A stretch of 22,032 nucleotides of DNA from a virus. Taxonomy: Duplodnaviria > Heunggongvirae > Uroviricota > Caudoviricetes. Under the pieces are notes generated by a model. That model ran no database searches, was not told the DNA's origin, and saw nothing but the letters and a program-made list of their open reading frames with translations. Position numbers and translations under genes: made by a program. The DNA lies in the IMG/VR virus record IMGVR_UViG_2740892235_000005, one strand, 5' to 3'. Of this stretch, positions 1 to 22,032 are shown one piece after another (within the stretch, counting starts at the first letter, position 1; every line of letters starts with the position of its first letter).

Positions 1-89
1 ACCGTCAGGTCGATTTCCCAGAGCACCACCCGCGGTGACTGCTCTGACTTAACCGACTCGTTCAGGCTTGCTTCGTGAATATCCTGCAT
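1..89 (-). CDS. L: minor tail protein L (lambda gpL-like), 5' fragment; gene continues past window start
   Basis: Minus-strand translation from ATG at 89..87 gives MQDIHEASLNESVKSEQSPRVVLWEIDLT, matching the recalled lambda gpL N-terminus (MQDIRQETLNE...VVLWEIDLT). An alternative upstream ATG lies at 101..99. Confidence 0.6.
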   Translation of the reverse strand, partial: MQDIHEASLNESVKSEQSPRVVLWEIDLT

Positions 90-101
90 ATATCCGCCCA
101 T

Positions 102-125
102 AAAAAAGGGGCGCAACCGCGCCCC
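102..125 (-). terminator. GC hairpin plus U-tract directly upstream of gpL start (terminator-like)
   Basis: On the minus strand GGGGCGC-GGTT-GCGCCCC is followed by TTTTTT, then the gpL ATG. Confidence 0.5.
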
Positions 126-299
126 GAACAATAAAAGTCCAATTTAAAATAAAACCAATAAAGGTAATAACAGAAAGTTAAATCAACACATGCCAGATGG
201 CAATTGCTGATCGCAGTGACCAATGAAAACTGTGTTTTCATTGATACAGGCCGCCAGTAAGGGCTGACGGCCCGTATTTATTATACTTATCAGCAATAA

Positions 300-1463
300 T
301 CAGAACTGATAAGTCATACCCACAGCAACGATATTATCTGTCGCAACACCGGCTTTCCGGGTAAATTCACTTTCCTCAATCAGGTTAATTTTATAATCAA
401 CATGGGTGGACATATTCTTGTTAAAGTAATAAGTCGCACCGACATCAATATATTTAACCAGATCCTGATCGCCATGGTTCACGCCACCAACCATAACATC
501 CTGTCCTCGGGACTGAAGGTAGGCCAGAGACGGACGCAGACCAAAATCAAACTGATACTGAACAACGGCTTCGATATTCTGAGCTTTATCCGCAACACCT
601 TGATCACCAAAGGTCGTCATATTCTGGGTTTCTGAATACACTGCTGCCAGATACAGGTTATTGGCATCATATTTAAGACCAGTTCCCCAGAATTCAGCAT
701 GTTTACCTTTTGCAACGCTGCCGGAATCAACGACCACTTCTTTTTCAGTCACATCCCCAGTTAAAGGATCTTTGATTTCAATAGTTTTGCTACCATTCAG
801 TCCCTGAACCTGCTTATTGGTACGATCTGACTTGGTATACGCAGCCACAAAACCAAAACCATCAAACTCATAGCTGGCTGAGAAACCATACCCATCACCA
901 TTGGCCTTCTGGAGGTCATCGCGCTCATTTTTGCCCTGATACTGCGCCGCAAAATTCAGACCATCAACCAGCCCAAAGAAATCTGTATTACGGTAAGTCA
1001 GAACTCCGGAAGTTCGAGCAGTCATAAAGTTATCGGTCTGAGTCCAGCCATCACCACCAAACTCTGGCAGTACGTCAGTATATGATCCGACATCGTAAGC
1101 AATACCGTAGTTACGTCCGTAATCAATGCTACCAACATCAGCAAATCTCAGACCTGCAAATGCCAGACGGGTTTTATTTCCCGCGGAACCTTCAGATTCC
1201 GTTTTGTTACCAGAGAACTGGTATTCCCACTGACCAAATCCGGTCAGTTGATCATTAATCTGCGTTTCGCCTTTAAAGCCGAGACGAGCATAAGTCTGAT
1301 CTCCGTCATTACCTTTATCATCCGAGAAGTAATGCAGAGCGGTTGCACGCCCGTAAAGATCCAGTTTATTACCATCTTTATTATAAACTTCTGCTGCCTG
1401 CGCCCCCGCAGCAAACATCACTGCAACTGCTACAGCAGAAAGTGCCACTGTCATTTTTTTCAT
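300..1463 (-). CDS. outer-membrane general porin, OmpC/NmpC/Lc family (prophage-borne)
   Basis: 387-aa ORF with signal peptide [23 protein letters not shown], mature N-terminus [15 protein letters not shown], and the porin C-terminal YQF; close to recalled E. coli OmpC/NmpC. Flanks are AT-rich. Confidence 0.9.
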
Positions 1464-1661
1464 GATTTAATCCTTATTTAAACTGAACTATTCATGCATT
1501 CAGATGTCATGAACAAAAATTAAAATATTTTAATACAAATTCTTAGTTCAATTTATATTACGTAACAAAATGTAAATGCAAGATCGATTTCGCACTTTCT
1601 GACAAGACAGATTAAAAATAATTAACAACTAAACACTAAAGAATGATTTATAGGATAATTC
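1464..1661 (-). promoter_or_regulatory. AT-rich upstream region of the porin gene; probable own promoter
   Basis: About 200 bp of AT-rich sequence between gpM stop and porin start, unlike the GC-rich flanking tail genes; sigma70-like hexamers (TTGCAT ... TAATAT) on the minus strand. No experimental support. Confidence 0.35.
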
Positions 1662-2003
1662 TCATCTAACTACCTGCTCTATCGTGCAACTGAAATCACT
1701 GTACCGGGCGTTATCCGTAATACTCCACTCCCGGCACACCACCCTGACCGTCCGGTTATGTTTCGGGGGCTTCCACAAAAAAGCCCGGTAACCGCCATGC
1801 CATGACAGAAACGCGGACAGTGCCTCCCGCTCAGCATCCGTTGTCACCCGAAAAACCACCTGAAAGGTCTTCAGTTGCGCATTCAGTCCTGCCGGACGAC
1901 GCTGCTGATAACCGTCGCCAAACTTCACTGTCACCACCGACGGTTTCTCCGTCACCTGCATCCCTTCCCGGGGACACCAGTGAAGGGTCTTAATCTCATC
2001 CAC
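1662..2003 (-). CDS. M: minor tail protein M (lambda gpM-like)
   Basis: 113-aa ORF; VKFGDGYQQRRPAGLNAQLKTFQV and FLWKPP resemble recalled lambda gpM. Sits directly downstream of the tape measure gene with an 8-nt overlap. Confidence 0.8.
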   Translation of the reverse strand: MDEIKTLHWCPREGMQVTEKPSVVTVKFGDGYQQRRPAGLNAQLKTFQVVFRVTTDAEREALSAFLSWHGGYRAFLWKPPKHNRTVRVVCREWSITDNARYSDFSCTIEQVVR

Positions 2004-5000
2004 TCAGCATTCCTCCGTCACGACGCATGGATAACATCACCGCCTGTACCCTCTGGTCTATCAGTTGCACAAGGGTGCCCGCCGCTTCCGGCCCTATCTG
2101 CCCGTTAGCGCCGTCATTCTGAATGGCGATGTGGTACACCGGGGAATACACCAGACCCGCACTGCCGTTCATGCGGCCCACCGCACGCACGCCGAGTGAA
2201 CCATCCGCTGCCCGGGTCAGGGGCATGATGGCTTCAGGTCCGGCCTCCCCCATCAGCCCTGCCCCTTTTGCAAAGGCAAAGTACGTGGGCGTGTCCACAA
2301 TACTGTTACTGTATGCACTCAGGTTTGCCGAGGTATAAACGCCGCCTTTTGCATTTGCCACCGCGCCACCCAGCCAGTTGCCTATACTGCCGAAAAATCC
2401 TCCTGCACCGGACATACTGTTTGCCGCCATCTTAATGCCGTTGACAATGGCCGCATTCATAAGAACTTTTGATATTTCCTGCAGGATTGATGCAGCCCAG
2501 CTGCGCCATTCCACTTTATTTCCGTTCAGCATCTCCGTGATGTTATTCACCATCCCTGAGATACCGTCTGTCGCAAGCTGTGCTGCCTGTGAAGCGTAAT
2601 CTGATGCGCTGTCCACCCAGTTACTTAGCCCTTCCTGCAGCCCTTTCTGCCAGTCAGCACGCTGCGCATCCGATTCGGCATAAAAAGCCTCCTGGTCTTT
2701 CAGTCGTTCACTCAGATACTGCGCATTCTGCGCCAGCGCCTGTCTGTAAAAATCCTCACTGATATCCCCTGTCTGATACTGAGACTGCAGGTCCGCATCC
2801 TTCTGGCGGTAGCCGTCACGAATCTGCTGCAGCTCCCGCATCCGTTCACGGACCCGCTCACCCTGCCCGTACCCCAGCAGCTCAGCGTCATTTGATGCCC
2901 TTTCGTCTGCATTATCATTTTTCAGAGCCTCCTCCCGGGCCCGTAACTGCTCCCGGATTTTCTTCTGGTCAATCAGGGCAGCATTGCGCAGCAGCTCCTG
3001 CTTCTGTATCTCCGTCAGGGTTTTCAGCTCGCCCTGCGAGGTCTGGTATTTCAGTTTTGCCAGTTCTGTATTCTTCCCGGCCAGTGCCAGTTGTTCCTTC
3101 TGCTGCTTCAGCAGACGGGAAAAACTGTCTTCCGCTTTTTCCGCCCCTGATTTTCCGGCCCGGGATTTGGGTTTATTCGCCTCATTATTGCGCCAGGCTT
3201 CCATCGAATTACGGATGTAACGCTGCCTCGCCTCCTGATACGTATCCCCCACCAGACCAAGGTCATCCGCCGCATACCCCAGCCGGGCACGCTCTTTTTC
3301 TTCCCCTTTCAGCCGGGACAGGGCAAGTTGACGCTCTGTGTTATTCAGGGCGCCCTGCTGTTTATCATCCAGAGTGGCCTGTGGCAGTCGCAGCGGTACA
3401 CTCGCCAGTCCCTGACGCTGTTGCAGCAGTTCATTACCCAGCCCCAGCAGGCGGTTGAATTCCGTATGCTGACCGTTCATGATCAGCAGTGACTGATACG
3501 CTTTATTCTGCTCTGCCGCCTGCTGACGAATTAACACAACACGGCGCTCTTCCAGTCCGGCAAGCACATCCTGAATGGACTGCGCTTTTTCCTGCATCTG
3601 TGCCAGACGGGACTGCTCAACAGCAAACTGCTCTGTTGCCTGAGCAAGCTCTTCCGTTACAGTTTTCACCGATGTCAGATGGTTTATCATGAAGCCGTTA
3701 CCGGTCGTCCAGCCCGGATTAGCCAGCACATACTGATACCCGGCGATTTTTTCCTGCAGGGATTTCACCCGGCTGGCCTGCTCATCAATCAGCCGGTTCT
3801 GCTCTGTCAGCGCCTCCCGTGTTCGCCCTTCATTATCTGAGGCTTCAGGCAGAGACATTGATGGCGTTTTATGCGCGATTTCATCAATCGTCAGTGCATA
3901 CTGGTGCGCAGACTCCCTGGCCTGTTCCTGATTCTGGTACAGCGTGTACCATGCGGCAGCTCCCAGCATCACCAGTCCGGGTACGCCTCCAATCAGTCCC
4001 AGCGCACCGCTCATCAGACGTGAGCCCACCGCCGTTGTACTGTTCAGCGCATTCTGGGCGGCGGTTCTGGCAGCAATATTTCTGTTCAGGCGTTCCTGTG
4101 TGACCGCCAGACGGGCCTCTGCGGCAATCTGCATCTCAGTCCCGCGGGCTGCCGCCACAGCCTGCTGAGCCCGGTACACGGCTGCCCTTGCCCGCGCAGT
4201 GGCAATCTGCGTTCCCCTTAACTGGGCCTCAGCCAGTGCCACTTCATTACGTGCAGCGGTCACAAGTCCTGCCGTGGCAGACATCGCTCCGGAAGCCAGA
4301 TTACCAAAGTACCGGGCCACCCCGACAGCAACCAGCACACCCGCAGCTGTTGCCACGGTATCAATATTTCCGGCCACACCGTTCAGCGCGCCGGAGAGCG
4401 TTTTCGTCGCTCCGCTGGCCTCATTCGCGCCGCCCACCCAGGCCATAAAGGCGTTTTCCACCTTCGTGATACTACCGGAAACCGTTTCCGGCATGGCTGC
4501 ATATTCATCACGCAATATCCCCAGCTGGCTGATTAACGCGGGAACGACTTTATCCGCCGTCAGTTGACCATCGTCCGCCATCGCCTTCAGATCCTTACGG
4601 GCCACGCCCATGCCTGCAGCCAGTGCGCGAATGATCCGGTCCCCACTTTCATTGACCGAATTAAATTCCTCGCCGCGCAACACCCCCTGTGCCAGCGCCT
4701 GGCTGAACTGGGTGATCACCGAACCCGCCTCTGCCGCACTGGCACCGGAAATTTTCAGCCCTGTCGAAATGGCCTCCGTCACCTTCAGCACATCATCAGC
4801 ACTGTAACCATATTCACGCATTGAGGCGGCAGAGCGGGCAAACAGGGCCGCATTATCCGAAAATGCGGTGCCTGTCCGCTGGCTGATATCCATCAGCACT
4901 TTCTGTGATGACGCAAATTCATCCGATGACTGCGACGCCTGTTTCAGACGGGCATTCACGGAACCCCATTCATCCGCCAGCGAAATCAGGTGTCCGGTGG

Positions 5001-5238
5001 CAAAGACACCGGCAAACGCACCGGTCATTCCGACAGCTGAAGCGCGGATTTCCGTCAACTGGCTGTTCAGCTCAGCCAGAGCCCGGCGCTGCTCCCTGGC
5101 TGCCGCAGCAGCCTGACGTCCGCCATTCTGCAGGGTCCGGTAATATTCACTGCCCATACGGGACGCCCGCTGGATCTCCGACTGGAATGACTGTGAATTT
5201 GCCGAAATTTTTATAATCAGTTCACGTAACGTCGCCAT
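1996..5238 (-). CDS. H: tail tape measure protein (gpH-like)
   Basis: 1080-aa Ala/Gln-rich ORF, coiled-coil-like, directly downstream of the G/T chaperone pair. RBS GGAGAAAGG precedes the ATG. Confidence 0.9.
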   Translation of the reverse strand: MATLRELIIKISANSQSFQSEIQRASRMGSEYYRTLQNGGRQAAAAAREQRRALAELNSQLTEIRASAVGMTGAFAGVFATGHLISLADEWGSVNARLKQASQSSDEFASSQKVLMDISQRTGTAFSDNAALFARSAASMREYGYSADDVLKVTEAISTGLKISGASAAEAGSVITQFSQALAQGVLRGEEFNSVNESGDRIIRALAAGMGVARKDLKAMADDGQLTADKVVPALISQLGILRDEYAAMPETVSGSITKVENAFMAWVGGANEASGATKTLSGALNGVAGNIDTVATAAGVLVAVGVARYFGNLASGAMSATAGLVTAARNEVALAEAQLRGTQIATARARAAVYRAQQAVAAARGTEMQIAAEARLAVTQERLNRNIAARTAAQNALNSTTAVGSRLMSGALGLIGGVPGLVMLGAAAWYTLYQNQEQARESAHQYALTIDEIAHKTPSMSLPEASDNEGRTREALTEQNRLIDEQASRVKSLQEKIAGYQYVLANPGWTTGNGFMINHLTSVKTVTEELAQATEQFAVEQSRLAQMQEKAQSIQDVLAGLEERRVVLIRQQAAEQNKAYQSLLIMNGQHTEFNRLLGLGNELLQQRQGLASVPLRLPQATLDDKQQGALNNTERQLALSRLKGEEKERARLGYAADDLGLVGDTYQEARQRYIRNSMEAWRNNEANKPKSRAGKSGAEKAEDSFSRLLKQQKEQLALAGKNTELAKLKYQTSQGELKTLTEIQKQELLRNAALIDQKKIREQLRAREEALKNDNADERASNDAELLGYGQGERVRERMRELQQIRDGYRQKDADLQSQYQTGDISEDFYRQALAQNAQYLSERLKDQEAFYAESDAQRADWQKGLQEGLSNWVDSASDYASQAAQLATDGISGMVNNITEMLNGNKVEWRSWAASILQEISKVLMNAAIVNGIKMAANSMSGAGGFFGSIGNWLGGAVANAKGGVYTSANLSAYSNSIVDTPTYFAFAKGAGLMGEAGPEAIMPLTRAADGSLGVRAVGRMNGSAGLVYSPVYHIAIQNDGANGQIGPEAAGTLVQLIDQRVQAVMLSMRRDGGMLSG

Positions 5239-5256
5239 TCACCTTTCTCCGGGCGT

Positions 5257-5276
5257 AAAAAAACCGCCTCAGCGGT
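5257..5276 (-). terminator. intercistronic hairpin plus U-tract between T and tape measure genes
   Basis: Minus strand: ACCGC-TGAG-GCGGT followed by TTTTTTT, then RBS and tape measure ATG. Confidence 0.45.
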
Positions 5277-5285
5277 TCTCATCAT

Positions 5286-5599
5286 TCATGACTGTGCTGC
5301 AAAGCTCAGCGCGTCTTCCAGCGCCGCAAACGGATCCACCTCCGGCTTATCCTCATCCTCGCCCCAGCAGAGCATGGCGTCCTTCAGTGCAACATTCATC
5401 CCCTGTGCCCCGAAAACCGCTTTCACGATCTGTGCATTACGGATATCCCCGCGCTCATCACCCAGCGGGGATATCCTGTCGAACTCCATCCACATCATCG
5501 CCTCGCTCGCACTCAGGCTGTGCCGCAGTTCGGATAAGGTGCGCCCCAGACGGAGCGCAAGTCGCATCAGAAAGCGAATTTCCGGGCGGGCTACTTTTT
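5286..5599 (-). CDS. T: tail assembly protein T segment, expressed only as a G-T fusion via -1 frameshift
   Basis: ORF in the -1 frame relative to G, open from the slippery site; no independent RBS. Position between G and tape measure matches the lambda G/GT arrangement. Confidence 0.75.
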
Positions 5600-5965
5600 T
5601 CTGGCCGACTCTGCATCAGCGATCAGTTCCAGTGCCTGACGCAGCAAGCGGGCATGTACCGGACCATAGACGGCCAGCACCTGCTCACGGTCGTCCGGAG
5701 TGAACACCCGTTGCAGGTCTGTATCACACAGGACATCGCAGAACAGCGTCACATCCGCTTCCAGGTTACGGCGGGTTTTCGCTACCACCGACAGGGTATC
5801 GTCATCCTCTCCATCACCATTGAGCACTTCCTGCCACAGATACCAGGCCTCTGCCGAAGGCTCCCGCAGCACCACGCTGACATTACCCCATTCCGGCACC
5901 TTCACCGTTTTATGACGAAACCCTGACAGTCTGGCCAGCGCCAGCGTTTTCAGATCCTTTTTCAT
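5591..5965 (-). CDS. G: tail assembly chaperone G
   Basis: ORF with start MKKDLKTL preceded by a G-rich RBS; ends ...ESARKK at the slippery site; lies between the major tail and tape measure genes. Confidence 0.75.
   Translation of the reverse strand: MKKDLKTLALARLSGFRHKTVKVPEWGNVSVVLREPSAEAWYLWQEVLNGDGEDDDTLSVVAKTRRNLEADVTLFCDVLCDTDLQRVFTPDDREQVLAVYGPVHARLLRQALELIADAESARKK
5594..5600 (-). other. programmed -1 ribosomal frameshift slippery heptamer A AAA AAG at end of G
   Basis: Minus-strand mRNA reads ...GCC AGA AAA AAG TAG; a -1 slip on A_AAA_AAG enters the T frame (KKVARPEIRFLMRLALRLG...). Confidence 0.75.
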
Positions 5966-5979
5966 GATGCCCCATCCCC

Positions 5980-6696
5980 TTATCCGGCGGATGCGCTCAC
6001 TGTCACGGTGCATTCAACAGACGTCACACTCTGTGCTTTCTCTGCCGAATCGGTCACCACGCAGGTATATTTCCCCGCATCAGCGGACTGCGCACCTGGC
6101 TTACTGAAGGTGTCTGTCGTCTGCCCGTCAACCGGCTGACCATCCTTCTTCCAGGCGTATTTATACGGCGGCGTTCCCCCGTTGGCACTGACTGACATTG
6201 TCAGCAGCGCACCGGTATTCACGGTAAGTGTCTTATCCAGATTTTTCACAAACGCCAGCGGTACCACAAAGGACACCGGTTTGCCTTTCAGACGCAGTGA
6301 GAACGTTGCAGCCACCACGCCGTTGGTACCGGATGACCAGGTGTGCTGACGCACTTCCGCCAGGAATTTAAAGCCCTTACCGGACGGAAACTGCACCTTA
6401 AACGCATACAACGCGTCATTGTCATAAGCATCACGCAGGGCGTTCTGGGCCTGATTCAGATAAAAATTACCCGACATGGAAATCTCGGACGACGCCCCCA
6501 GACCGTTGATGTTCTCCTGCTCTGTGGAGCAGAGCGTGGTCACATCAATATCCTGTTTCTGACCGGCGGTGAACTGGACTTCCTTGATGGTGCAGTCCAG
6601 GCGCAGATATTCCGCCTTATCCATAGTTTCAGCAGTCGCCGGGGCAGATGAAATCATCACCTGCGTCAGCTGTGAGCGTTCATACAAAGCAGACAT
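5980..6696 (-). CDS. V: major tail protein V with C-terminal Ig-like domain
   Basis: 238-aa ORF; C-terminal region (TPPYKYAWKKDGQPV...GKYTCVVTD...) is Ig-like as in lambda gpV. Strong RBS AGGAGG. Confidence 0.85.
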   Translation of the reverse strand: MSALYERSQLTQVMISSAPATAETMDKAEYLRLDCTIKEVQFTAGQKQDIDVTTLCSTEQENINGLGASSEISMSGNFYLNQAQNALRDAYDNDALYAFKVQFPSGKGFKFLAEVRQHTWSSGTNGVVAATFSLRLKGKPVSFVVPLAFVKNLDKTLTVNTGALLTMSVSANGGTPPYKYAWKKDGQPVDGQTTDTFSKPGAQSADAGKYTCVVTDSAEKAQSVTSVECTVTVSASAG

Positions 6697-6712
6697 TCTG
6701 CCTCCTGATAAT

Positions 6713-6734
6713 AAAAAACCCGCACGCGGCGGGG
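6713..6734 (-). terminator. intercistronic hairpin plus U-tract upstream of the major tail gene
   Basis: Minus strand: CCCGC-CGCGT-GCGGG followed by TTTTTT, then AGGAGG and the V ATG. Confidence 0.45.
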
Positions 6735-6762
6735 TATGGGTTTTGTGGGAAAAAAGAAAAAG

Positions 6763-7107
6763 TCACACCGTGACCTGAAACTCCAGGGTTGCACGGTAAC
6801 AGCGGTTTTCCGGAATATAGTCCTGCATTTCACTGACGGCTCCCGGGGCCAGCAGCATTATGGCTTCACGGGCGTCCTGACGTATCTGACGCGCCTGCGT
6901 CACAGTCCCGGCATAAACGTCTATCTGCACCGACACTGAGGACTCCGCCTGCCCGCCCATCACGTCCGCAGACACCGATGAAATCAGGCTGAAAACCACC
7001 CACGGAAGCGCCACCGACGGCCTGCCATCCAGCAGGGGGACCACATACGGGTACACCTGCCCGCCGGCAAGATGCGCCAGATGAGGATACAAATCCGCCT
7101 CCGTCAT
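6763..7107 (-). CDS. tail terminator / tail completion protein (gpU-like position)
   Basis: 114-aa ORF immediately upstream of V, 4-nt overlap with the preceding gene; assignment by synteny rather than a recognised motif. Confidence 0.45.
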   Translation of the reverse strand: MTEADLYPHLAHLAGGQVYPYVVPLLDGRPSVALPWVVFSLISSVSADVMGGQAESSVSVQIDVYAGTVTQARQIRQDAREAIMLLAPGAVSEMQDYIPENRCYRATLEFQVTV

Positions 7108-7550
7108 CGTCTCAGTACCTCATCAATGGCCCGGTTCATCCGCGCAATCGCCACCTGCGCTGCCTGTTCACTGCGCACATCAAACGCCGGGCGCACAAAC
7201 GGGTGCGGTGGCATATTCACGGTCCCCATTTCCACAAACCGCCAGTAGAAAGCATTCCGCGGGTTATCCGCCTTCATGGTGTTATCGCTGTTACCGGTGT
7301 CCGGATTAACACCACGGATATGGACACCGGATTCCATCCCGCCATCGCGGGAGCGCCGGGAAAGGACCACCACATTGCGGCGCAGTTTTCCCCTGCGCAC
7401 CGGTGCCCGTGACACCACTTCTTCTTTCAGCACATTCGCACCCGCACGGGTTGCCTCACGCAGCACCCGGTTATTTTCCGCACCACTCAGAAGCTGCAAA
7501 TCGCGGCGGATGTCCTCCAGCCCCGAAAAATCCAGCAGGGTTTCGATCAT
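7104..7550 (-). CDS. HK97 gp10-family tail-component protein
   Basis: 148-aa ORF in the connector cluster, translationally coupled on both sides; family call from general resemblance and position. Confidence 0.5.
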   Translation of the reverse strand: MIETLLDFSGLEDIRRDLQLLSGAENNRVLREATRAGANVLKEEVVSRAPVRRGKLRRNVVVLSRRSRDGGMESGVHIRGVNPDTGNSDNTMKADNPRNAFYWRFVEMGTVNMPPHPFVRPAFDVRSEQAAQVAIARMNRAIDEVLRR

Positions 7551-7897
7551 TTTTCCCCTCCCAGCCGACAGAGAATTTCCAGACGCCCGCCGGTCGCATC
7601 CGGCACGGGCAGCCCGACAACGTTCAGGATCCGGTCACGCCATGGACCACTCAGCACATGAAGTCGTGACGCTGCCGTGATTTCCCGACCGGACTGACCG
7701 CGCACCCAGATGCGGATTTCCGCCTGCGCCATTTCCGCACCGGACTGCATCCGCTCCCGGCTGCTCCTGCCACGGATATCCGCATGAATTTTCCCGCATG
7801 ACACCCATTCTTCCGTCATTTCTCCGGCAGCATTACGGGTTAACACCGGGTTCAGAACACTTATCATCTGTGTCAGACGACCTGCATATATTGCCAT
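7547..7897 (-). CDS. head-tail adaptor / head closure protein
   Basis: 116-aa ORF; C-terminal ...RLEILCRLGGEK and overall pattern resemble head-closure (Phage_H_T_join-like) proteins. Confidence 0.6.
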   Translation of the reverse strand: MAIYAGRLTQMISVLNPVLTRNAAGEMTEEWVSCGKIHADIRGRSSRERMQSGAEMAQAEIRIWVRGQSGREITAASRLHVLSGPWRDRILNVVGLPVPDATGGRLEILCRLGGEK

Positions 7898-7906
7898 TCC
7901 CCCTCC

Positions 7907-8233
7907 TCATAACACCGTCGGACACCGCAAATCGTAAATCAGCACGGAAACAGAAAACGGCAGCTCCCCCTGAAGCAGTTCTTCCCGCTCCGCAAGATCC
8001 GGATTCCGGTACAGCATCCCGGTCAGCCGCATGGCAGCCCCCTTCATCCGGGTTAATGCCTCGCCCGGGATCAGTTCACCGTCCTCACGAATCACTTTAT
8101 CCCGGCTGCCCTGAATGTAGGCCAGCAGCACGGCGGTAGCCTGACGAACCTTGTCCATCAGCATGTCATCATCCGCGTCATGGTCGACACGCAGATGTGC
8201 CTTGATCTCTTCCAGTGTCAGTAATGCCGTCAT
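7907..8233 (-). CDS. gp6-like head-tail connector protein
   Basis: 108-aa ORF starting MTALLTLEEIKAHLRVDHDADDDML, typical of gp6-like connector proteins; immediately downstream of portal. Confidence 0.65.
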   Translation of the reverse strand: MTALLTLEEIKAHLRVDHDADDDMLMDKVRQATAVLLAYIQGSRDKVIREDGELIPGEALTRMKGAAMRLTGMLYRNPDLAEREELLQGELPFSVSVLIYDLRCPTVL

Positions 8234-16751: not shown

Positions 16752-16932
16752 GTCCGGTTTCTTCCACCATCGCACCGGACCAGCGACCATGAGGGGACAA
16801 CGCCGCGCTCCGTTAACGCGGTAAACCCCGGTGTGTATCGTTTTTGATTATCCCCGCACACTCGCGCAGAGGAGTCTCCCGGTCGGGCTGCGGTCTCTGT
16901 TAATGCAGGAATACGGCGACGATACGGCGCAT
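16752..16932. repeat. 181-bp conserved noncoding element, copy A (module-junction sequence)
   Basis: About 97% identical to 19307..19487; contains inverted repeats GTCCGGT...ACCGGAC and CCGCG-ctccgttaa-CGCGG. Confidence 0.8.
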
Positions 16933-16939
16933 AGTTATG

Positions 16940-17485
16940 TCAGGCTGAAATGCCTTTATCAAATCCGGGTAACGCAATCTGCCCCTGCTGCTCCAGCCTG
17001 TCCAGCCTTGCCAGCAACTGAGGCTTCTTCACCCTGCCCCAGCGATTGAGCAAGCGACCTGACATACTGGCGACATCCTTCTCTTTCATGTATTCCAGCA
17101 TGACTGCATTTCTCTCAGCTTCCAGGTGTGTTTTTCCCTGCATGATAAGTTCTGCCATCCAGTTGAAAGCCTGGATGTACGTAACCTTTATTTGCATCGC
17201 AGTCTTACCAGTAAACCCCATAACGACCAGCATGTAACCGTCTTTCGTCATGTTAAACATTGGCTGGACATCACCATTTTTATCAATAAAATCAGTAGGC
17301 TCAAAATTGAGCCGGGCAAAATCATCAGGACATTCAGAAATGGTTTGCCTGATCTTTCTTAATACGTTCTTATGACTCTTACCAAAAAATTCCGCCACTT
17401 TAATACTCGTGGTCAGGACAGAGCCTCCCACTACCATAACCATGTCACGAAAATCAATGCCGTTAACAACGGTAGAATATTTCAT
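16940..17485 (-). CDS. rha: phage regulatory protein Rha family
   Basis: 181-aa ORF; FGKSHKNVLRKIR and TKDGYMLVVMGFTGKTAMQIKVTYIQAFNWM fit the Rha family pattern. Confidence 0.8.
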   Translation of the reverse strand: MKYSTVVNGIDFRDMVMVVGGSVLTTSIKVAEFFGKSHKNVLRKIRQTISECPDDFARLNFEPTDFIDKNGDVQPMFNMTKDGYMLVVMGFTGKTAMQIKVTYIQAFNWMAELIMQGKTHLEAERNAVMLEYMKEKDVASMSGRLLNRWGRVKKPQLLARLDRLEQQGQIALPGFDKGISA

Positions 17486-17638
17486 AGCGTGTACCTGCTC
17501 TTTGAAATGAACCTTTGCCGCACAGGAAACCAGCCCACCGAGGCTCGCCAGAACTAACTGGTATCCTCAAAGGCTCATTCCAAAGGGGCAGGTTCGGTGG
17601 TTATCATGCGCTGCGGTGCGCGGTGAAATTCAGATATG

Positions 17639-17661
17639 AAAAAGCCAGCGATTAAGCTGGC
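17639..17661 (-). terminator. intrinsic terminator after Rz/Rz1 copy A
   Basis: Minus strand: GCCAGC-TTAATC-GCTGGC followed by TTTTT, 5 nt after the Rz stop. Confidence 0.6.
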
Positions 17662-17665
17662 TCTG

Positions 17666-18139
17666 TTAATTCAGGCACTGAGTGCGGATATATTCCTGAA
17701 GCGTTCTCAATGCGGCCTGATCGCTGATGATTCCGTCTCTGATACCGAGAACGTTTCGTCCAGCAACTGGAGAGAGTTCGACGGCGGCATCATTGCCCAC
17801 GCCGGAGGTGGTGGGGGCTTCACGCACGGAGCCTGGACAGGTGGCGTTGATCCGCAGGCGCTTACGACCAGCGGCAACATCAGCACGCAGAGTTTCATTT
17901 TCAGCTCTCGCATCGGCTAATTCCCTCGAGTATTTTGCATCGAGCGCAGCAACATCGCGCTGGCGCACCTGCATATCAGTAATGGTTGCGTTTGCCTGCT
18001 CCAGCTCTCTGGCTTTTTTATCGCGCTGCGCTTTGTAGGTGATGGCGTTATCGCGGTAATGATTCAGCCCCAGACTAAGCGCACCACAGACCACCAGCAG
18101 AATAACGGTAAACGCGGAAAGCATTCGGTTTATGCTCAC
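17666..18139 (-). CDS. Rz: i-spanin Rz (copy A)
   Basis: 157-aa ORF with N-terminal TM segment and [45 protein letters not shown], very close to recalled lambda Rz. Confidence 0.9.
17707..17913 (-). CDS. Rz1: o-spanin Rz1 (copy A), embedded in the +1 frame of Rz
   Basis: Lipobox LPLVVSAC then proline-rich [10 protein letters not shown], as in lambda Rz1; exact start codon uncertain. Confidence 0.8.
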
Positions 18140-18267
18140 TCCAGCAGCCCCGACGAAGACAACATCATCCAGCCCATGGAAAGAAAAAGAGCAACCAGCA
18201 TTAGTGAAAATGAAATGCCGACGATTACACAGAGGATCTTCGCCAGCATTATGAGTTTGTCTGACAT
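18136..18267 (-). CDS. small single-pass membrane protein (43 aa), unknown function
   Basis: [43 protein letters not shown]; strong RBS AAGGGAGGA; 4-nt ATGA overlap with the Rz start. Confidence 0.5.
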
Positions 18268-18281
18268 GCTTAATCCTCCCT

Positions 18282-18464
18282 TCACGATTTCAACGCAATG
18301 ACCAGTTTTGCCAGCCCATACAGTATCGGAGACACAGCGATACCGACCGCCACCCACTTAATAGCAAAAGCCAGCGCTCTACTGATGTCATCACTTACTG
18401 GCGCTTTCAGTTCAAGGCCGTTTTTCATAGTCAACCTCAACAGAATTCGTTTATACTTTTCCAT
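18282..18464 (-). CDS. small C-terminally anchored membrane protein (60 aa), unknown function
   Basis: [11 protein letters not shown]...[35 protein letters not shown] 5 nt before the ATG at 18464 (the longer ORF from 18497 lacks an RBS). Confidence 0.5.
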
Positions 18465-18491
18465 GTTCTCCCTTGCCTTATCCAAGGTCAG

Positions 18492-18531
18492 AAACACAAA
18501 ACCCCGCTTGCTGCCAACAAACGGGGTTTTT
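18492..18531. terminator. bidirectional terminator-like hairpin between endolysin A and the small membrane genes
   Basis: CCCCGCTTG-ctgccaa-CAAACGGGG flanked by AAACACAAAA on one side and TTTTTACTTTTATT on the other. Confidence 0.45.
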
Positions 18532-18620
18532 ACTTTTATTCACTTAGGTTTTGCCAGTTCGCAGGATTTCGTGTTATCCGTCCGCGTTGGCCAACGTCAT
18601 TTTTCAGCAAAATATTCTGC

Positions 18621-18784
18621 TTATCTGTCGATACCCCAGCACGCCAGCGCGCTCTCCTGGTCACGACGGGATACCTGACCATAGCAATTATTTGAGCGGA
18701 TACGGCAGTCTCTGCCACCGTCCTTAATCCACCAGCGAATCGCTTCACACGCTCCCCTGCGATCGCCTGCATTAATTCGTTTAT
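18621..18784 (-). CDS. SAR endolysin copy A, 3' fragment truncated by the scaffold gap
   Basis: In-frame translation ends ...[32 protein letters not shown], paralogous to the C-terminus of the complete lysozyme at 19961..20494 with many synonymous differences. Confidence 0.75.
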
Positions 18785-18794
18785 AAAACGTCGA
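18785..18794. other. assembly gap (10 N)
   Basis: Run of N; the 63 bp before it are identical to 20081..20143. Confidence 1.
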
Positions 18795-19084
18795 NNNNNN
18801 NNNNACACGAGCAGACCGGTTTCCTGCTCAAATTTCAGTCGGTCACGTTCTGACTGGTACCATGCTTTACGCGCATGAGGATCCATTTCCTCGTTATCTA
18901 CAGGCAGAGGAGCTTTCATCAGCTCGGCAAGGATATCTGTCAGTCGGTACAGTTTGAGATTGCTCTCATGGCCACCGGCTGGGCTTATGTTTTTTACCCG
19001 AGCCGCGACAGTCTGTCGATGAGCACCGGATAATGCAGCCAGTTGGGAAATATTCAGATGCAGATTTTTTAATTCACGATCCAT
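18795..19084 (-). CDS. Nu1-like terminase small subunit / winged-HTH DNA-binding protein, N-terminal fragment truncated by gap
   Basis: MDRELKNLHLNISQLAALSGAHRQTVAARVKN... has an N-terminal HTH like lambda gpNu1 and sits about 145 bp downstream of a cos-like GC block; the ORF-track product 18536..19084 is a chimera across the gap. Confidence 0.4.
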
Positions 19085-19228
19085 AACTCCCCCTGAAAAT
19101 TATGTAAATACACGCCAGTGATGAACAAAAAACAACCAAATTCGACACTAAAAATTTTTATTTTTCTATATATCAATAACTTACACTGGTGGTGATGGTG
19201 CCATAAAAATCAAAAAATGCGCCTTTTT

Positions 19229-19244
19229 CCGCGCCGCCCGCCCC
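19229..19244 (-). other. candidate lambda-type cosN-like GC block upstream of the Nu1-like gene
   Basis: Minus strand GGGGCGGGCGGCGCGG contains GGGCGGCG, the first 8 nt of the lambda cohesive end GGGCGGCGACCT; followed by an AT-rich stretch before the gene start. Confidence 0.3.
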
Positions 19245-19277
19245 GTGTTCAGGCCCACCCCACCAGGAGGACCCGCA

Positions 19278-19300
19278 AAAATGATAATGGTTATCATTTT
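19278..19300. repeat. perfect AT-rich palindrome AAAATGATAA-TGG-TTATCATTTT
   Basis: 10-bp arms with a 3-nt spacer, between the junction element and the cos-like block. Confidence 0.8.
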
Positions 19301-19306
19301 AATGTA

Positions 19307-19487
19307 GTCCGGTTTCTTCCACCATCGCACCGGACCAGCGACCATGAGGGGACAACGCCGCGCTCCGTTAACGCGGTAAACCCCGGTGTGTATCGTTTTT
19401 GATTATCCCCGCACACTCGCGCAGAGGAGTCTCCCTGTCGGGCTGCGGTCTCTGTTAATGAGGGAATACAGCGACGATACGGCGCAT
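19307..19487. repeat. 181-bp conserved noncoding element, copy B
   Basis: About 97% identical to 16752..16932; here it directly follows the Rz copy B stop. Confidence 0.8.
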
Positions 19488-19496
19488 CAGCAAAAC

Positions 19497-19982
19497 TTAG
19501 TTCAGGCACTGAGTGCGGATATATTCCTGCGCCCCTTCCAGCTGCTTCTGCATTGTCATCAACCGTTCTCTGAGGATGAAATAATCCCGTTCAGCGGTGT
19601 CTGCCAGTCGGGGGCCGGTTGCATTATCCACGCCGGAGGTGCCGGTGGCTTCACGCACGGTACCGTGGCAGGTGGCGTTGATCCGCAGGCGCTTACGACC
19701 AGCGGCAACGTCAGCGCGAAGAGTTTCATTTTCAGCTCTCGCATCGGCTAATTCCCTCGAGTATTTTGCATCGAGCGCAGCAACATCACGCTGGCGCACC
19801 TGCATGTCAGTAATGGTGGCATTCGCCTGTTCCAGCTCTCTGGCTTTTTTATCGCGCTGCGCTTTGTAGGTGATGGCGTTATCGCGGTAATGATTAACAG
19901 CCCATAACAGACAGACGATGATGCAGATAACCAGAGCGTAAATAATCGCGGTTACTCTTCTCACTGATCTATCCCCCAACAA
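19497..19982 (-). CDS. Rz: i-spanin Rz (copy B)
   Basis: 161-aa [38 protein letters not shown]... near-identical to lambda Rz over the N-terminal half; C-terminal third differs from copy A. Confidence 0.9.
19559..19744 (-). CDS. Rz1: o-spanin Rz1 (copy B), embedded in the +1 frame of Rz
   Basis: Lipobox LPLVVSAC then [32 protein letters not shown], very close to lambda Rz1. Confidence 0.85.
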
Positions 19983-20494
19983 GCTAATGCGCTTTCCTGG
20001 TCACGACGAATAACCTGTCCGTAGCAGTTATTTGAACGTGTGCGGCAATCACGCCCACCGTCCTTAATCCACCAGCGAATCGCTTCACACGCTCCCCTGC
20101 GATCGCCTGCATTAATTCGTTTATAAAACGTCGACGGGAAACACTTACCGGGGCCAATGTTGTAAGGACAGAATGACGCAATACCCGCTTTCTGGGGTTC
20201 AGTCAGTGGCACTTTGATGTTTTTCTCCACCCATGCCAGCGCCTTATCCCGTTCGATAGCGTTAACCCGGTCGCATTTTTCCTTCGACAGCTTCATGCCA
20301 GGAATAACAGGCTTACCATCCACCCGGGTGGCTCCACGGCAGATGGTCCAGATACCCGCACCATCACGGTATGCCGTGGTGTGGTTACCTTCTTTTTCGT
20401 CAAGAAACTGGTCGAGGATTTCAGGCGCAGAAGCCCCTGCGGCAATCAGCGCCAGAACGGCAGCTGACAGGCCGTATTTGATTTTTGCGTTCAT
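19961..20494 (-). CDS. R: SAR endolysin (GH24 phage lysozyme with N-terminal signal-arrest-release domain), copy B
   Basis: 177-aa ORF; Gly/Ala-rich weakly hydrophobic N-terminus ([18 protein letters not shown]) and E-x8-D-x5-T catalytic spacing ([16 protein letters not shown]), as in phage 21 R. Confidence 0.85.
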
Positions 20495-20546
20495 GGATAT
20501 TTATCAGGATTTATAGCTCTCTTATTCCTGGATATGTCAGATATAN

Positions 20547-20556
20547 NNNNNNNNNC
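20547..20556. other. assembly gap (10 N)
   Basis: Run of N; sequence after the gap (20557..20830) is about 95% identical to sequence before it (20268..20546). Confidence 1.
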
Positions 20557-20782
20557 GGTCGCATTTTTCCTTCGACAGCTTCATGCCAGGAATCACAGGC
20601 TTACCATCCACCATGATGGCACCTCGGCAGATGGTCCAGATACCCGCACCATCACGGTATGCCGTGGTGTGGTTGCCTTCCTTTTCATCCAGAAACTGGT
20701 CGAGGATTTCAGGCGCAGAAGCCCCTGCGGCAATCAGCGCCAGAACGGCAGCCGACAGGCCGTATTTGATTTTTGCGTTCAT
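20557..20782 (-). CDS. SAR endolysin copy C, 5' fragment truncated by the scaffold gap
   Basis: Encodes [75 protein letters not shown], differing from copy B at a few residues (TRV versus IMV). Confidence 0.7.
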
Positions 20783-20907
20783 GGATATTTATCAGGATTT
20801 ATAGCTCTCTTATTCCTGGATATGTCAGATATATAATCCGGTACTCACGATGAATATAATCAACAGGCACCAGGACACACCCGGTAACAACAAATGAGAT
20901 TTTATAA

Positions 20908-21228
20908 ATGAATAATAATGACAACAATTTACGCAAAGAGTTTTTGCAGATAATGAACGAAAATGTTAAATCAGAATTAAAAGCGCTTATCCCGGATAAC
21001 AGCGAGGCCACTCAGGCCATTCTCTCAGAGCCTTACGGCATGCTTTCAACAGAAACTCTGGATATCATTATCACCACATTAACACCATTGATGCTTCAGC
21101 ATCTGAAGCACAACATTAACAAATGGTTTAATGACGAACTCAGTCACCCGGGTTGTTCATGGGATAAAAACTTTGCCTGTCTGCAAAAAAAACGGCTCTT
21201 CAATAAACTATCGCTTAAGTTCAGATAA
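20908..21228 (+). CDS. hypothetical protein (106 aa) in an AT-rich insert, convergent with the 223-aa gene
   Basis: ORF only; Asn/Lys-rich low-GC sequence typical of acquired cargo; weak RBS; no recognised domain. Confidence 0.35.
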   Translation: MNNNDNNLRKEFLQIMNENVKSELKALIPDNSEATQAILSEPYGMLSTETLDIIITTLTPLMLQHLKHNINKWFNDELSHPGCSWDKNFACLQKKRLFNKLSLKFR

Positions 21229-21879
21229 CCTCTCCCCAAACCGCCCTTTCAGATAAGTCAGTCCGGGATGAAACCAGTAAGCCGGCACTTTTTTAAAGGG
21301 CGGGTTGTCAAACTCACGAAGAAGAGCCTCCCGCACAACTACATCCTTGTCAGCACCACAGGCAAGTGCTTCAATCTCTGCCGCCAGCTGCAGATATCCC
21401 ATGCAGCGACCAATGCGCTGCATCAGCCCCTGCTTTTTATTGTTCTTCATGTAATCAATGGCAAATTCAATAAGCGCCTCACTGTGCTGGTGCGATGCTG
21501 GTGTTACTTTTCCATCTTCACTGATCGTGATATTCCAGTCATCGCTTGTCACAATAAAAGATGGCCGATTACCCCCCCATTCCTGGTCTTTATCCGGTGC
21601 AGACGCAATAAAATAACGTTTATTGCCGTCCTCTCCGGCACTTTTAACCGTAATGGAGTACTTTTCTGACAATGCGGTCGGTAAAAACTTTTCCTGCAAA
21701 ATATTCGCAAAGATCCTGCGAGCAATTTTGATGCAATCATCGTAAAACGCCGCAAACTGCTCATCGCGGCGTTTGTTTGCATCTTCAGAAGGCATCAGCG
21801 CCGACAGTTTTTTATTCAGTTCAGCAATTTCATTTTCCAGACGACTGAAGCGCTGATTCATTTCTTCATGATTCATCAC
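21208..21879 (-). CDS. hypothetical protein (about 222 aa) inserted between pinholin and endolysin
   Basis: ORF with RBS GGAGAG before the ATG at 21876 (GTG at 21879 also possible), coupled to the pinholin stop; N-terminal coiled-coil-like segment; no recognised domain. Confidence 0.55.
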   Translation of the reverse strand: MMNHEEMNQRFSRLENEIAELNKKLSALMPSEDANKRRDEQFAAFYDDCIKIARRIFANILQEKFLPTALSEKYSITVKSAGEDGNKRYFIASAPDKDQEWGGNRPSFIVTSDDWNITISEDGKVTPASHQHSEALIEFAIDYMKNNKKQGLMQRIGRCMGYLQLAAEIEALACGADKDVVVREALLREFDNPPFKKVPAYWFHPGLTYLKGRFGERLSELKR

Positions 21880-22032
21880 CTACTCTCCCCGTGCCGCCTT
21901 ACGACGGTCTTCTTTAATCTTGAAATACAGGTTCGTTAGATATGTCAGCAGCCCAAACAGCAGACTCCCCAGCACGCCTATTGCCGCCCACTGAGACGGG
22001 GAAACCCTGTCCAGCAACTGCAGGAACCAGTA
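21880..22032 (-). CDS. S: class II pinholin (phage 21 S21 / EssD-like), 3' fragment; gene starts beyond window end
   Basis: Minus-strand translation [50 protein letters not shown] matches the recalled C-terminal half of S21/EssD. Confidence 0.75.

Follow-up and report, generated by a model that had tools for sequence, protein, structure and literature searches.

A porin cassette between the gpM and gpL genes of a lambdoid prophage, with a 3'UTR antisense to the ompC leader

We describe a cassette of 1,572 bp that sits exactly at the junction of the minor tail protein genes gpM and gpL of a lambdoid E. coli prophage and carries a complete gene for a porin of the OmpC/OmpF family. The window, by which we mean the whole stretch of 22,032 nucleotides that was analysed (IMG/VR record IMGVR_UViG_2740892235_000005), holds the cassette at positions 90-1661 on the minus strand, where all the features described below also lie. 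An AT-rich upstream region is followed by the porin gene, a conserved, structured 3'UTR and an intrinsic terminator. The position of the cassette is the same in divergent prophages, its porin is under purifying selection but hypervariable in one loop, and its 3'UTR is complementary to the leader of host ompC and similar to the IpeX RNA. We regard it as moderately probable that these parts, namely control region, porin, antisense 3'UTR and terminator, form a self-contained unit of lysogenic conversion (a 'moron') which would replace the porins of the host.

Position, composition and distribution of the cassette

The left flank of the insertion is formed by gpM (1662..2003; Pfam Phage_min_tail, E=3e-33), which together with the tape-measure gene (1996..5238) lies directly upstream of the cassette. 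On the other side, the 5' end of gpL (1..89, ATG at 89..87) is truncated by the window edge; its sequence is identical to the start of a gene that the near-identical genome NZ_CP031898 has annotated as 'phage minor tail protein L'. In BP-4795, a cassette-free relative, the gpM stop overlaps the gpL ATG (TGATG), so that the two genes are translationally coupled, and comparison with this empty site revealed a precise insertion of the 1,572 bp of the window at that very point. The first-pass annotation had described a full porin gene lying between gpM and gpL, co-oriented with both, within an AT-rich cassette with its own upstream region. This description was borne out, as L, K, I and J are found downstream in complete genomes, the porin ORF (300..1463, 387 aa) is intact, and the composition of the 1,572 bp is foreign to the prophage. 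The cassette has a GC content of 41.5%, and its upstream 198 bp one of 23.7%, as compared to 57% in the genes for tail and head. The porin gene has a GC3 of 0.38, the tape-measure gene one of 0.61. The term moron reportedly was defined in 2000 as an extra gene unit in a phage genome. Here, a gene pair that is adjacent in relatives is split, the composition of the intervening DNA differs, and a terminator is present downstream.

The cassette occurs in 91-102 of 5,426 complete E. coli genomes (about 2%). The order M-porin-L was observed in each of five sampled E. coli genomes, with 80-100% nucleotide identity, as well as in a Citrobacter farmeri contig and in 30/30 IMG/VR contigs, the gpM of which was 48-100% identical; by tblastn, L was located downstream of the porin in 29 of these 30 loci. 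The order was also that of a lambda-type tail module. Many of the carriers produce Shiga toxin and come from cattle, food or patients, while others are mouse gut isolates; an O113:H21 strain and mouse E. coli 8178 are examples. When the near-identical genome was checked for a Stx-converting prophage, no stx gene was found annotated in it. An exact-pattern scan with the first 24 nt of the porin gene, covering one genome per species, returned no match, an uninformative outcome given that this set has a single E. coli genome. The commonness of the cassette, the OmpR box, the IpeX-like 3'UTR and the known M-L cargo slot had gone without mention in the first-pass annotation.

The porin and its loop L5

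The 387-aa product covers positions 1-337 of the 337 positions of the Pfam Porin_1 profile (E=5e-143), and the closest solved structures in a PDB search were OmpC, PhoE and OmpF (E=1e-131 to 1e-118). The AlphaFold model has 16 strands, with TM values of 0.79-0.81 against OmpC/OmpK36. Residues K16, R42, R82, D113, E117 and R132 of OmpF align with R39, R60, R99, D130, E134 and R150 of the cassette porin, and the PEFGGD motif is kept. A signal peptide (1463..1395) with the cleavage site AQA/AEV precedes the mature N-terminus, and the C-terminal motif is YQF. With a full-length profile match, the constriction-zone residues, a signal peptide and a C-terminal aromatic residue, the features of a general porin are all present, and the protein is an OmpC/OmpF-family general-diffusion porin which is predicted to be functional.

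Its earlier assignment to the OmpC family was correct with respect to the best relatives (OmpC, PhoE and OmpF), though the protein falls outside OmpC proper. An OmpC orthologue was ruled out by the phage locus, the separate clade and an identity of 64% to K-12 OmpC, and the long L4 segment of OmpC is absent from the cassette porin in the alignment. The broad NCBI 'porin OmpC' subfamily model was passed narrowly (504.9 bits vs a cut-off of 484), and the scores for the PhoE and OmpF equivalogs, 484.9 and 475.7, were below the NCBIfam cut-offs of 599 and 583, respectively. Membership of the Lc/NmpC group was also rejected, on account of a separate clade at ~71% identity and of the co-oriented M-L position, which is not the antisense Q-S position. 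Three further porins were considered as M-L porins and set aside: P0027 is 70% identical but plasmid-borne and adjoins an alkaline phosphatase gene, while P0020 and P0025 belong to the same clade but have IS-, plasmid- or island-type contexts. PGAP labels the cassette gene merely 'porin OmpC', and this automatic annotation conceals the extra porin of the carriers, the variability of L5 and the predicted pairing of the 3'UTR.

Loop L5 (residues 214-254; positions 702..824) contains an insertion of 26-27 residues relative to OmpC/OmpF, spanning residues ~221-247 (about 803..726), and is 18 residues longer than L5 of Lc. In the model, the insertion lies between barrel strands 9 and 10 and is predicted to form a beta-hairpin (strands 225-231 and 238-244). 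An extra insert, likely in a surface loop, had been noticed earlier and its mapping on the porin structure proposed. The insert is real and, when mapped on the model, falls in L5 of the 16-strand barrel, the most variable part of the clade, but the limits first given for it were slightly off, as the 11-residue tail of the quoted stretch aligns with ordinary OmpC sequence. Among 23 distinct proteins, the mean column entropy was 1.11 bits in L5 vs 0.21 bits in the barrel, gaps were present in 30 of the 46 L5 columns, and alleles ranged from no insert up to 30 residues. Indels of the porin clade are concentrated in two hot spots, L5 and L6. These alignments show L5 to be where the porin clade is hypervariable, and it would mark the surface most probably recognised by outside agents. 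The dN/dS ratio was ~0.04 for the barrel, ~0 for L3, 0.13-0.26 for the outer loops and 0.13-0.48 for L5, while dS between porin variants reached about 1 or more. Judged by these ratios, purifying selection on the barrel and on L3 is strong, and the gene is a long-lived and selected one.

Upstream region and 3'UTR

In the AT-rich regulatory region of 198 bp (1464..1661), an SD sequence AAGGA (1475..1471) lies ahead of the porin start. A scan for consensus sigma-70 promoters found none on the minus (porin) strand, and the tentative -35 (ATGACA, 1510..1505) and -10 (TTCAGT, 1487..1482) hexamers are therefore guesses. Five variants have in common the blocks TTTACATT, ATTGAA, AATATTTT, GTTNATGACA, TGAANAGTTC and AAGGA, and TTTACATT is invariant across them. 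The OmpR-box-like 17-mer CTTGCATTTACATTTTG (1566..1582) is an exact 17-nt match to DNA ~100 nt upstream of the K-12 ompC start site, with a score of 34 vs a shuffle maximum of 32. We take this position in ompC to be the OmpR C1 site or region. The window contains the 11-mer TTTACATTTTG once, against an expectation of 0. The upstream region of one variant has 25 of 29 bases in common with the ompC-micF intergenic region. Together, the conserved blocks and the match to the ompC OmpR box suggest an activator-dependent promoter, and the cassette may be under OmpR control. A candidate internal promoter for the seed of the 3'UTR, TTGCCA-17-TAACTT, was rejected as it is not conserved in L016-type variants.

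The 3'UTR (299..102) consists of three hairpins, an open segment and the terminator. Folding placed the hairpins within 181..277, at about 277..244, 243..221 and 212..181. The MFE of the 3' region (210 nt) is -82.3 kcal/mol (z=-7.6), ten of its base pairs are retained via changes on both sides among 6 variants, and conservation of the 3'UTR is 86%. The terminator (102..125) is made of a stem GGGGCGC/GCGCCCC (125..108), with seven G-C pairs, and a U6 tract (107..102; T6 in the DNA). It has a fold energy of -19.2 kcal/mol and ends 12 nt before the gpL ATG; its stem is invariant in all variants.

The single-stranded segment between hairpins and terminator, here called the seed (147..184; GAUUUAACUUUCUGUUAUUACCUUUAUUGGUUUUAUUU), with the sub-blocks CUGUUAU and CCUUUAUU, is antisense to the ompC leader from -37 to -5, SD included, and, to a lesser degree, to the ribosome-binding site of ompF. 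The predicted seed-ompC duplex had an energy of -28.5 kcal/mol (z=-4.9) and was better than those of all 249 background 5' regions, as compared to -20.3 for ompF and -12.5, the background level, for the cassette's own leader; these predictions concern AU-rich sequence and ignore intramolecular structure. The complementarity to ompC was above shuffle in all E. coli variants (z -2.5 to -3.9), and the ompC leader is at least 99% identical in 5,359 of 5,426 genomes. The seed, although unstructured, is conserved beyond expectation at a synonymous divergence of ~1. It also resembles known RNAs: the MicF 5' region matches it at 22 of 25 bases, a value equalled by 5/1000 shuffles, and the first 33 nt of MicC match it with gaps. 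Rfam scans of the cassette and its 3' region did not find MicF, MicC or any other family, and a weak match to isrL (E=0.098) was gone in a narrower scan. A covariance model of seed and terminator, made from M-L elements, retrieves porin 3'UTRs of other clades. The same model found IpeX at its expected location and strand, but weakly (19.6 bits, E=0.56 in the full search space), and the score of the ev207 homologue was 26.9 bits (E=0.022); pairwise scores against IpeX were close to the shuffle maximum. From the complementarity, we infer that the 3'UTR would silence host OmpC/OmpF in trans.

Proposed roles and comparison with known systems

As a lysogenic-conversion unit, the cassette would be transcribed autonomously in the lysogen, with transcription stopping at its terminator. 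The phage porin would enter the outer membrane and the 3'UTR would bring down the OmpC and OmpF of the host, so that permeability would be kept and the cell surface changed. This exchange would remove the receptor for phages of the prophage's own kind, because the tail-tip protein J of the prophage resembles an OmpC-binding J, and likewise for other phages and colicins that depend on OmpC/OmpF. In the lytic cycle, polymerase modified by Q would pass the terminator, leading to expression of L, K, I and J. It counts against this scheme that the cassette runs in the direction of the late operon, and its transcription could thus come only from read-through.

The J gene is not part of the window, and its sequence was taken from the near-identical genome, which has one base different over 18.8 kb and diverges after position 18795. 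The receptor-binding domain of this J is 77% identical to A8 gpJ, solved with OmpC (PDB 9wcb), and DNA delivery by A8 gpJ requires OmpC (PMC11338833). In four carrier prophages, the J domains are nearer to the OmpC-binding A8 gpJ than to lambda J. The same receptor-binding type is common in cassette-free phages, such as BP-4795, Stx phages and phage 21; therefore there is no specific association of porin and J, and a tie of the cassette to the OmpC-type J was ruled out. Porin replacement would probably remove the phage's own OmpC receptor, and the cassette may exclude OmpC-dependent phages.

A narrower version of this proposal has two arms: the phage porin would replace the host porins, and the 3'UTR would act directly, as an antisense RNA against the nearly invariant ompC leader and against ompF, and leave its own mRNA untouched. 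We put it forward tentatively, as a serious possibility short of a probable one. The copy in the tail operon would be co-transcribed with the late genes and so silence the receptor in lytic growth too. If this version were true, it would provide a base-pairing mechanism for IpeX, which has the same bipartite complementarity, and phages would have placed a porin-plus-anti-porin-RNA unit at least twice, at different sites of the genome. The pairing predicted between 3'UTR and ompC leader is open to a direct test, which would shed light on the action of IpeX as well. If the cassette is expressed, its carriers would have a porin set different from that expected of chromosomal ompC and ompF, which would bear on sensitivity to phages and colicins, including engineered OmpC-targeting delivery particles, and affect antibiotic permeability and surface antigenicity as well.

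The porin could instead be a purely physiological or antigenic moron, i.e. a new pore or antigen useful for gut life or against bile, antibiotics and the immune system, with a 3'UTR that is an mRNA stabiliser and terminator only and has no part in host-porin control or phage exclusion. An intact and strongly conserved porin agrees with this, as do stable 3' hairpins, a common mRNA-stabilising device, and the lack of a specific link to one J type; the hypervariability of L5 would suit any agent that recognises the porin, be it antibodies, colicins or phages using it. We nevertheless consider it rather unlikely, since the seed is more conserved than expected at a synonymous divergence of ~1, it is predicted to pair better with the ribosome-binding region of ompC than with any of 249 controls, and with its own leader at background level, and a close parallel exists in IpeX, which is reported to lower OmpC and OmpF.

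Far less probable is a mainly lytic role, in which late silencing or replacement of OmpC would lessen the loss of progeny to infected cells, debris or vesicles; T5 Llp, a receptor-blocking protein, would be an analogue. Running in the direction of the late operon, the cassette would be transcribed by Q-modified polymerase, and this role would fit an orientation shared with the tail genes, unlike that of Lc/NmpC, the failure to find a consensus promoter on the porin strand, and a terminator placed where only antiterminated polymerase could pass. Outer-membrane porins, however, are abundant and stable, and to swap one within the late phase is implausible. Moreover, the OmpR-box homology and the conserved upstream blocks argue for autonomous regulation, and other co-oriented morons, such as the lom gene of lambda and the lom homologue of Gifsy-2, are expressed in lysogens.

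A non-functional passenger or artefact, i.e. a chromosomal porin beside a prophage end (the case that the first-pass annotation had itself named as contrary to its reading) or a recent, decaying capture, might be suspected from the PGAP name and from same-clade porins outside prophages in IS- and plasmid-like contexts, but can be dismissed, since there are tail genes to either side, with L, K, I and J downstream of the porin in complete genomes, dozens of divergent prophages have it at one and the same position, and the ORFs are intact with a dN/dS of 0.04 at a dS of about 1 or more.

The proposed lysogenic-conversion cassette has its parallels in several known systems. Lc of phage PA-2 and NmpC of the cryptic prophage DLP12 are, like the cassette porin, phage porins of the OmpC/OmpF family; they are ~71% identical to it over aligned residues (67% by tblastn) and form separate clades. 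In all of these, the gene is followed by an untranslated tail of ~170-250 nt, which comprises three hairpins and a U-rich open segment and closes with a GGGGCG..CGCCCC terminator. IpeX is the RNA of this 3'UTR in nmpC and lc. The earlier remark that the known phage porins are placed elsewhere was right: lc, nmpC and the ev207 porin gene are in the Q-S position, between Q and the holin/lysis genes and antisense to late transcription, whereas the cassette is co-oriented between M and L. The lc record has CRP sites annotated upstream, whereas the cassette has an ompC-like OmpR box. The seeds of IpeX and of the cassette have the common blocks AAC(C/U)UUCUGUUAU and UACC(C)UUUAUU, and that of IpeX has the same predicted target profile, covering the ompC stretch, ompF more weakly and its own leader not; the hairpin sequences of IpeX, in contrast, are unrelated to those of the cassette. 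Upon PA-2 lysogeny, Lc is reportedly made and OmpC, the PA-2 receptor, lowered, and ipeX RNA is said to lower both OmpC and OmpF. The original IpeX paper reportedly found no obvious complementarity to ompC, and the mode of action is said to have been left open in 2006. In two papers, IpeX is cited as an ompC-targeting sRNA (PMC5745476, PMC3333887). A phage porin of the Q-S type, NmpC of the LF82 prophage Perceval, is expressed in the lysogen, 10-fold over background (PMC9928086). By analogy, transcription of the cassette in lysogens may be expected.

At the same gpM/gpL junction, Gifsy-2 carries non-structural cargo, a lom homologue and sodC, which shares with the cassette the classic moron features: its composition is foreign, it has a terminator of its own, and related phages lack it. 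The M-L junction is thus an already known, classic cargo slot. The Gifsy-2 cargo differs in comprising a superoxide dismutase and an Ail/Lom barrel but no porin, and in that sodC is antisense to the tail genes; it is not known to include an anti-porin RNA.

Linkage of a porin gene to an RNA that represses another porin at its ribosome-binding region, as predicted for the cassette, is found in ompC-micF and ompN-micC. However, micF and micC are separate genes, upstream of the porin and divergent from it, whereas the antisense of the cassette is in the 3'UTR, on the porin strand and on a prophage. The svsR RNA of the lambdoid prophage NC-SV is a prophage RNA that lowers an outer-membrane phage receptor, as is predicted for the RNA of the cassette; it lowers LamB and cuts phage adsorption (PMC12247714). 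It differs in that it comes from the 3' end of cI, has the maltose regulon as target and is without a linked replacement porin, which the cassette has. A literature search found no described porin between gpM and gpL. Phage porins, the M-L cargo slot and the trick of surface remodelling were already known, and what is new is the porin cassette between M and L.

The porin cassette in the tail operon

Up to 15 kb into the window, all genes lie on the minus strand. The genes for the tape-measure protein (1996..5238, minus) and gpM (1662..2003, minus; Pfam Phage_min_tail, E=3e-33) are followed by a porin ORF of 387 aa (300..1463, minus; Pfam Porin_1, entire profile covered, E=5e-143) and, downstream of it, by the gpL start at position 89 (minus). 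In BP-4795, the M and L of which are 85% identical, the L start is overlapped by the M stop codon (TGATG), and the 1,572 additional bases of the window (90-1661, minus; here the cassette) lie precisely at this overlap point. The GC content of the insert is 41.5%, and that of its 198-bp upstream part 23.7%, as compared to 57% in the tail and head genes. E. coli chromosomes match the region almost exactly. In E. coli O113:H21 FWSEC0010, where the entire prophage is sited at ompW, the first 18.8 kb of the window are identical bar one synonymous base, and the annotation 3' of the porin reads L, K-like peptidase, I, J, Lom and tail fibre. Since M and L flank the porin, the insertion is exact relative to BP-4795 and the GC content is foreign, the porin is located, as the first-pass annotation had held, inside the tail operon and not beside a prophage end; that finding was real and correctly read, in its M-porin-L anatomy, its foreign GC and its loop insert alike. 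At window 90-101, and at equivalent positions in all variants, a conserved new L leader (UAUGGGYGGAU...AUG) right after the terminator replaces the TGATG coupling of M and L, so that expression of L, K, I and J would depend on terminator read-through and a new ribosome-binding site.

The arrangement is conserved and widespread. By megablast (cassette coverage of at least 80%), the cassette is present in 91-102 of 5,426 complete E. coli genomes, the carriers being many STEC (from cattle, food and patients) and some mouse isolates. All five E. coli matches sampled over the identity range (100, 95, 88, 80 and about 80% partial) had the M-porin-L order, and in one of these the tail module was of another kind, the lambda type. 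With an exact 24-nt pattern taken at the gene start, 30 IMG/VR contigs were retrieved; M was found ~200 nt upstream and L ~210 nt downstream of the porin in all those of sufficient length, with M proteins 48-100% identical to the gpM of the window. The identical order was seen in a Citrobacter farmeri contig and in one further lambda-type tail. The cassette was absent from the sequenced phages of the INPHARED collection.

Elsewhere in the window, two Rz-type lysis genes (17666-18139 and 19497-19982, minus; Pfam Phage_lysis, E=3e-39 and 3e-50) have a DUF1441 gene (18536-19084) between them, with a lysozyme gene coming next (19961-20494). From 18795 on, the window departs from the closest complete genome, and thus the lysis region is mosaic or duplicated. 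A small ORF (16277-16618, minus) encoding a TonB C-terminal domain alone (TonB_C, E=6e-15) lies between the HNH endonuclease and Rha regulator genes in a low-GC stretch (~15800-16800), and is probably another moron. In LF82, a 'TonB fragment' is one of the genes that prophage Perceval expresses in the lysogenic state (PMC9928086).

Porin fold, loop L5 and lineage

The AlphaFold model of the porin (mean pLDDT 72.6) has 16 strands, with TM values of 0.79-0.81 on OmpC and OmpK36, and the protein retains the signal peptide, PEFGGD, the basic as well as the acidic residues of the constriction, and YQF at its C-terminus. Among the variants, synonymous divergence rises to about 1 or above, with dN/dS at ~0.04 in the barrel, ~0 in L3, 0.13-0.26 in the outer loops and 0.13-0.48 in L5. 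Judged by predicted fold, residues and selection, this is a functional porin, one loop of which is hypervariable. The extra insert, previously proposed to be a surface loop, was identified as such by both model and alignment: it is L5 (residues 214-254), longer by 26-27 residues than in OmpC/OmpF and by 18 than in Lc, and the insertion is predicted to form a beta-hairpin. Among 23 distinct proteins, mean column entropy was 1.11 bits in L5 (30 of 46 columns gapped), as compared to 0.21 bits in the barrel and 0.11 bits in L3, neither of which had gapped columns, and the L5 insert ranged from none up to 30 residues. L6 is the second indel site; it is short in long-L5 alleles and long in three short-L5 alleles. 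The L5 allele of two comparison loci (L005 and L023) carries an apparent six-residue tandem duplication, NGTQTV NGTQTV, where the comparison porin P0012 has a single NGTQTV, and slippage or duplication is suggested as one source of L5 length variation. The variability of L5 and L6 fits pressure by agents recognising the porin surface; dN/dS being below 1, positive selection is not demonstrated.

PGAP labels the protein 'porin OmpC'. Of the NCBI models, the broad 'porin OmpC' subfamily was the sole one passed, and narrowly so, while the OmpF and PhoE equivalog cut-offs were failed. In a distance tree, the porins encoded between M and L form their own clade, separate from Lc/NmpC/OmpD and from OmpC; a few members of this clade were not prophage-borne but lay in contexts resembling IS elements or plasmids.

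Control region, 3'UTR and receptor context

The control region looks like that of ompC. The 17-nt sequence CTTGCATTTACATTTTG at 1582..1566 recurs unchanged in K-12, ~100 nt ahead of the ompC start site, at what we take to be the OmpR C1 site. The 11-mer core of this OmpR-like box occurs once in the window, none being expected by chance, and is invariant across five variants. A promoter scan revealed no consensus sigma-70 promoter on the porin strand, as is typical of activator-dependent promoters, and the promoter is putative. In one variant (L004), 25 of 29 bases agree with the distal part of the ompC-micF intergenic region, and the conserved block that precedes the OmpR-like box, GTCTTGnCAnAAAGTG (window 1580-1612, minus), resembles this distal part, which adjoins the micF promoter. 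There are hints that the cassette may have been captured from an ompC-micF-type locus.

Of all parts of the cassette, the 3'UTR is the most telling. The 210 nt from the porin stop to the L start fold with -82.3 kcal/mol (z=-7.6 vs shuffles) and are 86% conserved among variants that have reached synonymous saturation in their coding regions; ten base pairs still pair despite changes on both sides. Three hairpins are followed by an open U-rich segment (184..147, the seed) and an all-G-C terminator with U6, which ends 12 nt before the L start. Complementarity of the seed to the E. coli ompC leader extends over positions -37 to -5, Shine-Dalgarno included, and this leader is at least 99% identical in 5,359 of 5,426 genomes. 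When duplex energies were ranked against 249 control 5' regions, the seed paired with the ompC 5' region at -28.5 kcal/mol (z=-4.9), beating all 249 controls, with that of ompF at -20.3 kcal/mol (equalled by 4 of 249), and with the cassette's own leader at -12.5 kcal/mol, which is background. For a 65-nt segment, every E. coli variant scored above dinucleotide shuffles (z -2.5 to -3.9). The seed and the MicF 5' end are alike in 22 of 25 bases, and the MicC 5' end is also similar. The same seed-plus-terminator element follows clade porins outside prophages (L050:5215-5294 and 7708-7747, L051:5215-5297, L052:5022-5104); porins P0020 and P0025, which carry it, lie in IS-, plasmid- or island-type contexts, and in L050 an IS66 inserted within the element separates seed from terminator.

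Based on anatomy, conservation and prediction, we propose that the phage porin would replace host porins while the cassette RNA would silence host OmpC and OmpF, a swap that would probably give superinfection exclusion. J lies outside the window and was read in a near-identical prophage (L001:13453-17148). Over its final 150 residues, it shares 77% identity with A8 gpJ, the structure of which was solved with OmpC bound (PDB 9wcb), and 49% with lambda J; J of three other carriers is likewise nearer to A8 than to lambda J. Delivery by A8 gpJ particles requires OmpC (PMC11338833). This J type would make removal of the receptor a coherent idea, though a specific link between cassette and J is not supported, the same type being common in cassette-free phages. 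In its receptor-binding domain, the L001 J shows 97% identity to the J of BP-4795, of several Stx1a phages and of Stx phage 1717, and 89% to the phage 21 J; as their J domains are close to the OmpC-binding type, these phages are probably OmpC-dependent too.

Comparison with known phage porins and IpeX

The porins lc (PA-2) and nmpC (DLP12), along with many lambdoid-phage porins, are 67% identical to the cassette porin (tblastn). They are indeed placed elsewhere, as the first-pass annotation stated: Lc/NmpC-type porins occupy the interval between Q and holin, antisense to late transcription, whereas the cassette porin lies between M and L and is co-oriented. With a lom homologue and sodC between its gpM and gpL homologues, Gifsy-2 makes the M-L junction an already established site for cargo. 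No description of a porin at this junction was found in the literature searched, the coverage of which was incomplete and does not prove absence. Thus, the cargo slot is known and phage porins are known, but not the two together.

The untranslated region after nmpC (K-12) and lc (PA-2), the source of IpeX RNA, has the same layout as the cassette 3'UTR, and the IpeX seed AACCUUCUGUUAUAUAUUACCCUUUAUU and the window seed AACUUUCUGUUAUUACCUUUAUU have both blocks in common. For the IpeX seed, pairing is predicted with that stretch of ompC to which the window seed is complementary (-26.7, z=-4.7), weakly with ompF and not with the lc leader; IpeX is among the ompC-targeting sRNAs (PMC5745476, PMC3333887). 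A covariance model built from M-L elements only scored 88.5 bits and E=0.0018 on 3'UTRs of clade porins outside phages, 26.9 bits (E=0.022) on an Lc-type phage porin 3'UTR, and 19.6 bits (E=0.56) on IpeX, in the right place and strand. Given the shared seed blocks and weak covariance scores, homology to IpeX is plausible, short of proven. Castillo-Keller et al. reportedly described IpeX in 2006 as the nmpC/lc 3'UTR that lowers OmpC and OmpF, and are said to have found OmpC lowered by PA-2 lysogeny and no obvious complementarity of IpeX to ompC; in view of the latter, the duplex here stands as a prediction. As a moron, the cassette combines a slot and a cargo class that are both known, and its construction is that of the Lc/NmpC-IpeX unit, from which the cassette is distinguished by its separate porin lineage, its other genome position and orientation, and its very variable L5.

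Follow-up and report, generated by a model that had tools for sequence, protein, structure and literature searches.

What are two very small genes doing between the endolysin and the spanin genes in the lysis cassette of an E. coli prophage? In the stretch of Caudoviricetes DNA analyzed here (IMG/VR record IMGVR_UViG_2740892235_000005; 22,032 nucleotides, hereafter the window), the lysozyme stop (18621) and the GTG start of Rz (18139) are 481 bp apart in lysis cassette A, in agreement with the insertion of about 480 bp given in a preliminary description of this DNA. Read along the minus strand, on which all of its genes lie, this insert contains a hairpin with a U run, then an ATG-initiated ORF of 60 aa (p60, 18282-18464) and then a second of 43 aa (p43, 18136-18267). 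The preliminary description considered the two products as possible antiholin-like lysis regulators, membrane toxins or exclusion factors. We propose, as a tentative reading to which we give somewhat less than an even chance, that p60 and p43 are late membrane proteins of a moron-like kind with an accessory part in lysis.

The neighbors of the insert are recognizable lysis genes, one of which is broken in this assembly. The lysozyme of cassette A is an R21/RrrQ-type SAR endolysin whose 3' part (18621-18794, minus strand; translation ending in ALACWGIDR and a stop) is collinear with the intact RM10466 lysozyme and is cut off by a 10-N gap at 18795-18804, while its 5' part (20556-20782, minus strand) lies on the far side of a scaffolded insert. 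The latter is a 1.7 kb contig (18805-20545) between two 10-N gaps that carries the lysis genes R-B and Rz-B/Rz1-B together with the N-terminus of Nu1, takes the place of 133 bp of the lysozyme gene and is 92-98% identical to parts of locus L001. Over positions 11640-18794 and 20556-22032 the window runs collinear with a single intact prophage, and the second of these segments is a 99.9% match to L001 (7289-8765). Cassette B is a foreign contig scaffolded inside lysozyme A and is not physically part of cassette A. The contrast originally drawn between the two cassettes stands in that R overlaps Rz directly in cassette B, where p60 and p43 are absent, but it is valid as a comparison between two prophages and not between genome neighbors. 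Downstream of the 481 bp insert are the Rz i-spanin (17666-18139, minus strand; PF03245, E = 2.4e-39; phrog_13) and, embedded within it, the Rz1 o-spanin lipoprotein (17707-17913, minus strand), which has the lipobox VVSAC and a proline-rich mature part and is conserved in related loci.

The patterns of substitution indicate that both ORFs are real genes and more than chance, since both are under purifying selection. For p60, pN/pS is 0.14-0.26 over codons 19-60 at pS 0.57-0.73, and many codons have two to four synonymous variants that specify a single amino acid. For p43, pN/pS is about 0.3-0.45 at pS > 0.4 with the length of 43 aa maintained, and the copies in L032 and L065 differ by 11 synonymous changes and one non-synonymous change. 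A lack of ORF conservation in related prophages, together with no detected translation, had been named at the outset as grounds for dismissing the two genes, and both are in fact conserved as proteins. The RefSeq annotation of the complete genome RM10466, which is 100% identical, calls exactly the same two ORFs (WP_072024677.1 for p60 and WP_001280926.1 for p43). According to homologue searches p60 belongs to a narrow family, represented by phrog_1115 and the related phrog_4493 and phrog_3246, and it matches the phrog_1115 HMM over its full length (residues 1-60, E = 2.5e-41), while p43 matches the phrog_4906 HMM over residues 1-42 (E = 5.2e-21).

The membrane character ascribed to the two products in the preliminary description is also borne out, as both are predicted to be very small inner-membrane proteins. 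p43 is a single-pass peptide in which residues 11-29 are strongly hydrophobic. p60 has a basic amphipathic N-terminal helix, the motif MKNGLExxAP and an Ala/Gly-rich C-terminal transmembrane helix that is weakly hydrophobic, and distant relatives retain the N-terminal helix pattern in their protein sequences. The AlphaFold2 model of p60 has helices at residues 2-14 and 25-59 with a pLDDT of 73, the protein being too small for a meaningful fold search. Neither protein had a usable match in Pfam, NCBIfam, PADLOC or PDB sequence searches (in Pfam, p60 had none at E <= 1 and p43 only DUF3930 at E = 0.13), and neither matched a holin family model or a lysis-annotated PHROG. The charged C-terminal tail of holins is absent from both, as p60 ends in LVIALKS right after the transmembrane helix and p43 ends in SSGLLE, and of the spanin features neither a lipobox nor a periplasmic domain was seen. 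The families and homologues phrog_1115, phrog_4493, phrog_3246, phrog_4906, BP-4795 ORF50, P13374 ORF53 and ECs_5713 are labeled as being of 'unknown function' or as 'hypothetical protein', and searches of the literature with accessions, PHROG identifiers, locus tags and phrases on gene position returned nothing on p60 or p43.

How the two genes are likely to be transcribed bears directly on what they might do. The element in front of p60 (18488-18545, minus strand), noted earlier as terminator-like, consists of an A tract (18545-18531), a stem-loop (18530-18498) and a U-rich tail (18497-18488). The terminator scan returned a 15-pair stem followed by GTGTTTCTGA, and the intergenic RNA folds with a z score of -3.6. 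Compensatory pairs are present in the stem (AU/UG/GC/UA and UA/CG/UG), G.U pairs are confined to the sense strand, and the hairpin is found upstream of every examined p60-family gene with a conserved N-terminus, behind unrelated upstream genes. A consensus scan found no sense-strand sigma-70-like promoter from the lysozyme to Rz, although this is a crude search that a weak or non-sigma-70 promoter could escape. Given the terminator upstream and no sense-strand promoter found, expression of p60 and p43 is probably restricted to Q-antiterminated late transcription, and the same two observations argue against a factor expressed in the lysogen, such as an exclusion protein.

Such a factor is nevertheless the subject of an alternative that we consider unlikely but not negligible, namely that p60 and/or p43 are classical morons that are expressed from the prophage and serve the lysogen, either by superinfection exclusion or by some other inner-membrane effect on host fitness, and that they lie in the lysis cassette only incidentally. 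HK97 gp15, P22 Sie and T4 Imm have effects of this kind at the inner membrane. The insert does stand between neighbors that lie side by side in related phages, is present or absent among otherwise similar cassettes and is low in G+C (45.5-46.2%) relative to its flanks (53-55%), and relatives of p60 are found at typical moron sites after tail-fibre genes. Prophages also often contain the module, which is present in 19-28% of complete E. coli genomes, while p60 is rare in deposited phages. However, an upstream promoter of its own and a downstream terminator, as expected of a moron, were not found, the conserved terminator being directly upstream of p60 instead. In addition, the genes leave little space between them and appear to be coupled to Rz, and neither protein matched any family among the PADLOC defense models.

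The translation signals are less uniform than first described, in that near-consensus Shine-Dalgarno sequences had been reported for both genes and only that of p43 is strong. It is GGGAGGA, located 6-7 nt from the ATG within the p60-p43 spacer (18268-18281, minus strand; TGAAGGGAGGATTAAGCATG), which directly follows the p60 TGA and is kept in most loci. That of p60, AAGGGAG, is moderate, as it is only 3 nt from the ATG and lies partly within a 5-bp hairpin in the leader (18465-18487, minus strand) formed by CCTTG (18487-18483) and CAAGG (18475-18471), the stem of which is invariant and the loop variable among Escherichia and Salmonella copies. A dual-start motif of the holin kind would give two products of opposing function. 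p60 has an in-frame Met13, a possible second start, that is preceded by GAGG, and the corresponding 48-aa form is called by many annotators. At the other end of the insert the p43 stop does overlap the start of Rz, as had been proposed, but the start codon there is GTG and the junction reads GTGA instead of ATGA. PGAP begins Rz at its first ATG (18124), 12 nt further downstream, and no Shine-Dalgarno site was found upstream of either the GTG (18139) or this ATG. Because neither Rz start has such a site and the GTGA overlap is present in junction sequences, Rz appears to be translationally coupled to p43.

This arrangement raises the question of whether the ORFs are selfish passengers that act mainly as translational adaptors, ferrying ribosomes across the inserted DNA to Rz and having little function of their own. 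The lack of a Shine-Dalgarno site for Rz and the overlap of its start with the p43 stop fit such a role, as do the terminal codons of the RWW subtype (CGC-TGG-TGG-TGA/TAG), which provide a Shine-Dalgarno-like GGUGG for the next late gene. Moreover, about 8 of 93 p43 copies have frameshifts in the C-terminal third yet retain the same stop position. We regard this explanation as very unlikely, however, in view of pN/pS values well below 1 for both proteins, of the 43-aa length and transmembrane character kept across 25-40% protein divergence, of the p60 N-terminal motif conserved in distant relatives, and of the position of p60 in the window, where it does not abut Rz.

Of complete E. coli genomes, about 19% have the p60 unit and about 28% have p43, which always directly precedes the spanin gene, there and in Shiga-toxin phages. 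The insert itself was counted in about 1,037 of 5,426 genomes. Among 50,697 deposited phage genomes, p60 occurs in 14, while p43 is in 276 phage records, mostly those of Stx phages, and most sequenced Shiga-toxin phages carry it. These records and the plaque-forming phages PhiR12 and PhiR5, which contain both genes, show p60 and p43 to be compatible with viable phages. One or the other is directly upstream of Rz in 80 viral-contig loci and in Salmonella loci. p43 corresponds to ORF50 of Stx phage BP-4795 and to ECs_5713 of Sakai Sp6, with ORF53 of P13374 in the same family, and all three elements have p43 without p60, while p60 is found without p43 in Salmonella. Their distribution indicates that the two genes are units independent of each other. 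Candidate 'Rosetta-stone' proteins in which the p43 N-terminus is fused to the p60 C-terminus (P0089, P0093 and phrog_3246) are rearranged and frameshifted remnants from a cassette in which Rz is truncated, and so give no evidence of a p60-p43 interaction. In the K-12 prophage Qin, where we sought a homologue with ribosome-profiling support, rrrQ abuts rzpQ and neither gene is present, and the pattern matches from two scans of genome contigs for p60 were not upheld by tblastn.

The company that p60 keeps is equally diverse. In Escherichia and Salmonella, p60 and its hairpin are found behind four non-homologous endolysin types and with several holin families, and distant relatives lie outside lysis cassettes, either behind tail-fibre genes or in the terminase-portal interval, although one of them adjoins a holin-like gene and a SAR endolysin. 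A partner-specific antiholin role is unlikely for p60 on these grounds, and a generic membrane-active late protein seems the most plausible reading.

How might such proteins operate? We propose that p60 and p43 each entered the late operon separately, as a moron-like insert at the R/Rz junction, in keeping with the low G+C content of the insert and with the occurrence of each gene without the other. p60 would be tail-anchored, with a cytoplasmic N-terminal helix joined by the MKNGLExxAP linker to its one C-terminal transmembrane helix, and p43 would be a bare single-pass transmembrane peptide. In the lysogen, the upstream terminator would keep both silent, and their synthesis would accompany that of the lysis proteins, being confined to transcription of the late operon by terminator-resistant, Q-modified RNA polymerase. 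Each would be translated from its own Shine-Dalgarno site, with ribosomes that end p43 re-initiating at Rz. Both may then act generically on the inner membrane as non-essential accessory lysis proteins that adjust when and how completely lysis occurs, for instance by way of membrane energization or the behavior of membrane-tethered lysis proteins, rather than as binders of one specific holin or endolysin. The position of p60 or p43 directly before Rz, and the distant relative beside a holin-like gene and a SAR endolysin, link them to lysis. Against the accessory-lysis reading stand the frameshifted p43 copies, which indicate that p43 is dispensable, the association of p60 with at least four endolysin families, and the distant relatives outside lysis cassettes, the latter suggesting that the function may be unrelated to lysis.

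A further property of p60 lies outside the accessory-lysis model. While pS reaches 0.57-0.73 downstream, E. coli and Salmonella copies show no synonymous differences in codons 3-18 or changes in the leader (Fisher p = 5e-5 to 1e-3), and this invariance at the nucleotide level suggests an additional function. A sense-strand hairpin around Met13 was rejected as its cause, since L099 and L105 have not retained this hairpin. One candidate explanation, which we consider improbable, is that p60 is toxic and is held in check by a cis-antisense sRNA, in the manner of a type I toxin-antitoxin system or of P22 sar/ant. The hypothetical promoter (TAGTCA-18-TATACT; 18428-18457, plus strand) lies in p60 codons 3-13, and the RNA, some 80 nt long (roughly 18465-18545), would be able to pair with the leader of p60 and its Shine-Dalgarno site and would end at the hairpin, serving here as a terminator in both directions. 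In favor of such an RNA, this is the sole promoter-like site in the region, divergent copies retain it or improve on it (TTGTCA in L091, TGGACA in L105 and TATAAT in L103), it falls in the invariant codons, the hairpin looks bidirectional, the conserved A tract upstream of the hairpin, present behind unrelated genes, would give a U tail on the antisense strand, and folding of the predicted RNA is favorable (z = -3.3 and -5.4). On the other hand, 1.3 such sites are expected by chance and 34-41% of synonymous recodings of the p60 peptide also give one, which makes the evidence for the promoter weak and not significant, the site being largely a by-product of the residues K-Y-K...L-T-M. It is absent or mis-spaced in L100 and L104, the antisense hairpin has C.A mismatches where the sense strand has G.U pairs, and, in contrast to type I toxins, p60 seems to lack its own promoter. 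Nor does the locus have an Rfam family (only a sub-threshold rimP match on the hairpin, E = 0.15), and it is not among the Hfq-bound prophage sRNAs that were checked. The idea that the locus is a known EHEC prophage sRNA was rejected: HnrS (EcOnc10-12) has an obligatory complement of the last 15 nt of mazF that is absent here, EcOnc22-24 map to tail genes, and Sakai Sp6 has p43 and no p60.

In an extended form of this explanation, to which we give an equally low probability, the whole p60 unit (A tract, hairpin, leader and first 18 codons) would be a regulatory cassette in which an antisense RNA serves as a timer for a membrane-active lysis effector, and p43 would gate the synthesis of Rz. The RNA would originate inside the p60 ORF and stop at the bidirectional hairpin, and the toxic, tail-anchored p60 would be silenced until late transcripts out-titrate the RNA. 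The cassette appears to be mobile between the late-operon junctions of many enterobacterial phages, and p43, by gating Rz, would affect the timing of toxin-releasing lysis.

Genes that are carried by about 19% (p60) and 28% (p43) of complete E. coli genomes are neither named nor in Pfam. Shiga toxin exits the cell through phage lysis, and if p60 and p43 adjust lysis timing or spanin synthesis, burst size and toxin release would both be affected. The recurring placement of a terminator before the gene of a tiny membrane protein in late operons would also represent a little-described mode of insertion for a potentially toxic gene, which would be read by antiterminated polymerase only. If their effects are neutral, p60 and p43 would be another pair of conserved hypothetical moron genes.

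With respect to known systems, small hydrophobic peptides of about 60 aa or less such as p60 and p43 resemble the type I toxins (Hok, TisB, Ibs, Ldr and ZorO), which are peptides under 60 aa with a single hydrophobic helix, and a possible antisense transcript that covers the ribosome-binding site and ends at a shared hairpin would recall P22 sar/ant. Unlike type I toxin-antitoxin systems, however, p60 has neither a toxin promoter in the promoter scan nor a long 5' UTR, and the antisense promoter is without statistical support. A parallel in position is P2 LysA, which is encoded between endolysin K and lysB/lysC, in the same endolysin-spanin slot. Other accessory membrane proteins of lysis cassettes are LydB, LydC and LydD of P1 (PMC9025707) and the releasin gp25 of Mu (PMC9239132). 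Like p60 and p43, all of these are encoded in lysis cassettes, and as small membrane proteins that are non-essential they are expressed along with the holin, endolysin and spanin. p60 and p43 have no sequence similarity to them, are much smaller with one transmembrane helix each, occur with more than one type of holin or endolysin and have relatives outside lysis cassettes. The morons of lambdoid phages are extra late-operon genes (e.g., bor, lom and HK97 gp15; Juhala et al. 2000, cited in PMC4104026). As with these, p60 and p43 are present in some late operons only, exactly between two conserved neighbors, and in an insert that differs in base composition, and morons often encode small membrane or envelope proteins. 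The textbook moron has its own promoter upstream, a terminator downstream and expression in the lysogen, whereas here no promoter was found, the terminator is upstream and translation is linked to Rz. The direct sequence homologues of the window proteins are phrog_1115, phrog_4493 and phrog_3246 for p60, and phrog_4906, BP-4795 ORF50, P13374 ORF53 and ECs_5713 for p43.

All of the relevant genes around the two small ORFs lie on the minus strand, within the lysis cassette that carries them (cassette A). Downstream of the lysozyme A stop (18621) a scan identifies an A tract, a 15-pair G+C-rich stem-loop (18530-18498) and a U-rich tail. The 60-aa ORF, here termed p60 (18464-18282), has a 33-nt leader in which a 5-bp hairpin (CCTTG/CAAGG) overlaps the Shine-Dalgarno site AAGGGAG, and a 14-nt spacer containing GGGAGGA separates it from the 43-aa ORF, p43 (18267-18136), whose TGA overlaps the GTG start of Rz (18139-18137); Rz1 is embedded in Rz (17913-17707). 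The complete genome of E. coli RM10466 is 100% identical over positions 17640-18794, and its annotation has p60 and p43 exactly as here, under the hypothetical proteins WP_072024677.1 and WP_001280926.1. The preliminary description placed and described both ORFs correctly, but the overlap it gave as ATGA reads GTGA.

In a comparison of 28 distinct p60 coding sequences, taken from E. coli, E. marmotae and Salmonella, the majority of codons from residue 19 to residue 60 occur in two to four synonymous forms that specify a single amino acid, and pairwise pN/pS is 0.14-0.26 at pS 0.57-0.73. A profile search of 1.84 billion representatives yielded 21 relatives in all, which retain the motif x-Y-(K/R)-x-x-(L/F)-R-L-x-M-K-(N/D)-G-x-E-x-x-A-P ahead of a TM helix, and this argues that the extension ahead of Met13 is translated. 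The length of p43 is constant at 43 aa among variants that differ by 25-40%, with a pN/pS of ~0.3-0.45 where pS is >0.4 and, in one pair, 11 synonymous changes to 1 non-synonymous; ~8 of 93 copies have a C-terminal frameshift, so p43 is dispensable. Both ORFs are conserved in related prophages at the protein level and not only as DNA, and by these patterns of substitution p60 and p43 are real coding genes, as had been proposed.

Both products are predicted to have membrane character. The N-terminal helix of p60 is basic and amphipathic (muH 0.71) and is followed by a short linker and a long, weakly hydrophobic, Ala/Gly/Ser-rich C-terminal helix that includes Lys36, Pro46 and Lys53 and has two residues after it; an AlphaFold2 model places helices at 2-14 and 25-59 (pLDDT 73). 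In p43 there is little besides one very hydrophobic helix (residues 11-29), flanked on either side by four to eight polar residues. Searches of Pfam, NCBIfam, PADLOC and PDB chains gave no match for either protein, and neither is a spanin or, as far as the criteria could be tested, a holin or antiholin. By sequence they belong solely to two PHROG families annotated 'unknown function', phrog_1115 (p60) and phrog_4906 (p43).

The two genes are widespread, notably in Stx phages, and our literature search found no paper mentioning either. With at least 80% of the query covered in the E. coli counts, p60 with its hairpin and leader is present in 1,037 of 5,426 complete E. coli genomes and in 14 of 50,697 deposited phage genomes, full-length copies among the latter being those of the plaque-forming PhiR12/PhiR5 series, while p43 is present in 1,536 of the E. 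coli genomes and in 276 deposited phage genomes, mostly Stx1-/Stx2-converting. It is ORF50 of BP-4795 and ORF53 of P13374, Stx phages in which it lies between ant and Rz, and ECs_5713 in the O157:H7 Sakai prophage Sp6. Since Salmonella prophages have p60 without p43, 10 nt ahead of Rz, and Stx phages have p43 without p60, the two are independent units. The usual order in 80 viral-contig loci is lysozyme, 160 nt, p60, 17 nt, p43 and Rz, with Rz identity ranging from 55 to 100%. The genes preceding p60 encode endolysins of unrelated families (PF00959 lysozyme, GH19, GH108 with a peptidoglycan-binding domain, and an unassigned 138-aa protein) and, once, an antirepressor, and at least four holin families co-occur with it. 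Distant relatives of p60 occupy other positions in late operons: one follows a capsid gene and is itself adjacent to a SAR endolysin and a holin-like gene, and others lie between the terminase and portal genes or after tail-fibre genes. The insert has a G+C content of 45.5-46%, versus 53-55% in lysozyme and Rz. Taken together, independence, varied neighbors, relatives at other late sites and low G+C are the marks of mobile, moron-like inserts, not of lysis regulators tied to a specific partner.

Other inserts and rearrangements were seen in these regions. A 311-aa DNA methyltransferase gene lies between p43 and Rz in some prophages (related loci L011 and L023, 3337-4272), so the junction directly ahead of Rz is a recurrent insertion site. 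Between lysozyme A and the truncated class II holin lie two hypothetical genes, of 223 aa (21208-21879, minus) and 106 aa (20908-21228, plus), so the holin-to-endolysin junction has inserts as well. Between the Rha and terminase genes, a moron-like prophage gene (16277-16618, minus) encodes a 113-aa lipoprotein (LVMGC) in which Pfam recognises a TonB C-terminal domain (PF03544, E = 5.8e-15). Where the endolysin is GH108, the place of Rz/Rz1 after p60, with or without p43, is taken by a lipoprotein of 60 aa with the lipobox LVGC (L051 3190-3374; L092 3341-3521; L093 2360-2542 and 3326-3508), and in L093 p60 variant, p43 and lipoprotein form tandem duplicated units. ORFs of 83-90 aa that join a frameshifted p43 to p60 residues 23-60 (L087 4001-4252; related proteins P0089-P0094, phrog_3246) lie in rearranged cassettes with truncated Rz and look more like products of decay than like functional fusions.

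A hairpin lies upstream of every examined p60-family gene with the conserved N-terminus, whatever gene precedes, and two stem positions have compensatory changes (AU/UG/GC/UA and UA/CG/UG). Its G.U pairs are present on the sense strand only, so the sense RNA is the selected structure, and the U-rich tail marks it as a predicted intrinsic terminator in the direction of late transcription; the A tract upstream is conserved too, so that it could terminate both ways. A consensus scan found no sense-strand sigma-70-like site from lysozyme to Rz. In lambdoid phages Q-modified polymerase passes through terminators, and we infer from this arrangement that transcription of p60, p43, Rz and Rz1 requires Q antitermination, the terminator shielding them from other transcription in the lysogen. 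The terminator and the lack of a sense promoter-like site make it unlikely that p60 and p43 are morons serving the lysogen, as the low G+C of the insert and the relatives after tail-fibre genes might suggest. Both Rz starts, the GTG and the next ATG (18124) picked by PGAP, lack a Shine-Dalgarno site, and p43 may bring ribosomes to Rz. That p60 and p43 are mere translational adaptors, a reading that this deficiency and the p43/Rz overlap invite, is very improbable given pN/pS well under 1 and the fixed length of p43.

Codons 3-18 of p60 (18411-18458) and the leader (18465-18497) are nucleotide-invariant in Escherichia and Salmonella copies, with zero synonymous change from E. coli to Salmonella, versus near saturation in the remaining codons (Fisher p = 5e-5 to 1e-3). 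An antisense promoter, a structured RNA or a recombination patch could account for this. A hairpin on the sense strand around Met13 was rejected as it is not conserved; a homology patch for mosaic recombination is a possibility. The sole promoter-like site of the region, TAGTCA-18-TATACT (18428-18457), lies on the opposite strand within these codons. An RNA started there would measure ~80 nt, would be complementary to the ribosome-binding site of p60 and would stop at the hairpin, a layout similar to type I toxin-antitoxin pairs and P22 sar/ant. The site is retained in divergent copies, which would suit p60 as an antisense-controlled toxin, but when the same peptide is recoded at random with synonymous codons, 34-41% of the versions also gain such a site, and the most distant relatives lack the site or have it mis-spaced, so we regard this as a minority hypothesis and distinctly unlikely. 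The published Hfq-bound prophage sRNAs that could be checked all map elsewhere.

A second p60 subtype, ending ...AIRWW, stands in place of both p60 and p43 in an O111:H8 prophage (L105 1580-1760), where PGAP/RefSeq annotates just the C-terminal 37 aa; further copies are in L007 (3190-3281), L100 (325-737), L103 (733-830) and L104 (2501-3403). With its last codons, CGC-TGG-TGG-TGA/TAG, this subtype supplies whichever late gene follows (Rz, portal or SAR endolysin) with a GGUGG that resembles a Shine-Dalgarno site. Salmonella and O111:H8 copies also have an 8-codon upstream ORF (MCREVYSL or MGREVLSL; L083 3960-4003, L088-L090 about 2960-3010, L105 1585-1612) that begins after a conserved GGGAGAA and whose TGA overlaps the p60 GTG start, which suggests leader-peptide coupling.

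The second R/Rz cassette (cassette B) belongs to another lambdoid prophage and is a short contig that scaffolding placed inside lysozyme A. This follows from the runs of ten Ns that bracket it (18795-18804 and 20546-20555), from flanks (11640-18794, 20556-22032) that run collinear, at 99.9%, with a single intact RM10466 prophage, and from the piece between (18805-20545), which is just 92-98% similar to that prophage and takes the place of 133 bp of the lysozyme gene. These 1.7 kb encode the endolysin R-B, the spanins Rz-B/Rz1-B and the N-terminal part of a Nu1-like terminase subunit, and the 182-aa ORF at 18536-19084 (minus) is chimeric across the gap, joining the Nu1 N-terminus to lysozyme read out of frame. 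A can still be compared fairly with B, as one cassette with another, though the two do not adjoin in a genome. Near-identical repeats (16539-16861 and 19181-19509), which encode the same spurious ORFs (MVAGPVRWWKKPD...), sit downstream of Rz in both prophage pieces, and repeats of this kind probably broke the assembly here.

We tentatively propose that two independent moron-like inserts encode tiny inner-membrane proteins made only late, alongside the lysis proteins, with p43 coupled to Rz, and that p60 and p43 would most likely act as generic inner-membrane agents, that is, as non-essential lysis modifiers. Their significance would be greater if the antisense timer, or an effect on Stx-phage lysis timing, proved true. 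They are not a new kind of element. Two known kinds come closest: lambdoid morons share their insertion logic and base composition but differ in promoter/terminator arrangement, and accessory lysis-cassette membrane proteins such as P2 LysA, P1 LydB/C/D and Mu gp25 resemble them in position and co-expression but differ in size and have no sequence relation to them.

Follow-up and report, generated by a model that had tools for sequence, protein, structure and literature searches.

The DNA between the pinholin gene S and the SAR endolysin gene R in the lysis cassette of this E. coli prophage holds two genuine genes, and the reading favoured here is that they form an accessory module of lambdoid prophages, a conserved pair of genes arranged tail to tail. 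As an explanation of the whole region this is held tentatively, with a probability of about 0.4, although its anatomy and family assignment can be given with high confidence. In the window (the whole analysed stretch of 22,032 nucleotides), the order on the minus strand is a P21-type pinholin S, a 222-aa ORF (gene A), a convergent 106-aa ORF (gene B) and the SAR endolysin R. S is represented by its 3' part (21880-22032, minus strand; the last 50 codons and the stop), as it is cut by the window end. In L002, a locus 99.9% identical to this one, the full 71-aa pinholin gives an E-value of 7e-33 against PF04971 ('Bacteriophage P21 holin S'), and the RefSeq label is 'class II holin family protein'. 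The 5' part of R that adjoins the insert (20556-20782, minus strand) is cut by a scaffold gap of 10 Ns; the endolysin matches PF00959 (E 1.9e-24) and has a weakly hydrophobic N-terminal SAR segment. The cassette is, in consequence of this PF04971 holin and SAR-bearing PF00959 lysozyme, of the P21 pinholin/SAR-endolysin type, the family in which the holins of Stx phages have been placed (PMC10462455, PMC8136144).

Gene A (21208-21876, minus strand) begins at an ATG at 21876, 3 nt past the holin stop, the TAG at 21882-21880 being followed by a GTG and then by this ATG. An alternative start at that GTG (21879) gives 223 aa, and the Shine-Dalgarno GGGGAGAG sits within the 3' end of the holin gene. 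Gene B (20908-21228, plus strand) is convergent to the lysis genes, and its coding 3' end overlaps that of gene A tail to tail over 21 bp (21208-21228), which leaves no space for an intergenic terminator. A spacer (20783-20907) separates the start of R from that of gene B. The original prediction had described such a two-gene insert between pinholin and SAR endolysin, with a 222-aa ORF tied to the pinholin stop and a convergent, Asn-rich 106-aa ORF, and all of these are indeed present in the sequence. Its description of the insert as AT-rich holds for gene B (38% GC) and the spacer (36%), but gene A (46%) is so only mildly, the whole window standing at 53.5%.

Gene A is a YdfR-family relative without the DUF1327 domain, and its product (pI 6.5, no TM segment) is a soluble, cytoplasmic protein of the late operon. 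It matches phrog_1085 with an E-value of 1.4e-98 over profile positions 117-296 of 296 (the C-terminal 180), and 94% of its length aligns, at 56-63% identity and E-values of 1e-61 to 1e-75, with PF07041/YdfR proteins of 287-296 aa. In a Pfam scan at E <= 1, the 223-aa protein gave no DUF1327 (PF07041) match above the gathering score of 25 bits, the sole hit being a chance one to Relaxase_C, and alignments with family members confirm that this domain is missing. Distant relatives of gene A retain the order of DUF1327-like domain, coil and C-domain. Gene A is a domain-shuffled member of the family, which has lost DUF1327 and kept the coiled coil and the C-domain.

Three parts can be told apart in the protein. 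The N-terminal helical or coiled-coil segment (about residues 1-65; 21682-21876, minus strand; AF2 helices at 4-28 and 33-64) shares 98% DNA identity with other S-adjacent genes bearing different C-termini, and some DNA matches cover just this segment and the holin. A variable linker follows (about residues 66-102; 21571-21681, minus strand), which was delimited from alignments and from its pLDDT of 28-48, and which is lost or swapped in many family members. The remainder (21208-21570, minus strand) is a conserved C-terminal domain of about 110-120 aa, marked by the motifs GRCMGYLQxAAEIE and PPFKKxPxxWxxPGxxYLK. Its invariant residues, numbered within the domain, are R55, Q61, E65, K93, W99 and Y106. 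Its predicted model, a three-stranded beta-meander with four helices, reaches a pLDDT of 89, and no relative of it was found in PDB, BFVD, Pfam, NCBIfam or PADLOC. The full-length AF2 model of gene A is poor (pLDDT 46) and was therefore left out of the fold search. We read the C-domain as a predicted binding module and not an enzyme. With a dN/dS of 0.13-0.44 in this domain, gene A is a real coding gene under purifying selection.

Two known loci place the family in context. In the Qin prophage of K-12, YdfR (b1555) occupies the same slot as gene A, with a class II holin ahead of it and the lysozyme behind (essQ-ydfR-rrrQ), and the locus is without gene B. The K-12 protein is the converse fragment, since it consists of DUF1327 only and has no C-domain, whereas gene A has no DUF1327. 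Stx2-converting phage 86 (AB255436; orf5 and orf6) and the Stx2a phages Stx2_12E129 show the same order of S, YdfR-family gene, convergent gene B homologue and R. The C-domain of orf5 is 76% identical to that of gene A, but orf5, unlike gene A, retains DUF1327 and is without the coiled coil and linker. The orf6 product (104 aa, 49-54% identical to B) is a deeply diverged B allele, and its different upstream region bears a conserved palindrome. Three points are added here: the larger protein of which K-12 YdfR is a fragment has three modules, the C-terminal one is a well-folding predicted domain with no known structural relative, and this module is repeatedly coupled with a convergent partner gene. 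Together they make of an anonymous pair of ORFs a two-gene hypothesis that can be tested.

The product of gene B (106 aa, 12.3% Asn, pI 7.8) has no TM segment either, the maximum KD19 hydropathy of the two proteins being 0.92 and 1.23. Gene B belongs to phrog_1853, a family without assigned function, and its dN/dS of 0.11-0.48 among alleles 46-77% identical identifies it as a real coding gene under purifying selection. The invariant residues of the B protein are E18, K21, P42, G44, W73, C83, W85, Q93 and K94. An A8 homopolymer lies near its 3' end (21185-21192, plus strand); the A7 alleles of L012 and L015 encode a frameshifted product of 115 aa. No Pfam hit was obtained among nine members of the gene B family. 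Membership in the PerC/Pch family of regulators was rejected (hhalign probability of 0.4% against the PerC-family protein of O157), and so were, on negative comparisons, a relationship to the 'DUF1823' convergent ORF of PhiR12 phages and a relationship of genes A and B to each other.

Neither protein belongs to a curated family in Pfam, NCBIfam or PADLOC, so the earlier characterization of the pair as late, lysis-region cargo without a recognised motif stands. Their PHROG matches are solely to families with no function assigned, with no hit for A or B in the 'lysis' category, and PDB sequence and profile searches with gene A, its C-domain and gene B gave no match. Clear homology to a housekeeping or phage structural gene, which had been named as the result that would overturn the prediction, was sought and no such relative of either protein was found. 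A literature search on the S-R ORFs of Stx phages and on their protein accessions found nothing.

How is this cargo distributed? The insert has matches in 1279 of the 5426 complete genomes, and about one in four complete E. coli genomes, K-12 among them, carries the gene A family, a member of the 'y-ome', intact or as a remnant. All 80 IMG/VR loci with the C-domain have the YdfR-family gene straight after a P21-type holin, 3-5 nt past the holin stop, followed by R, so that the position of gene A just 3' of a class II holin and 5' of the endolysin is shared by the window, K-12 Qin and every one of these loci. Gene B is missing from 59 of the 80, and there the stop of A is about 40 nt from the start of R. 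Counted otherwise, 58 of the 78 viral loci with gene A, and 47 of the 63 metagenomic ones, are without B (B at about 25% of A loci), and 49 of 76 B loci are without an intact A (A at about 36%); the search for gene B homologues was word-indexed. Between S and R there may be nothing, A only, B only, both, or DUF1327 only. Two expectations of the original prediction are not supported by these counts. One is that S stands next to R as a rule, since E. coli prophages very often carry a YdfR-family gene directly behind a P21-type holin; the other is that a single insert of about 1 kb separates them here. What lies between them is not one foreign cassette but two layers, of which the resident one is a co-directional YdfR-family gene and the optional one a convergent gene; each occurs in the absence of the other.

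Are A and B then partners, or only neighbours? The most serious competitor of the two-gene module, which we nonetheless consider somewhat unlikely, is that they are unrelated hitch-hikers, a decaying YdfR accessory gene and an independent moron, moved among E. coli lambdoid prophages through recombination anchors in S and R. The flanks in S and R keep 88-100% identity from locus to locus, the cargo between them being variable, many gene A copies are truncated, unannotated or pseudogenes, and O157-type loci have just a 10-codon ydfR remnant beside B. The alleles have also been reshuffled: C-domains of A that share 93% identity go with B alleles that share just 46%, and C-domains at 77% go with B alleles at 99%, which argues against a tightly co-evolving protein interface. 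Over 28 distinct pairs the divergences of A and B do correlate (r = 0.61, Mantel p about 0.0005), a correlation partly driven by shared ancestry.

Gene B itself resembles a moron in several respects. It is AT-rich (38% GC against 53.5%) and optional, and it separates genes that stand side by side in related phages, as in the definition of Juhala et al. 2000 in the form in which PMC10884400 relays it. It differs from morons such as lambda bor, lom and HK97 gp15 in that its product is soluble and not a membrane protein or lipoprotein, and in that no clear promoter or terminator flanks it; unlike classic single-gene morons, it stands repeatedly tail to tail with one particular neighbour. Lambda bor lies on the strand opposite the late operon, as gene B does.

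Against the hitch-hiker explanation stand the purifying selection on both genes and, above all, the recurrence of the pair outside the S-R slot. In the E. coli loci of types A and B, a homologue of gene B lies, convergent, directly downstream of gene A. The tail-to-tail arrangement is retained in L173, L175 and L338/L339, where the C-domain of A is 30-40% identical and the A-B gaps are 0, 6 and 5 nt, respectively. The L338 ORF matches the gene B profile with an hhalign probability of 100% (E 6.6e-41), and in these distant lineages both proteins are down to 30-47% identity and the other flanking genes differ. A tail-to-tail pair in three divergent lineages outside the S-R slot suggests a two-gene module, since conserved flanks cannot explain a pairing that persists among different neighbours; as the two travel together in distantly related prophages, they probably act as a pair. 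Our own earlier view that A and B were fully independent was revised on finding these loci, and the balance tips slightly in favour of a functional link between them. In some lineages B is absent or replaced by an unrelated convergent DUF1883 gene. Scans of metagenomes and IMG/VR with the distant C-domain profile returned E. coli-type loci only, so the distant lineages were sampled one protein at a time, and a scan of GTDB species gave only three loci.

The anatomy, the coding status of both genes, their family relationships, their conserved pairing and the late-operon context are demonstrated; we infer the expression pattern, the functional link between A and B and any biochemical activity that they may have. 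Gene A would share with S, R and Rz a transcript from the Q-dependent late promoter. Gene B, on the opposite strand, needs expression signals of its own. In the spacer there are two perfect TATAAT hexamers (20832-20837 and 20855-20860) with no recognisable -35 by manual scoring, and a weak SD precedes gene B; a consensus scan of the window found neither a sigma-70 promoter nor an intrinsic terminator for it. The same spacer must also hold the translation start signals of R on the minus strand. It shows no stable 5' RNA fold (z = -0.05), no Rfam family was found across the whole window, and no terminator or RNA is annotated between A and B, the nearest terminator-like feature to their 3' ends being, by eye, an imperfect hairpin followed by T6 inside gene A. 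As the two genes abut or overlap without a terminator, their expression may be mutually exclusive, for which we would give even odds; no expression data for A or B were found in the literature. B would be made in the lysogen while the late operon is silent, and the antiterminated late transcript would then run antisense through B while yielding A.

This arrangement permits a hand-over from lysogenic to lytic growth to be envisaged, in which B would give the lysogen a moron-type function, for the host or for phage exclusion, and A would be the late-phase partner that counteracts or replaces it. That the two stand in an antagonist or self-immunity relationship is a speculative step, and an improbable one. 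The full form of the idea is more speculative, and decidedly improbable: B would harm the phage's own lytic growth, being silenced by the antisense action of the Q-dependent late transcript and neutralised by the C-domain of A, and copies of A without B would counter the B of co-resident prophages in STEC. BstA/aba (PMC8585504) and Tha (PMC11087260) are analogous in logic only, as prophage defence genes with cognate self-immunity, in which a function of the lysogen has to be neutralised in the phage's own lytic cycle; neither has sequence or structural similarity to A or B.

STEC need the late operon and the lysis cassette of their lambdoid prophages to release Shiga toxin, and when cells lyse and toxin escapes could be influenced by any gene expressed together with S and R. 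It might be asked whether A, with or without B, regulates pinholin/SAR-endolysin lysis; A, as a cytoplasmic factor, would bind the charged C-terminal tail of S or nascent R and tune lysis timing, and B, through its convergent transcription or its protein, would restrain leaky expression of the lysis genes in the lysogen. The strict adjacency of gene A to the class II holin at all 80 E. coli loci, with its start-after-stop packing, would suit such a role, as would the overlap of K-12 ydfR with the start of rrrQ and the constant orientation of B, which lies upstream of R or of the S-R pair, against late transcription. All distant gene A homologues, furthermore, have a holin or endolysin gene of one of several types (PF04971, PF16080, PF00959, GH108) no more than about 1 kb away; in Salmonella-type prophages, A follows Q and HicAB and precedes holin, lysozyme and Rz. 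Gene A is nevertheless dispensable for lysis, given that R comes directly after S in 933W-type cassettes and that truncated forms abound. It has no TM segment and is thus not a holin-like antiholin. No similarity to known lysis regulators was found in Pfam, PHROG or PDB, nor did either protein show the TM segment or the similarity expected of an antiholin or lysis regulator of the S21-71, LydB or T4 RI/RIII kinds, and for the family's only characterised domain the reported binding partner is RNase E, not a lysis protein (PMC13232886). A regulator of lysis has, on this evidence, poor odds. If A and B do form a lysogenic/lytic switch or a lysis regulator, they would add a new accessory function to one of the best-studied phage modules, and if not, they would be ordinary mosaic prophage cargo.

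A toxin-antitoxin, abortive-infection or anti-defence system is a further possibility, and distinctly unlikely; the original prediction had named abortive infection and anti-defence, beside a lysis-timing regulator, as plausible roles. The locus is a variable, mosaic, two-gene one in a prophage hot spot, the base composition of B is atypical, and HicAB and ParE toxin-antitoxin modules are close by in related prophages, indicating that the region accepts such cargo. However, neither gene has a counterpart among the toxin, antitoxin or defence families of Pfam and NCBIfam or among the 5027 models of PADLOC-DB 2.0, where gene B matched none and gene A gave only a chance match to JetA (E 0.049). 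The convergent layout is atypical of type II toxin-antitoxin pairs, either gene is stably kept alone, and A is expressed late, whereas most anti-defence genes are early.

It is very unlikely, too, that gene A modulates the decay of host RNA late in infection, as has been proposed for K-12 YdfR. That protein binds the N-terminal (catalytic) half of RNase E and co-purifies with RNA, according to two-hybrid and pull-down evidence (PMC13232886), and gene A is kin to the YdfR/DUF1327 proteins; the interaction surface, however, is YdfR residues 1-72, that is, DUF1327, and this is wholly missing from gene A.

An assembly artefact or chance ORFs, as might be suspected in a scaffold of three contigs whose 10-N gap (20546-20555) lies 230 bp from the insert, are refuted by the identical arrangement in 27 closed genomes, by more than 100 homologous loci and by a dN/dS well under 1 for both ORFs. 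Absence of the insert on resequencing had been named as another result that would overturn the prediction. Yet 27 complete E. coli genomes carry it, matching the 1250 bp at 20783-22032 with 96.0-99.9% identity over at least 88% of the length. In those genomes RefSeq annotates both ORFs as hypothetical proteins, flanked by a class II holin and a lysozyme, and the 10-N gap is therefore a mere scaffolding join. The stretch with the insert-adjacent 5' part of R is 99.9% identical to positions 5774-7250 of L002, where the lysozyme gene is complete (5467-6000), and window positions 18500-18794 are 100% identical to L002 5346-5640, including the 3' end of that lysozyme. The probable 3' continuation of the insert-adjacent endolysin is found, by this match, at the end of the first contig (18621-18794, minus strand), and the full-length endolysin at 19961-20494 is a different allele, on a contig that has probably been misplaced.

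The region between the pinholin gene (S) and the SAR endolysin gene (R) of the window is occupied by two convergent reading frames, and every element of the AT-rich separation that the original prediction had proposed there is present. On the minus strand, the holin stop TAG (21882-21880) is followed by a GTG and then by the ATG, at 21876, of a 222-aa gene (gene A) that runs down to 21208 and whose Shine-Dalgarno sequence (GGGGAGAG) sits within the last holin codons, in keeping with the predicted packing of a frame of this length behind the pinholin stop. The expected convergent, Asn-rich frame of 106 aa (gene B; plus strand, 20908-21228; 12% Asn) overlaps gene A by 21 bp, and an AT-rich spacer of 125 bp (20783-20907) separates it from the start of R (20782, minus strand). 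The GC content is 38% in gene B, 36% in the spacer and 46% in gene A, against 53.5% in the window. S encodes a P21 S-family pinholin (PF04971, E 7e-33, for the full-length protein of a 99.9% identical genome), and R a phage lysozyme with an N-terminal SAR-type segment rich in Gly and Ala, a combination that agrees with surveys of Stx phages (PMC8136144, PMC10462455).

The window is a three-contig scaffold with 10-N joins at 18795-18804 and 20546-20555, and it had been envisaged that the insert, lying next to an assembly gap, might be absent on resequencing. The last contig (20556-22032) matches positions 5774-7250 of the locus from E. coli RM10466 (L002) at 99.9% identity, and the closing stretch of the first (18500-18794) matches positions 5346-5640 of that locus at 100%, i.e., to the 3' end of the same endolysin gene whose 5' part adjoins the insert. 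Between them, the middle contig (18805-20545) bears another Rz/R pair (Rz 19497-19982, R 19961-20494), with only ~92% identity to the genome that its neighbours match at 99.9-100%, and probably derives from a different prophage and was misplaced by the scaffolder; frames that cross the gaps (e.g., 18536-19084 and 20537-20782) are either artefacts or truncated. The insert itself stands, as the 1250-bp stretch 20783-22032 was found in 27 complete E. coli genomes (coverage of at least 88%, identity of 96.0-99.9%), with intact holin and lysozyme genes on either side and both frames annotated as hypothetical proteins. Pairwise dN/dS is 0.11-0.48 in the gene B family (pairs with unsaturated dS), whose alleles are 46-77% identical in protein, and 0.13-0.44 in the conserved C-terminal domain of gene A (C-domain); both are real coding genes.

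Gene A had been described as devoid of recognisable motifs, and it has indeed no match in Pfam, NCBIfam or PADLOC, while the family to which it belongs, phrog_1085 (E 1.4e-98), has no assigned function. That match covers only positions 117-296 of the 296 in the profile, because many of the relatives retrieved by homology search are longer proteins with an extra N-terminal domain, 287-296 aa in length and labelled 'YdfR family' or 'DUF1327 domain-containing'. Alignment divides the family into an N-terminal DUF1327 module, a coiled coil, a variable linker and a C-domain of ~110 aa with the motifs GRCMGYLQxAAEIE and PPFKKxPxxWxxPGxxYLK, and the window protein consists of the last three. YdfR from the Qin prophage of K-12 is the converse, DUF1327 alone: encoded in the identical slot (essQ-ydfR-rrrQ), its 103 aa (L092; MG1655 1640054-1640365) align solely with DUF1327 in the 290-aa members, so that a larger protein of three modules appears to have been truncated. 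When the C-domain profile was run exhaustively against 1.84 billion cluster representatives, only 22 proteins came back, each sharing this architecture or being a fragment of it; a one-genome-per-species scan retrieved Escherichia and Shigella loci only, and a few Salmonella proteins exist nonetheless. AF2 gave a poor model of full-length gene A (pLDDT 46) and a confident one of the C-domain alone, built on a 23-sequence alignment including distant members (pLDDT 89.4, pTM 0.82), in which four helices come after a three-stranded meander. Since its invariant residues (G54, R55, L60, Q61, A63, P91, K93, W99, P102 and Y106, in C-domain numbering) comprise no obvious catalytic or metal-binding set, and some members have Ser or Ala in place of a frequent Cys, the C-domain is read as a putative binding module.

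Gene B, likewise predicted to be without a recognisable motif, falls in phrog_1853 (function not assigned) and drew no match from Pfam, NCBIfam, PADLOC or PDB, a result unchanged by scanning nine divergent members; its product is soluble (no transmembrane segment, pI 7.8). A PerC-like nature was rejected on comparison, as were relationships with the convergent 'DUF1823' frame of PhiR12 phages and with gene A. Its start signals in the window look weak: a consensus scan found no promoter, two perfect TATAAT hexamers (20832-20837 and 20855-20860) lie upstream without a -35 box, the Shine-Dalgarno sequence is poor and no RNA fold was found in the leader. A conserved palindrome or hairpin (GCCAGTG-N4-8-CACTGGCG) is seen upstream of distant homologues and of those in E. 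coli type-B loci (with an orf6-type gene B as in Stx2 phage 86), ~55-85 nt before the gene in type-B loci L001 and L004 and at the same position in the distant loci L338, L173 and L175; in E. coli type-B loci a T-run comes next, and the region upstream of the window's own gene B lacks the element. No compensatory changes were seen in it, so that RNA structure and DNA operator are indistinguishable. Near the 3' end of gene B, an A8 run (21185-21192) is A7 in two IMG/VR loci (L012, L015), where the frameshift yields a 115-aa protein with a different tail, and a similar alternative tail occurs in a 120-aa variant (P0129); the run could be slippage-prone, or this may be mere mutation.

How is the space between S and R populated in other phages? 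The survey makes the premise that both genes are normally adjacent too simple, DNA matching gene B or the C-domain being present in 1279 of 5426 complete E. coli genomes and the slot having many states, and the presumed single insert resolves into two layers, as A without B and B without A both occur. In all 80 IMG/VR loci retrieved with the C-domain as query, the holin gene is followed by gene A, 3-5 nt past the holin stop, and then by R; a convergent B homologue is found in 21, the A stop lies ~40 nt from the R start in the other 59, and the DUF1327 domain is kept in about 35. Nearly all of the 80 loci retrieved with gene B that have enough flank place it between holin and R, convergent to both; of the 80, 27 have gene A and 49 have B alone. 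By co-occurrence counts, B is found in 20/78 viral and 16/63 metagenome A loci, and A in 27/76 B loci. B-only loci, both O157-type (L117 ~3040-3075 and others of L101-L151) and L009 (2799-3053), show MNKQYELVVK and a stop after the holin stop, a remnant of the 5' end of ydfR (DUF1327) from which deletion of a YdfR gene at this point is evident. Further states include R directly behind S (933W-type phages), a coiled coil joined to a different tail (Stx2_14040), a full YdfR protein of 329 aa without B (Stx2_95) and a YdfR pseudogene (ATCC 25922).

On E. coli-type loci, A and B were first judged independent, a view that was changed by individual look-ups of distant C-domain proteins. In L338 and L339, Q and HicAB precede A (266 aa), behind which come a convergent frame of 105 aa (5 nt downstream of A), an 80-aa frame, a PF16080 holin, lysozyme and Rz; L173 has DUF4406, A (297 aa) and a convergent 111-aa frame with zero gap; and in L175, A (125 aa) and a convergent 105-aa frame 6 nt away lie upstream of a GH108 endolysin. 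These small frames, 41-47% identical to gene B of the window, are by sequence clear B homologues (hhalign probability 100%, E 6.6e-41, for the L338 frame), and the A proteins paired with them share only 30-40% identity with the window C-domain. Given that the pair is found at 30-47% identity in other positions, it has been kept tail to tail through deep divergence and relocation, and the pairing is older than the S-R slot. The main rival, that A and B are unrelated hitch-hikers, is doubtful, though the likeliest alternative; conserved S and R flanks cannot explain a pair kept at other genomic positions. Divergence of A and B is correlated over 28 distinct pairs (r = 0.61, Mantel p ~0.0005), and discordant combinations (C-domains 93% identical with B alleles 46% identical, or 77% with 99%) imply that recombination between them is tolerated. 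Distant A loci without B are also found, with A immediately before the holin (L341), with a 189-aa two-TM protein (L174), or with a 79-aa frame and a convergent DUF1883 gene (L007, L342, L343). This last gene (minus strand; L007 4651-4941, L342 4598-4888, L343 913-1203), preceded by the co-directional 79-aa frame, is unrelated to B and takes its place downstream of A.

As to function, one possibility, with a probability of about 0.15-0.2, is that A antagonises B, in a manner comparable to prophage defence systems with self-immunity. By its position and its packing against S, gene A would belong to the Q-dependent late transcript, and gene B, on the opposite strand, would need start signals of its own. 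The coding ends of both genes are -21 to about +25 nt apart; the coding regions abut or overlap, therefore no terminator lies between them and each transcript would extend in antisense across the other gene's 3' part. Mutually exclusive expression is the simplest interpretation, with B made while the late operon is off and A made late, its read-through silencing B. A role in lysis timing, which fits the constant nearness to holins and endolysins from several families, is unlikely, A and B being clearly dispensable for lysis, and a toxin-antitoxin, Abi or anti-defence role, for which no positive evidence was found, is slightly more so. Functional data on the gene A family were found in the literature only for K-12 YdfR, which in two-hybrid and pull-down assays bound the catalytic N-terminal half of RNase E through its residues 1-72, and with which RNA co-purifies (PMC13232886); its apparent truncation bears on how this interaction is read. 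An RNase E-related role of gene A is the least probable of these, weakened by the absence from the window protein of the DUF1327 domain and of this binding region.

K-12 YdfR/DUF1327 is the closest described entity to gene A, which lacks DUF1327, the domain that defines this family, but is homologous to the remainder of the long members, whose slot it occupies. In sequence, the pair comes closest to orf5/orf6 of Stx2 phage 86, which are uncharacterised. Like a moron, gene B is optional and AT-rich and lies on the opposite strand, but promoter and terminator signals are not demonstrable. Accessory cargo of the YdfR-family or moron kind is known from lambdoid late operons; against this background, the conserved convergent A-B partnership, not previously described, and a C-domain without known relatives would be new; the pair is real and widespread, only moderately surprising and directly testable.

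Other cargo was observed around these loci. The 80-aa frame between the A/B pair and the holin in L338 (4794-5036; beginning MYKVKVSYILPEGEQVRVAV...LDAYEQAAIEQY) has a DUF1327-like pattern by eye, and Pfam detects no DUF1327 in it. Salmonella-type lambdoid prophages whose A homologue is distant carry, between the Q antiterminator gene and the start of the late genes, a reverse-oriented HicAB (L338-L342, ~2600-3300) or, in L007, a ParE/HTH toxin-antitoxin module (2025-2725). In the E. coli prophages with the P0129 variant of gene B (L344-L346), an Enterotoxin_a/Scabin-like (ADP-ribosyltransferase) toxin gene lies between Q and holin (3913-4704, minus strand), taking the stx position of Stx phages.
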